A stretch of 64,000 nt of DNA, taken from assembly GCA_048937405.1 (NCBI GenBank), contig JBHLNF010000004.1, positions 1 to 64,000 of the forward strand, written 5' to 3'. Positions 1-64,000 of this stretch are shown piece after piece (positions within the stretch are counted from its first letter, which is position 1; the number at the start of each line of letters is the position of its first letter). Source of the stretch: Promethearchaeota archaeon (GTDB taxonomy: Archaea; Asgardarchaeota; Lokiarchaeia; Sigyniarchaeales; SOKP01). The position numbers were made by a program, and so were the translations under genes. The notes beneath the pieces were generated by a model. The model had not been told where the DNA came from and searched no databases. It worked only from the letters and a program-made list of their open reading frames with translations.

Positions 1-162
1 ATTCCATTTTCAAGATTCTTCGATATTTTTATCTCTACAGATGTCAAGGTAAAATTATTAGTTGTTTTTTAAGGTTAATAATAAATATGCAAATATTTAA
101 TTAATATTTAAATGTTAATTCATTGATTATGTTAGGCAAAAAAGAATAAGAAGTTTGAATTT

Positions 163-3100
163 TTAACTTATTACATCAATTTTATTATACAATTTATCGA
201 TTTTAGGTAAAATTTCAATTGTTTTTTCGATAGCCGTTATCATTTTTAAAAAATACATTAATTCTTCATGATTTAAACTTCGCTGAAGAGTATTATATTT
301 TTGAGAGGGATTATATTTTCGCGAATTTAAAAACTGCTTGATTTGATTAATTCCCCCAATTGAGTAGTTCCAAACCTCTTGAGTAATTCCTTTTATCCAT
401 GGAATATTATTTATTGAATTTTTTCCATTACTTAAAGTTTCATCAAAAAATAAAGTTTCTATATCTGGGTTATAATAATAATTATTTACAATCCATTCAT
501 CAGGATTTATTTCTGCTAATTCTAAATGGAAACTAACATCGTGTTTCATTAGATGAATATCAGCTAATTCCTTCCCAAAATTTGCCATATCATTAAAAAA
601 CATAGAACTATTAGTAAAAGGAATTCTTGGAAAACTTTTTCTTAAATATTCGTCATATCTATTTCGATATGTTTGAGCAAATAGTACAGCATAACAATAA
701 TAGAAAATCTGTTCTGACGTTGTTTGAAAAGATAATTTTGGTTTAATTATATTCGATTTTCCATTTAAAAATAGAGGGAAAGCATAAGATGTGTCTGTTA
801 TCGACATAAAACATTTTTCTAACAATCTATGTACAATGAAAGCAGTTTCAAATTTTTTTTTTCGTGATGATTTTGTTACTGTTATTGCTGGATTTGATTG
901 GGAAATCTGATCAATATATCCCATTCTATGACCTTCTATTAAAGCCCTGTCATAAGCGATGTATCTAAAATCCCAACCACGATAGTTTATAAAGCGAATA
1001 CTTCCTGTTGCTTTTGTTAAGTTAGTCGCTTTGTATACTTTTAATTTATTCCAAGTTTTTGTATCATTAACTTTAATCTTAAGTTTATTTAAATCTTCGA
1101 ATTTCTTATTAAAAAACAGAGTCAAATTATGTTTTAAAACATCTTTATCTACATCTACTAATAGTCTATCCCTTCCAATCATTATTCCACTTGTTGGTCT
1201 AGATTTAAATAAATCTTCTATTGGATAAAATGATTCAAAACGTTCAATATAAGATGTATCAATATAAATAAAATAATCCTTACTTGTTTCTGGTAACAAT
1301 TTGAATTTGTTTTCTTGAAATCCTTGAGATAAAATAGCGAATTTTTCTTCTTGAGTTGGCTCTGGAATGTCCATATAAAATAATGCCGCATTTTTATTGA
1401 GTGAATTATCTTTTCTAACCATAAATACGATTGCTACACCAACACGTATATCAAATGGATTTCCTGATTCCTTTTTTCGCATATCCCCATGCAAGTTTAC
1501 AATATAGATATAATCAAATGTAGTTCTTAAAGAACGTCTCATAACTGAGAACATTTGACCATCTAAGTATCGACTATTTGTAATAAATGCTAAAATTCCT
1601 GTACCTACTTGTTCAATTTTCCATTGTCCGAAACGTATGAATTTTACATAATCATCTGAAAGAATTTTCAGATTTTTTTCTTTCAATCCAACTTTATAAT
1701 CGTTTATCTTTTCATTTATCCATTCACAGTTATTTTGACTGCTTATATTGTAAGGAGGATTACCCATAATCACGAAAATATCTCTTCTATCTCTAATTTG
1801 GAGCGCTTCTTTTATTTCACGTCCAATATCTTGATTATTAAATATCCATTCTTCAATACTTCGATCTTTTGGAGGAGTCATTAATGTGTTCATTAGAAAT
1901 GAATTTAATTGATATTCTTCAGAATTTAAAGATAATCCTAAATTTTCTAAAGTTAGAAAAGTTCGGATATGTCCAAGAACATAGGGTGCCATAAGAATTT
2001 CAAAGGCGTAAACATTCTTAAAGAAAGTTTCTCTTACCCATTTTTGAAAAGCACTTTGAGCTAAGGACGTCTGTGAAAATTTTTCTTGGAATGATTCATT
2101 AGCAAAATGTAACATACCACATGCAAAAGCCATCGTACCCGCAGCAGGATCAAGGATTCTCAATCGTCTTATTAGTTTATTCTTCTTTTTTTTTTGTATA
2201 TCGGTGATAGAAGTTTGTTTAGACTTCAAAGATGCATTTTCTTCGTGAAAATTAAAGTTATCTTCAGAAATTAAACCAATAGGTTTATCTAACCACCTCT
2301 TTAGCATAAAATCAATACCAGATATTATAAAATCAACTATTTCATGAGGAGTATAAACCACACCTCGATTTTTTGCAGTTACTGGATCATATAAATTTAA
2401 AAAATCGCTATAAAAAGTTGTTATAATGGACTCCGTATTTACCAAACCTTTATATTCAGTTTTCTGGAGTCTTATTTCTAACTCCTTTAAGACTTTCTTA
2501 AATTCTACTGGGATTTTACTTTTTAAAGTTAAAAATAAATCACGAATAAAACTGCCATAGGGCAAATACTCCCCAACCAATTGAAGTGTAAACAACTGTT
2601 GGTTTTCTAAACTCTGATTGTATTTCATCCATGCTGAAAATGCTCCATACACAATCGTTTGTGCGAAGAGATCGGAAAATAATAAATTTTCATTTTCAAT
2701 TTCTTCTTTGAAAATTGATTCTTTAAAATCATCTCTAATCGCCTTTAAATATTTTCCGGCAATTTGTTCTCTTTTATTAATATTATTCATTTTAGATTTA
2801 CTTAAAATATTAAGAGCTTTATCTCTAATAGTTTTAGCAATATCTGCTAATGGATTGATAAGTTTCTTCACGTTTGAAATTGTCTGAAGGTGTTCTTCAC
2901 ATGTATGTGTTAATAATCTTTTGAAATTCGTAATTGCATTTTTTGCTGGTTTAAACCGATTATCTATTTCATCTAACAACACACATTCGAATTTTATTTT
3001 TTGTTTAGTCTGTGGTTCATTTGGGATTGAAGGATCAATTAATAAAATATTTTTAAAATCTGTAATCAATAATTGGACACCTTCATTACGATACCTTAAA

Positions 3101-3420
3101 ATTTGATCATTTAAACGATTATCAGGTTCAAATTTTACGATATTTTCAAGCGGTGTATTTGGTAGTTTAGCTTCAATATGAAAAAGTATAATATTATCAA
3201 ATAAAACAGTAAGATCTGGACGATTACTTGATCCTTCAATTTTGTGCCCTGATTGAACTAAATACCCTTTTTCTGTTGGGAAAATTTCTTCTAAAAATCT
3301 TTTCAGGTCATCATAATATGTTATTTCAGTTGCTGTTTTACTTCGATAATTTTTATCTATTCGTTTAGCATAATCATTTAAAGCTTTTATCGGAATTTGA
3401 AAGTATTCTTGTCTTAGCAT
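163..3420 (-). CDS. Fused restriction-modification enzyme (Type IIG / Type ISP-like without helicase): nuclease + N6-adenine methyltransferase + specificity domain
   Basis: N-terminal PD...ExK motif (RPDLTV...HIEAK); MTase motifs GVVYTP, ILDPAAGT and GNPPY; long C-terminal recognition domain with a W..SIGG..QI.QFL..RK-type tail; no helicase motifs. Confidence 0.85.
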   Translation of the reverse strand: MLRQEYFQIPIKALNDYAKRIDKNYRSKTATEITYYDDLKRFLEEIFPTEKGYLVQSGHKIEGSSNRPDLTVLFDNIILFHIEAKLPNTPLENIVKFEPDNRLNDQILRYRNEGVQLLITDFKNILLIDPSIPNEPQTKQKIKFECVLLDEIDNRFKPAKNAITNFKRLLTHTCEEHLQTISNVKKLINPLADIAKTIRDKALNILSKSKMNNINKREQIAGKYLKAIRDDFKESIFKEEIENENLLFSDLFAQTIVYGAFSAWMKYNQSLENQQLFTLQLVGEYLPYGSFIRDLFLTLKSKIPVEFKKVLKELEIRLQKTEYKGLVNTESIITTFYSDFLNLYDPVTAKNRGVVYTPHEIVDFIISGIDFMLKRWLDKPIGLISEDNFNFHEENASLKSKQTSITDIQKKKKNKLIRRLRILDPAAGTMAFACGMLHFANESFQEKFSQTSLAQSAFQKWVRETFFKNVYAFEILMAPYVLGHIRTFLTLENLGLSLNSEEYQLNSFLMNTLMTPPKDRSIEEWIFNNQDIGREIKEALQIRDRRDIFVIMGNPPYNISSQNNCEWINEKINDYKVGLKEKNLKILSDDYVKFIRFGQWKIEQVGTGILAFITNSRYLDGQMFSVMRRSLRTTFDYIYIVNLHGDMRKKESGNPFDIRVGVAIVFMVRKDNSLNKNAALFYMDIPEPTQEEKFAILSQGFQENKFKLLPETSKDYFIYIDTSYIERFESFYPIEDLFKSRPTSGIMIGRDRLLVDVDKDVLKHNLTLFFNKKFEDLNKLKIKVNDTKTWNKLKVYKATNLTKATGSIRFINYRGWDFRYIAYDRALIEGHRMGYIDQISQSNPAITVTKSSRKKKFETAFIVHRLLEKCFMSITDTSYAFPLFLNGKSNIIKPKLSFQTTSEQIFYYCYAVLFAQTYRNRYDEYLRKSFPRIPFTNSSMFFNDMANFGKELADIHLMKHDVSFHLELAEINPDEWIVNNYYYNPDIETLFFDETLSNGKNSINNIPWIKGITQEVWNYSIGGINQIKQFLNSRKYNPSQKYNTLQRSLNHEELMYFLKMITAIEKTIEILPKIDKLYNKIDVIS

Positions 3421-3666
3421 GAATTTGTTTATGGATAAAATTCTTAATTATTTCTATTACAATTTTAAAATTATACAAAAGGGTATAATATTTACATATA
3501 TTATAATTTAAAAGAGTAGTGGTATTTTGACTCTTAAACAGAATTTAATGAAAAATTGAAAAGAAAATTGCCGAGAGGATTTAAATTCTCGTCAAGAAAA
3601 AATTTTATGTATTAAAATAAATAAGTGTTTTTCCATATTAATCACATACTATATACCCATTCAAAT

Positions 3667-4185
3667 ATGAAGAATTATATTTTTAAGATTTTAATAACCG
3701 GAAATGCCTCAGTTGGAAAGACTTCGTTGTTAAGACGATATGTCGATGGAATGTTTGATCAAAGTTCAATTATGACAGTGGGGGTTGATTTTTTTACCAA
3801 AGAAATTAATTTTGATGATTCACATTGTTTTCTTCAATTATGGGATTTAGGAGGTCAAGAGCGGTTTAGATATCTTCTCGAAAATTTCGTGATGGGCGCT
3901 AGAGCTGCACTTCTTTTATTTGATTTAACCCGAATGCCTGTCATAAATGATATTTTAGAATGGGTAAATATTGCTCGATTACATGATATCAATTTACCAA
4001 TCATCCTTGTAGGAACAAAGCTAGATTTAGATGATTTTATTGCTGTTGATGATGATAGCGCTATAAATTTAAAAAATACTTTTAATATGATGGATTACAT
4101 CAAAACTTCAGCTAAAACTGGTCATAATATTGAATTAGTTTTTGAAAAAGTAGCAAAAAAATTAATTGAAATAAGTAAATATTAG
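3667..4185 (+). CDS. Rab-like small GTPase (Ras superfamily)
   Basis: G1 GNASVGKT, G2 TVGVDF, G3 LQLWDLGGQERFR, G4 GTKLD, G5 TSAK; ATG at 3667 preferred over the track's GTG at 3625; no C-terminal prenylation Cys. Confidence 0.92.
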   Translation: MKNYIFKILITGNASVGKTSLLRRYVDGMFDQSSIMTVGVDFFTKEINFDDSHCFLQLWDLGGQERFRYLLENFVMGARAALLLFDLTRMPVINDILEWVNIARLHDINLPIILVGTKLDLDDFIAVDDDSAINLKNTFNMMDYIKTSAKTGHNIELVFEKVAKKLIEISKY

Positions 4186-4197
4186 ATCTATTATATC

Positions 4198-5004
4198 ATG
4201 AATGATGAATTAGTTTTTCTTGGCACGGGAGGAGGACGACATCATATTAGGACACAATATCGAGCTACTGGAGGTATTTTATTTAAATTTAATAATATTC
4301 AGACACATATAGATCCTGGACCAGGAGCTATAGTAAGAATCAATCAATATCATGAAGATCCCACTAAAACTGAACTATTCATAGTTACGCATGCTCATGT
4401 TGATCATTATAATGACTTGAGTGCAATGATCGAAAGTTCAAGGGAAATATTGCATGATAAAAAATATAATTATTATAAGAAAGGTACTCTCATTACTACG
4501 AATGAAATGCTTAAGTTCATTCCTGAATACCATCTTAACATGCTTGAAGGGATAGTCAAATTTAAAAAAGGAGATATTTACATTTATAAGGGAGTGGAAA
4601 TTAAAGCCACTAAAGTAGTTCATTCGTCTAAAAATGAAGGTTTTGGTATAAAATTTAAACTCAAAAATTATTCAATAGCATTTACAAGTGATACAATGGT
4701 ATATGAAAGTTTTTCTGAAGAATTTTCTGGCGTTAACATATTAGTTCTCAATCTTTTACGACCAAATTCAAAGGTGTGCAGAAGACACCTATGTACAGAT
4801 GAAGTTATTCCCTATTTAAACAAGATTAACCCTCCTTTAGATACCCTTATTATTACTCATTTTGGATCATTTATGGATAGTCCTCGTTCAACAAAGAACT
4901 ATGTGCCAAGTCAAGTAAAAAAACTTCAAGGTAATACTAATATCAAAAATATTATTGCTGCTGAAGATGGCTTAAAAATAGGGATTAAAGAACTTTTAAC
5001 ATGA
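4198..5004 (+). CDS. Metallo-beta-lactamase-fold hydrolase (PhnP/RNase Z-like clan)
   Basis: FLGTGGG, IDPGPG, THAHVDH, VH, SDT, RHL and ITHF motifs; 12 bp downstream of the GTPase gene. Confidence 0.85.
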   Translation: MNDELVFLGTGGGRHHIRTQYRATGGILFKFNNIQTHIDPGPGAIVRINQYHEDPTKTELFIVTHAHVDHYNDLSAMIESSREILHDKKYNYYKKGTLITTNEMLKFIPEYHLNMLEGIVKFKKGDIYIYKGVEIKATKVVHSSKNEGFGIKFKLKNYSIAFTSDTMVYESFSEEFSGVNILVLNLLRPNSKVCRRHLCTDEVIPYLNKINPPLDTLIITHFGSFMDSPRSTKNYVPSQVKKLQGNTNIKNIIAAEDGLKIGIKELLT

Positions 5005-5060
5005 AATAAATCCATTTCATAAAAAACATTCTTTTTTAGCTAAATTATTGTAAAAGAAAA

Positions 5061-5210
5061 GGTAAGGGAAAAGAAATTTGCGCCAATTTTTTAAAATCAG
5101 GGAGAGAATTAAACTCTTTTGAGTTTAATAGAGGGCGAATTTTGGCGATCTCCCGATATGAGATAATCTATCCAATGTTTACGCAAATTGTCTGATAGAT
5201 TCCCTTACTT
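5061..5210 (-). ncRNA. Putative structured non-coding RNA (unassigned family)
   Basis: Six complementary segment pairs, including terminal stem 5062-5070/5200-5208; hand count 53/150 GC vs 21/130 in the adjacent 5211-5340; upstream TATA and downstream U-tract on the minus strand. Confidence 0.6.
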
Positions 5211-5230
5211 AATATATAGTAGTTTTAGTG

Positions 5231-5240
5231 ATATAAAAAC
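5231..5240 (-). promoter_or_regulatory. Candidate TATA box for the putative ncRNA
   Basis: Minus strand GTTTTTATAT centred about 26 nt upstream of the 5' arm of the terminal stem. Confidence 0.45.
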
Positions 5241-5554
5241 AATCCTATTATATTTTATTTATGTGACAATGAAACGGAATAAAGTAAATTAATTTATATA
5301 AAATCTCGAAGTAAAATTTAAACATAAAAAGAAAAAATTTTGATAGGAAAAATAATAGATTTTTTATATTTGATCAAGAATACCCCAATTAATCTAATAA
5401 AACCTTTTTTTTAATTTTTTTTGAAGTTTTCAGTAAATTTATTCTAATATATTAATAATTCAATTAATTATTTTGATATAAAGTAAGATTTCTCTTCTTA
5501 TTTTAAATTCATAATGTCAGCTTTTTTAATAATATTCAAATATAATGGATAAAA

Positions 5555-5713
5555 TTAATCTTGATTTACCCAATATCTACAAACGATGCATTGTAGTACT
5601 TTTTGGAATAAAACCTTACCAGAATGATTAGTACGTATTACTCTATTTACCATTACATTACCGCACTTTTTACATATAGCTAAATCTTTTGGTTTTAATT
5701 TGGGTGCGGACAT
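5555..5713 (-). CDS. Small Zn-ribbon protein (52 aa), not in the ORF track
   Basis: Manual translation MSAPKLKPKDLAICKKCGNVMVNRVIRTNHSGKVLFQKVLQCIVCRYWVNQD; CxxC-x24-CxxC; CGTGA upstream of ATG. Confidence 0.75.
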   Translation of the reverse strand: MSAPKLKPKDLAICKKCGNVMVNRVIRTNHSGKVLFQKVLQCIVCRYWVNQD

Positions 5714-6314
5714 GTATAGTATCACGAAAATAGTGTTTTTTCATCAAGAAGTTTGATCAGTAAATTATACCGATAAAAAATTAATTTATCGATAAACCAA
5801 CCCTATTTATAATATAAAGATATATTTATTTAAATAAATCGTTAAGTAAAAATTTTAGGATTTCCTCACGAACTAAGATTTTAAACATAGAATTAATACA
5901 ATGAACATAATAGTCAGTAAATCTGTCTCATCTTAATTATCAGTTTTTTAATAGAATCATAAAAAGAACTATCAATAATAGATTATATTTTATCTGATTA
6001 AAAAAAAAGAATTTTGTTTAAAATTCTTGTATGTACTTATCCAAAATGTCTCTATTTTTTCTGCAAATTATCAATGTATAAATGTTTATAGTGATTTGAA
6101 TGATTGCGAAAATTAAACCTAAAAGATTAGAGATTTTAAAAACTAAAGGTAAACTTGAAGGGTAAAAAATTAAATTATTAATACCGATATATACTGAAAG
6201 AAAGTTAATCGTTATATATATTATAGATATTATGGAAAGAACAGATAAAATTGTTTTTGTTAATCTAAATCCAAACCATTTTATTTATCCTGTTTCAGTT
6301 TTTCTGATGGATCT

Positions 6315-6593
6315 CTATACTAAGATAGATTTAATTAAAATATAAAAACAAATCACTTCAATTATTATTGAAATGGCGATAATTCCTAAGTAGTATAGTA
6401 ATGATTCAATGTTTGAGATAATTTCTATAATTGTAAGATCTGAAAGCCAATTCATAAAATAAGAAACATTAGAATATATTGAGGGGATCTGTCTTATGAA
6501 TGTTATTAAAGAGATATAAAAAAGGATAGTAGCAGCAGTATTATTTAGAGTAAACCCAAATAACTTAGTTTTATTATTATTATCTATACTCAT
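6315..6593 (-). CDS. Small membrane protein, hypothetical
   Basis: 92-aa ORF with two hydrophobic segments; GTGA upstream of ATG. Confidence 0.55.
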   Translation of the reverse strand: MSIDNNNKTKLFGFTLNNTAATILFYISLITFIRQIPSIYSNVSYFMNWLSDLTIIEIISNIESLLYYLGIIAISIIIEVICFYILIKSILV

Positions 6594-6703
6594 GAAATTA
6601 TCACATTATAAACTGGATTATTAGTGTCTTTAATAATTATAAATATATAAATTATAATTATATTGTTGAGTCTTTATACAGAATAGTAGAGTTAATTATC
6701 TCA

Positions 6704-7624
6704 TTAAATCGTAGTAGATAGGGATTGTTCAATATCATTGTTTTTATTCTTAATAACAGTTATAAAAATTGCAATAAAAATTAATGTACAACCCACCCAC
6801 CCAAATAATGAAAGAATTTCATTTCCAATTATGTAACCAAACAATGATGCAAATACAGGTTCTAGTGTGAAAATGATCGCAGTTGTAGTTGGTCCTTGAT
6901 ATTGCTGACTCCAATTTTGAAATAGAATTGTAAGTGTCATAACAGCAATACCCATATAAATCATGACATACCAAAATGAGGGGTGAGCAGATGCAAAATT
7001 ATAAGATTCTCGGAGGAATAGAGAACAAATGAAACTAGATATGAAAATTATTAAAACCTGGATAATTGAATAAAGATAGATATCACTAAGATTAACATAT
7101 TTATCATTTAGCACGATATAGAAAGCAAAAATAAATGCACACGCTAATACTAAAAGATCTCCAATAATAAATATAGAGGTACCTTCTAATAATAAAAAAG
7201 CCATTCCAATGACCGAAAGTATAACTGCACACCACACTCTTATTCTAATTGGTTTTTTAAATCCAATCCATGTGATAAAAGGAACAATTACGGTACTTAA
7301 ACCTGTGATAAAACCTGTTTTACCTGCAGTAGTTGATTGAAGTCCATAAGTTTGAAAAACTATTCCAAAAAAATATAATAGTCCTGTGATAGCTCCCATT
7401 AGAATAACTTTTTTATTCAGATTTTTTAAACGTGGAAAGAAAGGAATGAATCCAATAAATCCAATTAGAAATCTAATACCTAGATAGAGAAAAATTGGGA
7501 CCTTTTCTGTTATATTTTTTGTAATAATAAATGAAGTTCCCCAAAGTACGGTAGTAAGAATCAATAAGAATATGGCAATTATCTTCCTTTTTGAAAAACT
7601 ATTGTCAAGATTTTCTTGCATCAT
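6704..7624 (-). CDS. EamA/DMT family transporter
   Basis: About 10 TM helices, LWGTSF, GDLLVL and TLEPVFA motifs, two EamA repeats. Confidence 0.9.
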   Translation of the reverse strand: MMQENLDNSFSKRKIIAIFLLILTTVLWGTSFIITKNITEKVPIFLYLGIRFLIGFIGFIPFFPRLKNLNKKVILMGAITGLLYFFGIVFQTYGLQSTTAGKTGFITGLSTVIVPFITWIGFKKPIRIRVWCAVILSVIGMAFLLLEGTSIFIIGDLLVLACAFIFAFYIVLNDKYVNLSDIYLYSIIQVLIIFISSFICSLFLRESYNFASAHPSFWYVMIYMGIAVMTLTILFQNWSQQYQGPTTTAIIFTLEPVFASLFGYIIGNEILSLFGWVGCTLIFIAIFITVIKNKNNDIEQSLSTTI

Positions 7625-7727
7625 AGTAAATCTATCTTATCTGCGATGTAATTATAGAAAAAATAATAAAAATATAAATAATTCTTAACTTTTGATTTTC
7701 TTTTGTATAATAACAAATAGTCGTCTA

Positions 7728-7787
7728 ATGCATAGTTTATGCATCTACGGAATATTTTTATACTCTTTATTTATTAAGATGCATAAT
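7728..7787. promoter_or_regulatory. Candidate operator and TATA box of the homocysteine-synthesis operon
   Basis: Perfect palindrome ATGCATA-GTT-TATGCAT (7728-7744), TTTTTATA (7755-7762) and a further AGATGCATA half-site (7777-7785). Confidence 0.5.
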
Positions 7788-7848
7788 ATTATTCTTCTCA
7801 TAAAAATAAAAATCAATAATATGATAAAAAAAATAATCTGGTGATTAG

Positions 7849-9321
7849 TTGACAAAAACATATGATGAAATAAATCAAAAAATTAAAAGTGGCGAAGTTG
7901 TAGTCGTTACAGCTGAAGAAATGATAAAAATTGTAGAAGAAGATGGGATTAAAGTAGCTGCTGAAGATATCGATGTAGTTACTACAGGTACCTTTGGTCC
8001 TATGTGTTCTAGCGGTGCATTTCTAAATTTTGGGCACTCAGATCCTCCCATTAAATTTGAGCATTTATGGTTAAATGATGTTAAAGCATATCATGGAAAT
8101 GCTGCGGTTGATTGTTATATTGGTTGCACCAGAATGTCAGATGTAAAGCGATTTGAATATGGTGGTGGTCATGTAATTGAAGATCTTGTTTCTGGAAAAA
8201 CAATAAGATTACGAGGAAATTCTTACACTACAGACTGTTATCCTTTAGCAGAAATTGATACAGAATTTACGTTGGAGGAGATTAATCAAGCAATCTTGGT
8301 AAATCCCAGAAATGCATATCAAAGGTATGTATGTGCAGTAAATAGTTCCGATAGAACTTTATACACTTATATGGGGAAGTTATTACCTCATTTTGGAAAT
8401 GCTCATTATGCAGGAGCCGGATGTCTAAGTCCTTTAAGTAATGATCCGAATTATGAAACAATAGGATTTGGCACGAGGATATTCTTAGGTGGTGGAACGG
8501 GATATATTATTGGAGAAGGTACACAGCATAGCCCTACAAACCAATTTGGAACTCTGTTTGTAAAAGGTGATTTAAAAAAAATGAGTTCTAAATATTTAAG
8601 AGGTGTCTCTTATGAGAAATACGGTACATCTCTATTTGTTGGTCTTGGGATACCAATCCCCATTTTAAATGAAGGATTAGCAAAAAAAACAGCAGTTAGT
8701 GATTCTGAACTCTTTACCGATATCGTAGATTATGGAGTACCGAGAAGAGATAGACCAACCTATGGACGAGTTACATATAAGGAATTGAAAAGTGAATATA
8801 TTGACTTGGATGGTAAAAAAATAAAGTGTTCATCAATGTCCTCATTTCATTATGCTAGGAAAATCGCAGAAACTCTCAAGAAATGGATTCAAGAAGGAAA
8901 ATTCTTTTTAAATCCCCCAGCAGAAACGCTACATACAGATACAACTTTTAAACCAATGAAGCAAACCTTGAAAATTAAATTTGTAAAAGATTTAAAAAGA
9001 GAGGCAATAATCTGTTATGATGATTGTGAATTGAAAACAATTGCAAAAAGAATAGTTAGCCATGATATGAATCACATCGTTATTACAGATAGAGAAAATA
9101 ACCTCAAGGGAATAGTCACTAGTTTTGATATTACAAAAGCTATTGCTGAAGAAAAAACGGACATAAATGAAATTATAACAAAAAAGGTAATTACAGCATC
9201 AGATAATGACCCCGTTGATGTCGCAGCAAGAAGAATGAAGCAAAATTACATATCTGCGTTGCCTGTTATAGATGAAAATAAAAAAGTAGTAGGCATCATA
9301 ACTTCAGAGGAGTTGATCTAA
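7849..9321 (+). CDS. L-aspartate semialdehyde sulfurtransferase (DUF39 + CBS pair; MA1821/MJ0100-type homocysteine biosynthesis)
   Basis: DVVTTGTFGPMCSSGAFLNFGHSDPPIK, NPRNAYQ and C-terminal tandem CBS domains; TTG start after GGTGA. Confidence 0.92.
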   Translation: MTKTYDEINQKIKSGEVVVVTAEEMIKIVEEDGIKVAAEDIDVVTTGTFGPMCSSGAFLNFGHSDPPIKFEHLWLNDVKAYHGNAAVDCYIGCTRMSDVKRFEYGGGHVIEDLVSGKTIRLRGNSYTTDCYPLAEIDTEFTLEEINQAILVNPRNAYQRYVCAVNSSDRTLYTYMGKLLPHFGNAHYAGAGCLSPLSNDPNYETIGFGTRIFLGGGTGYIIGEGTQHSPTNQFGTLFVKGDLKKMSSKYLRGVSYEKYGTSLFVGLGIPIPILNEGLAKKTAVSDSELFTDIVDYGVPRRDRPTYGRVTYKELKSEYIDLDGKKIKCSSMSSFHYARKIAETLKKWIQEGKFFLNPPAETLHTDTTFKPMKQTLKIKFVKDLKREAIICYDDCELKTIAKRIVSHDMNHIVITDRENNLKGIVTSFDITKAIAEEKTDINEIITKKVITASDNDPVDVAARRMKQNYISALPVIDENKKVVGIITSEELI

Positions 9322-9325
9322 AAAA

Positions 9326-9721
9326 ATGACTGTAATTAATGTTACCTTACCTTTTGGTGTTATAAAAGATATTAGTGATTATTCAAGATTTATAAATGAA
9401 ATTTTAAAATTTGATATTACCCTAAACATTCTTAAGTTTTCCACAGGAACTAATGGAATTAATCTTTTGATAGATATTCCAGAAGATAAAATAAAAACAA
9501 TAACAGAATCATTAAAGAAGAACAATATAATTGTCAATAAAAAGGGTCGAATTATCGTTGATACAGAAAAATGCATTGATTGTGGTGCCTGCATTTCATT
9601 ATGTCCTACTGATGCATTAAGCTTTGATAGCGAAAAAAGACTTAATTTTTATTATGAGCGATGTATAGGCTGTTTGTTATGTTTAGATTCCTGCCCTAGA
9701 TTTGCAATAGAAGAAATGTAA
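9326..9721 (+). CDS. NIL domain + 2x[4Fe-4S] ferredoxin (MA1822/MJ0099-type partner)
   Basis: CIDCGACISLCP and CIGCLLCLDSCP; N-terminal NIL-like region; 4 bp after the DUF39 gene. Confidence 0.88.
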   Translation: MTVINVTLPFGVIKDISDYSRFINEILKFDITLNILKFSTGTNGINLLIDIPEDKIKTITESLKKNNIIVNKKGRIIVDTEKCIDCGACISLCPTDALSFDSEKRLNFYYERCIGCLLCLDSCPRFAIEEM

Positions 9722-9839
9722 TTTTTTTATACTAAAATCAGTTTTTTATTTTTAAATTACTCTCTCATTTTTATATCTATGATATAAGCAAATTTATTTG
9801 TCTTACACTCTAATTCTAATGAAGAATATATCTATAGGA

Positions 9840-10985
9840 TTATTTTTTTTGTAATGGTAGAGAAACATAAAAAATAGTTCCCTCTTGTTTTGAGGATTTA
9901 AAATAAACTTGACCACCTAGATATCTTTCTGTAAGTAACTTCACACTGTATGTCCCTATTCCTCTTCCAGGTCCTTTTGTTGAGAAAGATCTCTGAAAAA
10001 TCTGACTCTTTACACTTTCTATCATAACAAACGAGTTCTTTACCCAAAAAACTATACTTTGATTTGAAACGTAACACCCTATAATCACATTTTTACTAGT
10101 ATTATTTGCTTCTTTTGCATTTACGAGAAGATTTAGCAATATACGGGATAATAGTCTCGAATCTGTTTGGAACATAACTGAAGCAGAATTATGATCAAGC
10201 TCAATTTCTTTTCCATTCACCTCAGTCTGATATTTCATAAGTTCCACAGTGGATTTTATAATTTCTAAAGAATTATAATTACTGAATTCAATAATAAGTT
10301 CATTTTTTTCTGCAGCTATAAGATCCCTTTGAGCTAAGAACTCTTTAGTTAAAATTTGCATAGAATATTTTATTTTACTGAAATATTCTTTTTGTGTTGT
10401 ATTTAAACCTTCAAGTGGAAAAATATCTATAAACCCTTTTATACCTGTTAATAAATTTATCAAGTCATGTAAAAAGGTAGTCTCTAATAATTCTCTACGT
10501 TTCTGATCACCAATATCCAAGAGAAAAACAATAACAAATTTTTTTCCCTTTAAACTGAATGGTTGTGCTGTTACATTCAGATCAAATGAAATTAGAGTTC
10601 CTTCAAAATTAGATGTAATTCGTGTTTCGTATGTTGTTCTTTTATTGGTTTTCAAGCTTTTAAGTACCGCATTTACAGCACCACAATAACGACAATTTTG
10701 TCCAGTACCACATCCATGAATAAAATCTTGTGAATGAATGCACTTAAATATTTCTCCCGGTCTCGATCCCATTGCATCTTCAATATTGTTAAGACCTAAT
10801 AGTTCAATAATAGTTTGATTTAAAAAAACAACTTGACGCTCTTCATTAACTATTAGAGCCATATTTGGAATTGAATTAAGAAGTTCTTCAAAATAAGATT
10901 TAAAAAATTCCTTTACTTCTTTCCTAATTTCCTCTAAGCTCTTCCTTTTTGCAGGGGCAAAATAGGTATCTAATTCTTTTTTCAT
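9840..10985 (-). CDS. Cytoplasmic PAS-domain sensor histidine kinase
   Basis: PAS region with Cys cluster (CIH...CGTGQNCRYC), H-box FLHDLIN, N-box NLLVNA, FSTKG.GRGIG G-boxes. Confidence 0.88.
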   Translation of the reverse strand: MKKELDTYFAPAKRKSLEEIRKEVKEFFKSYFEELLNSIPNMALIVNEERQVVFLNQTIIELLGLNNIEDAMGSRPGEIFKCIHSQDFIHGCGTGQNCRYCGAVNAVLKSLKTNKRTTYETRITSNFEGTLISFDLNVTAQPFSLKGKKFVIVFLLDIGDQKRRELLETTFLHDLINLLTGIKGFIDIFPLEGLNTTQKEYFSKIKYSMQILTKEFLAQRDLIAAEKNELIIEFSNYNSLEIIKSTVELMKYQTEVNGKEIELDHNSASVMFQTDSRLLSRILLNLLVNAKEANNTSKNVIIGCYVSNQSIVFWVKNSFVMIESVKSQIFQRSFSTKGPGRGIGTYSVKLLTERYLGGQVYFKSSKQEGTIFYVSLPLQKK

Positions 10986-11158
10986 AAAATCTAAGAATTA
11001 TAATGAATCATTAATAGTCCTTTTAGAATCATTAATCTAGAAAAAGAATATTATTTTAAAATATCAGTTCAGCAAAAGTTTAAATAATATTTACTTTCTA
11101 CATCGAAAAAAAAATTAATATCAGGTTAATATTAAACAGAAATCTTTTTTCTCAAAGA

Positions 11159-12172
11159 TTACTCTTTTGTTATAATTTCAAAAATCTCATCCAACCTCGG
11201 AGTTTTTCGTCTAAGTGTAATACAGCGTTCTTCTTCACACCCACGTAGAATTGCTATAAGTTCATTTAAATGTATAGTAGGAATATCTACATTTTCACCA
11301 AACCATTTAAGCATCTTCTCTCTATATTCTGGTTTACTTAGAGTATATAAACAAGTTGGACAGGGGGTAATCATAAAATCCGCTCCAGCATTTTGAGCGC
11401 TTATAAGTTTATTAGCTGTTATTTTTAGCGCCTCACGAGGATTTATTATGAGTTGTGAAGCCCCCCAGCCACAACAACTCTCCCTTTCTTTATAATCGAC
11501 GGGAATACCACCAAAAAGAGAAACTAATTCGTCTAATTTGGTTTTATCTCTAACATATTCTTCTACATTTCTTTTATCTCGTGATAAATTTAAATAATGA
11601 CAACCATAATGAATAGCAACATTAAGATTTTTCAAGTCAAATTTTAATGAGTTAAAAACATCGTTTCGAATTAAATATAAGAAATCCAAGTCATGGACTA
11701 ATTTCAGAGAAGTATTTTCTAGAACATCGTATTTGTTGCGATAATTTGTACCTAATCTTTTCTTTTTTAAACTATCAAGTATCTCTTTTGTCTTTTTCCT
11801 TACTTCGGGTATTTTTAAGAATTCCCGTCCTCTTAGAAGGCTGTTATAACAACCATTACAACTAAAAAGTACAATATCTGCTAAATGATTCATCTCATTT
11901 AAATTCCTCTCATTAATTGCCGCAAATTGCGCTCTCGTTATTAAATTTCTTTGAAAAAAAGTACCAGAGCAACATGATTGATTCGCGCACATTGTTACAT
12001 TTAATTGTAATTCCTCTAGGAGATCTTGAATACCCCATCTAACACCTGGAAAATATTTTTCTAAACAAGCCTTAAAAAGGCAAATTTTTTTGTTTTTAAA
12101 AAAATCTAAAGGATTTTCAGAGAAATCTTTTTCAATTTTATGTAAATCGAGTGTTAGATCTATTGAATCCAT
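11159..12172 (-). CDS. hdrB: Heterodisulfide reductase subunit B-like (two CCG domains)
   Basis: FKAC, SCCSG, CNGC, HYGCH, CCGWG, CPTC: all ten CCG-domain cysteines. Confidence 0.85.
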   Translation of the reverse strand: MDSIDLTLDLHKIEKDFSENPLDFFKNKKICLFKACLEKYFPGVRWGIQDLLEELQLNVTMCANQSCCSGTFFQRNLITRAQFAAINERNLNEMNHLADIVLFSCNGCYNSLLRGREFLKIPEVRKKTKEILDSLKKKRLGTNYRNKYDVLENTSLKLVHDLDFLYLIRNDVFNSLKFDLKNLNVAIHYGCHYLNLSRDKRNVEEYVRDKTKLDELVSLFGGIPVDYKERESCCGWGASQLIINPREALKITANKLISAQNAGADFMITPCPTCLYTLSKPEYREKMLKWFGENVDIPTIHLNELIAILRGCEEERCITLRRKTPRLDEIFEIITKE

Positions 12173-12183
12173 TATTCTGATAT

Positions 12184-12705
12184 TTAATTATTACTTCTTT
12201 TTTTTTTATTCTTTTTTTTACTTGCGTTAAATACATACTTTATACGAGCAAAATTACAGATTTCATTTAACTCTTCCATACGATCAGGGGGTAACCCACC
12301 ATCTAATGGATCTTCTAAGACTGTACCGTTAGTTAAAAATTTTTCTGCCATCTCCTCGTATTTTCTAAGATCATTATAACGAGGTCCGAAACCTTTTTTA
12401 AAACTTTCATTTCTTAAATTAATAATTAGTAATGGTATATTAATATTGTCTTTCGGACATACACGTTTACATCGTTCACACAAGAAGCAATACCAGATAT
12501 CAGAGTCTTTTAAAACACTCCTATCTCCCCTAAGAACTTTTTGAATAATTTTTCGGATATTAAAATTGGAAACTTTTGAAGCTGGACAATCTCCAACACA
12601 TTTACCGCAGGATATACATTGAATAATATTTTTATTTTCGTTTACATCTTCTACAAGTTCTTTAAAAAAATCCCAATTCCAGTCTGAATCACTATATTCA
12701 ACCAT
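12184..12705 (-). CDS. hdrC: Heterodisulfide reductase subunit C-like
   Basis: CISCGKCVGDCP and IWYCFLCERCKRVCP; directly upstream of hdrB. Confidence 0.85.
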   Translation of the reverse strand: MVEYSDSDWNWDFFKELVEDVNENKNIIQCISCGKCVGDCPASKVSNFNIRKIIQKVLRGDRSVLKDSDIWYCFLCERCKRVCPKDNINIPLLIINLRNESFKKGFGPRYNDLRKYEEMAEKFLTNGTVLEDPLDGGLPPDRMEELNEICNFARIKYVFNASKKKNKKKRSNN

Positions 12706-12886
12706 GATTTCGTTATTTTATAGCTTTTTTTTCCATATCTCCTTTCTCTAAGTGAGAATCAATGTTTAATACATAAAAAATTATTGGATTTCTAAAAATA
12801 ATTTAAACTAGACAATATCTTTAAATCTAAAAATTTACATACTATATAATAGACAAATATATTGTTTTTTAAGACAAAGATTTTTC

Positions 12887-13579
12887 ATGGTCCAATTAAA
12901 AGATGGTAATATCTGTTTTAAGCTAACTTATTATGGGATGGCGGGAAGTGGAAAGACTACGATACTCGAAACGCTATATAAGTTGACTAAAGATGGTAAT
13001 AGAGAAATTATTCCTGTGAGTAATTTACAAAAAATTGATAGAACTAGTGGAGCTACGCTTTATTTTGATAGAGGAATTTTTAAATCAACAAAAACGAAGA
13101 AAGTATATTATAGGGTATACACAGTAGCAGGTCAGCGGAATTTGCATTCTCTAAGATTCAAAGTTTTTAATAAACTTGATGCCGAAACTGATGCTGTAAT
13201 TTTTGTTGTTGATTCTCAAACGAAATTTTTTGAAGATAATATAGAATTCTTATTAGAATTAAAGAATTTAACAAATAATCGGCTAATTAAAGAAATTCCG
13301 TTTATACTTATGCTTAATAAGCAGGATCTTAAAGAAGTAATTAATGATAAAGATTTTATTCAAATTTTAAAACAGGAAAGATTATGGTATGATCCCAGAC
13401 ATGAATTGTATATCTGGAATCCTTTAATTTATAAAACTTGCGCTTTATTTGATAAAGAAAGAAATATTTATCGTAGTTTTTATGAGGTTGCTCGAAGAAC
13501 TGGATTATATCATTTATATGGAGATGGAGCTGCACCAAATAATGGGAAAATTGGAAATACTTCGATATTATTACACTAA
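12887..13579 (+). CDS. MglA-like small GTPase
   Basis: KLTYYGMAGSGKTT, TLYFD, YTVAGQ (T replacing the G3 Asp as in MglA), DAVIFVVDS, NKQD. Confidence 0.85.
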   Translation: MVQLKDGNICFKLTYYGMAGSGKTTILETLYKLTKDGNREIIPVSNLQKIDRTSGATLYFDRGIFKSTKTKKVYYRVYTVAGQRNLHSLRFKVFNKLDAETDAVIFVVDSQTKFFEDNIEFLLELKNLTNNRLIKEIPFILMLNKQDLKEVINDKDFIQILKQERLWYDPRHELYIWNPLIYKTCALFDKERNIYRSFYEVARRTGLYHLYGDGAAPNNGKIGNTSILLH

Positions 13580-13609
13580 AACATACAAAAACTAACAAAA
13601 AAATTCTTC

Positions 13610-14695
13610 TTAGACAATTTCATAATCCAGAGATAAAGGGTCTTCGAATTGTTCTGTCAATAACTTCAAATGTGCTATATATTCATTTAACGAAATTGCT
13701 TGGTTTTGATATCTTTCTACTAGTCGCTCTATAATATAATTTGGACTGAACTTAATAAAACGCACATCTGAAAAAAGAAACACAAATCCTTCTGCTTCAT
13801 AAATGAATTTTTTATCTATCAATTCACTGAAAAGTTCTTCATTATTATTTAAAATAATTAAGCTCTCATTTACTGTTAAATGTCTTTCTCTAAGAGTTTT
13901 TATTAAAGAAAATACATCTTTATTGAAAAGAACTGTTTGAAGTATTGTTTTATTCTCAAACTCTGAAACAGTATAGGAATCTTGATAATATTTTTGTAAA
14001 GAATTTTTAAATTTTCTTAATAGATTTTCTTTTATTTGATGTGTAGGTAAATTTGCTGGAGGGATTCTAGTGCATGAAAGGTCTTTTATCAGAAAAAAAC
14101 ATTCATTACTTCCAGGAACAGTTTTTTTTTTAACCAAACTTTCATGTAAGAATGAAATTAATATTAGGTCAATATTTATAGTAGAAAACCCATATTCGTG
14201 TCTTAAAATGTTAGTAAGTTCTAACTTAGTTATTACTCCATTTCGTAGAATTTGTAATATTGTATATTTGATTCTATCTTGAAAAAAGTTTATTAAATTT
14301 TCCTCCTGATCTAATTTAGAATAATTTCTGATAGTATTATATGCTTCAGATATTGTACGAGTTATTTTATTAGTATTAATCAACTCAACTAAATTTTTAC
14401 TAATAAGAGCTAATATCTCAGGAGATTCTTTAATAATATCATCATGCATATCTTTTTTACTATATTCTAAAATAAGGAAATAAACTTCCCCTTTGAATTG
14501 CTGTATAACCGATACATAACTAGTATTTTCATCCTCAGGTGTTAATTCAATGACAAAATTTTCTTTATTTAATTCGTGTTTCGCCCAAATCTTTAAGAAG
14601 AGGTCTTTTGGGGGGAAAGATTTCTCAGGTGGAAATTGTAGAATAGGTTCTGGACCTGTAGAGGTGGACCAGTGTGTTAAAATTATTCTTTCCAT
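13610..14695 (-). CDS. Longin/uDENN-like domain protein with C-terminal winged-helix-like regions
   Basis: N-terminus IILTHWSTSTGPEPILQFP matches the hhhxx(F/W)xxxxGPxxxxxxP start of longin/uDENN proteins; later helical repeats. Confidence 0.55.
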   Translation of the reverse strand: MERIILTHWSTSTGPEPILQFPPEKSFPPKDLFLKIWAKHELNKENFVIELTPEDENTSYVSVIQQFKGEVYFLILEYSKKDMHDDIIKESPEILALISKNLVELINTNKITRTISEAYNTIRNYSKLDQEENLINFFQDRIKYTILQILRNGVITKLELTNILRHEYGFSTINIDLILISFLHESLVKKKTVPGSNECFFLIKDLSCTRIPPANLPTHQIKENLLRKFKNSLQKYYQDSYTVSEFENKTILQTVLFNKDVFSLIKTLRERHLTVNESLIILNNNEELFSELIDKKFIYEAEGFVFLFSDVRFIKFSPNYIIERLVERYQNQAISLNEYIAHLKLLTEQFEDPLSLDYEIV

Positions 14696-15039
14696 GATTA
14701 AGTGACTATATTTAGAAATTAATGATTAATTATCTATTAATTAAATTATTTTACAGTTACAATAGTTTTATCTCTTTTTAATAATGAGTTTCAGTATTAT
14801 AATAATTTTTCTTTTTCAAACAATGTTTTCAGTTTTATTAGTATCTTTAATCTTATTAAATTCATATTATAACAATTAAGGCGATAGAAAAAAAATCAAA
14901 ATTAATTTCAAAAGAAGTTAATAAGATTGTTGAATTTTGGATGATTCAAACAAAATAATTTTTTTAAAATTGCCTTAAACTTTTAATTTTTGGCATTTCA
15001 TAAATTAGAAAAAGGAGTAAATTAAACTCTTTGATTTAT

Positions 15040-15294
15040 TTAGAAAAATTCAGGATAAGTTGATTCAATCTTATTTAATGTCATGGCTAATAGATTTAGA
15101 AGCTCTTCACTGTTATTAGTTTTGATCCCATCGATTACTTGATCTAAAATTTGATTAGCAATTGTGATATCTTCTCGAGTATATTTTTCTTTCTTTTCTT
15201 TAAATAGTTGGTCAAATTCTTCAATTAACCACTCTAATTCATCTCTTAAGTTATCTTCTATTATTTTTTCATAATCTTGTGGGCTAACTGTCAT
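15040..15294 (-). CDS. Small acidic helical hypothetical protein
   Basis: 84-aa ORF, AGAGGA ribosome-binding site upstream. Confidence 0.7.
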   Translation of the reverse strand: MTVSPQDYEKIIEDNLRDELEWLIEEFDQLFKEKKEKYTREDITIANQILDQVIDGIKTNNSEELLNLLAMTLNKIESTYPEFF

Positions 15295-15565
15295 ATTATT
15301 TCCTCTTTTTTTTATATTTTATAAATCTATTACCTAGCTTTGTAATATTAATTTGAATTTTTAAATGAAGGTAAAACGAAGAATTTATATACTATTGTTA
15401 CGAACAAATTATGATTTGTACACAAAAAGAGTTTTTTTTTTACAAAATTAGCTAACAATTTTAAGATAAATAGAAGATCATAATTATCAATATATCAGAT
15501 CCTGCTATGAACTATTCCAAAAAAAAGAGGAAACTCAATATTTTCAAAGTTAAGTCAGAAGATTT

Positions 15566-15739
15566 TTAATTATCCATTTTGTTAAAGAAATACCTTGTAA
15601 ATATCTTTGAAAGCCCATAAATGGATTGAAGGTTACTTGTATTTATTGCTTTATTGAGTTCTTTGTAAAATTCTGTCATATTCAATTCTAAATTTCTGTC
15701 AAAATCAAATTTTTTTAAATTTTTTTCATTTTCATCCAT
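15566..15739 (-). CDS. Possible small hypothetical protein (57 aa), not in the ORF track
   Basis: Manual translation MDENEKNLKKFDFDRNLELNMTEFYKELNKAINTSNLQSIYGLSKIFTRYFFNKMDN; fills a gap between co-oriented genes; no motif. Confidence 0.4.
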   Translation of the reverse strand: MDENEKNLKKFDFDRNLELNMTEFYKELNKAINTSNLQSIYGLSKIFTRYFFNKMDN

Positions 15740-15862
15740 ACGCTATTTTAAACTGAGTTAAATTAAAAAAAGAAATAATATCACAATAATATTTTTCAAA
15801 TTTGTCTTAGTTGGAAATTTTTATAGAAAAATAATATAAATAATAATTTAGGATTAGAGTAC

Positions 15863-16675
15863 TCAATCTTTTTGCTGTTTCTTCTTTTCATAATATTTAC
15901 CAAAAAGGAAATATACAACGAATATTGTACCCAAAACTGCAACTATAATTAAAAAGATCAAATTAAATAAAGCAGATTGTGCTTCAATATTAGGATTCGA
16001 AGGATCAATTCCAAAAAGAGAACCTAGCCAAGCAAAAAAGAATGCACGAGGTATAGCACCGATTAGTGTACCCAATGTATATTTTTTTACATCCATTTCA
16101 ACAATCCCAGATGCATAACTAATTGGATCAAATGCGATAAATGGAAGCGTTCTTGAGATTAGTATTGCCCATATACCATATTTTTCAATAAAATCATCAG
16201 CCATATTTATTGCTTTTTTTCCAACAAATTTTTCTGCGAGGGGACGACCTCCTTTTCTGCTAATATAAAAACATAATAATCCTGCTGCCAACGAGCCAAT
16301 GATACCCATTATCCCTCCATATAAAATATCCCAAATCATTCCAGTAGCTAAAAGAACGATTTCGCTAGGGATAGGAATAATTAAACCTTGAATTGCCATT
16401 ACACCGATGAAAAATAGAATTCCAAAAAATCCTAGGGCTTGAATAGGGTTAACAAAAAAATTGACTACTATTGAATATAGAAAGGTGGGGTCGATGAAAT
16501 AGTTGTAAATTACTAAAAATAATGAAAGAATGATTAAAATTATAAATATAATAATGAATATTAACGTTTTTGTATCATAATGCGAAAAATCCAATAAATT
16601 CTTGAAATATTGTTTCAGTTTTGTTGAAAAGGAGAGTTTCTCATTTTGTTGATTACTATTATCATCTTTTTCCAT
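15863..16675 (-). CDS. TVP38/TMEM64 (DedA/VTT) family membrane protein
   Basis: QGLIIPIPSE, GGRPL, SRTLPFIAFDPISYASG, GAIPR; ATG at 16675 preferred. Confidence 0.9.
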   Translation of the reverse strand: MEKDDNSNQQNEKLSFSTKLKQYFKNLLDFSHYDTKTLIFIIIFIILIILSLFLVIYNYFIDPTFLYSIVVNFFVNPIQALGFFGILFFIGVMAIQGLIIPIPSEIVLLATGMIWDILYGGIMGIIGSLAAGLLCFYISRKGGRPLAEKFVGKKAINMADDFIEKYGIWAILISRTLPFIAFDPISYASGIVEMDVKKYTLGTLIGAIPRAFFFAWLGSLFGIDPSNPNIEAQSALFNLIFLIIVAVLGTIFVVYFLFGKYYEKKKQQKD

Positions 16676-16783
16676 ACAAATCAAAATCTTGGTAAATATT
16701 AAGTAATATTAGTAATTTTGATTTCTATAAAAACTATTATTTTCAACGATTCTTGTGAAATTGAATAGACATTTATTTTAAAA

Positions 16784-17509
16784 ATGAAACCCTACATTTT
16801 TGCCCATCGAGGAGCTTCAGGATATAAAATTGAAAATACAATGGCTTCTTTCAAAAAGGCAATAAGTATGGGGGCAGGAATAGAAACAGATATTAGAGCA
16901 ACTAAAGATAAAAAATTAATTTGTTTTCACGATCCATACTTTAAAATAGATAACAAATACTACTCTATTAACAAATTTAAATTTGAAGAAATAAAAAAAA
17001 TCAAATTTTCAGACGGAAGAGTAATTCCGTTGGTTCAGGAAGTCTTTCAAGCATTTAAAAATAACTCAAATAATATAAGGTTTAGTTTTGATATTGCAAA
17101 TAAAGAAGTAGGGTTTAGTCTTTTAAATGTAGCAAAAGAATACTCTCTCCTGAATAGAATAGAAATAACAGACCGTAGATTAAAAGTATTATCTCACCTT
17201 AGAAAAAAAAATAATAAAGTCAAGCTTATATACACATTAACAGCAGATATTAATAATATTCAATGTGAAGCTCAGAATTTTAAAAAATTAAAAGAATTAA
17301 ATATTAGTATAATTAACCTAAAATTTACAAGAAACATTGAAGATTTATTTAAAATTGTAGTTGAAAATGATTTTAATTGTTATGTCTGGGGTGTAAATAC
17401 GAAGTTGGGAATGAAGAAAGTTCTAAAATTAAATGCTTATAAAAAAAAAGTAGCTGCAATTTATACGGATTATCCTGACAAACTTTTTAATTTGATAATT
17501 AAAGAATAA
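16784..17509 (+). CDS. Glycerophosphodiester phosphodiesterase
   Basis: AHRGAS..ENT, IETDI.ATKD, FHD, WGVN, IYTDYP. Confidence 0.9.
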   Translation: MKPYIFAHRGASGYKIENTMASFKKAISMGAGIETDIRATKDKKLICFHDPYFKIDNKYYSINKFKFEEIKKIKFSDGRVIPLVQEVFQAFKNNSNNIRFSFDIANKEVGFSLLNVAKEYSLLNRIEITDRRLKVLSHLRKKNNKVKLIYTLTADINNIQCEAQNFKKLKELNISIINLKFTRNIEDLFKIVVENDFNCYVWGVNTKLGMKKVLKLNAYKKKVAAIYTDYPDKLFNLIIKE

Positions 17510-17573
17510 TTAATATAAAAATAATGAGTTTTATATAAAAAAGGCTTAATATAATTAAAAAAAAGATTGCATT

Positions 17574-18227
17574 ATGAAAGAAGTTTATAAAGATGTATAT
17601 CATGTTGGAGATGTTGGTTGTTCTGTATATTTAGTTAATTCTCAGAGTGAGGATGGTCTTATCCTAATTGATTGTGGGATGAGTTTAGATTTATTAAAAA
17701 GAATTAGTATACTTGGATTAAATGCTATGGATATAAAACATTGTATTATTACGCATTTTCATATCGATCATATCGGAGCTTGTTCAGATCTTAAAAAATA
17801 TAATAAAAAAGTAAAGTTTTACGCTCATGAATTAGATGCTTATGCAATAGAAGAAGAAGGGCACGACAATGAAACTGTTGCAGGATGGTATGGAGTATAC
17901 TATAAACCTGTTAAGCTTGAAAAAAGATTGAAAGGAGATTTTAAACTATTGAAATTTGGAATTTATGATTTTCAATGTTTCCATACTCCTGGTCATACTC
18001 CCGGATCTATCTCTATTTTACTTGAAACAGAAGATAAGAAAAAAAAAATATTATTTGGTCAAGATTTGCATGGTCCTATAATTCCTGGTGTGAGTGATTA
18101 CCAAGATTATCAAAATTCCTTAAAAAAATTATTAGATTTGAAGGCAGATATTTTATGTGAGGGGCATTTTGGAATATTTCAACCTTCAAGCGAAGTTCAG
18201 AGATACATCAGACAATATATTAAATAA
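17574..18227 (+). CDS. MBL-fold hydrolase (glyoxalase II-like)
   Basis: THFHIDHIG, HTPGHTPG, GQD, CEGHFG. Confidence 0.88.
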   Translation: MKEVYKDVYHVGDVGCSVYLVNSQSEDGLILIDCGMSLDLLKRISILGLNAMDIKHCIITHFHIDHIGACSDLKKYNKKVKFYAHELDAYAIEEEGHDNETVAGWYGVYYKPVKLEKRLKGDFKLLKFGIYDFQCFHTPGHTPGSISILLETEDKKKKILFGQDLHGPIIPGVSDYQDYQNSLKKLLDLKADILCEGHFGIFQPSSEVQRYIRQYIK

Positions 18228-18282
18228 CAATACCACTAGCAGTACCTGTAATGACGGCAACTTTGCCCTTAAAATTTTTCAT
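18220..18282 (-). pseudogene. Truncated 5' stub of a short-chain dehydrogenase (SDR) gene
   Basis: Manual translation MKNFKGKVAVITGTASGIVI*: the SDR Rossmann start (TGxxxGIG) is broken at the last Gly where it meets the 3' end of the convergent MBL gene. Confidence 0.75.
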
Positions 18283-18479
18283 ATATATTTAAGCCCTCTT
18301 AATTTGTAAAATTAGTACTATCATAAGAATTGATAAAACGATATTTAATATTTATCATGTGTGCTTCAAGCTTTGATTGTTTTACTATTACCTAATTATA
18401 TAATATAATGATATGATGATAATATAAAAAACTCAGAAATAATTATCTAGAATAACTGATATTTTTAGATTCGATATTT

Positions 18480-19265
18480 ATGAATGATATAGATAGAACC
18501 AAAATCCTTTCTAAATATAATCATATTTTCAAAAACGAAGTATCTTATTATAGTAAAAATAAACCACAATCAGGAAAAATTCAGAACTTAGAAGAGGAGA
18601 GCTTTTTTAGATTAGCTAATTTAAAGTTTAAAAATCTAATTGGAAATGTTAAGGGAAAGAAGATTTTAGATGTCGGATGTGGAAGAGGTGATCTTACTTT
18701 ATATCTTGCTCAAAGAGGAGCTTTTATGACAGGTATCGATCTTTCAAAAAATTATATCGATTTATGTAAAATAAGGAGCAAGGAAAATAATCTTAATATA
18801 GATTTTATGGTCATGAATGCCCAAGTTCCCGACTTTGAAGATAATACATTTGATATAATTGTTGGATCAAGGATCATTCATCATTTACCAGACTTAGACC
18901 TATTTTATCGAGAATGTAAACGATTGCTAAAGAAAAAAGGATTTATTTCCTTTATAGAACCATTAAAAAAAAATCCCATAGTAGAACTAAATAGAAAATT
19001 TTTTGCCCCAAAAAGCAGAACTAAATACGAACATCCCTTATTCATGAAAGATGTATTAAGAATACAAAAAATTTTTGGAAATTTAGATCATTATGAATAT
19101 TATCTATTATCTCCATTAGCTATGTTCTTCAAGAATTTTTTGAGAAAACCCATTCTTTATAAATTGCTATATAAGTTATTAAAGAAAATAGAATCCCCAT
19201 TATATAGTATAAATTATTTAAAGCAGTACTGTTGGCAGATAGTTTTTAAGTGTGTAAATAATTAA
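18480..19265 (+). CDS. Class I SAM-dependent methyltransferase
   Basis: ILDVGCGRG, GIDLS, FDII, IIHH. Confidence 0.9.
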   Translation: MNDIDRTKILSKYNHIFKNEVSYYSKNKPQSGKIQNLEEESFFRLANLKFKNLIGNVKGKKILDVGCGRGDLTLYLAQRGAFMTGIDLSKNYIDLCKIRSKENNLNIDFMVMNAQVPDFEDNTFDIIVGSRIIHHLPDLDLFYRECKRLLKKKGFISFIEPLKKNPIVELNRKFFAPKSRTKYEHPLFMKDVLRIQKIFGNLDHYEYYLLSPLAMFFKNFLRKPILYKLLYKLLKKIESPLYSINYLKQYCWQIVFKCVNN

Positions 19266-19420
19266 TTCAATTTTTAAGACTCTTCTTTTTCGTCTTTACC
19301 AAAGATACAAATTAATACTTCACATTCATCATCAAATATTTTATTCTTAAATTCTAAAAAATCAGCTTATAATTGGTTATAATTAATTTTATCTTTTTTA
19401 TAATATTTAAAAAATATAAG

Positions 19421-20284
19421 ATGGTTTTAGAAGATTATCATACTCATAATCAAATGTGTAATCACGCAGTCGGTTCAATTGAGGATTATATTAAAAAAGC
19501 TATTGATAAGAAATTGGATCTTATTGGAATAAGTGATCATTTTCCATATGAATATCTTAAAAGTAGTCCTATTTTAATTGATGAAGTTCCTTATCAAGAA
19601 TATGCTATGCGTCTAAATGAAGTTGATACGTATCTCTCAACTATAGAGAAGTTAAAGGATAAATATGAAAACAAAATTCAATTAAGGGTAGCATTTGAGG
19701 TTGATTATTTTAAAAGCCTTGAAAGTTTTTTAAATTTACAAATCAAAAATAGGTTGAATGATTTAGATTACATCTTAGGATCTGTCCATATCCTTCATGG
19801 AAAATCAAAACTATTTGCTTTTGATGATAGACGATTTTTAAGTATGTATAAAGAATATGAGAGTATTGATAATATATATGTAGAATATTATCATAAATTA
19901 CAGGATATGATTACATCAGAAGAATTTGATTTTGATGTAGTAAGTCATTTTGATTTGCCAAAAAAATATAACAAAAGAGCTATTGACAAAGAAATGGTTA
20001 TGAAAGAAGCAATTAAAATTTTAGAGTGTATTAAAAAAAGAAACTTAACAGTTGAAATCAATACTGGGGGGTTACGAAAAGAAATCAAGGAACAATATCC
20101 TAGTTTTGAAATTGTTAAAGAAATGTATGAATTAGATATCCCAATTCTCTTAGGATCAGATGCTCATCATCCTAATGATATTGGTTATAAATTTACAAAA
20201 ACATTAAAAGAGCTGAAAAAGATAGGTTATACTAAATTAGCTCATTATAATAAAAGAAAAAGATCTTTTATAGAAATTAATTAA
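19421..20284 (+). CDS. hisJ: Histidinol-phosphatase, PHP family
   Basis: DYHTH..CNHA.G, ISDH, LGSVH, SHFDL, EINTGG, GSDAH; ATG at 19421 preferred. Confidence 0.82.
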   Translation: MVLEDYHTHNQMCNHAVGSIEDYIKKAIDKKLDLIGISDHFPYEYLKSSPILIDEVPYQEYAMRLNEVDTYLSTIEKLKDKYENKIQLRVAFEVDYFKSLESFLNLQIKNRLNDLDYILGSVHILHGKSKLFAFDDRRFLSMYKEYESIDNIYVEYYHKLQDMITSEEFDFDVVSHFDLPKKYNKRAIDKEMVMKEAIKILECIKKRNLTVEINTGGLRKEIKEQYPSFEIVKEMYELDIPILLGSDAHHPNDIGYKFTKTLKELKKIGYTKLAHYNKRKRSFIEIN

Positions 20285-20305
20285 ATATACAGTGAGTCAT
20301 AAAGA

Positions 20306-21022
20306 ATGTCTGAAAAAAAAAGTGATAAATGTGAAATTTGCGGTAAAAATCTAATTTATTCAATAGAAAAAGAAGGCTATAAGGCGTTAAAATGTGAGTT
20401 CTGTGGTAAGATATTCAATTCTAATGTTTACTGTGAGGATGGTCATTATATTTGTGATAATTGTCATTCTAAGGGTCCAATTGAAATTATTGAAAGAATT
20501 TGTGAAGAAACAAAAATTAAAGATCCATTTGAATTAGCAGATGTAATAATGAAACATCCAAAATTCAAGATGTATGGACCAGAACATCATGTTCTTACTC
20601 CCGCAGTTATTTTAACAGCCTTAAAAAATAATAATATAAAAAAATATAATGGAAATGAGATAACTTTATTTGATATTAAAGAAGCAATTAGGAGAGCATC
20701 CAAGATTCCTGGCGGTTGGTGCGGGTACTATGGTTCTTGTGGTGCTGGTATGGGATCTGGAGTAGCAATAAGTATATTTACAGGAGCAACCCCCGCTACA
20801 GACTATCCAAGGACATTAGCAAATCAGATCACTTCAAGATCTCTTAGCAAAATTGCAGATAATCTGGAACATTGCTGTAAAAGATCAGTTAGACTTTCTA
20901 TTTTTGAAACTTTAAAATTTTTAAAGGAAATTTTTCAGATTGAATTAAATTACAAATATAATAATTGCATTTTTTCTGATAGGAATGATAAATGTGAGAA
21001 AGTAAAGTGCCCTATCTTCTAA
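20306..21022 (+). CDS. Cys-rich DUF5714-like protein
   Basis: N-terminal CxxC pairs, GHYICDNCH, GPEHH, PGGWCGYYGSCGA, HCCKRS and a C-terminal CP.F. Confidence 0.75.
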   Translation: MSEKKSDKCEICGKNLIYSIEKEGYKALKCEFCGKIFNSNVYCEDGHYICDNCHSKGPIEIIERICEETKIKDPFELADVIMKHPKFKMYGPEHHVLTPAVILTALKNNNIKKYNGNEITLFDIKEAIRRASKIPGGWCGYYGSCGAGMGSGVAISIFTGATPATDYPRTLANQITSRSLSKIADNLEHCCKRSVRLSIFETLKFLKEIFQIELNYKYNNCIFSDRNDKCEKVKCPIF

Positions 21023-21034
21023 ATATCAGATTTC

Positions 21035-21835
21035 CTATACTTTTCTACTCTGTATCCAGCCTTCTGTGGCAATAGAATTGAATAATTTAAAATGTTTAGG
21101 ATCTTTGGTATGGATTACTAAATTATTGTTTTCAGAGTTACCTATTACTGCTAGTAATAGTTCTTCTCCATCTCTAGTTAATACAAATCGATCCTTTCTT
21201 TCATAATTTCTCAATGAAATATTATCTAAACTTTCAAACTCATCTAAAAGTTCTGAATGCTCCTCAAGTCCAGGATTTATTGAGCATGCAATCTTCATAG
21301 AAACAGAGGATCTAAGTTCATATAAATATAGTTCCTGTAAATCTTCGATGGTAGGGACGACAATAGCGACACTAGAAATAGAAGTTTCTAATATATCTCT
21401 CATTTTTTTAAGAATCTCAGATTTGGGTACATTTATTTTTGTAAAATCAATGATTTTTGCATCTTTAGGAGTAGTTTCAACTTTTCTCAACTTCTCATTT
21501 TCTAATTCTAGACTTTCTAATTCTTCATCTGCTTTTTTTAATTCTTCATTCAATATTTCAATTTCTTTTTGAAGTTGACCTATTGTTTCTTCGTTTTCTT
21601 TAACTAGATCTGGATCAATAGCAGTGGACATTAATTTTTTAATTTCTTCATCTTTTAATTTTAGAGTTTTTTCCAAAGTTTTAGTTCCATCGTCTTTAGT
21701 TTTAATTGTTTTTTCAAGAGTTTCAATTTGTTCATCTTTTACTTTAATAGAATCCTCGAGAGCTTTGATTTGCTCATCTTTTAATTTGATTAGTGCATCC
21801 TTAGCTTCTAATCGCTTCTTTATTTCATATTCCAT
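21035..21835 (-). CDS. Coiled-coil protein with C-terminal degenerate PLD/TrmB-like domain
   Basis: 14-aa KDEQIxxLExxIKx repeats followed by a coiled coil; alpha/beta C-terminal domain (…FVLTRDGEELLLA…) without HKD. Confidence 0.55.
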   Translation of the reverse strand: MEYEIKKRLEAKDALIKLKDEQIKALEDSIKVKDEQIETLEKTIKTKDDGTKTLEKTLKLKDEEIKKLMSTAIDPDLVKENEETIGQLQKEIEILNEELKKADEELESLELENEKLRKVETTPKDAKIIDFTKINVPKSEILKKMRDILETSISSVAIVVPTIEDLQELYLYELRSSVSMKIACSINPGLEEHSELLDEFESLDNISLRNYERKDRFVLTRDGEELLLAVIGNSENNNLVIHTKDPKHFKLFNSIATEGWIQSRKV

Positions 21836-22047
21836 TTAAATCACTAAGATCACAATACTCTTTATTTATAATTTTTACTATAATGGTTACAATTTATTAG
21901 TTTATTATATCTACTTATTTTTCCAAATTTAGTTGATAAAAAATTCTATCATATTATTGGTTAAACTAGTCTTCTACTCTATATTCTTAAAATTATTACT
22001 CAATTATTAGAATATCTTTTTATTTTCAAATATATTAATATTCATTC

Positions 22048-22785
22048 ATGGAAAGACAAGAAAAAATTATAGAGGAATTAAAAGCTGACATTTTAGAATT
22101 AGTTGAAAAAGAAATTGAATCATCATCTGCCATAATTGGTGTTAATATAGGAACTCCAGAAGGTACACAAATTACGAGCATTTTCAATAAAGATATTAAG
22201 ATGACAACTGGAGAAGTCACTGCAGCAAATAGCAGTCTTGTATTTCTATCCTCTAAAATGCTAAGGGATTCACTTAATCAAGAAGTATCTTATAATTTAA
22301 TTACAGGCAAAGATAAGATTATTCTTTCAATTTTAGTAGAAAATATAACTATGATTTGCTATCTCAATAGAGAGTTAGCTGAACTTGAAGGATTAGATTC
22401 TTATATAAACAAATTACAAAAATTAAGTCTACAAGTTTCTGCAATTATTGAGACTTCTGATCTTCTTAAGGAAGAAATATTTAAAGCTCTTAAAAGAGCA
22501 ATCCCAAATACTCTTGTTTTAGCAATAATCACGAAAGATGGATTGCCAATAAAAATTCAATCTACAATGCCTGAACCCATTCTTTCAGCTATGGTGGCTG
22601 CATTGTATAACTTATCAGGAGTGCTACTAGAGAGTCACATGGAATACTCTATAATTGGAGGAGAAAATGGTTCGGTAATATTACATGATTTAGATGAGAA
22701 TCGGCTTTTAGCACTAGCGGTACCTGAATCAGATGGCAGAAAATTAGGGGGCTACATAGCAAAGATTAAAACTATCATTCAATAG
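22048..22785 (+). CDS. Tandem Roadblock/LAMTOR2-domain protein
   Basis: Two repeats: GVNIGTPEG…VTAANSSL and AIITKDGLPI…LSAMVAAL…IGGENG. Confidence 0.8.
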   Translation: MERQEKIIEELKADILELVEKEIESSSAIIGVNIGTPEGTQITSIFNKDIKMTTGEVTAANSSLVFLSSKMLRDSLNQEVSYNLITGKDKIILSILVENITMICYLNRELAELEGLDSYINKLQKLSLQVSAIIETSDLLKEEIFKALKRAIPNTLVLAIITKDGLPIKIQSTMPEPILSAMVAALYNLSGVLLESHMEYSIIGGENGSVILHDLDENRLLALAVPESDGRKLGGYIAKIKTIIQ

Positions 22786-22804
22786 AAAAATTCAATGAAA
22801 ATAT

Positions 22805-24046
22805 TTATTTAATTATGGCATTTATTTTATTAACAATCTTTAAAGCTCCATTATGAGACTCAGAAAGACTTTTTGCTTTATACAATATAGAACATAAAGG
22901 TTCCCCTTTTATAATATTCCTGTTTGGTTCAGATTTATCATGAATATACTTTAGATTATTGATTTTTAGTATCATTTTTTTATTAATTTCTTTTGGAGCA
23001 AAATATATTAATTTTGTAGCAACTTCCTTAATAGTAACAGTTTTAATTAATTTTTTAATATCACTCCATTTCTCGGGAATAAAACTTTTTATATTTAAGT
23101 CTAAAAGGTTAATATTTAAGACAATTTCAGAAGCTCTAATTGAACCAGGAATCCTTGGATTACATTCCATAAAATATGGATAATTATTTTTTAGAACAAA
23201 ATCAAAACCATTAATTCCTTTTAATCCTAATTCTTTGGTTAAAAGAAGAGATATTTCTGTTATGATTGATTCGTGTTCTCTTGATATCTCAGCAGGAACG
23301 ATATTTCCACAGTACATAAATTCTTTTGGAGCATTTAGTAATTTCTCACCAATAATTTGCTGGTTTATAGATATAACCAGAGATTCTTTACCATTTGAAA
23401 TTACTGTACAACTAATTGGAATACCATCAATAAATTCTTGAATTAACCATTCTTTGGACAAAAATCCTTTTTCTTCTATAATTTTTATTTGAGATTTTAA
23501 TTCTTTTTCATTTCCAATTTTAAAGACATTTATTCCACCAGCACTTCTCTTTTTTTTTAATATAAAAGGGTATTCAAATTTTAATTTCTGTAATTGGAAT
23601 TCTTCAAAAGAATAAGATTTTGGAACTTGATATCCTTTTAATTTTAAAAATTCGAGAAGCTTTTCATTATCCCTTGCTTTAATTAATATATTTAGATCAT
23701 TATTAGCATTAACTATATTATAATTATTAATTTCATTATAAATTAATTCCCTTTCTTTATAAGCATCATCTAAACCACTCCCAATCAAGAGAAATTTCAT
23801 ATCACAATTTTTACGTAGCATAGTTAAAGCGAATTTTGCTAGATGTTTGCTATAATTATCTTTTAAAGCAAAATAATTGCTACTTAATTCTTTTGTTACA
23901 ATAATATAATCATTCACATAAGGATATAAATCTAAATCACCAAAAAAATCTACAGCATAAACATAATAATTAGCTTGATTTAAAGAATAAACTAATGGAC
24001 GAGTATTAAATCCTACTACAAGAATAGAAGTTTTTTGATCTTCCAT
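22805..24046 (-). CDS. ATP-grasp ligase (COG2232-like; family often linked to C1 cofactor synthesis)
   Basis: AVDFFGDLD, KK.SAGG, QEFIDG, YCGN, GINGFDF, ECNPR. Confidence 0.8.
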   Translation of the reverse strand: MEDQKTSILVVGFNTRPLVYSLNQANYYVYAVDFFGDLDLYPYVNDYIIVTKELSSNYFALKDNYSKHLAKFALTMLRKNCDMKFLLIGSGLDDAYKERELIYNEINNYNIVNANNDLNILIKARDNEKLLEFLKLKGYQVPKSYSFEEFQLQKLKFEYPFILKKKRSAGGINVFKIGNEKELKSQIKIIEEKGFLSKEWLIQEFIDGIPISCTVISNGKESLVISINQQIIGEKLLNAPKEFMYCGNIVPAEISREHESIITEISLLLTKELGLKGINGFDFVLKNNYPYFMECNPRIPGSIRASEIVLNINLLDLNIKSFIPEKWSDIKKLIKTVTIKEVATKLIYFAPKEINKKMILKINNLKYIHDKSEPNRNIIKGEPLCSILYKAKSLSESHNGALKIVNKINAIIK

Positions 24047-24210
24047 TGTAAAAACAATTTGAAATATAATAAAAAAATTTTAAATTTTTATGATTAAAAT
24101 CTTGGATCTAAGATTTTGCTTATTTTAAAATATGGATTTTAATATATGAATTATTGTTTAAACTCCTTTAAGTAATGTTAAAACGCCTTAAAAAGAAATT
24201 TATAAAAAAT

Positions 24211-26553
24211 TTAATGAATACTTGTGATTTCACGCCTTAATCGCTCTTTGATTATACTAATCGAAAATCCTAATATTATTATTATTATTATTCCTAGGAA
24301 TAAAAATAAATTATAACTTGGTATACTTCGATTTTTGGAAGGTGGACCTTTTATTTGAAAATAATCGCTGGTATCGTATATAGAAGGGTGCAAATTACTT
24401 TTGATTCTTATCTGATACTCTGTAGAACTTAACAAACTTGAAGGGATACTCCAATTATAATTTCCATTATTAGGAGTAGATTGAGTAATATTTTGTAAAA
24501 AGGAGCCACTATTATATAAGCTAATACAAACTGATGGGAAATTTTTTGAAGAATTCCAGGAGATCAGATGGGATATGTCCTTTTCCCATATAGAGTTCCT
24601 GTTAGGGGTTATAATTTCCACAAGATATTCAATTTCCATTAAGTATAAGATTTCTAAACCATCACTTCCATCAGCCATATATGCATAAGACCCAGAAACA
24701 TAAACTCCCTTAGTATATCCTCCATCATCGTATTGTCCTACTTCCATTGGTGTGGAGGAATCGGAAATATCAATGATTTCCAATCCCCGAAATGAATCAG
24801 CGACATATGCATAAGACCCAGAAACATACACATCCCTATCCCATCCCTCACTTCTATAATACCCTATTTCTGATGGTGCAGATGGAGTGGAGATATCAAT
24901 AATCTTTAATCCCTGATCTCCATTAGTCACATATGCATAAGAGCCAGATACAAAAACTCCAGTCACAAATCCACCAATAGGAAACTGTCCTACTTCCATT
25001 GGTGCAGAATTATTTGAAATATCTAAAATCTTTAATCCCGTAGTATCATCCGTAACATATGCATAAGAGCCAAGAACAAATACATCAGAAATATCTCCCC
25101 CATTATAATACTGTCCTACTTCTGATGGAGCAGACGGATTGGAAATATTAATAATCTCTAATCCATCATAAACATCCACTACATACGCATAAGAACCAGA
25201 AACAAATATATTAATTAATGCCCCACCATCATCATATTGTCCCACTTCTGATGGGGCGGATGGATTGGAAATATTAATAATCTCCAATCCATCCTCATAG
25301 TCCGCGATATACGCATAAGACCCAGACACTTTTATTCCATATGCTGATCCGCCATCATCATATTGTCCTACTTCCGATGGGATAGATGGATTAGAAATGT
25401 TAATAATCTTTAGTCCATTATTATCACCCGCTAGATACACATAAGAACCAGATAGAACTACATCGTTAATGTTACCCCCATCATAAAATTGTTCTATTTT
25501 TGTTGGTGTGGATATACTGGAGATATCTATAATTTTTAATCCCTCATTATCCTCTATAACATATGCATAAGAACCAGAAATAACTACATCGCAAATATCA
25601 CCCCCATCATCATATTGTCCCACTTCTGATGGTGCAGACGGATTGGAAACGTTAATTATCCGTAAACCTAAATATCTATCTGCTATATACGCATAAGAGC
25701 CAGATAAATATACTTCAGTAATCCCCGTACCCCCATAGTATTGAGCTACTTCCATTGGTAAAGAGGGATTACTAATATCAACGATTTCTAATCCCTCGCC
25801 CCCATCCGCTACATAGGCATAATCTCCACTTACATAAACCTCATATACAATTCCCCCATCATTATATTGTCCCACTTCTGATGGTGCAGACGGATTGGAA
25901 ATATTAATAATCTTTAATCCATCACTACGAGCAGTAACATACGCATAAGGACCAGATATAAATACTTCAAATATATTTCCAAGATCATCACAATGTCCCA
26001 CTTCTGATGGTGCAGAGGGATTGGAAATGTTGATAATCCTTAATCCTGCACTAGTATCTACAATATACGCATATGACCCAGAAACATATATATCTTTGAC
26101 ATTAAAACCAACATTATATTGACCTACTTCTGATGGTGCAGAGAGATTGGAAATGTCAAAAATTTTTAGTAATCCAAATTGAAAATTTATTATATACGCA
26201 TACGAACCTAAAACGTAAACTTCTTCGACATATCCATCATCAAATTCTCCAATAATAGATGGTGAAGATGGATTCGAGACGTCTATTATTTTAAGTCCAC
26301 CATATCCAGATGCTATAAACACTATTGAATCAACAATCATTAAATCTATGTAAAATCCATCTAATATATCTGTAATCTTAGTAATATTCATTAATATTGA
26401 TGACAACTCTGGATTTTTTTTTTGTTTATTTTCCAAATTAAAACACTCAATAGTATTAAATCCAATACTCTGGGAATAATTAAAGTTAAAGACGTTAATA
26501 GTAAGAGTTAATGATAGTATCAATAAAATCAGATTAATTCTTGAGGATTTCAT
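24211..26553 (-). CDS. Cell-surface LVIVD-repeat beta-propeller protein with Ig-like stalk and C-terminal membrane anchor
   Basis: Signal peptide; 14 repeats of about 42 aa (VSGSYAYVAD..GLxIIxISNPSAPSEVGQY); W..S…NNGNYNWSIP…YQIRI domain; IPSY + TM + basic tail (Loki-CTERM-like). Confidence 0.88.
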   Translation of the reverse strand: MKSSRINLILLILSLTLTINVFNFNYSQSIGFNTIECFNLENKQKKNPELSSILMNITKITDILDGFYIDLMIVDSIVFIASGYGGLKIIDVSNPSSPSIIGEFDDGYVEEVYVLGSYAYIINFQFGLLKIFDISNLSAPSEVGQYNVGFNVKDIYVSGSYAYIVDTSAGLRIINISNPSAPSEVGHCDDLGNIFEVFISGPYAYVTARSDGLKIINISNPSAPSEVGQYNDGGIVYEVYVSGDYAYVADGGEGLEIVDISNPSLPMEVAQYYGGTGITEVYLSGSYAYIADRYLGLRIINVSNPSAPSEVGQYDDGGDICDVVISGSYAYVIEDNEGLKIIDISSISTPTKIEQFYDGGNINDVVLSGSYVYLAGDNNGLKIINISNPSIPSEVGQYDDGGSAYGIKVSGSYAYIADYEDGLEIINISNPSAPSEVGQYDDGGALINIFVSGSYAYVVDVYDGLEIINISNPSAPSEVGQYYNGGDISDVFVLGSYAYVTDDTTGLKILDISNNSAPMEVGQFPIGGFVTGVFVSGSYAYVTNGDQGLKIIDISTPSAPSEIGYYRSEGWDRDVYVSGSYAYVADSFRGLEIIDISDSSTPMEVGQYDDGGYTKGVYVSGSYAYMADGSDGLEILYLMEIEYLVEIITPNRNSIWEKDISHLISWNSSKNFPSVCISLYNSGSFLQNITQSTPNNGNYNWSIPSSLLSSTEYQIRIKSNLHPSIYDTSDYFQIKGPPSKNRSIPSYNLFLFLGIIIIIILGFSISIIKERLRREITSIH

Positions 26554-26760
26554 CTTTATTTTCTTATATTTGATTTTTAATATGATTGCTTTCAGAAATA
26601 TTCAAAAAAACTAATAATAATTACCCTCTTTTAATTTGATTCCAAATTAAAAGATTTAGCTTATTAAATATCTATATAGTAATAATGTAATTAAAAATTT
26701 CTATCTGTTTTAATAAATTCCATTTATATCTAAAAAGAAATTAAAAATATTCTATAATAT

Positions 26761-28965
26761 TCAGAGGATTTTTTTCAATTCTAAAATTAATGAGTTAGGG
26801 TTGTATTTGTTAAATTTATAAATCTGGGCATTAGCATATTTTTTAAAATTCTTTTTAATATGTTCTGCTGAATATGTATGGACACCTAGGGCGTGAGTAG
26901 CATAGGATTTTTTTGGTTCGAGTACAATCATATGGATATTTTGTTTTGATAATTTTTTGGTTAATTGCTTTAGTTCTCTCGTAATTAAAGTATAATCTGT
27001 TTCAATCTGAGCTATTAAATCAGGAAACTTTACAGAAATATTTGCTCCGCAATCACTACAGATAAAAACCACAGGTATAATATTTCGATCTTTTAATTTC
27101 TCAATTTTTATTAATTCGGATACTTTTTTTAATGCTGCTGCCATTGGTGTATATGATTTCCCCTCCAGTTTTTTCAACTTATTAACTGCCATTTTAAAAT
27201 TTACGGTAGGTTTTTGTAAAACAACTGCGTTTTTACCTCGAAAAACAATGAGCGCTATTTTATCTCTTTTTCTATATCCTTCTCTATGAAGTGATAAAAT
27301 TACATCAGTCATTTGTTTTATGACATAAAACATAGAGGCTGAACTATCTAATACAAAGAATAATGCTAGAGGAGCGCGATATTCATAAATCTTGTCCATT
27401 AAATCATATTTATTGAAATGTATAGGAAAATCGATTTCAGTTTCATTGTATACTATATTCTTAAGATAATTCCTAATAGTTGCATCTAAAGCAATAGATT
27501 TTGGCTGTTCACGTATGGGAGTTCTATATGAAACATATCTTCCCTTTTGTGATGATGATACTTTAATTCTTCTACCTATTCCTCTTCCTCCGTAATCAGA
27601 GATTTTTCGTTCTTTTCTAATATTATCCAAGATAGAGGTCATTTTTTTTTCCATTTTATAAATAAAGGGAAGTGAATCACTTTTTGCTTCAAAAAATCGA
27701 AGATCTTCATCAAAAGGAATATTTTTCACTTTCCAACCACCAGCGGGTTTAGGATTTCGTTTTCTATTATCAGGATATTTTGGAGGAGGTAATTTCTGTT
27801 CTTTTGTCTCTGGAATATCGACTTTTTCAGGATCAACAGATTGTCGTTTAAATTCCTTTTGAGAACTATCATCATGTTTTAAAGGTCCCTCGGTTTCTCT
27901 ATTTGGTTGAAGAACATCAGTATTTTCATACGCTTCTCTTATCTTTCCATAAACTTCAGCAATTTTAGCTTTTATTTCTTCAGGAATCATTTCATAATGG
28001 AGGGATTGAATTCTGTGTTCGAATACCAAATCCATTGCAACATTAAGGTCATCTTCGGTTATAGTTTTTCTATTATTTAATGCAGCATGAGCCCGAGCAC
28101 ATCTTATAAAAGTGATATCAGCTCGTTGAGAAAAAATTTCTAATTCATTTACTATTTTTGAAACAAATTCATAAACGGAACTAGGTATTTGGACATCTTT
28201 TAGAATTTGACGCGCATTCAAAATCTCCTGTCTCAGCTTTTCTTGTTCATTTTCAAAAGCTTTAATAAAGTCTTTTGGATGATCATCAAATTCAATAACC
28301 CTTTTTGTTATTTCAGCTCGTAATTCTGGATCTCTGGGAGCTTCTATTCTAACCTCTAAACCAAGTCGATCAGCAATTTGAGGTCTTAAGTCTCCTTCCT
28401 CGGGATTCATCGATCCAACTAATACAAATCTGGAAGGGTGTGATACAGAAATACCTTCTCTTTCAATAATATTTACTCCTGAAGCTGCAGAATCCAAAAG
28501 GACGTCAACTATATGATCTTGAAGAAGATTAATTTCATCTACGTAAAGAATACCTCGATTCGCCTTTGCTAATAAACCAGGATGCAAAGCTCTTATCCCT
28601 TCTGTAAGTACTTTTCCAATAGATAAGGATCCACATACCATATCTTCAGTAACACCAAGAGGTAGGTTAACTAACCACATATCCCTAAATTCAGTTCGAA
28701 TTTCATTATTTTCCCTTTTTTCTATACAATTTTGACACAAATCATCAATATCTGAATGAGGATCACATGAAAATTCACATCCAGTTATAACCTCGATTTG
28801 GGGCATTAGTTCTACAAGAGACCTTACAGCTGTACTTTTTCCCGTACCTTGTTCTCCTGTTAAGAGAATCCCGCCTATTTGAGGATCTATAACATTCAAA
28901 ATTAATCCCATTTTCATTTTTTCTTGACCAAGAATCGCTGTAAAGGGAAAATTTATTTTCTTCAT
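26761..28965 (-). CDS. Mg/Co-chelatase subunit I/D-like AAA+ ATPase with C-terminal vWA domain
   Basis: FPFTAILGQ, GEQGTGKST, PGLLAKANRGILYVDEINLL, SMNPEEG; Pro-rich linker; vWA MIDAS DSSAS. Confidence 0.9.
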   Translation of the reverse strand: MKKINFPFTAILGQEKMKMGLILNVIDPQIGGILLTGEQGTGKSTAVRSLVELMPQIEVITGCEFSCDPHSDIDDLCQNCIEKRENNEIRTEFRDMWLVNLPLGVTEDMVCGSLSIGKVLTEGIRALHPGLLAKANRGILYVDEINLLQDHIVDVLLDSAASGVNIIEREGISVSHPSRFVLVGSMNPEEGDLRPQIADRLGLEVRIEAPRDPELRAEITKRVIEFDDHPKDFIKAFENEQEKLRQEILNARQILKDVQIPSSVYEFVSKIVNELEIFSQRADITFIRCARAHAALNNRKTITEDDLNVAMDLVFEHRIQSLHYEMIPEEIKAKIAEVYGKIREAYENTDVLQPNRETEGPLKHDDSSQKEFKRQSVDPEKVDIPETKEQKLPPPKYPDNRKRNPKPAGGWKVKNIPFDEDLRFFEAKSDSLPFIYKMEKKMTSILDNIRKERKISDYGGRGIGRRIKVSSSQKGRYVSYRTPIREQPKSIALDATIRNYLKNIVYNETEIDFPIHFNKYDLMDKIYEYRAPLALFFVLDSSASMFYVIKQMTDVILSLHREGYRKRDKIALIVFRGKNAVVLQKPTVNFKMAVNKLKKLEGKSYTPMAAALKKVSELIKIEKLKDRNIIPVVFICSDCGANISVKFPDLIAQIETDYTLITRELKQLTKKLSKQNIHMIVLEPKKSYATHALGVHTYSAEHIKKNFKKYANAQIYKFNKYNPNSLILELKKIL

Positions 28966-29088
28966 AATACTAATCGTGATTTTAAAATTCTATGAAATTA
29001 TATATAAAAAAATCAAATATTTAATCAAAAAAAAGCGTAATCAAATAAAAATATATCAAAATTAAAAATAGGATGAAACTTATTAGAT

Positions 29089-30039
29089 TCAAAATCTCTT
29101 CTTAAGTTGCTTCAATCTTTTATCCAATCCAGAAACATGCTCATCCCATCTATTTATAATTTCTTCTATTTGAGGCATTAATACTTCTCTTTCTTTATAT
29201 TCTAAATAGTTCATAAATTCCTTGATATTTTCAATCTTCGCTAATGTTTCTGATACAAATTTTCGAATTTCTTTACTTTGATTTTCTAAGACTTCTGGAA
29301 TTCTTGATTTTTCTCCTCGATGAGTCAAGGTGGTTAAATATTCTTCAGTGCCAAGAAAGAGAGATTCATATTTTTCTATACGCTCATCAATAAATTTACT
29401 ATACGTGGCTGGTACATTATCTTTAGGAAAGAAATTAGTAACATCAATAATAAATTTCTGAGTTTGAGCAATTAATTGTTCCATACTTTCGTATCCCTCA
29501 ATTCTGTAATCTGTAGTATGATAGGAAGCCTCTACTCCAGAATTTACATCATCTAATCTGAATATTTTAAAACCAGGATCATTTTTTAATTGTATATCTG
29601 GATCTCCTTTTTTATTCGCAAGTTCAATCTGTCGTATTAATCTCGTTGGATTAAATACCAGAGAAATTGCTTTTGGATTATTTTGCTGATAAGATAGAGT
29701 TGTACGTATATCAATATGAGACATCATTACCTTAAAATCTGGATGGGAATGCCACCATCCTACTGTAAATTCACCTCGTTCAAAAGCTTCATCATCAATA
29801 ATACTTAGCGCAACATAATCCTCATCAGACCATTTATATTGATCAATTACAGCATCTTTATCCAATTCCTGATGCATAATAGGATATGTTTGTGTTATTA
29901 TTACATTATCCCCCTTATTCTTTCCTATGAAAATCCCACTCACTTCTAACCAATCATCTTTAGGAATACGAGCATTTGCGAATCTAACTGCAGCAGCTAC
30001 CACTGCCAGATAACATTGTTTAGGGATAATAACAACCAT
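29089..30039 (-). CDS. MPN+/JAMM metalloisopeptidase (Rpn11/CSN5-like) with helical C-terminus, paralogue 1
   Basis: LEVSG … GWWHSHPDFKVMMSHID = E…HxHx7Sx2D. Confidence 0.88.
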   Translation of the reverse strand: MVVIIPKQCYLAVVAAAVRFANARIPKDDWLEVSGIFIGKNKGDNVIITQTYPIMHQELDKDAVIDQYKWSDEDYVALSIIDDEAFERGEFTVGWWHSHPDFKVMMSHIDIRTTLSYQQNNPKAISLVFNPTRLIRQIELANKKGDPDIQLKNDPGFKIFRLDDVNSGVEASYHTTDYRIEGYESMEQLIAQTQKFIIDVTNFFPKDNVPATYSKFIDERIEKYESLFLGTEEYLTTLTHRGEKSRIPEVLENQSKEIRKFVSETLAKIENIKEFMNYLEYKEREVLMPQIEEIINRWDEHVSGLDKRLKQLKKRF

Positions 30040-30251
30040 AATAAAATCTTCTTTGAATTTTTTTTTTTTGAGGAAAATATTTGCAAATTTAATACAACTT
30101 TTTGTATTTATGCCTTTTGATCTAAATTTCTGAATTAAATTATTAAACTTACAGACAAATTTTTACATTAAATGAGAAATAATTTAAATTCAAAATTCAT
30201 CATTATAATAATACTGAAATCATATAATTTATAGTTGAATAGTGATTTAAA

Positions 30252-30899
30252 TTGACTGAAAAAGGCTTTATGCCCCTTACATCAGAGTTGGGAGTACCTG
30301 GTACAAGTTATAGAATCCAATTAGGAGATATCAATGAAAAATGGGCTGTACGTTTAATAAAAGGAAGAGATGTTATAGATTCTTATGTTTTCAAAGATGA
30401 AGATGTTGAGGGTGATTTCCCTAACCAAAACATAATCGTAGGATGGGTTCTTAGGACTGTGGCAATCCCTAATATTAACCCACATCAAATTATGAAAACA
30501 ACCCAAGCTCTTGTAAAACAGGCATTGAAGAGGAAGGAAGAAAGGAAAGTAATGGCTCCCGTATCAGAAACTAAACAAGTAGAATTAGAAAAGGTCCCAG
30601 AAAACCAATTGAAAAGACGTCAAGTTCAAGGTTGGGTTAAAGCAGAAGAAATGAAAAGTCAACAAGAACTTGAAGAAGAAAGAAGACAAGCATTTAAACA
30701 AACTGTCGCTGCTAGAAAAGCACAAGCCCAAGAATCAGGCTCAACAGTAAAGACGACAAGAAAATTACCTTCAATACCTAGTGCGGGTGGTGAAATGAAG
30801 GAATCTATAAGTAAGTCGAGTGAATTCTGCCCTTTTTGTGGAAAAGACTTAGGATTTAGGTTCTGTCCATATTGTGGAAAACCCTTAGCTCATGATTAA
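30252..30899 (+). CDS. Hypothetical protein with coiled region and C-terminal double Zn-ribbon
   Basis: CPFCGKDLGFRFCPYCG; TTG start after AGTGA. Confidence 0.8.
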   Translation: MTEKGFMPLTSELGVPGTSYRIQLGDINEKWAVRLIKGRDVIDSYVFKDEDVEGDFPNQNIIVGWVLRTVAIPNINPHQIMKTTQALVKQALKRKEERKVMAPVSETKQVELEKVPENQLKRRQVQGWVKAEEMKSQQELEEERRQAFKQTVAARKAQAQESGSTVKTTRKLPSIPSAGGEMKESISKSSEFCPFCGKDLGFRFCPYCGKPLAHD

Positions 30900-31075
30900 A
30901 AATTTAATACATTATTTCTATTTTTGATTTTATTTTTATTCGATAAAAATTCTATAAGAAAATGGATTTTAAAAATCAGATTTAAATTATATTCTTTTAT
31001 TCAAATATTTAAAACCAAATAAAATATATATATATCATTAACAAACTAAATCTAAAATATAAATCGTGATAGCAA

Positions 31076-32542
31076 GTGACATCTGTTATTATTAAGCCAG
31101 ATGCTTATTACAAAATGCTGGTGCATGTTCTCAGATTTGGGAATAAAGCAAGAGATCGTAAGCAGTTTAAAGAAGTAATGGGTATTTTAATAGGTAGATT
31201 AGAAGGTGAACCTGATAAAAAAGGAATAAGAGATGTTATCATTGAAGATGCTGTTCCTATTTCGCATGGTGGAGCAATTGAAGTTGCATTTGCCCCAGAA
31301 GATTATGTGACTTTTACTACAGTCGATACTGCTTTTGCGGAAAATAACTGGTTCAGTTGTGGATGGTATCATTCTCATCCTGGATTGGATATATTCTTTT
31401 CCTCTACTGATATTAGAAATCAATTGGGATGGCAAACTCCAAATCCAAGTGCAGTTGGAATTGTATTTGATCATACCCATTTGGAAAAACCTGGAGATTT
31501 AGGATTTCGGACATTTAGATTAGATAATCCAGCAAAAGGTCAAATGTCTGGTTATCATGAAGTAGCATCAAAGGTAGAACCTCCAGATAGCATCCAGTAT
31601 TATATAAAATTAATAGAATTAATTAATTGTATTCATTCAAAAGAACCTCCGATTCTAGAAATTAATGAAATGCCTGATTTATTTGGTGACATAACATTCC
31701 CCAGTGAAAGTCAAATTATAGCAAAAAAACCAGAATTGAATTCTCTAATGATTTTATCTTCTCTTAAAACAGCTTTGATAAAATATATGGAATCATCAAT
31801 TGATCCATTAATTTCAGTTCTTAATTCTTGGAGTGATGGCATTGTAAGGAAAACTGTTGAAAATAATTTACAAATGAGAAAAGATATGATTACTATAAAA
31901 AACAATCTTAGCGAAGGGATTTTAACACTTCAAAAAGACTTCAAATTCTCGATTAAGGAAAAATTGAATGAATTAGATATGTATATAGATGACAAATTTG
32001 AAGAATTTGATTCATATCAAGAATTTTTTAATGAATTATTTGACAATATTAAAACCGAAGTTAATAGTCAATTTATTTTATTGATAGAAAAAAAAATTGA
32101 AAAAAGTTTTGATATAATTTTAGCACAACTAAACAAACAAATAGAAGAACTTGTTAATATCAATAAAAGGGCAATTCAAGCTTCTGAAACTTTAAATCAA
32201 CAGAATTCCATGTTAGAAAGCATATTTAATAATATCAATTCAATTGAGGTATTAGTTGCAGATAAATTAAATAAGAATTTTGGAGATTTATCCGAAAATT
32301 TCACAAAAAATGCAAATAAAATTATTGGTAATTTTATAAATTCAAATAAAGAGACTAAAAGTTTTCTATCAAATTTAAAAGCAGCTATTATTTTACTAGA
32401 GAGCTCAAAAACTCCTATTCAAAATAAATTGGAAACACAGGAAATTGAAATGAAAACTCTTCAAAAAAGTATAATAGAATTAAAAAAGGAGAATAAGGAT
32501 CTACTTATAAAAATAGAAAAATTGCAGAAAAAAGAGGATTAA
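31076..32542 (+). CDS. MPN+/JAMM protein with long coiled-coil C-terminus, paralogue 2
   Basis: YYKMLVH…KEVMG … GWYHSHPGLDIFFSSTDIRNQ; about 250-aa heptad-rich tail. Confidence 0.9.
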   Translation: MTSVIIKPDAYYKMLVHVLRFGNKARDRKQFKEVMGILIGRLEGEPDKKGIRDVIIEDAVPISHGGAIEVAFAPEDYVTFTTVDTAFAENNWFSCGWYHSHPGLDIFFSSTDIRNQLGWQTPNPSAVGIVFDHTHLEKPGDLGFRTFRLDNPAKGQMSGYHEVASKVEPPDSIQYYIKLIELINCIHSKEPPILEINEMPDLFGDITFPSESQIIAKKPELNSLMILSSLKTALIKYMESSIDPLISVLNSWSDGIVRKTVENNLQMRKDMITIKNNLSEGILTLQKDFKFSIKEKLNELDMYIDDKFEEFDSYQEFFNELFDNIKTEVNSQFILLIEKKIEKSFDIILAQLNKQIEELVNINKRAIQASETLNQQNSMLESIFNNINSIEVLVADKLNKNFGDLSENFTKNANKIIGNFINSNKETKSFLSNLKAAIILLESSKTPIQNKLETQEIEMKTLQKSIIELKKENKDLLIKIEKLQKKED

Positions 32543-32548
32543 ATAAAA

Positions 32549-33916
32549 ATGGAGTATACAGAACAAAAAGAAAGTAATATTAATGGAAAGATATTCATTA
32601 AAAAAGAAGCTTTTAGAAATATGGTAACTCATGTATTACGATTTGGTAATGAAGCTTTAGAGCAAAGCGTAGAGGTAATGGGAGTTTGTCTGGGAGAATA
32701 TGATTCTAAAGAAGATAAAGTTATTGTGGAAAATGCAGTTCCATTATCCCATGGTGATAAAGTAGAGATTGGCTTTGATAAAGATGTTTATGATTTATTT
32801 ATCGAGATTGGAAATAAATATTCATCAGATTTAATAGGATATTATCACTCTCACCCTTCATGGGGTTTATATCTATCAGAAAGTGACTTAAATAATTTGA
32901 AATATTTTCAGGGAGAGAAATTTCCCCATGGATTTGCTATTGTATTTGATCATACACTTATGGGGAAAGAGGAAAAACTTGGATTTGATATTTATAGATT
33001 GGATGATTATTCTAAAGCTGAAAATTATCATAGTGTACCATTTGAAATTGAAAAACCCACCTCATTAGAGTATTTTAAATGGGTTCAAAAATTTTCAGAA
33101 GATATCGAGAAAATGAATCCTATTCTTATTAAAGAAGTAAATGAATTTGTTGAGACTCCTCCGGGAGATTTACAAGAAATCCCTGTAACTGAAGAACCAT
33201 TAGTTATTAGTGAAGAATTAAGAGATTCTACGCAAGTTGAGGCAATTATTTCAGGTATTCAACAAGGAGCTGAAAGTTTCTCTCAAGAGATTACAGATAT
33301 GATGAAAAATCAAATCGAAGGTTGGATTGATGACATGAATCAAGGAACATCTAAAGGGACTGATTATATAGCTAAAGCACTGAGTAAAATGAAAGAAGCG
33401 TTATCTTCTGGACTTCAAAAAGTAGATAATTGGTTTAAGAGGACTCTAGATGAGAGAGTATATCAATTTAAAAAAAGTGTTTCTAAATATGTTGATACTC
33501 GGATTGAAGCTAATAAAGAACTAACTCAAAACACTAATAAATTAAAAGATAGCCTAATTGAAGATCTAAAAACATCAGTTGAAAATAATTTAGGAAATAT
33601 TAATAAGGAGTTGGAAACCTTAGGAAATTCCATATCTGAAAAAGCGGAGGAAAACAAGAAAATAATATCACAAATTGAAGAACTAATAAATAATTATAAA
33701 ATAGCAATAGAAAATTCAGATAAACAGATTAATATATTGACTGAAAATATTGATAAAAAGATAGAAACTCCACTTAACTCCTTTAAAAAAAACCTTGATG
33801 AGAAGATCGAAAAATTAAATGCGGAACTAACTCCTTTTAAAGATAATAATTCAGAGATAAAAGTATTACTTGAAAAACTCCAAAAAATAATTACTGGCTT
33901 TCGAAGTTTAAGTTAA
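32549..33916 (+). CDS. MPN+/JAMM protein with long coiled-coil C-terminus, paralogue 3
   Basis: FRNMVTH…VEVMG … GYYHSHPSWGLYLSESD; 6 bp after paralogue 2. Confidence 0.9.
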   Translation: MEYTEQKESNINGKIFIKKEAFRNMVTHVLRFGNEALEQSVEVMGVCLGEYDSKEDKVIVENAVPLSHGDKVEIGFDKDVYDLFIEIGNKYSSDLIGYYHSHPSWGLYLSESDLNNLKYFQGEKFPHGFAIVFDHTLMGKEEKLGFDIYRLDDYSKAENYHSVPFEIEKPTSLEYFKWVQKFSEDIEKMNPILIKEVNEFVETPPGDLQEIPVTEEPLVISEELRDSTQVEAIISGIQQGAESFSQEITDMMKNQIEGWIDDMNQGTSKGTDYIAKALSKMKEALSSGLQKVDNWFKRTLDERVYQFKKSVSKYVDTRIEANKELTQNTNKLKDSLIEDLKTSVENNLGNINKELETLGNSISEKAEENKKIISQIEELINNYKIAIENSDKQINILTENIDKKIETPLNSFKKNLDEKIEKLNAELTPFKDNNSEIKVLLEKLQKIITGFRSLS

Positions 33917-33923
33917 AGAAAAT

Positions 33924-34202
33924 TTAAAAGAATCGTAAAGTTGAAACCTTTGTTATCTGTAATTTATACTTCGGAATATTAGTATTAAGCCTCTTTAATT
34001 CATTCAACGTCGCTATCTTACTTAAAACTCTACCAATTTTATCAACTTTTATGTTTATTCCAAAATTTTCCCGAAGAACAGAATTTATTTTATAGGAGGA
34101 TAAAATTACTGTTTGAGATATATTTCTATCAGCAAGTAACTCTATAGCCTTTTTTACTAAATTAATCAGGCGTTCTTTGCTTTCGGGTTGTTTTACTTCC
34201 AT
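33924..34202 (-). CDS. Small basic hypothetical protein, possibly winged-helix
   Basis: 92 aa; helix-SSYKI-helix-VDKIGRVLS-helix followed by beta-like tail. Confidence 0.6.
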   Translation of the reverse strand: MEVKQPESKERLINLVKKAIELLADRNISQTVILSSYKINSVLRENFGINIKVDKIGRVLSKIATLNELKRLNTNIPKYKLQITKVSTLRFF

Positions 34203-34624
34203 TTTTAAATTTTTAAAATAAAATATTTATATTTAATGTTATATCAGAAGATTTTTAAAATTTACATTTAGATTATATATTCTATTTAATATGTTTCCAT
34301 TGGTATTCAACGTTGTGATTTCATTATAAATGTAAATAAATATAATTACACGAAATTATCAGCCGACTTTGATTTGTTTTAAACCATTTTTTAATATATA
34401 ATTAAATTGAGCGTTAAATTATAGCATTCATAAGACAATAACAATAGGTTAATTATTTAATCGGAAAATAATATTATATCTAAAAGTTAAGTATTTTTTA
34501 AATCTCTAATATGAGATAAATAATACTGGTCAAATTATAGTAATTATTTTAAATTATTGTTTTATCAAATTTTAAAAGTTCTCATTTACAACTAATAATA
34601 ATAACAACATTTTTTAAATAAAAA

Positions 34625-37036
34625 ATGTCTGGTCAACAATCTGATTCTTCAAAAAGGTCAAATAGTTCTAAAGCGAGAAGTAGGAGTAAAAGTGAAAGCT
34701 TAATCTCTAGGCAAAAACTAAAATTTTTTGCTTTAAAATCAAACCTTAAGAGTCATATTTACGATAAAATAATTCATCAAGAGGTTTATATAGATGGTAA
34801 AGAACCTAAATCATATTCTTTTGGGAAAAAGTTTTATGGACTATATATAATATTTCTTTTTTATTCTCTACTTTTGATTTTAAAAGTAAACTTTCCAAAA
34901 ATAGAGGAACTTAACATCTTTATGCTTGGATTACCCTTCGAATTTTCAAATACTATTTTAGCTTTTTTTCTGGTTTTATCATTTTTACTTAGTGTTGATA
35001 GAGTAAGAATCTTTATTTTCGAAAAGCATACGATTGTTAAACAATTTGTAATATTTAGTGTTTTATTTACAATTCTATTTCTCCTTTTTTTGTATATAGG
35101 AACAAGTGTAAACTTTATAACATATTTATTAGTATTATCGATGATTTGGTTGATTCTATTAAGTTCTAGATTCTATATTTATTCCAGAAAATTTTCAACA
35201 AAAATTGAAGCAAGATTCATTAAACGATATTCCATACCAAGGTATATCTTTGCCGTTCTAACTCCTTTTGTAATCTTAACTGTGCTTATTTTAATTTCAT
35301 TATTTTATCGAAGTTTTTTAGTAGTATTATCCCTAGATTTCTTCGCACATGGGGATCCAAGCAATGCTGCCGATGTTTACGAATTGGAAATGACAAGTCT
35401 TATGCCATTGATTTACTTTAGTCTAGTTATGACATTAGTTTTTATAATCTTTGAGTATGTGTCGACTAGACGAAAAGCTGAAACTAAAAGAGTAGGGACT
35501 TTTGATAATTTTACATTTTCATTAATTGTTTTCTTCATCTTTTTCTTTCAAATCCTACAAATAACTATCTTTTTATTTCTGCGAGATGAAACCATAACTG
35601 CATTCAAATCAACGTTAGGTCAAGCAGGCTCTTTTGCTTCTTATATTTTTATATTCGAGTTTATGATATCAATGTTTTTTTTATATCGTATTGTTAAAAA
35701 ACTCGGTGCATCACTTGGATGGCGTATTTTTGTATTCAAAAAGGATGGCTTAATTCTTCTATGTTTAGCTTGCGTTTTTGCTCAAACATTAACACGCTTC
35801 GCACTTGCAACCAATATACCGAATCAAAAAGTTATCGATATAGGGATAATTTTTATGTGGGATAAATTAATTGTTTCTGTACTTATGATATTTTTTTTAG
35901 GTACTACCCTTTTAATCTATTATATAAGACCTCATGAAACATCTATGTTTATGAGATTACAAAAAGAAACTGTTAGTGAAGAAGAAAGAAGCCTGGATAA
36001 AGTATATAAAATTATAAGGAGTGAATACATAAGAAGGGGTGAAGCCTATCCTATTGAAATAATTGAACGTGAATTAATTAAAGCTACTCAGCATTCTAGG
36101 GCCAAAGTTTATGAGCATATTGAACAATTAGCAAAGAAAGATATGGACATTATAATAAAAGTGAAGAAAGAAAAATCAGGAAGAACACTAAAGATGATTG
36201 ATTTCACGTCAGTTACAGAAGTATTTGAGAAAAAGGAGGTTGCTCAACAGAAAGCTAGACAATATCTAAGTGAAAGAATATACCAAAGAGCATTGGAAGG
36301 GGAGAGTAAGACTAGTAGGTTAGTTAAAAGAGAAGAAGAAGGTGAAGCCGCAAACGGTTTTATATCCTCTCTTTCTGCTGGATATAATAAAAAACAACGT
36401 GCTAAAGCATTACATAAAAAAAAATTAGAGGAGACTCAGTTAACTTTTACAACTGAAGAATTGGCTGTCGATTTAGAAACTCAAATCATCAATATAATAA
36501 AAGAGGAATATATATATAGAATTGAAAATCCTGAAAAATTTCCAGAATTCTACATTCCAATTTCTGAAATTTCAACCCAGATTGAGCGTAAAACTAAAAT
36601 TTCACCTGGAGAATTATATCCTCTTTTAGAAGATCTTAGCCAAAGTGATATGGAGTATTCACTACTCGATAATCCTAAAGATCCTGAAGATAAATTAATA
36701 AAAATCCTTCCTTTCTCTGATGAGAATATGTGCTTTACATTAGCTAATTTTAGACCTGAAGAATACTCCGAACTTAAAAAAATTATGGTCAAGAACTTTT
36801 TAAAATTTATCAAAGCTAAAAAAGAGAAAAAAGTTATTTTCAAATTGAAAAAGGGAATACTAAATCAAACAGAAACTCAAAAATCTTGGTTAGAAATACT
36901 CAATAATTTATATAAATATTATCCTATATATAAAGAACAAATTACTCGAGTTCCAGACACTAAGAAGTTAATAATGCAATTAGAAAAGTGGTATATAGCT
37001 ATTAAACAGAGGCAAAGTATAACCCAAAAGGAATAA
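34625..37036 (+). CDS. Large polytopic membrane protein with duplicated cytoplasmic (winged-helix-like) domain
   Basis: Ser/Arg-rich N-terminus, about 10 hydrophobic helices, then repeats IIRSEYIRR…VYEHIEQLAKKDMD and IIKEEYIYR…LYPLLEDLSQSDME. Confidence 0.75.
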   Translation: MSGQQSDSSKRSNSSKARSRSKSESLISRQKLKFFALKSNLKSHIYDKIIHQEVYIDGKEPKSYSFGKKFYGLYIIFLFYSLLLILKVNFPKIEELNIFMLGLPFEFSNTILAFFLVLSFLLSVDRVRIFIFEKHTIVKQFVIFSVLFTILFLLFLYIGTSVNFITYLLVLSMIWLILLSSRFYIYSRKFSTKIEARFIKRYSIPRYIFAVLTPFVILTVLILISLFYRSFLVVLSLDFFAHGDPSNAADVYELEMTSLMPLIYFSLVMTLVFIIFEYVSTRRKAETKRVGTFDNFTFSLIVFFIFFFQILQITIFLFLRDETITAFKSTLGQAGSFASYIFIFEFMISMFFLYRIVKKLGASLGWRIFVFKKDGLILLCLACVFAQTLTRFALATNIPNQKVIDIGIIFMWDKLIVSVLMIFFLGTTLLIYYIRPHETSMFMRLQKETVSEEERSLDKVYKIIRSEYIRRGEAYPIEIIERELIKATQHSRAKVYEHIEQLAKKDMDIIIKVKKEKSGRTLKMIDFTSVTEVFEKKEVAQQKARQYLSERIYQRALEGESKTSRLVKREEEGEAANGFISSLSAGYNKKQRAKALHKKKLEETQLTFTTEELAVDLETQIINIIKEEYIYRIENPEKFPEFYIPISEISTQIERKTKISPGELYPLLEDLSQSDMEYSLLDNPKDPEDKLIKILPFSDENMCFTLANFRPEEYSELKKIMVKNFLKFIKAKKEKKVIFKLKKGILNQTETQKSWLEILNNLYKYYPIYKEQITRVPDTKKLIMQLEKWYIAIKQRQSITQKE

Positions 37037-37242
37037 TTATTAGTCCTTTTAATTTGATTATCTATTTATTTAATAGATTTGTTCATTAAAAAAGATATAA
37101 TAAATTTTTAAAATTATATTATGAATATAAATTATAAATATTACAAAATCCTCCAGTATCAATATACAACAGTAAAAATCATAAAATACTGAAAAGAACT
37201 TATTTTATTATGATGGTATAAAGAAAAAAAAATAAAAGATAA

Positions 37243-37413
37243 TTATTTACAACAATCTTCGCATCTTAAATCATTTAAAGGAAGATATCCACAATTTGGT
37301 CCCATATAGCACTCAAATCTATTTTTTTCTTCATTGAATATCATATCTTCTGAACAATGCTTAGGAATTGTGTCAATAGATTTTCCACATCTAGCACACT
37401 TATATAGGGTCAT
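37243..37413 (-). CDS. Cys-rich microprotein (56 aa), not in the ORF track
   Basis: Manual translation MTLYKCARCGKSIDTIPKHCSEDMIFNEEKNRFECYMGPNCGYLPLNDLRCEDCCK; AAGGAGG RBS; paralogous to the CopA tail. Confidence 0.85.
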   Translation of the reverse strand: MTLYKCARCGKSIDTIPKHCSEDMIFNEEKNRFECYMGPNCGYLPLNDLRCEDCCK

Positions 37414-37439
37414 TTTTTAATTCCTCCTTTTTAATAATT

Positions 37440-40334
37440 TTATTCAATTACTTCCATAGGTTTATCATGGTGTTTAGGGATATCTTGTGCTCCACATGAA
37501 GCACCCATCCAACAAACTAATTGATCATCTTCTTTATGCATTGGTTTTCCACAATGCATTGGAAGATCTTGTTCTAATCCACATTCAACACATTTTAATT
37601 TTCCCATTTTTTTATCATCCTCTTTTTTTTGTTTATTTTTTTTTAATAATTCTTTATTTTTATTAAGCTCAGGACTTTTCATTTGCATTAATTTTGGATC
37701 CATTGCATCATAATTTTTATATCTTTCAGGATCTAATTTAAAGTGTGCTTCGCAATTTGGATTACAAAAGTAATAGATTTTGTTTTTATATTCATATTCA
37801 ATTGCCTTTCTAGAGTCAAGTTTCATTCCACATACTGGATCCATAACTTCTTTTCCTTGAGATATTAATAATTTTTCTTCTTCAATTTGTTGAGGTGTTT
37901 TAGGTTCATATCTTTTTAAAAACAAAGCATTTGTTACAACTGAAACTGAACTAGAAGCCATAAAAATTGCTGCTAGATAGGGGGGTATAAAGAAACCTGT
38001 AATATAATATAATATACCTGCAGCAAGAGGTATTCCAATTAGGTTGTATATTAATGCCCAAAATAGATTTGTAATCATTTTTTTATATGTTTTCTTTGAC
38101 AATTTGATTGCAGAAACAACATTTCTTAGATCTCCTCTCATTAACACTATGTCTGCAGTTTCAATAGCAACATCCGTTCCGGATCCCACAGCAATTCCCA
38201 CATCCGCTTGTGCTAATGCAGGAGCATCATTGATTCCATCTCCAACCATCCCTACTATTCTATCTTTTGAGGATTCTTGAAGTTTCTTAATTGTTAAAGC
38301 TTTCTCATTAGGTAAAACCTCCGCTAAAATATGCTTTTCATCAATATTTAACTCGTTACCTATGATTAATGCTGTTTGTTTATTATCTCCTGTGAGCATA
38401 TAAATTTCTAATCCAATACTCCTTAAAAGTTCAAGAGCATATGGTGCTTGGTCTTTAATTTTATCCGATATGCCAATTATTCCTTTTACTTGGTTATCAA
38501 CACTTACAAATATAGTTGTTCTTCCTAACAGTTGAAATTTTTTAAATTCCTCAATATAATCATCTGTTTTAATATTATTTTCAACAAATAGTTTAGGACT
38601 TCCTAGTATGACTTTCTGGTTCTTAATAGTAGCAATGAGACCTTTACCGGGGATAGCATCGAACTCATTTGGTGTTTCAAGAGATAAGCCCCTTTGATTT
38701 GCTTCTTCAATTATTGCTAGACCAAGAGGGTGTTCAGAACCCATTTCTGCACTTGCAGCATAAAATAAGAGATCATTCTCAGAAAATCCAGAATCTTTTA
38801 AAGTTTTTTCTGCAAAAATCCCAGAAACTTTAGGTTTCCCAATTGTTAAAGTCCCCGTTTTATCAAAAACTATGCTATTTATAGTATTGATTGTCTCTAA
38901 AGAATCTCCTCCTTTAATTAATAACCCATTTTCAGCACCCTTTCCTGTACCCACCATTATTGCTGTAGGGATTGCTAAACCAAGGGCACAAGGACATGAG
39001 ATTACAACTACTGATGTGAAGACAAGTAAAGCTACTTCAATCCCACTTCTTGCTATGAAATACCAATAAACAAAGGCAATTGAAGCGATGATTACAACTA
39101 TAGGAACAAAATAATTGCTTACTCTATCTGCTAAACGTTGTTTTGAACCTTTTCGTGATTGAGCTTCCTTTACAAACCCAATTATTTGGAATAACATGGT
39201 TTCTTTCCCTACCTTCTCTGTTATAATTTGAAGTAAACCCGTTTGATTAACAGTTGCTCCGATTACTGAGTCGTCTACTTCTTTTTTAACATATTTACTC
39301 TCACCTGTAATCATTGATTCATCAACTTTTGATTTACCTTTTAATACTTTTCCGTCAACGGGTATTTTTTCACCAGGGCGTACAATTAAGATATCACCTT
39401 TTTCAATTTCTTCAATTGGGATTTCTATTTCTTTACCATCTTTTAATAACGTTGCAGTTTTTGGTTGTAGCCCAATTAATTTTTTGATTGCTTCGGATGC
39501 TTGTCCTTTTGTTTTATGTTCAAGATATTTTCCAATTAGAATAAAAGAAAAAATTAAGCTCATAGCTTCATAAAACACTTCTCCAGAAATGAAAAAGGTT
39601 GTTAAGAATGAATATACATATGCTGTAGTTGTGCCAAGAACAATTAAAACATCCATATTTGCAGATTTGTTTCTTAATGATTTATAGGCCCCTCCTAAGA
39701 AGAATGAACCTGCTACACCATAATTCCCAGTAGCTAAAATCGTTAAAATGAGGTTACGAGTAAAAGAAGCGGGAATTATCCAATTTATAGGAGCTATAAA
39801 AGCCGAAAAAATTAATGAAATCGTTAAAATAATCAAACGGTAACGCATTTCCTTTTTATGCTGTTCTATGTCCTTATCTATTACACCAGCAGATTTCTCT
39901 ATATTATAACCTAACTTCTTTATATTAGAATATACTTTAGTTTCTCCTATTTCTGCTTCATTAAATTCAACAAAAATTTTTGATGCTGTAAAATTTCCTC
40001 GTACTTCATAAATTCCTTTAATATCTTTTACTTTTTCAACTAAATCGCTAAATTCTTTTTCACTTAGCACATCTTTGACAATTAAATCTATCTTTGATAA
40101 AGACGCTTTATATCCTAAATCTCTGATAGCTTTATTAAAATCATAGTAGTTTAAAGTTTTAGGACTATATTCTACATTTGCTTCCTCGTTAGCAAAATTC
40201 ACAGTTGAACTAATCACCCCTGAAAGGCTTCCTAACTTATTTTCTATTTTAAGTGCACAAGAAGCACACGTCATTCCTCCAAGTTTTATTTTAATCTTCT
40301 GCATTTCTTCTGTTTGCATACTTAATCGACTCAT
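37440..40334 (-). CDS. copA: Cu(+)-translocating P1B-ATPase with HMA domains, YHS/TRASH domain and Cys/His tail
   Basis: [34 protein letters not shown] and MAASS; DPVCGM…YYFCNPNC. Confidence 0.95.
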
Positions 40335-40506
40335 TTTTTTTCTTTATTGTTATAAAAATACACTAAATTTACTAGTTATATGTTTTGATTATAATTTGTA
40401 AATGTTTTATATCTTCTTTTATCCTAATATTTGAGAGATTCAAAAAATATTAACTTTTTAAAGATTTTTAAAAAAAAATAGAATAGTCTATGAATTATCG
40501 ATATTT

Positions 40507-40818
40507 TCATTTCAATTCCCATCCACAATTCGTACAATATTTTATATTAGAATTATCTACTTTTACTCCACAATTTGGACAAAAATTTAGCATGTCATGA
40601 TTAATACTATCAATTTTGCTAAAACGCTTCGTATTTTGATCTATCGTAGCTCTTGATTGAAGATCTTCGGAAATTTGATGTTTTCCTCTATCTAAAGTAT
40701 AAAAAAGTATTATTATCAATATGAATAGAATAATTATTCCACCTATTATAAATAACCAAGTAAAATCGCCCCAAAACTGCCAATCCCTCATGTGATGATC
40801 ATATCCATTCGACAACAT
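40507..40818 (-). CDS. Single-TM protein with N-terminal HHM and C-terminal Zn-ribbon
   Basis: DHHMRDW, one TM helix, FCPNCG…YCTNCG. Confidence 0.75.
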   Translation of the reverse strand: MLSNGYDHHMRDWQFWGDFTWLFIIGGIIILFILIIILFYTLDRGKHQISEDLQSRATIDQNTKRFSKIDSINHDMLNFCPNCGVKVDNSNIKYCTNCGWELK

Positions 40819-40940
40819 AAAATCACTTTTATATTATAAACTAAAACATATTACTTTTGAGTATATATACAAAGAAATATATATTTAAATATAATGATTA
40901 TTTTTTATAAAATTATAGTAAAATTCTTTTTGAAATAATC

Positions 40941-41375
40941 ATGGGTATCAATAATAATCTGAAAGTCCAAAATTTAACTAAATTATATACACTGGTATTA
41001 CTTAAGTCAAATGATTCTGTTACAGGTTATTATATTTTAAAAAGATTAGGTTCTGACTTAGGAAAAACCTCAAGCCCGACATATATTTATAATTTTTTAA
41101 AAAAGCTAAAAGAAAAAGGATATATTGAGGAAATAACCACAAAAAATAACGAGCGGTCAAAAGGTTATAGATTAACTTCCTTAGGTTCCGAATTTACTAA
41201 TAAGATTTTTTCTAGATTTGATAATCTAATTGATGTAGCTATTCAATCGAGATTAGAGATTTGCTCAAGTTGTGGTGTAAGGCTTTATAAAGATTATTAT
41301 ACAGAAATGATTAATGGAAAGAAACTAAATTTTTGCTGTAAGCATTGTGCAAACGCTTATAAAACTTCTCTATAA
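40941..41375 (+). CDS. PadR-family winged-helix regulator with C-terminal TRASH metal-sensing domain
   Basis: TGYYILKRL…SPTYIYNFLKKLKEKGYI…YRLTSLG; CSSCG…NFCCKHCANAY; divergent from the copA cluster. Confidence 0.85.
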   Translation: MGINNNLKVQNLTKLYTLVLLKSNDSVTGYYILKRLGSDLGKTSSPTYIYNFLKKLKEKGYIEEITTKNNERSKGYRLTSLGSEFTNKIFSRFDNLIDVAIQSRLEICSSCGVRLYKDYYTEMINGKKLNFCCKHCANAYKTSL

Positions 41376-41405
41376 GAAGAAGAAATTTAATTATCCTACA
41401 TTAAT

Positions 41406-42254
41406 TTACATAAACCAAGAAATAACATAATTATAATTCTCAGTTCTTGATATTTGAGGTTCTTTAAAAACCCAATTTCCATTAATACCTAAATGTTTTG
41501 CTACTAAATCAAAGTGACAAACTGCAATTCCAATATCGAGAGGAGGGAATTGGTTATATGGTCCTTTACCTTTAACAATATAAAAATTAAAATTATTTCT
41601 TTCCGTATCCCTGATAATTCTCCAGGGTTGCTTATTTCCAGCAGATGGTCCGATTCTAATCATTTCGAGTAATTCTCGATAATCTCCTGTTTCTTCTGGA
41701 AGAAGTGGAGTCTTAAAATCATGTTTAAAGAAGAGCTTGTCCCATAATAATCGATTGTCTGCTTTTATAAATTTTCTAATTGTTTTCTCTTTAATTGTCC
41801 TTTTGACTGAAAAACCAATAGGAGTAATTGCGGGAACAATTTCATCTTCCTTTTTATGAATTTTCGTTGAAAATAGACTTCTGTTAAAAGTTCCACCTAA
41901 CCAACACGTACCTAATCCCATATCGGTGGCATATAATATAATTTTTTCCATGAGATATCCAAAATGTTCACGATTAAAGTCAAATTTCTTTACTGCCCCA
42001 ACTATAAAATTTTGGGCTCCTTTAATTATTCCATATGTTCCTAGCTTTTTTTTCTCATTGGGATCAAATTCTGGAACATTAATAAGCTCAAATCGAATAT
42101 TTCCTTCTTGTTTGTTAAAGGGACTTTTTAATTCAAGACTTTCTAGCGCTTCAATTACATTTTTCTTTACCTTTTCATCAAGGGGAATTCCAGAATAGGT
42201 CCTACTAGAAGTTCGCTCTCGAATTATCTCTGGAATTGGTTTTGTAAAATTCAT
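41406..42254 (-). CDS. Nitroreductase family protein (two-domain)
   Basis: RTSSRTY, GLGTCWLGG, PSAGNKQPW, DIGIAVCHF. Confidence 0.88.
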   Translation of the reverse strand: MNFTKPIPEIIRERTSSRTYSGIPLDEKVKKNVIEALESLELKSPFNKQEGNIRFELINVPEFDPNEKKKLGTYGIIKGAQNFIVGAVKKFDFNREHFGYLMEKIILYATDMGLGTCWLGGTFNRSLFSTKIHKKEDEIVPAITPIGFSVKRTIKEKTIRKFIKADNRLLWDKLFFKHDFKTPLLPEETGDYRELLEMIRIGPSAGNKQPWRIIRDTERNNFNFYIVKGKGPYNQFPPLDIGIAVCHFDLVAKHLGINGNWVFKEPQISRTENYNYVISWFM

Positions 42255-42498
42255 GATGATATTTGAATGTAGACTTAAAAATATGAATATATAAAATAAA
42301 TGTTTTTTACATAAATATCTTAGATATTATTATTGTGAAAATTAAAATAATCATCTCTACTAAATATCTTTTTCCTGATATAAAGCAATTGCACAATTAA
42401 TTTATTCACATCTAAACTATAAAAACAAGAAAATATGGTCCCCTAGACAAATTACACAATTTTTTTTAATTTGATAATATAATAATAATAAGGCGATT

Positions 42499-45153
42499 AT
42501 GATATCAGACTCGTTTGAAAAATTAAGACCTTCGAGAATTAAGCAAGAATTAATTCCTTTAATTATTATTTCAGTTATTACAATTTCATCCTTTTCCTAT
42601 TTTGCATATCAAGATAATATAGGCTCAATAAGTTATTCTCCAGAAGTACCAATAATTAATATTGAAATAGCAAGTGAAATAACCAATTTTTCTCAACAAT
42701 GTTTTTTAAAAATTTCTCCCATTTCAAGAGAATATGTAGGAGCTCCTTGGGCAAATCATTTTCTAGCTGCCAATATTAGAAAAAGAAATTCTGATGGTGG
42801 ATTTTCTTTTGAGTTATCTCAAAATGAAAATCTCTTTCAAATTCGTAATGATGATGATTGGATTCTTTTACCACCTGGAAAAAATCTTGATGCTCTTAGA
42901 ACAAAGATGGCATTTGATGTTTATAATATGATAATAGATGACAATTCAAATTTTAGACTCCCGCATTCTAAATTAGTTGAGGTATATATGAATGATGATT
43001 ATCAAGGTTTATATTTGCTTTCTGAAAGAATCGATCGAAAAATGATGAATTTAGAACAAGAAAATATTCAAAATCCTGAAGAAAATGATTTAATTTTTCA
43101 TTCGACTAATTGGGAAGGAGATTTTTACACGTATCCAAATAATATTGATTCACCATGGGAACAACTGTATCCAAATTTAATCGATTGCTCTAATATACTC
43201 AAAAGTCTTACAGAATTCATTCTTAATGCTTCAGAAATAGACTTTTTCGATGAGAAGAAGGGCATCTTTACCATCTTGAATAAGGATTCATTAATAGATA
43301 ATCTTTTATTTGGCTTACTTGTAGGACATGAAATTATTGAGGGTTCTTCATATTATTTAGTTTTAAACCAAGAATCTGAATCAGGCTTTTTTTTTCTACC
43401 TTGGAATTTTGCACAAAGTTGGGGGTATAGTGAATATGGTACGATTCCTATTGAACTGTGGTTAAATAAAGATGAAAATATTATCGATTTTGTTGTATGG
43501 AGTAAATTATATTATCGGTTGCTTTTTCCTGAAAATTCTTCTAAAAATAATGAGTTTATAAAAGAGATTATTAATAGATGGACTTATATTAGTACTAATT
43601 TTTGGAATAATAATAACTTAGCGTCATATTTTAATGAACTTTATATCCCTATTAAAAACACACTTATACGAAACACGAAGAATGAAGATTTCTTTGATAG
43701 ACTGGTTGAAACCATTGAAAATTGGATAAGAACTCGATGTGATTTACTTAATAATATTATAATCGCGCAAAAAAACGTTTTCTATAATAATTTTATTTCC
43801 CCTTATCAAGAGGATGACGCAATATTTGGATTCTCTAGTCCTACTGCAAGAAGATACTATTACAAATCATCATCACTATTTTCGACCCAAAAAATTCATG
43901 AAGTTAGTATAGTAATTCAGAGAGATTACTTTTATGATATGATGGAACGAAAACATGATAATAATAAATGGTCAGACCAATTATATATGCCTTCTGATGT
44001 TTCAATTGATAATTATTCAATGGATAATACAGGATTTCGAATTCGTGGTAATTTTAATAGGAGATTTCCTAAAGATTCTTTTAAATTAAAATTTAGTGAA
44101 ACAGAATTGTATATAGGAGATGGTTTATATAAATATGTTCCTGAAAATGAAAATCGACGATTTCTTGGATTAAAACGTTTAAATTTAAGAGCAGCTCCAT
44201 TAGATTTCTCACTAATGAATGAAGTTGCTGGTTATGAAGTTTTTACAATTCTTGGAATTCCTTGTACAAGATTAAGTTGGGCTAAACTTTATATTACTGA
44301 AACAAATGAAGAAGGAAAAATTATTAATCAAAAGGAATATAAAGGATTATATTTACTTACAGAAGACATTGATAAAACATTTCTTCGCTATAATTTTAAA
44401 AATCCAGAAGCAAATCTCTATAAGATTAATGCTGGTGTAGCTACTCTTGAATACATCTCAAATTTAAAAAATTATTTAACTGAAGACGGCCATAGAATTT
44501 ACGAACTTAGGACTAACCAAGATATAGATGATTATTCTGATTTGGAAAAATTTATACAATATATTAATTATAACTGGAGCAATATTCATGAAGTTGTAAA
44601 TTTAACCCTGCTTGCAAAATATTTTGCCGTAAGTGTATTTATAGGTAATTGGGATGATTATATTTTTATCCCTCATAACTATTGGATGTATTCTGATCCT
44701 AATTTTGGTTTTGTGCTTTTACCATGGGATATTGAACATAGCTTTAATAGTGGTAGTAATCAATCAATAATTGAGTGGGGAGCTCCTGATTATCGGAATG
44801 CTCCCTTGCTTTCAGGATATAAAGGATGGTATGATGAGGCTAGTTTACAATTTGGAATTAACCCTGTTACAAGGCCTCTTTGGGACAATTTAATTAATGA
44901 TACTGATTTTGTAGAAGAATATCTAAATGAACATGAGAAAATTGTAAACAATTCGGCTTCATTAATAGTACAACTTGAACAATTGTTTGATCTTATCCAG
45001 TCAACAGTTATCACTTCATTTAATTTTACGGATCCATATCCTACTATGGAGTATCTGCATCAAATCACCTATAACATATTTTTCAATGAAAAGTACCGAG
45101 TTCTAACCTTTATAGAGGAGCGAGCGCAATATGTTAGAGAGCAATTACTTTAA
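42499..45153 (+). CDS. Membrane-anchored protein with two tandem CotH kinase-like domains
   Basis: N-terminal TM; domain 1 YQGLYLLSERID…FLPWNFAQSWG; domain 2 RIRGN, KDSFKLKF, YKGLYLLTEDID, NWDDY…HNY, LPWDIEHSF. Confidence 0.85.
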   Translation: MISDSFEKLRPSRIKQELIPLIIISVITISSFSYFAYQDNIGSISYSPEVPIINIEIASEITNFSQQCFLKISPISREYVGAPWANHFLAANIRKRNSDGGFSFELSQNENLFQIRNDDDWILLPPGKNLDALRTKMAFDVYNMIIDDNSNFRLPHSKLVEVYMNDDYQGLYLLSERIDRKMMNLEQENIQNPEENDLIFHSTNWEGDFYTYPNNIDSPWEQLYPNLIDCSNILKSLTEFILNASEIDFFDEKKGIFTILNKDSLIDNLLFGLLVGHEIIEGSSYYLVLNQESESGFFFLPWNFAQSWGYSEYGTIPIELWLNKDENIIDFVVWSKLYYRLLFPENSSKNNEFIKEIINRWTYISTNFWNNNNLASYFNELYIPIKNTLIRNTKNEDFFDRLVETIENWIRTRCDLLNNIIIAQKNVFYNNFISPYQEDDAIFGFSSPTARRYYYKSSSLFSTQKIHEVSIVIQRDYFYDMMERKHDNNKWSDQLYMPSDVSIDNYSMDNTGFRIRGNFNRRFPKDSFKLKFSETELYIGDGLYKYVPENENRRFLGLKRLNLRAAPLDFSLMNEVAGYEVFTILGIPCTRLSWAKLYITETNEEGKIINQKEYKGLYLLTEDIDKTFLRYNFKNPEANLYKINAGVATLEYISNLKNYLTEDGHRIYELRTNQDIDDYSDLEKFIQYINYNWSNIHEVVNLTLLAKYFAVSVFIGNWDDYIFIPHNYWMYSDPNFGFVLLPWDIEHSFNSGSNQSIIEWGAPDYRNAPLLSGYKGWYDEASLQFGINPVTRPLWDNLINDTDFVEEYLNEHEKIVNNSASLIVQLEQLFDLIQSTVITSFNFTDPYPTMEYLHQITYNIFFNEKYRVLTFIEERAQYVREQLL

Positions 45154-45191
45154 GATATATATGAAACAAATAAAAGTGGTGTAATAAAATC

Positions 45192-45944
45192 ATTAGTTAT
45201 CAGAAATATCAGAAGTATTTCAACCGATTTGAGATAAAATATCAAATCTCATTAAAAGAAAGAGATAATTTACTTAGGTATATTCAACCATTTATAAGAT
45301 TGGATCCTTATGTTCAAAATAGTTATGATTATGAGGTAAGGAGCTTATATTTTGATTCTAATTTCCAACACTCATTTCTCGAGAAAGAAAATGGAATTGG
45401 TATTCGGAAAAAATTAAGGATAAGATTTTATCCAAATTTTACTAGAGATCATCAAGACTTTGCTTTTATTGAAATCAAGAAAAAATTTAATGAGAATGTT
45501 GCAAAGAGGAGGATTTATGTACCTCTTGAAAATGCCTTAAATATTTTAAATAGTAATCATAAAGTAGCCAAAAGTTTCTATGAAAACGCATCAACACAAG
45601 ATAAAGGCACTTTGAAAGAAATCTGGTTTCTTTATAAAAAATACAACTTAAAACCAGTTTGTATTGTTTCTTATAAAAGACAGGCTTATCAATCAAGGTT
45701 TGAAAAAACTTTTAGGATTACACTTGATACAAATGTAAAGGTGCGGAATCATAATCTTAATCTTAAGATTGGTGGTGGTTCGAAATTTATTGTTCCACAA
45801 AGGATTTGTATAATGGAAGTTAAATTTAATAATTTCATTCCAAATTGGGCTATAAAAATTATCCAAAAAAACGATTGTATACAATATAAAATCTCGAAAT
45901 TTGCAACTGGAATAGAAAAAACCAAAAATTTTGCTTTAGTCTAA
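45192..45944 (+). CDS. VTC-domain (polyphosphate polymerase-like, CYTH superfamily) protein; start uncertain
   Basis: RSLYFD, RKKLRIRFY, FIEIKKK, RITLD, MEVKF, ISKF; the frame stays open upstream of the track's TTG (45300) and carries RFEIKY at 45225-45242. Confidence 0.85.
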   Translation: MSYQKYQKYFNRFEIKYQISLKERDNLLRYIQPFIRLDPYVQNSYDYEVRSLYFDSNFQHSFLEKENGIGIRKKLRIRFYPNFTRDHQDFAFIEIKKKFNENVAKRRIYVPLENALNILNSNHKVAKSFYENASTQDKGTLKEIWFLYKKYNLKPVCIVSYKRQAYQSRFEKTFRITLDTNVKVRNHNLNLKIGGGSKFIVPQRICIMEVKFNNFIPNWAIKIIQKNDCIQYKISKFATGIEKTKNFALV

Positions 45945-46027
45945 TATTTCTATTCTGTTTTATGATATGTTTATGCTAATTAGATTTATTCTATTATATA
46001 AAATTTATTTTATGAAGTAAATTATTT

Positions 46028-46795
46028 ATGCATATGTGGTTAGATGATTTTATCATAAAATTTATTGAAGATTCATTTTTCACTTTAGGTACCAATATTT
46101 CACCAATAGAAGTATCCGATGTAATTATTGTTTTCTTTTGGAGTATTGTTCTATCAATCCTAATTGGAATTACCTATCGGGGAACACATCGAAGTATTTC
46201 CTATTCACAAAATTTTACTCAAACTTTGATATTATTAGGGATGATTGTGGGGATGATTATGATAATTATTGGAACAGATATTGCTCGGGCTTTTACATTA
46301 GTAGGTGCCCTTTCAATTGTTAGATTTAGAAATGCTCTAAAAGAAACCAGAGATGTTGGTTTTATCTTTTTTGTAATGGCTGTAGGAATGGCTTGTGGTA
46401 CACGATTTTATTTAGTAGGAATTATGCTTACTACTGTGGGTTGTAGCCTTATGTATTTCATGACATATACTAAATTTGGGCAAAAAAGCTTAGCGCAAGA
46501 CATTCTAGAACTTGATTTTCCTGTTTCTAAAGATTATGCTCAAATTTTGAGTCCAATTTTTGTAAGATATTTGAAATATTTTACGATCCTTGGAATCGAT
46601 TCGATAGATAAGGAGACAAATCGCATTAGTTTTATTGTTACTTTTAAACAAAAGTCAAAAATGTTCTCTTTCACAAAGAAGAGTGAATTTTCAAAAGGAC
46701 TAGACTCAAAAGCGGGTTTATTATCAGAAGTTCAGAAAATATCTTATATTACAAATATAAAAGTGATTGATGGAAGCAATTCAGTTGAGATTTAG
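46028..46795 (+). CDS. DUF4956 family membrane protein
   Basis: IARAFTLVGALSIVRFR…KETRD…MAVGMACG signature. Confidence 0.88.
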   Translation: MHMWLDDFIIKFIEDSFFTLGTNISPIEVSDVIIVFFWSIVLSILIGITYRGTHRSISYSQNFTQTLILLGMIVGMIMIIIGTDIARAFTLVGALSIVRFRNALKETRDVGFIFFVMAVGMACGTRFYLVGIMLTTVGCSLMYFMTYTKFGQKSLAQDILELDFPVSKDYAQILSPIFVRYLKYFTILGIDSIDKETNRISFIVTFKQKSKMFSFTKKSEFSKGLDSKAGLLSEVQKISYITNIKVIDGSNSVEI

Positions 46796-46829
46796 AAAAC
46801 AATTTTAATGATTTATCAGTTAAAAAAAA

Positions 46830-47207
46830 TTATTCATTTTCCCTATATTTTTTTATAGCAACGTGCAAAGCATCTGCTGCAAGATTAGAACAATGCAATT
46901 TAATAGGGGGAAGACCATCCAGTGCATCAGCAACATCATCTCGAGTAATTTTAATAGCATCATCTAAAGTTTTTCCTTTGGCTATCTCAGTAATCATTGA
47001 TGATGAGGCAATGGCTGCAGCGCACCCAAATGTCTGAAAAGATATATCATCAATTATTTCTTGTCCATTTATCTCTTTTACTTTTATGTATATATACATT
47101 AAATCACCACATGTAGGATTACCATATTCGCCTACTGCATCAGCATCTTTCATTTCACCCATATTTCGGGGATTTCTGAAGTGATCCATTACTTTTTCAG
47201 AGTATAT
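46830..47207 (-). CDS. iscU: Fe-S cluster scaffold IscU/NifU-N (MisU-type)
   Basis: GNPTCGD, FGCAAAIASS, LPPIKLHCS; YSEKVMDHF N-terminus extends to an ATA at 47207 (track start 47189). Confidence 0.93.
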   Translation of the reverse strand: MYSEKVMDHFRNPRNMGEMKDADAVGEYGNPTCGDLMYIYIKVKEINGQEIIDDISFQTFGCAAAIASSSMITEIAKGKTLDDAIKITRDDVADALDGLPPIKLHCSNLAADALHVAIKKYRENE

Positions 47208-47298
47208 GTCTAATCACCTTATTATATTTGTAATTCGATGAAGAATAAGAATTTATTATGTTAAAGATTTTTGGTTAGTTTTCTATAAATGATCATAT

Positions 47299-49593
47299 TT
47301 AATTTAATATTATGAGTTTCCTCTTTATAGGTAATGTAACTTTCTCCACACCTAATTCTTTCACATATTCTACAACTTCTGTTAATTTTTTAGCAGATTG
47401 ATGGAAAAAACAGACTTCTTTTGGCTCCAAATTTTTTATCATTTCTCTCAGTTGATTTTTATCCGCATGCAATTTTATTTTAATATGTGGAGCAAAAGTA
47501 TTAAGTAAAAATGCTCGAAATGGCATTTTCCATGTTTCAGAGAACTCTATTTCATCTACTCCTTCAATTAATTCTGCACCAGGAGATTCATGAATTGACC
47601 CTGCTAAAAATACAAAATTATGCGGATTTCGTCCTACAACATTAATAATTTTTCTTATTAATCCATAAGAAAGATCAGGAGGATGTGAAATTATTATGTT
47701 ATTTTTCTTGCGTAAAAAATCTAAATTAGTATGATCAAACCATCGAAATTTTATGCTATTGAAAGGATTTGCCTTATCTCGAATTAGTCTTGAAATTGGT
47801 CCATAAATATACTCATAGCGATGGTTGATAACTTGAATGTTTTTTCTCACCATCATATCTACATAGATATTTGGACGTTTCTTGTAATCACGCCGTAATT
47901 GAAGCTTTCTAAAATATCTCCAAAAAATTAACATGAAACTAATAGCTAAACTTGATGGATCTGCCCCAATTAACGAGTTGTCTCCGTATTCTGCTTTTTG
48001 TTCTAAAAATAAAACTAAACTATGAAATTGATCAGATAGATTTCCATAATCATCTTGAGCAGCAGTACCATCAATTAGTAAATAGTCTATAGGACGAGAT
48101 ATTTGTTCTAGAAAACGTTTTGTGCCAGCGAATGGAGTAATATCAATATATGTATAATCTCCTGTATACAAAAATCTAAAATCATTTACTTTTGCCAACA
48201 TCATCAAAGCACCTGGCATATGACCTGCATGAAAAAAGGAAAGAAAACAATTTGAATCTTTAAATTCGATTTTAGTACCATTTTCAACATAAATTACATT
48301 TCTGACTATATTTCGGTAATCTTCTTCCTCAATTTCGTCATAAGTATCTTGTTTTAAGAAGTTAGAATCCCTAAGGAGATATAAGTCTAATGTTATTCTA
48401 GAAGTTAAGATAGGAACTTCTGGATATAATTTAATTAATTCCTTCAACCCAGAAACATGATCATAATGACTATGTGATATAAAAATGGCATCAATTTTAG
48501 GATCTTGTGAAATGCTTTTTAATAGAATCTCTTTTTGATTATTTGTTGCAATATCCCTCCTAATTTTTTCTTGTTCTAAGAGATTTCTGGGTAAATTCTG
48601 AAGATAATCTTCAATATACCTAATATCACCTTCAATTTCATTTTCTTCATCTTTTTCTGAAAGACCACAATCCAGCAAAAAATTGAGGTTTCCCAATCCC
48701 AAAATATGGCAATTATGGTTTGGCTTTAGGACTATGGGGTAAATTGTTACTCTAATTTCTTTAATGTTTTTAGAATCATTTGTAAGAGAAATATTAGAAA
48801 AGTAGTTAGTATTAAACCTCTTTTCGATTTTATCAATCGCGATACATAATTCACTTTTTCCAACTGGAACTCCAGTAATATAAAAATACCATCCATAAAT
48901 TTTAACCAAATTCTCCAAATTTTCATACATCTCATCACCTACTAAAGATTTAATGACAATGACTTTTTCTTTATGATAGAAAATTATTTTTCTAATACTT
49001 TTTTTTTCCTCAATTGGAACTAGTTCATCTTTAAAAAAGAAACTATTGAGAACCTCTTTAATAGGCATTTGAGGCAATTCTTTTGATTTAATTATTTTTA
49101 GATATTGATTATACTCTTTTGTTCTATATAGGGCCCTCATATTTTCCTTTTGTTTCAATGGAATAACCATATCTTCAAAATGAAAGTTTTCTACATTTAT
49201 TGTGATTTCTTCTTTTCTTTCCTCTTTTTTCTTTGCTTTTGTCTTTTTTGGTCCTTTTCTTGGTTTTTCTAAGAAAAAGAACCATCCATAATCTCTTATT
49301 AGCTTGTCTCGATTTATGATAACCTCTTTACCATGGGTAGTAATTAAAATTATGATTCTATCCTTTTGACAATAAATAATTTTAAAAATTGAATTCTTAG
49401 TTTTATCTGAAATATTATTATTTTTATAAAAAAAATGATATATAGCTTCTTTAAAATCCTTTTGAGGAATTTTCCTTTCTTCTAATAATTTTAAATTACT
49501 TTGATAAGATTTAATTTTATACGAAGAATCTAATTCTTCTTTTCTTTCAATAGTTATATTTTTATCTGAAAATTTAAATTCCTCAATTATCAT
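47299..49593 (-). CDS. MBL/beta-CASP ribonuclease-like protein with duplicated N-terminal (KH-like) domain
   Basis: LLDCG, ISHSHYDH, AGHMPG, YTGD, IDGT, LHAD, FFHQ; N-terminal 60-aa repeat ending in YGW(F/Y)F. Confidence 0.8.
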   Translation of the reverse strand: MIIEEFKFSDKNITIERKEELDSSYKIKSYQSNLKLLEERKIPQKDFKEAIYHFFYKNNNISDKTKNSIFKIIYCQKDRIIILITTHGKEVIINRDKLIRDYGWFFFLEKPRKGPKKTKAKKKEERKEEITINVENFHFEDMVIPLKQKENMRALYRTKEYNQYLKIIKSKELPQMPIKEVLNSFFFKDELVPIEEKKSIRKIIFYHKEKVIVIKSLVGDEMYENLENLVKIYGWYFYITGVPVGKSELCIAIDKIEKRFNTNYFSNISLTNDSKNIKEIRVTIYPIVLKPNHNCHILGLGNLNFLLDCGLSEKDEENEIEGDIRYIEDYLQNLPRNLLEQEKIRRDIATNNQKEILLKSISQDPKIDAIFISHSHYDHVSGLKELIKLYPEVPILTSRITLDLYLLRDSNFLKQDTYDEIEEEDYRNIVRNVIYVENGTKIEFKDSNCFLSFFHAGHMPGALMMLAKVNDFRFLYTGDYTYIDITPFAGTKRFLEQISRPIDYLLIDGTAAQDDYGNLSDQFHSLVLFLEQKAEYGDNSLIGADPSSLAISFMLIFWRYFRKLQLRRDYKKRPNIYVDMMVRKNIQVINHRYEYIYGPISRLIRDKANPFNSIKFRWFDHTNLDFLRKKNNIIISHPPDLSYGLIRKIINVVGRNPHNFVFLAGSIHESPGAELIEGVDEIEFSETWKMPFRAFLLNTFAPHIKIKLHADKNQLREMIKNLEPKEVCFFHQSAKKLTEVVEYVKELGVEKVTLPIKRKLIILN

Positions 49594-49857
49594 TTATTTA
49601 ATGATATTCATCAAGTAAAAAAATCATTTCGCTTTTTTTTTTTAATCAGAAAGATTCTAATTCATAAAGAAAATGAAGTAGAGCTTTAATTATTCTCTTA
49701 AATGGTTCAAAAAATATTTTAGAAAGAATTACATAATTTTTTCTTAAATTTCTCTTCAAATTTATATAAAAACCTTTTTTCTTGTATAACAAAATTATAA
49801 AAACATCTTCCTTCTAATAGAATAAACACTACGTTAAACTAATATTAATTAAATTTT

Positions 49858-50445
49858 CTAACTTTTTTTTCTAAATAGTAATTCCCATCTCGTTTTTGAA
49901 CGTGTTGGAAAATTACCACCACGCACAGATTTTACCTGTTCTACTGAAATAAATGCTTTAGGATTATTAGATCTTATTATTTCTAGAATTTTTGGTAAAT
50001 CTTTACGCTTTATTATCAATATAACCAATCTTACTATTCCTTGATGTCCTTCAGCGGATAGAGTGGTAAGACTATATCCATTATCTTTTAATAAATTAAT
50101 TAATTTTTCAGGATTCTCACGAATGATTAATTGCAAACTTAATAATCCTAAAGATATTTTATTTTCAACTAATAATCCTATATAATTGCCTGTTGCGAAT
50201 CCTCCAGCATATGCAAAATAATAAATTATATTAGTTAAATTACTAAAAATTTGTCCAACAGCTAATAACCAAATAAAAATTTCAAAAAAACCTACAATTG
50301 GTGCTAATTTTTGCCTGCCTTGAGAAATAAAAACAATTCTCAATGTTCCAAGTGTTACATCTAAAACTCGGGCAATAAATATTAATAATGGTAAAAGAAT
50401 GAGAGAAAAGAATGGGTTTTGCAATAATGCATTAAATAAAGTCAT
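49858..50445 (-). CDS. DUF2179/UPF0316 (YebE-like) membrane protein
   Basis: IARVLDVTLGTLR, GFFEIFIW, AYAGGFATGNYIG; PII-like C-terminus. Confidence 0.88.
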   Translation of the reverse strand: MTLFNALLQNPFFSLILLPLLIFIARVLDVTLGTLRIVFISQGRQKLAPIVGFFEIFIWLLAVGQIFSNLTNIIYYFAYAGGFATGNYIGLLVENKISLGLLSLQLIIRENPEKLINLLKDNGYSLTTLSAEGHQGIVRLVILIIKRKDLPKILEIIRSNNPKAFISVEQVKSVRGGNFPTRSKTRWELLFRKKS

Positions 50446-50557
50446 TTTTATCTTAAAAGCCCTAAATTATTTTTAATTTTTATACAACTAAAAAATACTT
50501 TTCATTTTTATCAAAAAAAGCTGATATTTTTTATCATATAAATTATTTTGTCTAAAT

Positions 50558-51475
50558 TTAAATCACTAAAGTTATCTTTTTTTTCATTTCTTTTACTCGA
50601 GTTCTTAAAGTAACTTCTGTTATTTTTGCAGTTTTGGCAATTTGACTTTGAGTCTTCTTTTGATTTGACTCTTTTGTAGCCAAGTAAAGTGCAGAAGCAG
50701 CAAATCCTTTTGGATCTTTACCTATTAGTGAAAGTCCTTTCTTTGTGGATATTGCTACCATATTTAGAGCAAGTTTTTGAACGTCCATAGATAGATTTAG
50801 ATCAGATCCAAATTTAAAAATTAGCTGTTTAACATTAATTGGCTTATAACTTAAATTTAATTCAGGCAAAACTTCCCTAAGTAGTAATGCTAAAGAATGT
50901 ATAATTAATCTCCGAGAGATCATAGCCGTATCGCTAATTTCTTCAAGTAATTTTGGAAATTCATGTATTCTAATAGCAACATATAAAGAAGCAGTTATAA
51001 ATCCCTCTATTGATCGTCCCATTGTTAACTTTTTTTTTGCTGCTAAAGCATAGACCTTCCATGCTGTTTCCTGTATGTGATCTGGAAGATTTAATTTCAA
51101 AGAAAGTTGTTTTATTTTTGGTTTAGCTTCCCAGAAATTTCTTTCTATACCTGAAATTAAAGAATTTTGAATTTTTGATAATCTTGAAAATAAAGTTTTC
51201 TTTTCTGCTGACAAATAATGCCCTTTATAATCAATTTTACTATCAGAAAGCATGGTTCTTGAGCCGAATTCTCTCCATCTCGGTTCTGTTTGTTTTCTTT
51301 CCTTAACTTCCTCACTACTATATGCTCTTCTTTCTTGATCTACTAAATAAACATCTAACACCATTCCACAATTTATGCAAACTTTATTACCTGCCTTAAA
51401 ATCAATACAAGGTTTTTCACAACAGTTTTCTTCAATTTGTTCTTCTTTTTTCAAATATTTATCATTATTATTCAA
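50558..51475 (-). CDS. tfb: Transcription initiation factor IIB paralogue
   Basis: Zn ribbon CC…VCINCG, ERRAY, two cyclin repeats (MGRSIEG, GKDPKG.AASALY, TEVTLRTR). Confidence 0.9.
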   Translation of the reverse strand: MNNNDKYLKKEEQIEENCCEKPCIDFKAGNKVCINCGMVLDVYLVDQERRAYSSEEVKERKQTEPRWREFGSRTMLSDSKIDYKGHYLSAEKKTLFSRLSKIQNSLISGIERNFWEAKPKIKQLSLKLNLPDHIQETAWKVYALAAKKKLTMGRSIEGFITASLYVAIRIHEFPKLLEEISDTAMISRRLIIHSLALLLREVLPELNLSYKPINVKQLIFKFGSDLNLSMDVQKLALNMVAISTKKGLSLIGKDPKGFAASALYLATKESNQKKTQSQIAKTAKITEVTLRTRVKEMKKKITLVI

Positions 51476-51849
51476 TTAAATAATCACTTTCTAAGGAATT
51501 TAATTACAAAAAAATAAATTCTTATCTTGAGTTCTGTATATAGAAAGTCCTCTTAATAAACTTATCTATTATGAACATTTCAAAGAAATAGTAAAACAAA
51601 TATTAAAACCATTTAATTTATCCTCTTTCAAATATATCTAATAACCTAAGTTTTTACTATAGTTTTTCGTATTAAGTCAAATTAATTAATCAAAGACTAT
51701 ATTTTGAGAATATATCAATAATTTCTGTTAAAAAATTCTACTCCTTTAGTAATTTCAATAGAGTTATTTATATTAATTAAAAAATATAAATTATCATAAA
51801 AAAAATCATAAACAAACTTAAGATTCCTCAAGAATCTTTCAAACATATA

Positions 51850-53043
51850 TTAAATATCCTTTTTTACTGGAGATATCTTTCTCAATCTTTCAATTATACC
51901 GGGTAATTTCTTCAAGAAATAATCTATATCTTCTTCTTTAGTGAAGCGTCCCAAGGAAACTCTCAAGGATCCATGCGCATCTTGATGGTTCACTCCTATT
52001 GCTAATAATACATGTGAAGGTTCGAGTGACTCTGAAGAACAAGCTGAGCCCGTAGAGGTGGCGATCCCTTCTGTATCGAGATCCAATACAATCGATTCTC
52101 CTTCAATAAATTTAAATCCAAGGTTCACGTTATTTGGGAGTCTTTGAGTAGGGTGTCCATTCAAATATGTATCTTCAATATTTTCTGTAACCCATTTAAT
52201 GATTTTATCTCTTAGTTTTATCTGTCTTTTAGATTCCATTTCCATTTCCTCTTTAGCAATTTCAACAGCTTTAGCAAAACCTGCAATACCAGGAACATTT
52301 ATAGTACTTGGTCGCATATTCCTCTCATGACCTCCACCATACATGATAGGATCAATAAATTTCCCCCATCCTTCTCTTATTCCCTTATTACGTATGTATA
52401 ACATACCAACACCCTTAGGTCCATAAATCTTATGAGCGGAAGCAGATAATAGGTCTATATTCATGTCATTTACATCAATTGGAACTTTTCCAAACGCTTG
52501 AACAGCATCAGTATGAAAAATGACATCATGTTTCTTCGCTATCATACCAATTTCTTTAATTGGTTCAATAGTACCAATTTCATTATTTGCAAACATAATA
52601 CTTATAAGTAAAGTTCTGTTTGTGATTGTATTCTCTAAATCTGCTAAATCAATAATACCATATTTATCTACAGGTAGAAAAGTAAGTTCAAATCCCTTTT
52701 TCTTTAATTCTTTATAGGGATTTTCTACTGCATGATGTTCGATTGAGGATGTAATAATATGATTACCTCTTTCCTTATTCTTAGAAGCAACACCAAAAAT
52801 AGCAAGATTATCTGCTTCTGTTCCTGAAGATGTAAAGAAAATATCATCTCTATTTGCATTAATAAATGATGCGATTATTTCACGTGATTTTAATAATACT
52901 TGCCCTGCCTTTTGTCCAAGAGAATGTAAACTTGAAGAATTTCCATAGGTTTCTAAAAAATGTTTATGAATTTCATCAATAACCCTTGGATCCATTGGCG
53001 TCGTAGCAGCATTATCCAGATAAATATATTTAGATTTACTCAT
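51850..53043 (-). CDS. iscS: Cysteine desulfurase IscS/NifS (MisS-type)
   Basis: YLDNAATT, HTDAVQ, SAHKIYGPKG (PLP Lys), STGSACSS (catalytic Cys). Confidence 0.95.
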   Translation of the reverse strand: MSKSKYIYLDNAATTPMDPRVIDEIHKHFLETYGNSSSLHSLGQKAGQVLLKSREIIASFINANRDDIFFTSSGTEADNLAIFGVASKNKERGNHIITSSIEHHAVENPYKELKKKGFELTFLPVDKYGIIDLADLENTITNRTLLISIMFANNEIGTIEPIKEIGMIAKKHDVIFHTDAVQAFGKVPIDVNDMNIDLLSASAHKIYGPKGVGMLYIRNKGIREGWGKFIDPIMYGGGHERNMRPSTINVPGIAGFAKAVEIAKEEMEMESKRQIKLRDKIIKWVTENIEDTYLNGHPTQRLPNNVNLGFKFIEGESIVLDLDTEGIATSTGSACSSESLEPSHVLLAIGVNHQDAHGSLRVSLGRFTKEEDIDYFLKKLPGIIERLRKISPVKKDI

Positions 53044-53179
53044 TTATAATCAATTTAAGATAAATTCATAATCTAGTATAAATTTAAAGCAAAAAGATTT
53101 TTAATTGTTTATATTGGAAAATATAAAACTTAAAATATTATATGTTAAAATTGCACCTATATTTAATAAGTTGGTTAAG

Positions 53180-53233
53180 ATGACATACAAATTAATCTGG
53201 GGTATAACTGGCACAGGATATGTTTTAAATTAA
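53180..53233 (+). pseudogene. Truncated 5' duplicate of the afpA-like gene
   Basis: Manual translation MTYKLIWGITGTGYVLN*; 13-aa identity (KLIWGITGTGYVL) with 53853-54413. Confidence 0.75.
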
Positions 53234-53329
53234 AGTATTAATTATTTTCATTAGGTTTTATATATAAAGCTAATTTTTTATAAATTAAGAATTTTTTAAG
53301 CCATTAAAACTATTAATTGAAATATAAGA

Positions 53330-53842
53330 ATGAATAATAAAAAAACAAATAAGGAAACTGTTGATCTTATCATAGAACAAGAACTCTCTGGAGTTTCCCC
53401 TGAAATGATTGATTGGTGGTGGGATCATATTGATAATTCAGAACGCTACAAATTATGGCATCCTAAAGACCATAAATCATTTGAATGGGAAATCTCTCCT
53501 GAAAATATAAAGGGACATGTGGGAGCAATACAACGCGTTGTTGAAACAATTGAAGGTAGACCTACAACATTAAGAATTCGATGGGAAAATCCTGACTCAA
53601 TACCTATAAAGGCGGAGTTTAAGCATAAAAATGCCGCAAGCGTTATAAATAATAAAGATGAACCCATTACTTGGGTTTTACATGAATATCATTCAATTCC
53701 AAAGGGAACTATCTTACGATCAACCTTTCGTTTACCTGCTCAAGTCCCAAATTCATTCATTGAACATTTGAGAAAACATAATATCGAAGAAATAGGATTT
53801 TTTACTGAATTTTTACCAAAATTATATGAAGAAGAGCAATAA
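53330..53842 (+). CDS. PhlG/DAPG-hydrolase-like (Bet v1 fold) protein
   Basis: MIDWWW…RYKLWHPKDH, LRSTF, H..EE motif. Confidence 0.7.
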   Translation: MNNKKTNKETVDLIIEQELSGVSPEMIDWWWDHIDNSERYKLWHPKDHKSFEWEISPENIKGHVGAIQRVVETIEGRPTTLRIRWENPDSIPIKAEFKHKNAASVINNKDEPITWVLHEYHSIPKGTILRSTFRLPAQVPNSFIEHLRKHNIEEIGFFTEFLPKLYEEEQ

Positions 53843-53852
53843 GTAGAAGAAA

Positions 53853-54413
53853 ATGAAGCTTATATGGGGTATAACTGGAACTGGCTATGTCCTTCAAGAA
53901 TCAATTGATTTAATGAAAGAATTGCAAATAAAACATAATATCAATTTAACTGTAATTCTTTCTAAAGAAGGTGCTGCTGTTATTAAATGGTATAAAAAAT
54001 GGTTAGCACTAACCGAAGTGGTTGAAAAAATAAAAATAGAAAAAACTCCAAATATCCCATTTTATGCTGGACCATTACAATTAGGAAAATTCGATTTTTT
54101 TTTAGTTTGCCCTGTTTCCGCTAATTCAATCGCCAAAATTGTTAACGGGATAGCAGATACACTAATAACTAATTGTGTAGCTCAAGCTATTAAGGGAGGG
54201 CAGACTGTTTATATTTTTCCATCAGATCAGGATACTGAACCTATAGTAACTTCCCGACCAGATGGGTCTCCTTTAATTTTAAAGATAAGAGATATTGAAC
54301 TTGAAAATATTAAAAAGTTAAAAGAAATGGAAGGGATTGTAGTAATTTCAGACTTTTCTGAAATCAAATCTCTTATTCTTGAAAAGTTAAAAATAAATCC
54401 TAATAATAAATAA
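53853..54413 (+). CDS. afpA: Archaeoflavoprotein AfpA-like (HFCD flavoprotein family)
   Basis: WGITGTG, P.SANSIAKIVNGIADTLITN..AQA.KG, FPSD. Confidence 0.8.
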   Translation: MKLIWGITGTGYVLQESIDLMKELQIKHNINLTVILSKEGAAVIKWYKKWLALTEVVEKIKIEKTPNIPFYAGPLQLGKFDFFLVCPVSANSIAKIVNGIADTLITNCVAQAIKGGQTVYIFPSDQDTEPIVTSRPDGSPLILKIRDIELENIKKLKEMEGIVVISDFSEIKSLILEKLKINPNNK

Positions 54414-54416
54414 TAT

Positions 54417-54875
54417 CTAAACCGCTTCAAACTTTACGGGTTTAATTGCTCCTTCTGGACATGAAAGTTCACACTTTAAACAACCCTGGCATTTTGCGAT
54501 TTCTTTATACTTATATCTGATTCCTTCTTCCTCTCTTCCAACCTTTTTCACAACATCTTTATAAAAAAGGTTTTTAGGACAGAAAATTCCATTTTCATCA
54601 AGACATATTTCACACATATTACATAGCTCATGATCAATTTTGATACTTACTATTTGATCTGGATTTGTTATAGACGTTACCTCAATAGCATTCCTAGGAC
54701 ATACTTGAACACAATTTAGGCATGCTTTACATTTAGCATAATCAACTTTTCTAACTCCATGCTCAAAATAAATAGCTTTAGATTTACAAGCTTTAAGACA
54801 GCGTTCACATCTTGTACATAATTCTTGATCAATTTGAACAGGAATAAATTTTTCTTTGAATCTTCCCAAATTCAA
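54417..54875 (-). CDS. Polyferredoxin (up to four [4Fe-4S] motifs)
   Basis: CTRCERCLKAC, CKACLNCVQVCP, CNMCEIC…FCP, CQGCLKCELSCP. Confidence 0.88.
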   Translation of the reverse strand: MNLGRFKEKFIPVQIDQELCTRCERCLKACKSKAIYFEHGVRKVDYAKCKACLNCVQVCPRNAIEVTSITNPDQIVSIKIDHELCNMCEICLDENGIFCPKNLFYKDVVKKVGREEEGIRYKYKEIAKCQGCLKCELSCPEGAIKPVKFEAV

Positions 54876-55001
54876 TCACACATTCATTTTTTTATTCTTA
54901 AAAAAATATAATAGTGTGATTCTTTTAAAATTCATTTCTATTAATTATCAATTAGAATGAAGTCTTTTTTATATTAGAAAAAAGAATTTCCTCTAAGTTG
55001 A

Positions 55002-55520
55002 TTATTCTTTTTTTAATCTAGTTTGGTGTTTCTCAATGAATTCTAATATTTTATTACCATGATTTTTTGTATACTGATTGCTTGGTTGATGTCCACATGA
55101 TCTACATTTAGCATCGTAGGCGGAATTTATGGTTCCACATTTTAAACATGAATAATAATTCTTCATATCTTCCATCCAAATTTCATATCCCCTTTTTACA
55201 ATTTGATCTTGAGCGTTCAATAATTCAAATCGATGAGCTGCTCCAGCTTGAAATTCTTTTAAATTATCACATGGAAAGTCATCACACTCACCGCAAAAAT
55301 CAATTCCTTTTTTCTGAGCACAAGGATAAAGTTTACAAGTGTCACAATAAGGAATACGCTTTTCTGACCGACATCCATAGCATTTCATTTCTTCAACTGA
55401 AATATCAAATTGATTAGCAAGCAATTCAAGACGATTAGGATCTTCCTGAGTACCAATAAATATCGTACAAGCTGGGCAATAAAGACCACAAACTGCCGCG
55501 TGTGTTTTAGAATATTTCAT
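55002..55520 (-). CDS. DUF3795 Cys-rich protein
   Basis: AVCGLYCPAC, CYGC, C..YPCA.KKG..FCGEC..FPC; C-terminal Zn ribbon. Confidence 0.8.
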   Translation of the reverse strand: MKYSKTHAAVCGLYCPACTIFIGTQEDPNRLELLANQFDISVEEMKCYGCRSEKRIPYCDTCKLYPCAQKKGIDFCGECDDFPCDNLKEFQAGAAHRFELLNAQDQIVKRGYEIWMEDMKNYYSCLKCGTINSAYDAKCRSCGHQPSNQYTKNHGNKILEFIEKHQTRLKKE

Positions 55521-55594
55521 AATAACAAGTAAATAATTTAGAATTTAATAATTTATATAAAATAATTTTAAAATGAAAAAATAAATAGTATATT

Positions 55595-56389
55595 TTATTG
55601 AAAATACTGAGTATATCCTTCTTTAGTGCCTGGTAATTGTTGTTGCTGTTTCTGATATTGTTGAGCTTTTTCTGCTAATTCTAACATTTTTGCTTTTATT
55701 TCTTTTCCTTGTTCAATAAGAGATGCCGTATCTATTGTTAAATTATACATTTTATTTAATACTTCTAGAATACTAGCGGCACCTTCTGGAGTGGGAATTT
55801 CTAATACAGGGGTAAATAAAGCAAATGCTTGTAATCTATTTGTTAAAGCTTCATTCAAAACGGTTGCTTCTGGTCCTACAATGATTCCTTTCTCAACTTT
55901 ACTTATTCCAAATTTTTCAAGATGATCCATCATTATTTCTTCAGCAGCATAATAAACTGGATATTCATCAATAATACCTCTCTGGGGGATTCCTTGAAAA
56001 ATTACAATTTCCTTTGCTCTAACATCCTCTGAAAGAGCCCAATTACATATCGTTTTACTTAAATCGTTGTAGGCAGTTGGTATCTGAAAAGGAACCTCAC
56101 AAATCCCAATAATCAAATTATTTTGAGGAGAATAAAGAATTCTAAACGGATGCTTTAACACACCTGCATAAAATACTGAAATGGGGGGGAGATATTCAGA
56201 GGTAATAAAACCAATTTCCTTGACATCTGGTAATTGTTCTATTAGAGTATTAGCAACTATAGGTCCTATAAGTCCAATTCCCGCAAATCCTAAAATAAAG
56301 GTAGCTCCTTCTTTAATTTCAACAGTTAAGTCATCTATAACAACTGAACTTTTTTTTCCCTTCTCACAAACATATTCTTTTTTAACCAT
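55595..56389 (-). CDS. Proteasome assembly chaperone family protein (PAC2 / PbaA-PbaB-like)
   Basis: GFAGIGLIGPI, S.YLPP, HPFRI, P.PEGAA; ATG at 56389 after AGGTGA. Confidence 0.85.
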   Translation of the reverse strand: MVKKEYVCEKGKKSSVVIDDLTVEIKEGATFILGFAGIGLIGPIVANTLIEQLPDVKEIGFITSEYLPPISVFYAGVLKHPFRILYSPQNNLIIGICEVPFQIPTAYNDLSKTICNWALSEDVRAKEIVIFQGIPQRGIIDEYPVYYAAEEIMMDHLEKFGISKVEKGIIVGPEATVLNEALTNRLQAFALFTPVLEIPTPEGAASILEVLNKMYNLTIDTASLIEQGKEIKAKMLELAEKAQQYQKQQQQLPGTKEGYTQYFQ

Positions 56390-56634
56390 TCTTTTCACCT
56401 ATAAAATAAATAAAAACTGTGTATGGTTGTTGTTAAATTTTATTATAGAAACTAAGAATATAATATTAAAGGTCTTTTTTAATTTATGTGCTATATTCTA
56501 TTCATAAGTTGATCAAAAAGTTTTTCGAATATTAAAAGACTTGAGAAAATTTAAGTTTTTATTAAAAAAAGAATTTTAGATCTTAACCAAGCTTTCTAAA
56601 TAAATATGCAATTCAGATTTATAAGTGAAATAAA

Positions 56635-57432
56635 TTGATTTTGGAAACTCAAGATTTGACAATACCAACAATGGATGAAAAATGTGTTATAATTAATAAG
56701 GTCTCTTTTGGTGTTAAAGAAGGATCTATACATGCTATTATAGGTCCAAATGGCTCTGGAAAATCAACCTTAGCATACACTATAATGGGATTAAATAACT
56801 ATAAACCTTCAAGTGGAAAAATATATTTTGATGGAATTGACATAACAGATATGAGTATAACTGAACGTGCAAAGTTAGGGATAACTTTAGCATGGCAAGA
56901 ACCCGCTAGAATTGATGGATTATCAATTCCGAAATATATTTCACTTGGAATTAAGGATAAAGCTAATAAAAAAGAAATAATAAGTGAAGCTTTAGATATT
57001 GTAAATTTGGAGCCTGAGAGATATATGAAACGAAATATTGATGAATCTTTAAGTGGTGGAGAAAGAAAGAGAGTAGAGTTAGCTGCAGCCATAGCGATGA
57101 GACCTCGATTGATTATGCTAGATGAGCCTGATTCTGGATTAGATTTCATTGTAATTGAAGATTTTCTTAATATTTTTGGAAAAATCAAGGAATTAAATAT
57201 GACTATTTTATTAATCACCCACAGAGAAGATATTGGAATGGTTGCAGATTATGGAACCCTTATCTGGAGAGGAGATTCATTAATAACTGATGTTTTTCCA
57301 AAAGTTATGCTAAAATATTGTGCAAAAGCGGGTTTAAAGGAATTCTGCAAAAGAAAATTATTCAATGGGAAGCAACAATGTTTCGATGAGGATTATATTG
57401 ATAAAATATTTAGAGAGGAACAAGGATTATGA
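56635..57432 (+). CDS. sufC: SufC-like ABC ATPase (SmsC-type)
   Basis: GPNGSGKST, LAWQEP, LSGGERKR, LDEPDSGLD; three C-terminal Cys. Confidence 0.9.
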   Translation: MILETQDLTIPTMDEKCVIINKVSFGVKEGSIHAIIGPNGSGKSTLAYTIMGLNNYKPSSGKIYFDGIDITDMSITERAKLGITLAWQEPARIDGLSIPKYISLGIKDKANKKEIISEALDIVNLEPERYMKRNIDESLSGGERKRVELAAAIAMRPRLIMLDEPDSGLDFIVIEDFLNIFGKIKELNMTILLITHREDIGMVADYGTLIWRGDSLITDVFPKVMLKYCAKAGLKEFCKRKLFNGKQQCFDEDYIDKIFREEQGL

Positions 57433-58391
57433 GTAATATAGAATATCCAGAAGAAATATTAGAAAGTCTTGAAGATTATAATATTGATATTAGAGACTTT
57501 TTACCAGGACACGGGAAGGGAGCCAAGCTTTTATTAGATTTTAATAAGATTAGTGGTGTTGAACAAGTCGATGGTGTTATTCTAAAGGGTAGAGAGATTG
57601 AAAATGGAATTGTGGCGGATATTATAATAAAAAAGGGTACAAAAATTGAAGAACCTATTCATTTATGTTTTGGTGTTAATAAAGAAACGGGAGTTCAGGA
57701 AATTTTTCCAAGAATTATTGCAGAAGATAATACAGAAGTAACTGTACAAGCACATTGCAGTTTTCCAAAAGCAAATGGACTTATTCATAAAATGTTTGGA
57801 CATTTTTACATTGGAAAAAATTGTAATTTTACCTATAGTGAAACCCATTACCATGGTGAGAATTCAGGTGCATTAGTTGCTCCAGTTGGTTATATGTATG
57901 TTGGTGAAAATAGTATTTTTGAAAATAATTTTAATCTTACAAGAGGAACACCTGGTAAGGTAAAAATATTGATAGATATTTACGCTATGAAAAATAGCGT
58001 AATTAAATCAAATATCAGAGCTTTTGGAAAATGTAAAAAAGATTCAATTAGAATAAGAGATTCTGTTTTTCTTGAAGGTGAAAACGCAAGAAGTATAATT
58101 AAAATGAAAGCTGCTGCCAAAGATGGAGGAGAGGTATTAATGTATGGAATTACTGAAGGAAATGCTCCACGATGTAATGGACATGTTGAATGTAATGAAA
58201 TTGTGTTAGGAAAAGGATCAATATGTAGAGCACGTCCCTTTATCAGAGCTATAGACCCAACATCAAGTGTTTCTCATGAAGCTTCATTAGGAAGATTCCC
58301 CCAAAAATGGTTGGATGAACTGCAGGCTAAAGGCTTAACTGAAGAGGAAGCTACTCAAATTCTTATCGAAGCTATGCTTCAAGAAGAATAA
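57429..58391 (+). CDS. sufB: SufB/D-family Fe-S scaffold (SmsB-type)
   Basis: PIHLCFG, AHCSFP, GHVECNE, SHEASLG, LQAKGL.EEEA; ATGA overlap with sufC. Confidence 0.88.
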   Translation: MSNIEYPEEILESLEDYNIDIRDFLPGHGKGAKLLLDFNKISGVEQVDGVILKGREIENGIVADIIIKKGTKIEEPIHLCFGVNKETGVQEIFPRIIAEDNTEVTVQAHCSFPKANGLIHKMFGHFYIGKNCNFTYSETHYHGENSGALVAPVGYMYVGENSIFENNFNLTRGTPGKVKILIDIYAMKNSVIKSNIRAFGKCKKDSIRIRDSVFLEGENARSIIKMKAAAKDGGEVLMYGITEGNAPRCNGHVECNEIVLGKGSICRARPFIRAIDPTSSVSHEASLGRFPQKWLDELQAKGLTEEEATQILIEAMLQEE

Positions 58392-58430
58392 AAACAAGAG
58401 GAAAAGACTAGAAATTGAAAAATTGAGAGA

Positions 58431-59078
58431 TTGAATATGAGAGAAAATACGAAATATCATAATTATCGTTTTATAGGGAAAATAAATGTAGATGAGATTG
58501 AACCTTGGTTTGATTTTGCTACAGCAAAACCATGGGATGATTCTGAAATTCCATGGATTTTAGATAATAAAGTAAGACGTGAAATTTTAATAATACTTGC
58601 TAGTGGGCCAAAATCATTTCAAGAAATACATGAAAGAGTTAATTTTTCTCCAGAACCTTTATTAATCTCAAAAGAAGAATATGATTGTCAGATATCATAT
58701 CAATGGACAAAAGAAACTGTTGAAAATCACATAATGACTTTAGAATGGTATAATCTAATTAAATTATTAGATAAAAATTATCAATTAACTATCCCAATAT
58801 TATCAACAGAACATTCAGAGAAGTTAGAAGAATATATTGAGAAATTTTCAGAAAATTGGATAAAAATTATTCTGCAATTTAGAGAGCAGATTGAAAAGAT
58901 AGGTGATTTAACTGAAAAAACTCATTTATATGATATATTAATTGAAAAAGCAACAGAAAATCTTTATAAGCTTCTCAAAAAAGAAGATATACTCCCTGAT
59001 ATACCTAATATAAAAGCCTTATGGGCAGAGCAGCTTAGAAAGATTAAATTTAAAGATTGGATCAAGCAGAATTTTTAA
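58431..59078 (+). CDS. Winged-helix (ArsR-like) domain protein
   Basis: ILDNKVRREILIILASGPKSFQEI … VENHIMTLEWYNLI. Confidence 0.65.
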   Translation: MNMRENTKYHNYRFIGKINVDEIEPWFDFATAKPWDDSEIPWILDNKVRREILIILASGPKSFQEIHERVNFSPEPLLISKEEYDCQISYQWTKETVENHIMTLEWYNLIKLLDKNYQLTIPILSTEHSEKLEEYIEKFSENWIKIILQFREQIEKIGDLTEKTHLYDILIEKATENLYKLLKKEDILPDIPNIKALWAEQLRKIKFKDWIKQNF

Positions 59079-59269
59079 AAAAACCTAAACCATTATCAGT
59101 AATTTTCTTTCTTAAAATAAGAATGATAATAATTATAGGTTATTTTATCAATATTGGTAATTTAGAAATAATAATTATTAAATATTCAATTAACTAATTT
59201 AATAAAAAATAAATATTGCTATAATAAAAATCAAAACAAGATAAAACTAGTTTTAATAAATTTGATATA

Positions 59270-59764
59270 ATGCAATTAGCTTTATTATATTTTAATACAG
59301 TTGTTGGTCCAGAGATTATTTTTTCTCATCCAGGTTCAATATTAGAGAAAATCAGCAAAAAAATGTTAGGTTTTTTTGATTTAGATATGTCAGAGGAATT
59401 CTTTGAAGTTATATTAATTGAGGAAGATTTAAAGATAACAAATATGTATTTTGAAATTACTTCCTGTTGGGCTCGTGGTAATAAAGAAATGTTAATGTTT
59501 TCAATAATAACTGATAAAGATTTCAAAGGTGAATTACTTTATGAAACAATGGAAAATTACTCGGTGAAAATAAAATCTGTTGTGAATTTATATAAAGCTT
59601 TCTATACCAAAGGTTATCTAAATAAGAATGATCCCGAAATTGATTTAAAAATAAAAGAATTACATGAAATTCTTCTGGAATTTTATGATGTATTAAAAGA
59701 AAGGTCAAAAGAAAAAATTAAAGATGAGAAAATAATTAAAAAGTTTAAAAAATTTAAATGGTAA
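59270..59764 (+). CDS. Stand-alone longin/uDENN-like protein
   Basis: LALLYFNTVVGPEIIFSHP start; FEI.S.WARG.KEMLM motif. Confidence 0.65.
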   Translation: MQLALLYFNTVVGPEIIFSHPGSILEKISKKMLGFFDLDMSEEFFEVILIEEDLKITNMYFEITSCWARGNKEMLMFSIITDKDFKGELLYETMENYSVKIKSVVNLYKAFYTKGYLNKNDPEIDLKIKELHEILLEFYDVLKERSKEKIKDEKIIKKFKKFKW

Positions 59765-60546
59765 TTAATTTGGAAAAGACACATTTACTCTATATCTCTG
59801 GACTCATAATTATATCAATTATTTCTGCGTATGTTTTAATCGTATTACCACACGGCGTACCAGTACCCGAATTGGAATCAAATTTTTTTTTATTTGGTCT
59901 TGGATTAAATAGCACAGTATTACTATGGACGATATCTGGTTACTTGTTATTAAGATGGATTAGAACAAATAAAAAAAATAAATCTTTATTCATCTGGAGT
60001 ATTTCGTTCCTTGTCTATAGTATAACTTTTGTTGCACATATCTTCAGAGCTATAGGGGTTCCTATTGCTAATGAAAATTTATCTGTATTTCATTTTTTTG
60101 TTTGGAGATGGGGTATGCCATGTTTCTCTGCAGGAATTTTATATGGTATTTTAGAGATTTTAACCGACAATAAAAAATTACAACAAATTCCTAGTATTTC
60201 TGTGCTTATCCTTGGATTTTTATGGTTAATATTAGGATTATTCATAATACCATCTGAAAATCCTATTGAAATCACAATGTATTTATTCCTTCATACAATT
60301 TGGATTCCTGTCTGCTTTACTATGGCATATATTTTTGCTTTTTATGGATATAAAGCCAACGAAATTGGACCAAAATTAGTAGGTTTAGGTTTTTTTGTTC
60401 TTATGATATCTTATCATGGATGGGCTCCATGGCATTTTCAAGATGTTATATATCTATATTTCATCTGGTATTTTTTATTTTTACTTTCTCTTACTCCAAT
60501 CTTATTGGGATTTGTCTTAATGTCTTTTGAGGAAAGACATGATTAA
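59758..60546 (+). CDS. Polytopic membrane protein (7-8 TM), hypothetical
   Basis: Eight hydrophobic segments, no soluble domain; overlaps the upstream stop by 7 bp. Confidence 0.75.
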   Translation: MVINLEKTHLLYISGLIIISIISAYVLIVLPHGVPVPELESNFFLFGLGLNSTVLLWTISGYLLLRWIRTNKKNKSLFIWSISFLVYSITFVAHIFRAIGVPIANENLSVFHFFVWRWGMPCFSAGILYGILEILTDNKKLQQIPSISVLILGFLWLILGLFIIPSENPIEITMYLFLHTIWIPVCFTMAYIFAFYGYKANEIGPKLVGLGFFVLMISYHGWAPWHFQDVIYLYFIWYFLFLLSLTPILLGFVLMSFEERHD

Positions 60547-60638
60547 TATATCTAAATAAGTTTATTATAGATATTAAGAATAAATTTTTTATAAAAACTA
60601 TAACTAATGATAATATAAATTATAATACAGGGAAAATT

Positions 60639-61154
60639 ATGGAAGACAACAACCTACAAGAAGGAGATGACGCCCCTCTATTTAAATTAGATTCTTATAA
60701 CTCCGGAACTATTAATTTAGAAGAATTTAGAGGACAAAAAGTTGTTTTAATATTTTCAAGATATTTTGGATGTCCAATTTGTTTATTAGATTTCTCCACA
60801 TTAATGAAACGGAAAAATGAGATTGAAGATAAGGGAGCAAAAATATTATATATTACTCAATCAGGCGAGAAAGTAGCAAAAGAATATATTAAGAAAGAAA
60901 ATATTAATTTTCCTGTTATACCAAGTTCTAAAGATGAATTATATAAGGAATACGGACTTGGATTAATGAATATGGAAGCGGTTAAACAAGTGAAAGAGAA
61001 ATTTAAAGAAGCTATGAAATTAGGTTTTAAACATGGTGAATATGAAGGTTGGGAAAAACAGGGACCCGGTCAATTCGTTGTTGATGAACAAGGAAAAATA
61101 ATACATGCTTTCAAAGGATGGCTAGATATTGATAGTATTCTTTCTATACTTTAA
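60639..61154 (+). CDS. Peroxiredoxin-like AhpC/TSA (PRXL2-like) thioredoxin-fold protein
   Basis: GDDAP.F.L, FSRYFGCPIC, YKEYGL, Q.PG.FVVD..G.I. Confidence 0.85.
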   Translation: MEDNNLQEGDDAPLFKLDSYNSGTINLEEFRGQKVVLIFSRYFGCPICLLDFSTLMKRKNEIEDKGAKILYITQSGEKVAKEYIKKENINFPVIPSSKDELYKEYGLGLMNMEAVKQVKEKFKEAMKLGFKHGEYEGWEKQGPGQFVVDEQGKIIHAFKGWLDIDSILSIL

Positions 61155-61384
61155 TTTTTAAATATATTTTTGAATCTATAATTTATTTCTTAATCAATTT
61201 TTTTTATTTATTTACTGTTTTCAATGATATTTCAATTATTTATTAAATTTCTAAAGATATTACCTAGATATTACTTAGTTTCAAAAGATCTGATCATTTG
61301 TTTTTAATATATACGTAGATATCTCTCCACTATTATAGAGATATTCACTATGATTTGAATGAATTTTATAAATTTTAAAAACAA

Positions 61385-61657
61385 ATGAAAGAAATGATAA
61401 TTTCAAAAACTGAGGACTCAGAAGTTGTTCTTAATCTTAGAGATTTATTCTATGATATAAAAATTGCTACTAAGACGATTAATAAGCAAAGAGAAGAAAT
61501 ACCACAAAAAGCAAAATATGATAATTTTAAATTACTTTCTGATATTCAAAATGTTTTGCAGAAATGTAGACATTTAACTGATAAAGATAAACTTCTTTAT
61601 TGTCAGAGTCAACGTTATTTTATGAAGCAGTACCTGCGTGAAATAAATAAAAGATAA
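61385..61657 (+). CDS. Small hypothetical protein
   Basis: 90-aa ATG ORF, no motif recognised. Confidence 0.5.
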   Translation: MKEMIISKTEDSEVVLNLRDLFYDIKIATKTINKQREEIPQKAKYDNFKLLSDIQNVLQKCRHLTDKDKLLYCQSQRYFMKQYLREINKR

Positions 61658-61671
61658 TAATCCACTATAAA

Positions 61672-63393
61672 CTATAAGTAATTCTTTTTAACTTCTTGTA
61701 TAACTAAATTAATTAAATCCTTTGGGTTTCCGATTCCATAGAAGGTAACTTTATCAAGTAAATTCTTAAATTTGTCTATTGGAATTTTTTTTGACCCAAT
61801 AAAGAAGCCTACAATTTTATGCCCCTTTTGAGCTAAGTCTATCATAACTTTTTTAGCCTTACTCCAATTATAAATGCCAAAATCCGTAATAATAAAAACA
61901 AGCACATTTCTATCTGCTTTTCCACATTGATTGGCAATTTGTTTTATTGGTAGGAACGTGCCCCCTCCTTGATATCTAAGTAATGTTTGTTCAGCTTTTT
62001 TATAATCAGAAGTCCATTGACAAATATCTGCTCTATTTGAAAAATTTATTATACTAAATTTTGCACCTTTACTTGCAGCAAAATGTAGAGAAGCAAATGC
62101 AGCTATTAAAGCTGTATGATAAGGACCTTTACCACGAGTAGATCTAGATGTATAATTCCAACCCATAGAACCTGAAGAGTCTAAAACAACTAAAAGATCA
62201 GGAATCTGTTTTTCTACTAAGTGCCCAGTTCCTTCTCTAAAAACCCATTTTCTTGTTGTAATATTCGGAATCATTACCGGGCTATTTAATAGACTCTGAA
62301 CTACATCTAATTCTTCGATTCTATCTCCAATTCGCCACATCTCAGGATAAACAGGCAATTGTCCTCCTCGTTTTTCTTCAAATATCTTTATTTCGATTAA
62401 GTTTTTTGCGGATCCCCTATACCATGTCGCTAGGGCATTTCCATCAATTAAGATCCCTGCTTGCCTGGCAGGTCCACCAAATTCTGAGTATTGAATATCT
62501 TTCGCAAATTCTTCTGATTTTTGTCTTAAGTCATCTTCATTACCTTCTTTTAATTTATCAGCATTTTTATTTTCTAAAGGGTTATCCATTACTTCTAAAA
62601 CATCTTTAGGAACTTCTATAAAAACTCCACTAGGACCTTTTCTCCTTTCTTTATTTTTGTTCAATTTTACTCCAGTACCTATTAACGTGAAAGTCTCTTG
62701 AATTAAATTGTTCAAATATTTAGCAATTAGAGATACTTTTTTTTCCCATGTTGACTCATTTTCGAAATCCTTTAGAATCATTTTAGTTACTTTTTCCGCT
62801 AAAGTATCCATTTCTGTTAGAGATTCATCATTTAATACATCTTCCTTCCATAATTTCTCATACGCTCGAAATAGGAATTTTGTCAAATTACTAATTGAAC
62901 CTTTACTTTTAAGATGCTTATAGGTTACCTCCATCTCCCATTTGATGAGACTTGGATATTTTTGATATAACTTTGTGTCTATTATAAGATCAGCAAAAAT
63001 ATTTACGATTATAGGTGCAAAATTCTGGTTTACATGAAGCATCGCAGCTCTAAGTAACTTTGCATTAATTAATCCATCGTACGGTATTATCTGATAATGA
63101 GAGATTTCATGAAGCGATATAATATGAAAATAATCTATATATTCATCATCATCTTTGAATAATGGCGTATTGGCTAAGTTCATTGTAATCTGCCATCTAT
63201 GTTCGGGATCAATATAAAATCCTTCTAAATGTGTATAATCAAATACATAATTAGGGTCATTTAAAGGAGGAAAATAAAATTCAGTAAGAGCTTTATTAAA
63301 TGCGATCTTCGCTAATTCAATGATCTTTAACTCATTTTCTGTAATTTCTTTTTTACTAGTTTTACTTTTTCCTCTTCTACTTGATTGTACCAT
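61672..63393 (-). CDS. HExxH metallopeptidase-like domain + vWA domain protein (MoxR-partner type)
   Basis: LHEISHY…NIFADLIID; VVLDSSGSM MIDAS, GGT, IITD. Confidence 0.8.
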   Translation of the reverse strand: MVQSSRRGKSKTSKKEITENELKIIELAKIAFNKALTEFYFPPLNDPNYVFDYTHLEGFYIDPEHRWQITMNLANTPLFKDDDEYIDYFHIISLHEISHYQIIPYDGLINAKLLRAAMLHVNQNFAPIIVNIFADLIIDTKLYQKYPSLIKWEMEVTYKHLKSKGSISNLTKFLFRAYEKLWKEDVLNDESLTEMDTLAEKVTKMILKDFENESTWEKKVSLIAKYLNNLIQETFTLIGTGVKLNKNKERRKGPSGVFIEVPKDVLEVMDNPLENKNADKLKEGNEDDLRQKSEEFAKDIQYSEFGGPARQAGILIDGNALATWYRGSAKNLIEIKIFEEKRGGQLPVYPEMWRIGDRIEELDVVQSLLNSPVMIPNITTRKWVFREGTGHLVEKQIPDLLVVLDSSGSMGWNYTSRSTRGKGPYHTALIAAFASLHFAASKGAKFSIINFSNRADICQWTSDYKKAEQTLLRYQGGGTFLPIKQIANQCGKADRNVLVFIITDFGIYNWSKAKKVMIDLAQKGHKIVGFFIGSKKIPIDKFKNLLDKVTFYGIGNPKDLINLVIQEVKKNYL

Positions 63394-63409
63394 TTTGATC
63401 TAAAACAAT

Positions 63410-64000
63410 TTATTCTTCTTTCTGAATATAACCTAAATTATTCATTATATTTCTCAGTTTTAAAGCTTCAGAACCTCCTGAGACCTGAATATTCACTAAT
63501 GAATCATCATTAGTACCAGTTACATTTATTTCTATTAAAAGATCTTCCTTTCGGATTTGTTTTGTTTGTCTTTGACTGAAAGCCTCCTTTATTGGTTGAT
63601 CTAATTCAGAAAACTCTGCTGCAATATCCGCCCATAATTCCTTCCAATAAGAAAATTTGAATACATAATCAGTAACAGTTTGTTTAAATAATTCACGATT
63701 TATCCATTCTATTAGGTCTCCTCTATTAGGAAAATCAATTTCTTCCATAAGGTTATTTCTGATTTCAGCTAATTTAGTAATATCACCTTTTTTGGACGCC
63801 TCTTGAATTTGTTGAGCTAATGGAGGATATCTTTTATTGTTAATTGAATTTACAAACGGAATTAAATCATATTTTACAATTAAATCATTTTTTTCGAATT
63901 TTTTCAATTCTATTAAGTCATTATCCTTAGGATTTCCCTCCCGAAATCTTTCTGTAATGAAATAACAGGTTTCACGGTTTTTAAATCTTTTTGAAATTTT
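63410..64000 (-). CDS. C-terminal part of a gene truncated by the window edge (possibly the AAA partner of the vWA protein)
   Basis: Frame has no stop upstream of the track's TTG (63907) up to the window end (…ISKRFKNRETCYFITERFREGNPKDNDLIELKKF…); function inferred from context only. Confidence 0.6.
   Translation of the reverse strand, partial: KISKRFKNRETCYFITERFREGNPKDNDLIELKKFEKNDLIVKYDLIPFVNSINNKRYPPLAQQIQEASKKGDITKLAEIRNNLMEEIDFPNRGDLIEWINRELFKQTVTDYVFKFSYWKELWADIAAEFSELDQPIKEAFSQRQTKQIRKEDLLIEINVTGTNDDSLVNIQVSGGSEALKLRNIMNNLGYIQKEE

What the first reader, a model, noticed from the sequence alone, without database searches (positions are those of the whole stretch)
5061..5240. Unannotated ~150-nt doubly pseudoknotted RNA-like gene with its own promoter and terminator
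Seen directly (+ coordinates): terminal stem GTAAGGGAA 5062-5070 / TTCCCTTAC 5200-5208; stem AATCTATC 5165-5172 / GATAGATT 5194-5201; stem ATCAGGGAGA 5096-5105 / TCTCCCGAT 5149-5157 (one bulge); hairpin ATTAAACTC-TTTT-GAGTTTAAT 5108-5129. Two further pairings cross these stems: AATTTGCG 5075-5082 / CGCAAATT 5182-5189 and CGCCAA 5081-5086 / TTGGCG 5142-5147. One contiguous strand can therefore pair with two different internal loops (double pseudoknot, or a switch, since the two pairings share a CG). GC is 35% vs 16% in the flank by hand count. On the minus strand a TTTTTATA box lies about 26 nt upstream and U-tracts follow the closing stem. I could not match it to tRNA, 5S rRNA, RNase P, SRP, C/D box RNAs or hammerhead. 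Inference: a possibly new Asgard ncRNA class (ribozyme, sensor or scaffold).
Basis: partly seen in the sequence, partly recalled or inferred. Interest (0 to 1): 0.85.

Follow-up and report, generated by a model that had tools for sequence, protein, structure and literature searches.

The report
Intron-bearing Asgard small RNA gene
This is a real, uncatalogued small RNA gene that nearly every genome of one Asgard archaeal family keeps, and this copy carries a 30-base insert shaped like the introns that the tRNA-splicing enzyme removes; cutting it out restores a nearly unchanging 19-base loop whose partner is still unknown.

Summary
All six pairings exist, but the double pseudoknot does not survive comparison. 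The element is a minus-strand RNA gene (5211-5053) of a family found in 116/130 genomes of one Lokiarchaeia (Promethearchaeia) family, in several copies per genome, and in no other Asgard family searched. Three nested helices covary (25/25 pairs). They enclose a near-invariant core, ACAUUGGAUUUCGCCCUCU. New here: the extra 30 nt (5169-5140) look like a bulge-helix-bulge (BHB) intron. In 34/34 insert-bearing copies, at two insertion sites, cuts after the second base of two 3-nt bulges around a 4-bp helix regenerate the core exactly. Intronless orthologues exist, and the genome has two splicing-endonuclease genes. No Rfam match; not tRNA, 5S, RNase P, SRP, Y, C/D or H/ACA. No RNA data, so transcription and splicing are inferred. 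Function is unproven: protein-binding scaffold or decoy (~0.4), 16S rRNA guide or chaperone (~0.2; weak statistics), mRNA-binding sibling sRNA (~0.15). The scan noted this family before on other DNA (e1-5498751); the summary shown did not mention an intron.

The parts
5053..5211 (-). small RNA gene, precursor ~159 nt (predicted spliced form ~129 nt)
   Evidence: full-length covariance-model match, 172.6 bits; G.U versus A.C at helix pairs 118:29 favours this strand; spliced length
5232..5239 (-). TATA-like box TTTTTATA, ~24-30 nt upstream of P1
   Evidence: seen directly; TATA-like box at -30..-14 in 95/116 copies, T at -27/-26 in ~80% (AT-rich background, no null computed)
5200..5208 (-). P1 5' strand (pairs with 5070-5062)
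   Evidence: 7/7 pairs with compensatory change
5182..5189 (-). P2 5' strand (pairs with 5082-5075)
   Evidence: 9/9 pairs with compensatory change
5170..5178 (-). invariant core, 5' exon part ACAUUGGAU; UUGG (5175-5172) is the exon strand of the BHB central helix; predicted 5' splice site after 5170
   Evidence: 138/145 copies identical; BHB register
5140..5169 (-). 30-nt putative BHB intron (type 1): hairpin; its CCAA (5145-5142) is the intron strand of the central helix; 3' bulge AA^U; 5' site in a 3x1 loop in this copy
   Evidence: precise excision regenerates the core; 4/4 central helix; intronless joined form present in four DNA runs
5130..5139 (-). invariant core, 3' exon part UUCGCCCUCU
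   Evidence: GCCCU invariant in 117/117 copies (the selection pattern required this motif); variants
5108..5129 (-). P3 hairpin, 9 bp, loop variable; absent from 'mini' paralogues
   Evidence: 9/9 pairs covary; sequence wholly replaced in distant genera; minis
5083..5107 (-). pyrimidine-rich joining strand (UCUCUCCCU..., then U/A-rich)
   Evidence: conserved in composition only
5075..5082 (-). P2 3' strand
5062..5070 (-). P1 3' strand
5053..5061 (-). U/C-rich tail, likely terminator
   Evidence: last 12 nt >=80% pyrimidine in 114/117 copies; function inferred from archaeal oligo-U terminators
4198..5004 (+). convergent neighbour: MBL-fold hydrolase (Lactamase_B_2); marks the ancestral locus, not an obligate partner
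   Evidence: Pfam; synteny across genera; unlinked in g19, g23, g24, g27 and present without the RNA in other families

Best explanation
It is a stand-alone, family-wide small RNA gene. SHOWN (by sequence comparison): a P1-P2 rod with an optional P3 holds an invariant 19-nt strand; some copies carry a 29-52-nt insert at one of two sites in that strand, always in a BHB shape whose canonical cut sites regenerate the strand exactly. INFERRED: it is transcribed from the TATA box to the U-rich tail; the two-subunit tRNA-splicing endonuclease EndA cuts out the insert and an RtcB-type ligase joins the exons (~0.85); the mature RNA is stable. Most likely job (inferred, ~0.4): the rod is a stand that displays the invariant strand to a sequence-specific protein or complex, acting as a scaffold or as a decoy that titrates it, with extra gene copies and a conserved upstream dyad setting the dose (works like CsrB/6S/Y-type RNAs; not a member of any).
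For: Family in 116/130 genomes of family f1 and in 13 of its genera; 25/25 pairs covary, 0/500 shuffles as high; G.U:A.C 118:29. 34/34 distinct inserts excise precisely with a 4/4 central helix: 25 canonical, 8 with a 3x1 loop, 1 helix-only; a 35th in genus g19 by direct reading. Changes in the intron strand keep the pairing (CCAA/CCGA/CUGA; GAUU/AAUU), while the type-2 3' bulge bases vary. Shuffled type-1 inserts give 4/4 in 6.4%. Type-1, type-2 and intronless alleles sit at the same orthologous locus. Two EndA genes fit the relaxed two-subunit type (PMC4090602; 10.64898/2026.10.13.758758). EndA acts on non-tRNA substrates elsewhere (permuted SRP RNA, PMC4731332), and this genome's 5S gene is BHB-flanked. 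For a protein partner: no complement to the whole core above chance in the genome, rRNA, RNase P or SRP RNA; a transversion (C2 to A) is tolerated in the 5' part; multicopy with a fixed core.
Against: No transcript or spliced junction was observed. The BHB helix is not in the minimum-energy fold of most precursors (this copy +2.5 kcal/mol; probability >0.5 in only 3/34), and this copy's 5' site is a 3x1 loop rather than a clean bulge. No partner protein was identified. C-to-U changes in GCCCUCU fall where a GAGGGC partner would have G, which suits base pairing at least as well as protein binding.
Confidence: 0.45

Rival explanations
1. Same gene and intron, but the RNA is a base-pairing guide or chaperone for the 16S rRNA central domain: GCCCUCUA and the strand across P3 grip UAGAGGGC and GGGAGAG at the h21/h22 junction in the inverted, snR30/U17-like topology, or the core pairs with the h23 loop.
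For: [quoted passage not shown]
Against: The test was chosen after the match was seen; a G.U-tolerant score gives 38/300. The 3' strand is not conserved in distant or mini copies. Whole-core energy and h23 tests are at chance (23/60; 127/300). No compensated guide was found in families whose 16S differs. No H/ACA or K-turn features.
Confidence: 0.2
2. A sibling-type regulatory sRNA whose C/U-rich loop pairs with Shine-Dalgarno-like purine stretches of several mRNAs (like Listeria LhrC or streptococcal csRNAs; comparison from memory).
For: Several copies per genome with their own promoters; upstream dyad at a fixed position in 41/116 copies against 2.6% background; the loop resembles an anti-SD sequence and the genome uses GGAGG/GAGGT sites.
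Against: Duplex energies to start regions match a reversed-core control (41 versus 36 below -15 kcal); the best ribosomal-protein candidate (eS4) is not conserved; only ~3% of genes have an SD motif.
Confidence: 0.15
3. One reading: a doubly pseudoknotted ribozyme or ligand-sensing switch.
For: The crossing pairings exist in this copy and are the in-silico preferred local folds; an invariant core could be a ligand or catalytic pocket; a linker:core pairing is enriched.
Against: Two of the helices need the insert, which most copies lack; the CCAA partner that is conserved is exon UUGG; own promoter and terminator with no downstream gene; no ribozyme or riboswitch match.
Confidence: 0.06
4. A selfish repeat or MITE-like DNA element rather than a functional RNA.
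For: Dispersed extra copies, several at contig ends; some degenerate copies.
Against: Ancestral syntenic copy across genera; strand-biased G.U pairs and covariation; no transposase-like ORF noticed beside any copy; no 17-mer core hit in IMG/VR; inserts with splice-motif shape.
Confidence: 0.04

Closest known systems
Archaeal BHB introns in tRNA and rRNA (PMC4090602, PMC6125680); Asgard tRNA introns (bioRxiv 10.64898/2026.10.13.758758)
   Same: 4-bp helix half exon and half intron, two 3-nt bulges cut after the second base, free hairpin interior, 29-52 nt, presence/absence among relatives, more than one insertion site, two-subunit EndA in the genome
   Different: the host is an orphan small RNA, not a tRNA or rRNA; I found no paper in the held library describing such a host
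BHB-processed non-tRNA RNAs: permuted SRP RNA of Thermoproteus tenax (PMC4731332)
   Same: EndA/RtcB acting on a stable non-tRNA RNA
   Different: here an internal intron; no BHB could be drawn at the ends, so no sign of permutation or circularisation
Multicopy protein-binding or sibling small RNAs (CsrB/RsmZ, 6S, Y RNA, LhrC, csRNA; from memory)
   Same: stand-alone ~100-130-nt genes, several copies, short invariant single strand on a variable helical stand
   Different: no sequence or model match; Ro60/TROVE not found in 37 f1 genomes; spliced; archaeal
snR30/U17 H/ACA snoRNA (PMC2664660)
   Same: possible inverted two-strand grip on small-subunit rRNA near h21
   Different: no H box, no terminal ACA, no two-hairpin layout; different target site; second strand not conserved; statistics weak

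Membership tests
BHB (EndA-type) intron | 4-bp central helix between exon and intron at the splice register | tested here: met
   34/34 inserts, two sites; 6.4% in shuffles
BHB (EndA-type) intron | two 3-nt bulges; cuts after the second base restore the uninterrupted host | tested here: met
   exact regeneration in 34/34; 25 canonical, 8 (this copy included) with the 5' site in a 3x1 loop, 1 helix-only
BHB (EndA-type) intron | outer helices flank the bulges | tested here: inconclusive
   intron-side stem present in 33/34, exon side only 1 bp; motif not in the minimum-energy fold for most
BHB (EndA-type) intron | splicing endonuclease encoded | tested here: met
   two PF01974 genes
BHB (EndA-type) intron | cleavage and ligation occur in vivo or in vitro | not testable with these tools
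   needs RNA data or an enzyme assay
tRNA (incl. multi-intron tRNA) | cloverleaf with D/T motifs after intron removal | tested here: not met
   spliced form is a rod; ARAGORN calls nothing here; no T-arm motif or anticodon stem around the splice sites
5S rRNA / RNase P RNA / SRP RNA | Rfam model match; no other copy in the genome | tested here: not met
   no match; true genes lie elsewhere: C28 (5S), C9 (RNase P), C21 (SRP)
C/D box sRNA | boxes C (RUGAUGA) and D (CUGA) forming a K-turn | tested here: not met
   no box C; CUGA varies (CUCA, CUAA, CUGU) across genera
H/ACA RNA incl. snR30/U17 | terminal ACA 3' of a hairpin, K-turn/K-loop, pocket at fixed distance | tested here: not met
   the only conserved ACA is internal; 3' ends are U/C tails
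H/ACA RNA incl. snR30/U17 | conserved bipartite pairing with SSU rRNA, with compensatory change | tested here: inconclusive
   15 bp in this copy; target invariant in f1; no compensated guide found in f2-f4
Y RNA | Ro60/TROVE protein in the host | tested here: not met
   0/37 f1 genomes searched
U5 snRNA | loop-1 motif in a terminal loop, Sm site, Rfam match | tested here: not met
   partial likeness to loop 1 recalled from memory only; no U5 hit at E<=10 on four members
Double-pseudoknot ribozyme or riboswitch | conserved crossing helices | tested here: not met
MITE / IS-associated RNA (omega, bridge) | terminal repeats, target duplications or a linked transposase | tested here: not met
   none seen in the flanks and ORF lists read; fixed syntenic locus; no systematic target-duplication search run

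The most novel reading that the evidence does not exclude
An Asgard-specific, intron-containing guide RNA that base-pairs with the 16S rRNA central domain to chaperone small-subunit assembly, a prokaryotic counterpart of eukaryotic processing snoRNAs such as snR30/U17, with EndA splicing acting as its on-switch.
Probability: 0.12. Interest if true: 0.93.

Novelty: new variant of a known kind. Interest (0 to 1): 0.72.

Why it matters
Few RNA genes beyond tRNA, rRNA, RNase P, SRP and modification guides are catalogued in Asgard archaea, the closest prokaryotic relatives of eukaryotes. This one is kept by about 90% of the sampled genomes of a large Lokiarchaeia family with an almost unchanging core, so it probably has a fixed and important partner. 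If the insert is spliced, it extends tRNA-type cis-splicing to a new host class (an orphan small RNA), shows introns gained at two sites 3 nt apart in one loop, and gives a precise, cheap test: a predicted junction and two predicted cut sites. It also corrects a trap: single-genome folding makes intron-bearing copies look doubly pseudoknotted.

Tried and rejected
Sequencing-run search: no RNA holder listed; only DNA contigs could be laid. Exact search for an intronless allele with this subclade's P2 flank in metagenomes: none. Core 17-mer in IMG/VR: none. Model hits outside f1 (G044 at 3914860 and 723362, G048, G058 and others) lie in coding sequence or lack the core, and were rejected; two weak phylum hits (G190, G228) likewise. 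Positional search behind the MBL gene in other families: no RNA. Compensated 16S guides in f2-f4: chance-level or rRNA-only hits. eS4 start region as target: not conserved. Whole-core complement in genome, rRNA, RNase P, SRP: chance level. Trans-BHB target in rRNA, 5S, RNase P, SRP loci: none. CRISPR anti-repeat: no array with a matching repeat in the genome. Upstream dyad as a general stable-RNA promoter element: not supported, and not recognisable in this copy. Likenesses recalled from memory (U5 loop 1, U6, 16S 3' tail, CsrA site, T-box, fluoride riboswitch) are short and unsupported by Rfam. Errors of mine: the G.U count used a mis-copied structure (redone); the helix probability was off by one (redone); the synteny flag used too short a window (synteny taken); two searches were malformed queries.

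Full report
Observation. The six pairings, the GC contrast (35% against 16-18%), the TATA-like box and the pyrimidine tail are all present as described. The minus strand folds far better than shuffles (z -4.5). Rfam has no match over the element even at E 10. The element lies in a 1.3-kb gap, convergent on an MBL-fold hydrolase gene (4198-5004 +) that follows a Rab-like GTPase.

Family. A DNA search found it in 33/36 genomes of the genus, mostly between the same MBL and EamA genes. Covariance models extended this to 116/130 genomes of the family, plus the remaining two genera; an even phylum sample gave 25/25 in this family and no credible hit in the others searched. Record titles name Promethearchaeota (Lokiarchaeia) MAGs such as E44_bin85, Loki_b32, TEKIR_8 and AMARA_5S. 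Genomes hold about one to six recognisable copies; this genome has five, counting a mini form without P3 and a degenerate one.

Conserved structure. Three nested helices (P1, P2, P3) covary at all 25 pairs, with 379 cells changed on both sides and no shuffle as high (kin inflate this control, but P3 is wholly replaced in distant genera). G.U outnumbers A.C 118 to 29, fixing the minus strand as the RNA. Between P2 and P3 lies a near-invariant strand, ACAUUGGAUUUCGCCCUCU: its first nine bases are identical in 138/145 copies. The strand after P3 is only pyrimidine-rich. RNase P, SRP and 5S genes lie elsewhere in the genome, box C/D and H/ACA features are absent, and Ro60 was not found in the family.

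The insert is shaped like a BHB intron. About a quarter of copies, this one included, have 29-52 extra bases inside the invariant strand. Archaeal introns are defined by a 4-bp helix flanked by two 3-nt bulges, with one cut in each (PMC4090602; 10.64898/2026.10.13.758758); the cut after the second bulge base is from my own knowledge. In all 34 distinct insert-bearing copies, that register both gives a fully paired central helix and regenerates the core exactly. Type 1 (27 copies) uses exon UUGG with intron CCAA, CCGA or CUGA. Type 2 (7 copies), three bases further on, uses exon GAUU with intron GAUU or AAUU. Twenty-five are canonical on the intron side; eight, including this copy, have the 5' site in a 3x1 loop; one has only the helix. 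Shuffled type-1 inserts give a full helix in 6.4% of cases, and two independent sites satisfy it. Type 1, type 2 and intronless alleles occupy the same orthologous locus, a near-identical pair with and without the insert exists in genus g19, and DNA contigs from four studies continue from 5139 directly into the 5170 sequence, so the intronless form exists as DNA. The genome encodes two EndA paralogues, the architecture linked to relaxed substrates, and its 5S gene is permuted between BHB ends. Caveats: nearest-neighbour folding does not favour the BHB in most precursors (this copy +2.5 kcal/mol), and nothing here shows transcription or splicing directly.

After splicing the RNA is a ~129-nt rod. 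The competing helices could slow splicing in this subclade, but that is speculation.

Function. A long antisense target was sought and not found: genome-wide complements with G.U and two mismatches are at shuffle level, as are start regions, RNase P, SRP and rRNA by energy, and h23 by helix length. One match deserves a test: GCCCUCUA and the strand across P3 can form 8+7 contiguous Watson-Crick pairs with the 16S h21/h22 junction in the inverted layout that snR30 uses on 18S (PMC2664660). It is reached by 0.6-1.8% of shuffles under a post hoc score and 11-13% under a looser one, the second strand is not conserved, and no compensated guide was found in families with a different 16S. An invariant strand without a long complement, displayed on a variable stand and kept in several copies, best fits recognition by a protein or complex (scaffold or decoy, ~0.4); rRNA guide (~0.2) and mRNA-binding sibling sRNA (~0.15) remain open.

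Novelty. No Rfam family and no paper found in the held library describes this RNA or a BHB intron in such a host. The scan's notes already list the family from another genome with unknown function (e1-5498751) and several first readers saw the same false pseudoknots; the summaries shown do not mention the intron. I class it as a new variant of a known kind: an uncatalogued small RNA gene that appears to be a new host for tRNA-type introns. Interest 0.72.

Noticed in passing
own genome C28:194135-194254 (-) (L397); G082 C10 (L398): The 5S rRNA gene is circularly permuted and bracketed by a 4/4 BHB motif, at different permutation points in the two genomes; this explains weak or missing Rfam 5S hits. 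The scan has noted this before in other Asgard genomes.
   Followed up: partly
L032 (G030:C71:106772-109149) and L015 (G005:C2:59941-61228): The 3' half of the RNA gene is duplicated 1-2 kb downstream, with a different sequence and unrelated ORFs (one with a Loki-CTERM tail) in between, as when an element integrates into a stable RNA gene; in G030 the repeat begins inside the intron hairpin.
   Followed up: partly
about 68 nt upstream of P1 in 41/116 copies (e.g. L005, L013, L091); window 5260-5279 is the matching place: A dyad GTW-N11-WAC (often TGTTC-N9-GAACA) at fixed distance upstream of the TATA box suggests a transcription-factor site; it is not recognisable in this copy and not general to tRNA or rRNA genes.
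   Followed up: partly
own genome C7:~464170-464270, C7:~214290-214420, C28:326215-326335, C19:~168140-168260: Four paralogues: a mini form without P3 at a second locus conserved in the genus, one 300 nt upstream of the uS8-uL6 genes, one short form, and one with a changed core.
   Followed up: partly
L022 (G003:C23:448-572): A short copy lies beside an RPA/SSB-like gene at a contig end, away from the usual locus; possibly carried on a mobile element.
   Followed up: no
L100, L169, L176; G062:C12, G061:C80, G074:C168: Pairs of copies 0.3-1.3 kb apart, some in tandem.
   Followed up: no
window 163-3420 (-): 1085-aa protein with a Type ISP C-terminal specificity domain (restriction-modification type) upstream of the GTPase.
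   Followed up: no
own genome C18:~39.2-40.4k and at least eight other places: Multicopy ~900-bp element whose reading frame looks like a TnpB/IS605-type transposase gene, some copies broken.
   Followed up: no
L172, L179, L186, L203, L237: Records titled Hodarchaeota, Hermodarchaeota, Odinarchaeota or Thorarchaeota carry the RNA, but several match contigs of genomes placed in this Lokiarchaeia family by length and coordinates; the titles are probably wrong.
   Followed up: partly

Follow-up and report, generated by a model that had tools for sequence, protein, structure and literature searches.

A tandem pair of long-tailed MPN/JAMM paralogues from Lokiarchaeia as a candidate enzyme-partner heterodimer

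Introduction

Eukaryotic deubiquitinases of the JAMM type almost always consist of an active subunit and a dead paralogue. To our knowledge, what has been learned about how and why this design arises comes solely from old cases in which the process is complete. The pairs BRCC36-Abraxas and BRCC36-KIAA0157 (ABRO1) constitute the core of the BRCA1-A and BRISC complexes (PMC4579573). In archaea, the Rpn11-like deubiquitinase of Caldiarchaeum subterraneum (6fjv/6fju) is an MPN+ enzyme that acts on ubiquitin (PMC6043591).

We have analyzed a 64,000-nt stretch of a Lokiarchaeal contig, hereafter the window, in which three genes for MPN+/JAMM proteins, A, B and C, lie close together. According to the initial annotation of this DNA, the three proteins, perhaps with a zinc-ribbon protein (Zn), would form a single hetero-oligomer in which every MPN subunit is active. 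We consider it fairly likely, instead, that B and C form a heterodimer with an obligatory B and a chiefly structural C, and that A acts separately.

Results and Discussion

The open reading frames, the Pfam JAB matches and the motifs bear out the presence of three MPN+/JAMM genes with complete motifs at positions 29089-33916, with the coordinates first given. Gene A (29089..30039, minus strand) encodes an MPN+ protein of 316 aa with a 130-aa helical tail (Pfam JAB, E 8e-14). B (31076..32542, plus strand), which has a GTG start, encodes an MPN+ protein of 488 aa (E 5e-11), and C (32549..33916, plus strand) an MPN protein of 455 aa with a helical tail of about 231 aa (E 2e-10). The corresponding JAB (PF01398) scores are 51.9, 42.8 and 40.9 bits, for a cut-off of 22.5. 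All three possess an intact E...HxHx7Sx2D signature, the catalytic glutamate being located in an upstream EV(S/M)G; the JAMM motif itself reads HSHPDFKVMMSHID in A (29710..29751, minus strand), HSHPGLDIFFSSTD in B (31370..31411, plus strand) and HSHPSWGLYLSESD in C (32846..32887, plus strand). The downstream blocks VF(N/D), GF..(F/Y)RLD and YH, already noticed as shared motifs, are invariant columns in the alignment of the three proteins, whose pairwise identity is 24-27%.

The stop codon of B and the start codon of C are 6 nt apart, as first described, and given this spacing the two genes are probably co-transcribed. The Zn gene (30252..30899, plus strand) is divergent from A and lies on the same strand as B and C, 176 nt upstream of them. 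Its 215-aa product had been taken for a double zinc-ribbon protein, but it carries a single C-terminal ribbon, CPxCG-x7-CPxCG, and its matches to Zn_Ribbon_1 and DZR are both below the Pfam cut-offs. On the other side of the pair, a gene for a 92-aa basic protein (33924..34202, minus strand) is convergent with C at a distance of 7 nt, and is followed by that of an 803-aa polytopic membrane protein (34625..37036, plus strand). A is adjoined by the gene of a 734-aa ChlI/ChlD-like protein with AAA+ and VWA domains (26761..28965, minus strand; TIGR02442, 594 bits, below cut-off). An Rfam scan of the window matched no family. Genes for ubiquitin, E1 or E2 are indeed absent from the 64-kb window, yet the genome does contain ubiquitin machinery, namely a RING-Ub-E1-E2-JAB operon on another contig (C7), the JAB of which does not share a clade with A, B and C.

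Comparison with described MPN proteins

B is composed of an MPN domain (residues 1-186), a conserved but disordered linker (187-222) and helices at 223-303 and 311-486. When its AlphaFold2 model (pLDDT 72.6) is considered, the top Foldseek matches are BRCC36, Rpn11 and CsRpn11, and structural matches to eIF3h and CSN5 are also found. BRCC36 comes first, with alignments that span both the MPN domain and the helix (6gvw_B and 6h3c_B, 304-310 columns). As in BRCC36-Abraxas, the MPN domain of B leads directly into a long C-terminal helix, and a putatively active subunit is accompanied by a paralogue that, in some cases, is catalytically inactive. Several traits nevertheless set the pair apart from BRCC36-Abraxas. 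The tails of B and C exceed those of the eukaryotic proteins in length by a factor of 4-5 and show a hydrophobic period of 3.62-3.64, and C, as the partner, is still MPN+ in the window genome. Among paralogues, B and C are closest to one another; no BRCC45-like or MERIT40-like partner was identified, and the pair would have its own origin, in one archaeal family.

A parallel can also be drawn with Rpn11-Rpn8 and CSN5-CSN6, with which B and C share the MPN+/MPN- logic, a predicted interface made of the N-terminal and post-MPN helices of both chains, and the MPN fold itself (TM 0.64-0.72, target-normalised). Unlike these pairs, B and C have very long tails and no short C-terminal helical bundle, and they are apparently not orthologous to Rpn8 or CSN6. 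Membership of a PCI-MPN complex (lid, CSN, eIF3) was rejected because the block holds no PCI gene: none of its seven proteins matches a PCI scaffold, and the PCI-like matches of the genome are all on other contigs.

The best PDB sequence match is the Caldiarchaeum subterraneum Rpn11-like enzyme (E 3e-10 with B alone, 5e-13 with the B profile). Unlike A, B and C, this enzyme is short, single-domain and encoded inside a Ub-E1-E2-RING operon (PMC6043591). Three other assignments were discarded. For Prok-JAB (PF14464), B (24.0 bits) and C (19.8) remain under the cut-off of 25, and A passes (28.2) with a score weaker than its JAB score; for the desampylase model NF041370, scores of 19-22 bits compare with a cut-off of 130; and for a defence system, PADLOC returned only generic JAB matches and coiled-coil noise (ZorA and LmuB tails).

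B and C form sister clades (SH-aLRT 96) inside a clade of long-tailed MPN proteins (98), which in the same tree is separate from the short JABs, including that of the organism's own ubiquitin operon. Orthologues of B are present in 66 of the 68 sampled genomes of its GTDB family, in all 9 genera; outside the class Lokiarchaeia they were found in 0 of 26 families, and nearly none occur outside the family itself. The initial annotation had envisaged that the cluster might be a recent lineage-specific duplication. This is not so, as judged from the identity among A, B and C and from that of B orthologues, which goes down to 38%. We found no published description of this MPN family. As for common descent with Rpn8, CSN6, eIF3f/h or Abraxas, the B and C clades are those of one family, and the B and C profiles, run against PDB sequences, match only catalytic MPN+ subunits (Rpn11, CSN5, BRCC36, AMSH). 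Since the pair is restricted to essentially one family and its profiles recognize MPN+ subunits exclusively, it is, as far as sequences can tell, a parallel invention rather than a precursor of Rpn11-Rpn8, CSN5-CSN6 or BRCC36-Abraxas. B and C would have arisen in this family of Lokiarchaeia through the duplication of a gene in tandem.

Asymmetric loss of the active site

The two paralogues differ in the fate of their zinc site. The five EHHSD residues are kept in 114 of 117 homologues of B, and the other three merely lack the N-terminal part, with HHSD intact. In C, EHHSD is kept in 71 of 119 orthologues; zinc ligands have been lost in the other 48, and 15 motif states are observed. Parsimony requires 5 changes, of which at least 4 are forced by supported branches, so that the site was lost on at least 4-5 separate occasions. 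Degenerate C is found even in a species of the window organism's own genus, and intact B stands beside degenerate C in single genomes (for example L002, L003, L054 and L017). Where C has lost its zinc site, the protein is nonetheless full-length, with a tail of unchanged length.

The invariance of the catalytic site of B argues that catalysis matters, and the repeated loss of that of C that selection does not maintain activity in every subunit. The earlier idea that all subunits are catalytic thus holds for the window genome and fails for the family. In the window genome neither partner is devoid of a zinc site, and because every catalytic residue of C is retained there, C may be active alongside B in this organism. 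We propose that B would be the obligatory zinc isopeptidase, and that C would be chiefly a structural or regulatory partner, with a zinc site that is intact here and dispensable in evolution.

A and the zinc-ribbon gene

Orthologues of A occur in 59 of 61 genomes of the same family and in 12 of 14 of a sister family, and EHHSD is kept in all 120 homologues. In the sister family, A is found head-to-head with the Zn gene even in genomes without B and C. Judged by this distribution, A is an older, order-wide paralogue, separate from the B-C pair. B-C is maintained within one family of Lokiarchaeia, and A-Zn also exists where B and C do not.

It could be argued that A, B and C, perhaps with Zn, nevertheless make up one assembly of active subunits, given that all three motifs are intact in the window genome, that A lies about 1 kb from B here and 1-20 kb from it in most genomes of the family, and that the Zn gene, located between A and B, is linked to A order-wide and to B-C in their own family. 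We find this quite improbable, as A predates B-C, is not adjacent to them in some genomes (for example L001) and lies at a distance of 11-20 kb in G147 and G040, and as the site of C was lost repeatedly. The proposal of a hetero-oligomeric MPN assembly therefore survives for B with C, on the basis of sister paralogy, tandem synteny and the complex model described below, without A in the pair. A would rather be an MPN+ enzyme of its own, older than the pair and linked in function to the zinc-ribbon protein.

An alignment of 27 orthologues of Zn reveals a nearly invariant N-terminal domain (1-100), a charged linker and the C-terminal ribbon. We assign no fold to the N-terminal domain, because all structural matches are within the noise range (best Z 6.6, with a de novo designed protein; PH/EVH1-like folds, Z 4-5). 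The AAA+/VWA gene adjoins A in 7 of 13 loci; a role for it as a cobalt or magnesium chelatase is doubtful, since PF02514 (CobN/ChlH) is absent from a genome rated 100% complete. As a separate observation, in five sister species the JAMM motif of the A orthologue is interrupted by a textbook BHB intron, the removal of which would shorten the transcript by 31-32 nt. We found no description of an Asgard mRNA intron in the literature.

Predicted B-C complex

A joint model of B and C clears its controls, with ipSAE values of 0.75, 0.75 and 0.73 versus 0.00 for the best control. At least 91% of the contacts are common to the runs, and the partner pLDDT is at least 70. Of 80 solved complexes, 58 attain that mark, as do 2 of 110 mismatched pairs. 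The predicted interface brings together two helices per chain, residues 8-26 and 169-192 of B with 22-37 and 167-193 of C, an arrangement reminiscent of the helical interface of Rpn11/Rpn8. At the level of the model, two MPN paralogues would hence be bound through the helices that flank the MPN fold, in a four-helix interface to which each protein contributes its N-terminal and its post-MPN helix. Conservation in C is higher at the predicted interface (0.80) than elsewhere in the MPN domain (0.69), to the same extent whether or not the orthologues have a zinc site.

As MPN heterodimers are already among the solved structures, the pass of the model may reflect likeness to these dimers rather than binding; close cousins often pass such a test. 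One could then assume that B and C are not paired at all and act as independent enzymes or homodimers, the tandem being a relic of the duplication and the losses in C the ordinary decay of a redundant copy. Homodimeric MPN enzymes exist, insect BRCC36 alone forms inactive homodimers, and the motifs of B and C are both intact in the window genome. We regard this as unlikely. A full-length zinc-less C with a fixed tail and a conserved interface is not what one would expect of a decaying redundant enzyme, and a C homologue was found immediately beside B in all 24 related loci read. The model, together with these features, is more in line with a heterodimer of B and C.

Helical tails and neighbouring genes

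The tails had been described as coiled coils. They are indeed long helices, of about 266 aa in B and 231 aa in C, but not heptad coiled coils: their hydrophobic period, the signal of which stands above that of shuffled sequences, is 3.62-3.64 and not 3.5. If a tail were one straight helix, it would measure about 35 nm. The tail of C is 230-233 aa long in 39 of 40 B/C pairs and 226 aa in the remaining one, a near-constancy that holds despite an identity of about 46% to the C of the window; B and C were assigned to pairs by the length of the longest contig of their genomes. The lengths of the B and C tails correlate over the 40 pairs (Pearson r 0.54), which we discount as a sign of zipping because C hardly varies and the relatives are not independent. 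These fixed-length tails, with their nearly straight hydrophobic stripe, would either be zipped together as a stalk or cover a surface in the manner of apolipoproteins.

The genes on the far side of C are also conserved. The 92-aa protein, which has no Pfam match, is 60-71% identical and, in 9 of 13 loci, is encoded at this very place; the 803-aa membrane protein is 47-65% identical and adjoins C and the 92-aa gene across genera of the family. This synteny may represent gene order inherited in one family and not a shared function.

On the other hand, the pair could be a structural or membrane element, with amphipathic tails that coat lipid and MPN heads that serve a non-ubiquitin role or as a dimerisation knob, perhaps with the 803-aa protein. 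The tail period, the matches of the tails to the profiles of apolipoprotein A-IV, A-I and apolipophorin-III (E 1e-4 to 3e-8), the polytopic membrane protein next door and the lack of a linked Ubl gene all point in that direction. The apolipoprotein matches may be compositional, however, the 803-aa gene is unlinked in the sister family (30-150 kb from A), and the complete catalytic site of B is invariant in its homologues; this makes such an element improbable. For the favoured heterodimer, with B as the enzyme, the likeliest substrates would be conjugates or precursors of the organism's own ubiquitin system, although the lack of linkage at the locus and the existence of a ubiquitin operon with its own JAB count against a role of B-C in ubiquitin metabolism.

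A more speculative hypothesis, which we put forward as rather doubtful, is that Zn, B, C, the 92-aa protein and the 803-aa protein build one membrane-anchored machine. A deubiquitinase head would be carried on or along a fixed-length stalk of about 35 nm, and the whole would have evolved in archaea, independently, as a counterpart of the eukaryotic MPN complexes, with C in the course of becoming a pseudoenzyme. If this were true, the birth of an enzyme/pseudoenzyme pair would be experimentally tractable across living species.

Implications

The design of an enzyme with a dead partner appears to be arising independently inside one Asgard family. Living species display C in both states, with the site intact or lost, beside an invariant catalytic B, so that a comparison of natural orthologue pairs could put the successive steps to the test. 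More broadly, Asgard machinery of the ubiquitin type would have diversified well past a single operon-encoded JAB, and eukaryote-like traits of Asgard genomes need not be ancestral but can have been invented in parallel.

The MPN genes and their neighbours

The three MPN+/JAMM genes (zinc site intact) and their motifs are real. Their host is an Asgard archaeon with a 4.47 Mb genome of about 28% GC, and the window belongs to its contig C17. A (29089-30039, minus strand, 316 aa), B (31076-32542, plus strand, 488 aa) and C (32549-33916, plus strand, 455 aa) each match Pfam JAB above cut-off and, as the initial annotation stated, carry the Glu and HxHx7Sx2D motif; the reported 6-bp spacing is also correct, the B stop codon lying 6 nt from the C start. 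Pairwise identity among the three proteins is only 24-27%. The gene between A and B, Zn (30252-30899, plus strand, 215 aa), had been described as a double zinc ribbon, but a Pfam search and the orthologue alignment give a single C-terminal one. A 92-aa gene is convergent with C, and a gene for an 803-aa membrane protein lies beyond it; all six genes of the block were recovered by ORF listing.

The N-terminal 100 residues of Zn are almost invariant across genera (e.g. TVAIPNINPHQIMKTTQ), and no match to a known fold or family was found for this domain. The Zn gene stands head-to-head with A across the whole taxonomic order. The gene at 26761-28965 (minus strand) encodes a ChlI/ChlD-like AAA+ and VWA fusion protein; of 13 related loci, 7 have it next to A. 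Since no CobN/ChlH large subunit (PF02514) was found in the host genome, rated 100% complete, this protein is an orphan chelatase-like ATPase.

Distribution and origin of the B-C pair

Genomes of the window's own GTDB family (f1) hold 2-10 JAB genes, mostly 4-8 (68/68 genomes), those of the sister family (f2) 2-4, and those of the remaining Asgard families mostly 1-4. Full-length B orthologues were found in 66/68 f1 genomes, from each of the nine genera and with identity down to 38%, and in 1/7 f2 genomes; in two further families of the same class the matches are limited to the MPN domain, and the homologue search gave none in the 26 families outside the class. A is more widely spread than B, with orthologues in 59/61 f1 genomes and in 12/14 f2 genomes at 39-43% full-length identity.

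The order chelatase-like (-), A (-), Zn (+), B (+), C (+), 92-aa (-), 803-aa (+) was read from 13 loci of eight genera and metagenomes, and the core from Zn through B, C and the 92-aa gene to the 803-aa gene is kept at every one of the 13 loci with sufficient contig reach. Identity to the window's copies is 60-64% for A, 49-65% for Zn, 39-69% for B, 29-57% for C, 60-71% for the 92-aa protein and 47-65% for the 803-aa protein. In f2, where B and C are absent, A again faces a Zn homologue head-to-head, and the 803-aa homologue lies 30-150 kb from A. A and Zn thus form the old unit, to which B-C was added in f1.

When 52 MPN domains are placed in a tree, A, B and C form one clade together with the long MPN proteins of contigs C18 and C28 (SH-aLRT 98), apart from the short JABs, including that of the host's ubiquitin operon on contig C7. 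B groups with C inside this clade as its sister (SH-aLRT 96), and the stem is 0.65 for C versus 0.30 for B. The two additional long MPN+ paralogues lie outside the window, at G000:C18:22059-23645(+) and G000:C28:361578-362753(-). In one of them the tail, about 280 aa long, looks TPR-like by eye, and a weak PCI-like winged-helix match (C18:25540-25692, E 0.006) lies 2 kb away; the tail of the other is a coiled coil.

Loss of the zinc site in the C family

All five catalytic residues are kept in 120/120 homologues of A. None of 117 homologues of B departs from the two His, the Ser or the Asp, and all those with an N-terminus also have the Glu. The full set (EHHSD) is kept in only 71/119 homologues of C; the other 48 are degenerate, in 14 patterns such as EIRTT, ESHSA, ELHSG and ESHSE, and C orthologues without the zinc site are still full-length. 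On a C gene tree built with the motif columns left out, parsimony requires 5 changes, of which supported branches force at least 4. Intact B stands next to degenerate C within single genomes (loci L002, L003, L054 and L017), L017 coming from a species of the window's own genus. That all subunits retain catalytic residues is thus true of the window's genome but not of the C family.

Predicted pairing of B and C

We modelled B(1-330) with C(1-335) in three runs, each chain with its own alignment. The ipSAE values were 0.75, 0.75 and 0.73 versus 0.00 for the best control, at least 91% of contacts were common to the runs, and partner pLDDT was at least 70; the score mark reached is met by 58/80 solved complexes versus 2/110 mismatched pairs. 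The predicted interface is pseudo-twofold: each chain contributes its N-terminal helix and its post-MPN helix, through residues 8-26 and 169-192 in B and residues 22-37 and 167-193 in C. The model supports binding of B to C, although it may remember solved MPN heterodimers. The conservation of C lends independent support: it is 0.80 at the predicted interface versus 0.69 in the remaining MPN domain, and the excess is equal whether or not the orthologue has kept the zinc site. The hetero-oligomeric assembly initially proposed is favoured for B-C but not for A, which appears to be a separate, older enzyme.

Linkers and tails

The AF2 model of B (pLDDT 72.6) comprises the MPN domain (residues 1-186) and helices at 223-303 and 311-486. 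The intervening linker (187-222; window 31634-31741, plus strand) is predicted to be disordered and is nearly invariant (EPPILEINE...FG...P, also given as EPPILEINE..D.FG), as is the matching linker of C (189-212; window 33113-33184, plus strand; PILIKE.NE...LQEIP). These conserved linkers may be a docking motif for some partner. BRCC36 is the top Foldseek match of the B model, with MPN plus helix aligned over 304-310 columns, followed by Rpn11, CsRpn11, eIF3h and CSN5. The B and C family profiles match CsRpn11, Rpn11, CSN5, BRCC36 and AMSH with similar scores, and neither matched any MPN- subunit (zinc site lost).

In the family profiles, the hydrophobic period of the tails is 3.62-3.64, not 3.5, well above shuffled controls, and these tails match apolipoprotein A-IV and A-I profiles. 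Across 40 B/C pairs, assigned to each other through the length of their longest contig, the C tail measures 230-233 aa in 39 and 226 in one (SD 1.1) and the B tail mostly 262-270 aa, while C is about 46% identical to the window's protein. Such a constant length in the face of sequence drift suggests that the tail has a structural role, like that of a ruler.

A candidate intron in A orthologues

Five species belonging to the window's genus (G049, G189, G192, G213 and G243) have an A orthologue whose JAMM motif is split by an insert of 31-32 nt. The regions concerned (L080:342-413 and L081:350-421, plus strand; L072:978-1049, L073:936-1007 and L082:720-791, minus strand) are homologous to window 29710-29751, minus strand. 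The insert lies between the HSHPGF and KVMMSHID codons and brings in a stop codon and a frameshift. Its predicted consensus fold is a textbook bulge-helix-bulge (BHB) element, in which an exon-exon helix leads through a 3-nt bulge to a 4-bp helix and then, past a 3-nt bulge on the opposite strand, to an inner hairpin; compensatory changes occur in 7/24 predicted pairs. If each bulge were cut behind its second nucleotide, removal of the insert would restore the frame (...GFKVMM). We regard the insert as a candidate intron, spliced by an endonuclease, in a protein-coding gene of Asgard archaea. Introns of this kind have been published for crenarchaeal cbf5 (PMC2738675), and the literature searched reports none in Asgard mRNAs.

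Ubiquitin context and proposed roles

Outside the window, a complete ubiquitin operon of Caldiarchaeum/Asgard type (G000:C7:333646-337206, minus strand, read as L077:3647-7207) encodes in a row a RING finger (79 aa), ubiquitin (112-aa ORF), a ThiF-type E1 (423 aa), a UQ_con E2 (175 aa) and a short Rpn11-like JAB (284-aa ORF). At least two more ubiquitin-like matches occur elsewhere in the genome. Judging from this gene content, ubiquitin conjugates exist in the host; no physical link was found between the ubiquitin genes and the A/B/C locus.

A literature search found no published description of the B-C pair. The best reading is that B-C is an f1-specific, independently evolved MPN heterodimer. 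B would be the enzyme and C a partner on its way to becoming a pseudoenzyme, with both borne on long tails of fixed length, and A would be an older, separate MPN+ enzyme beside them, tied to the zinc-ribbon protein Zn.
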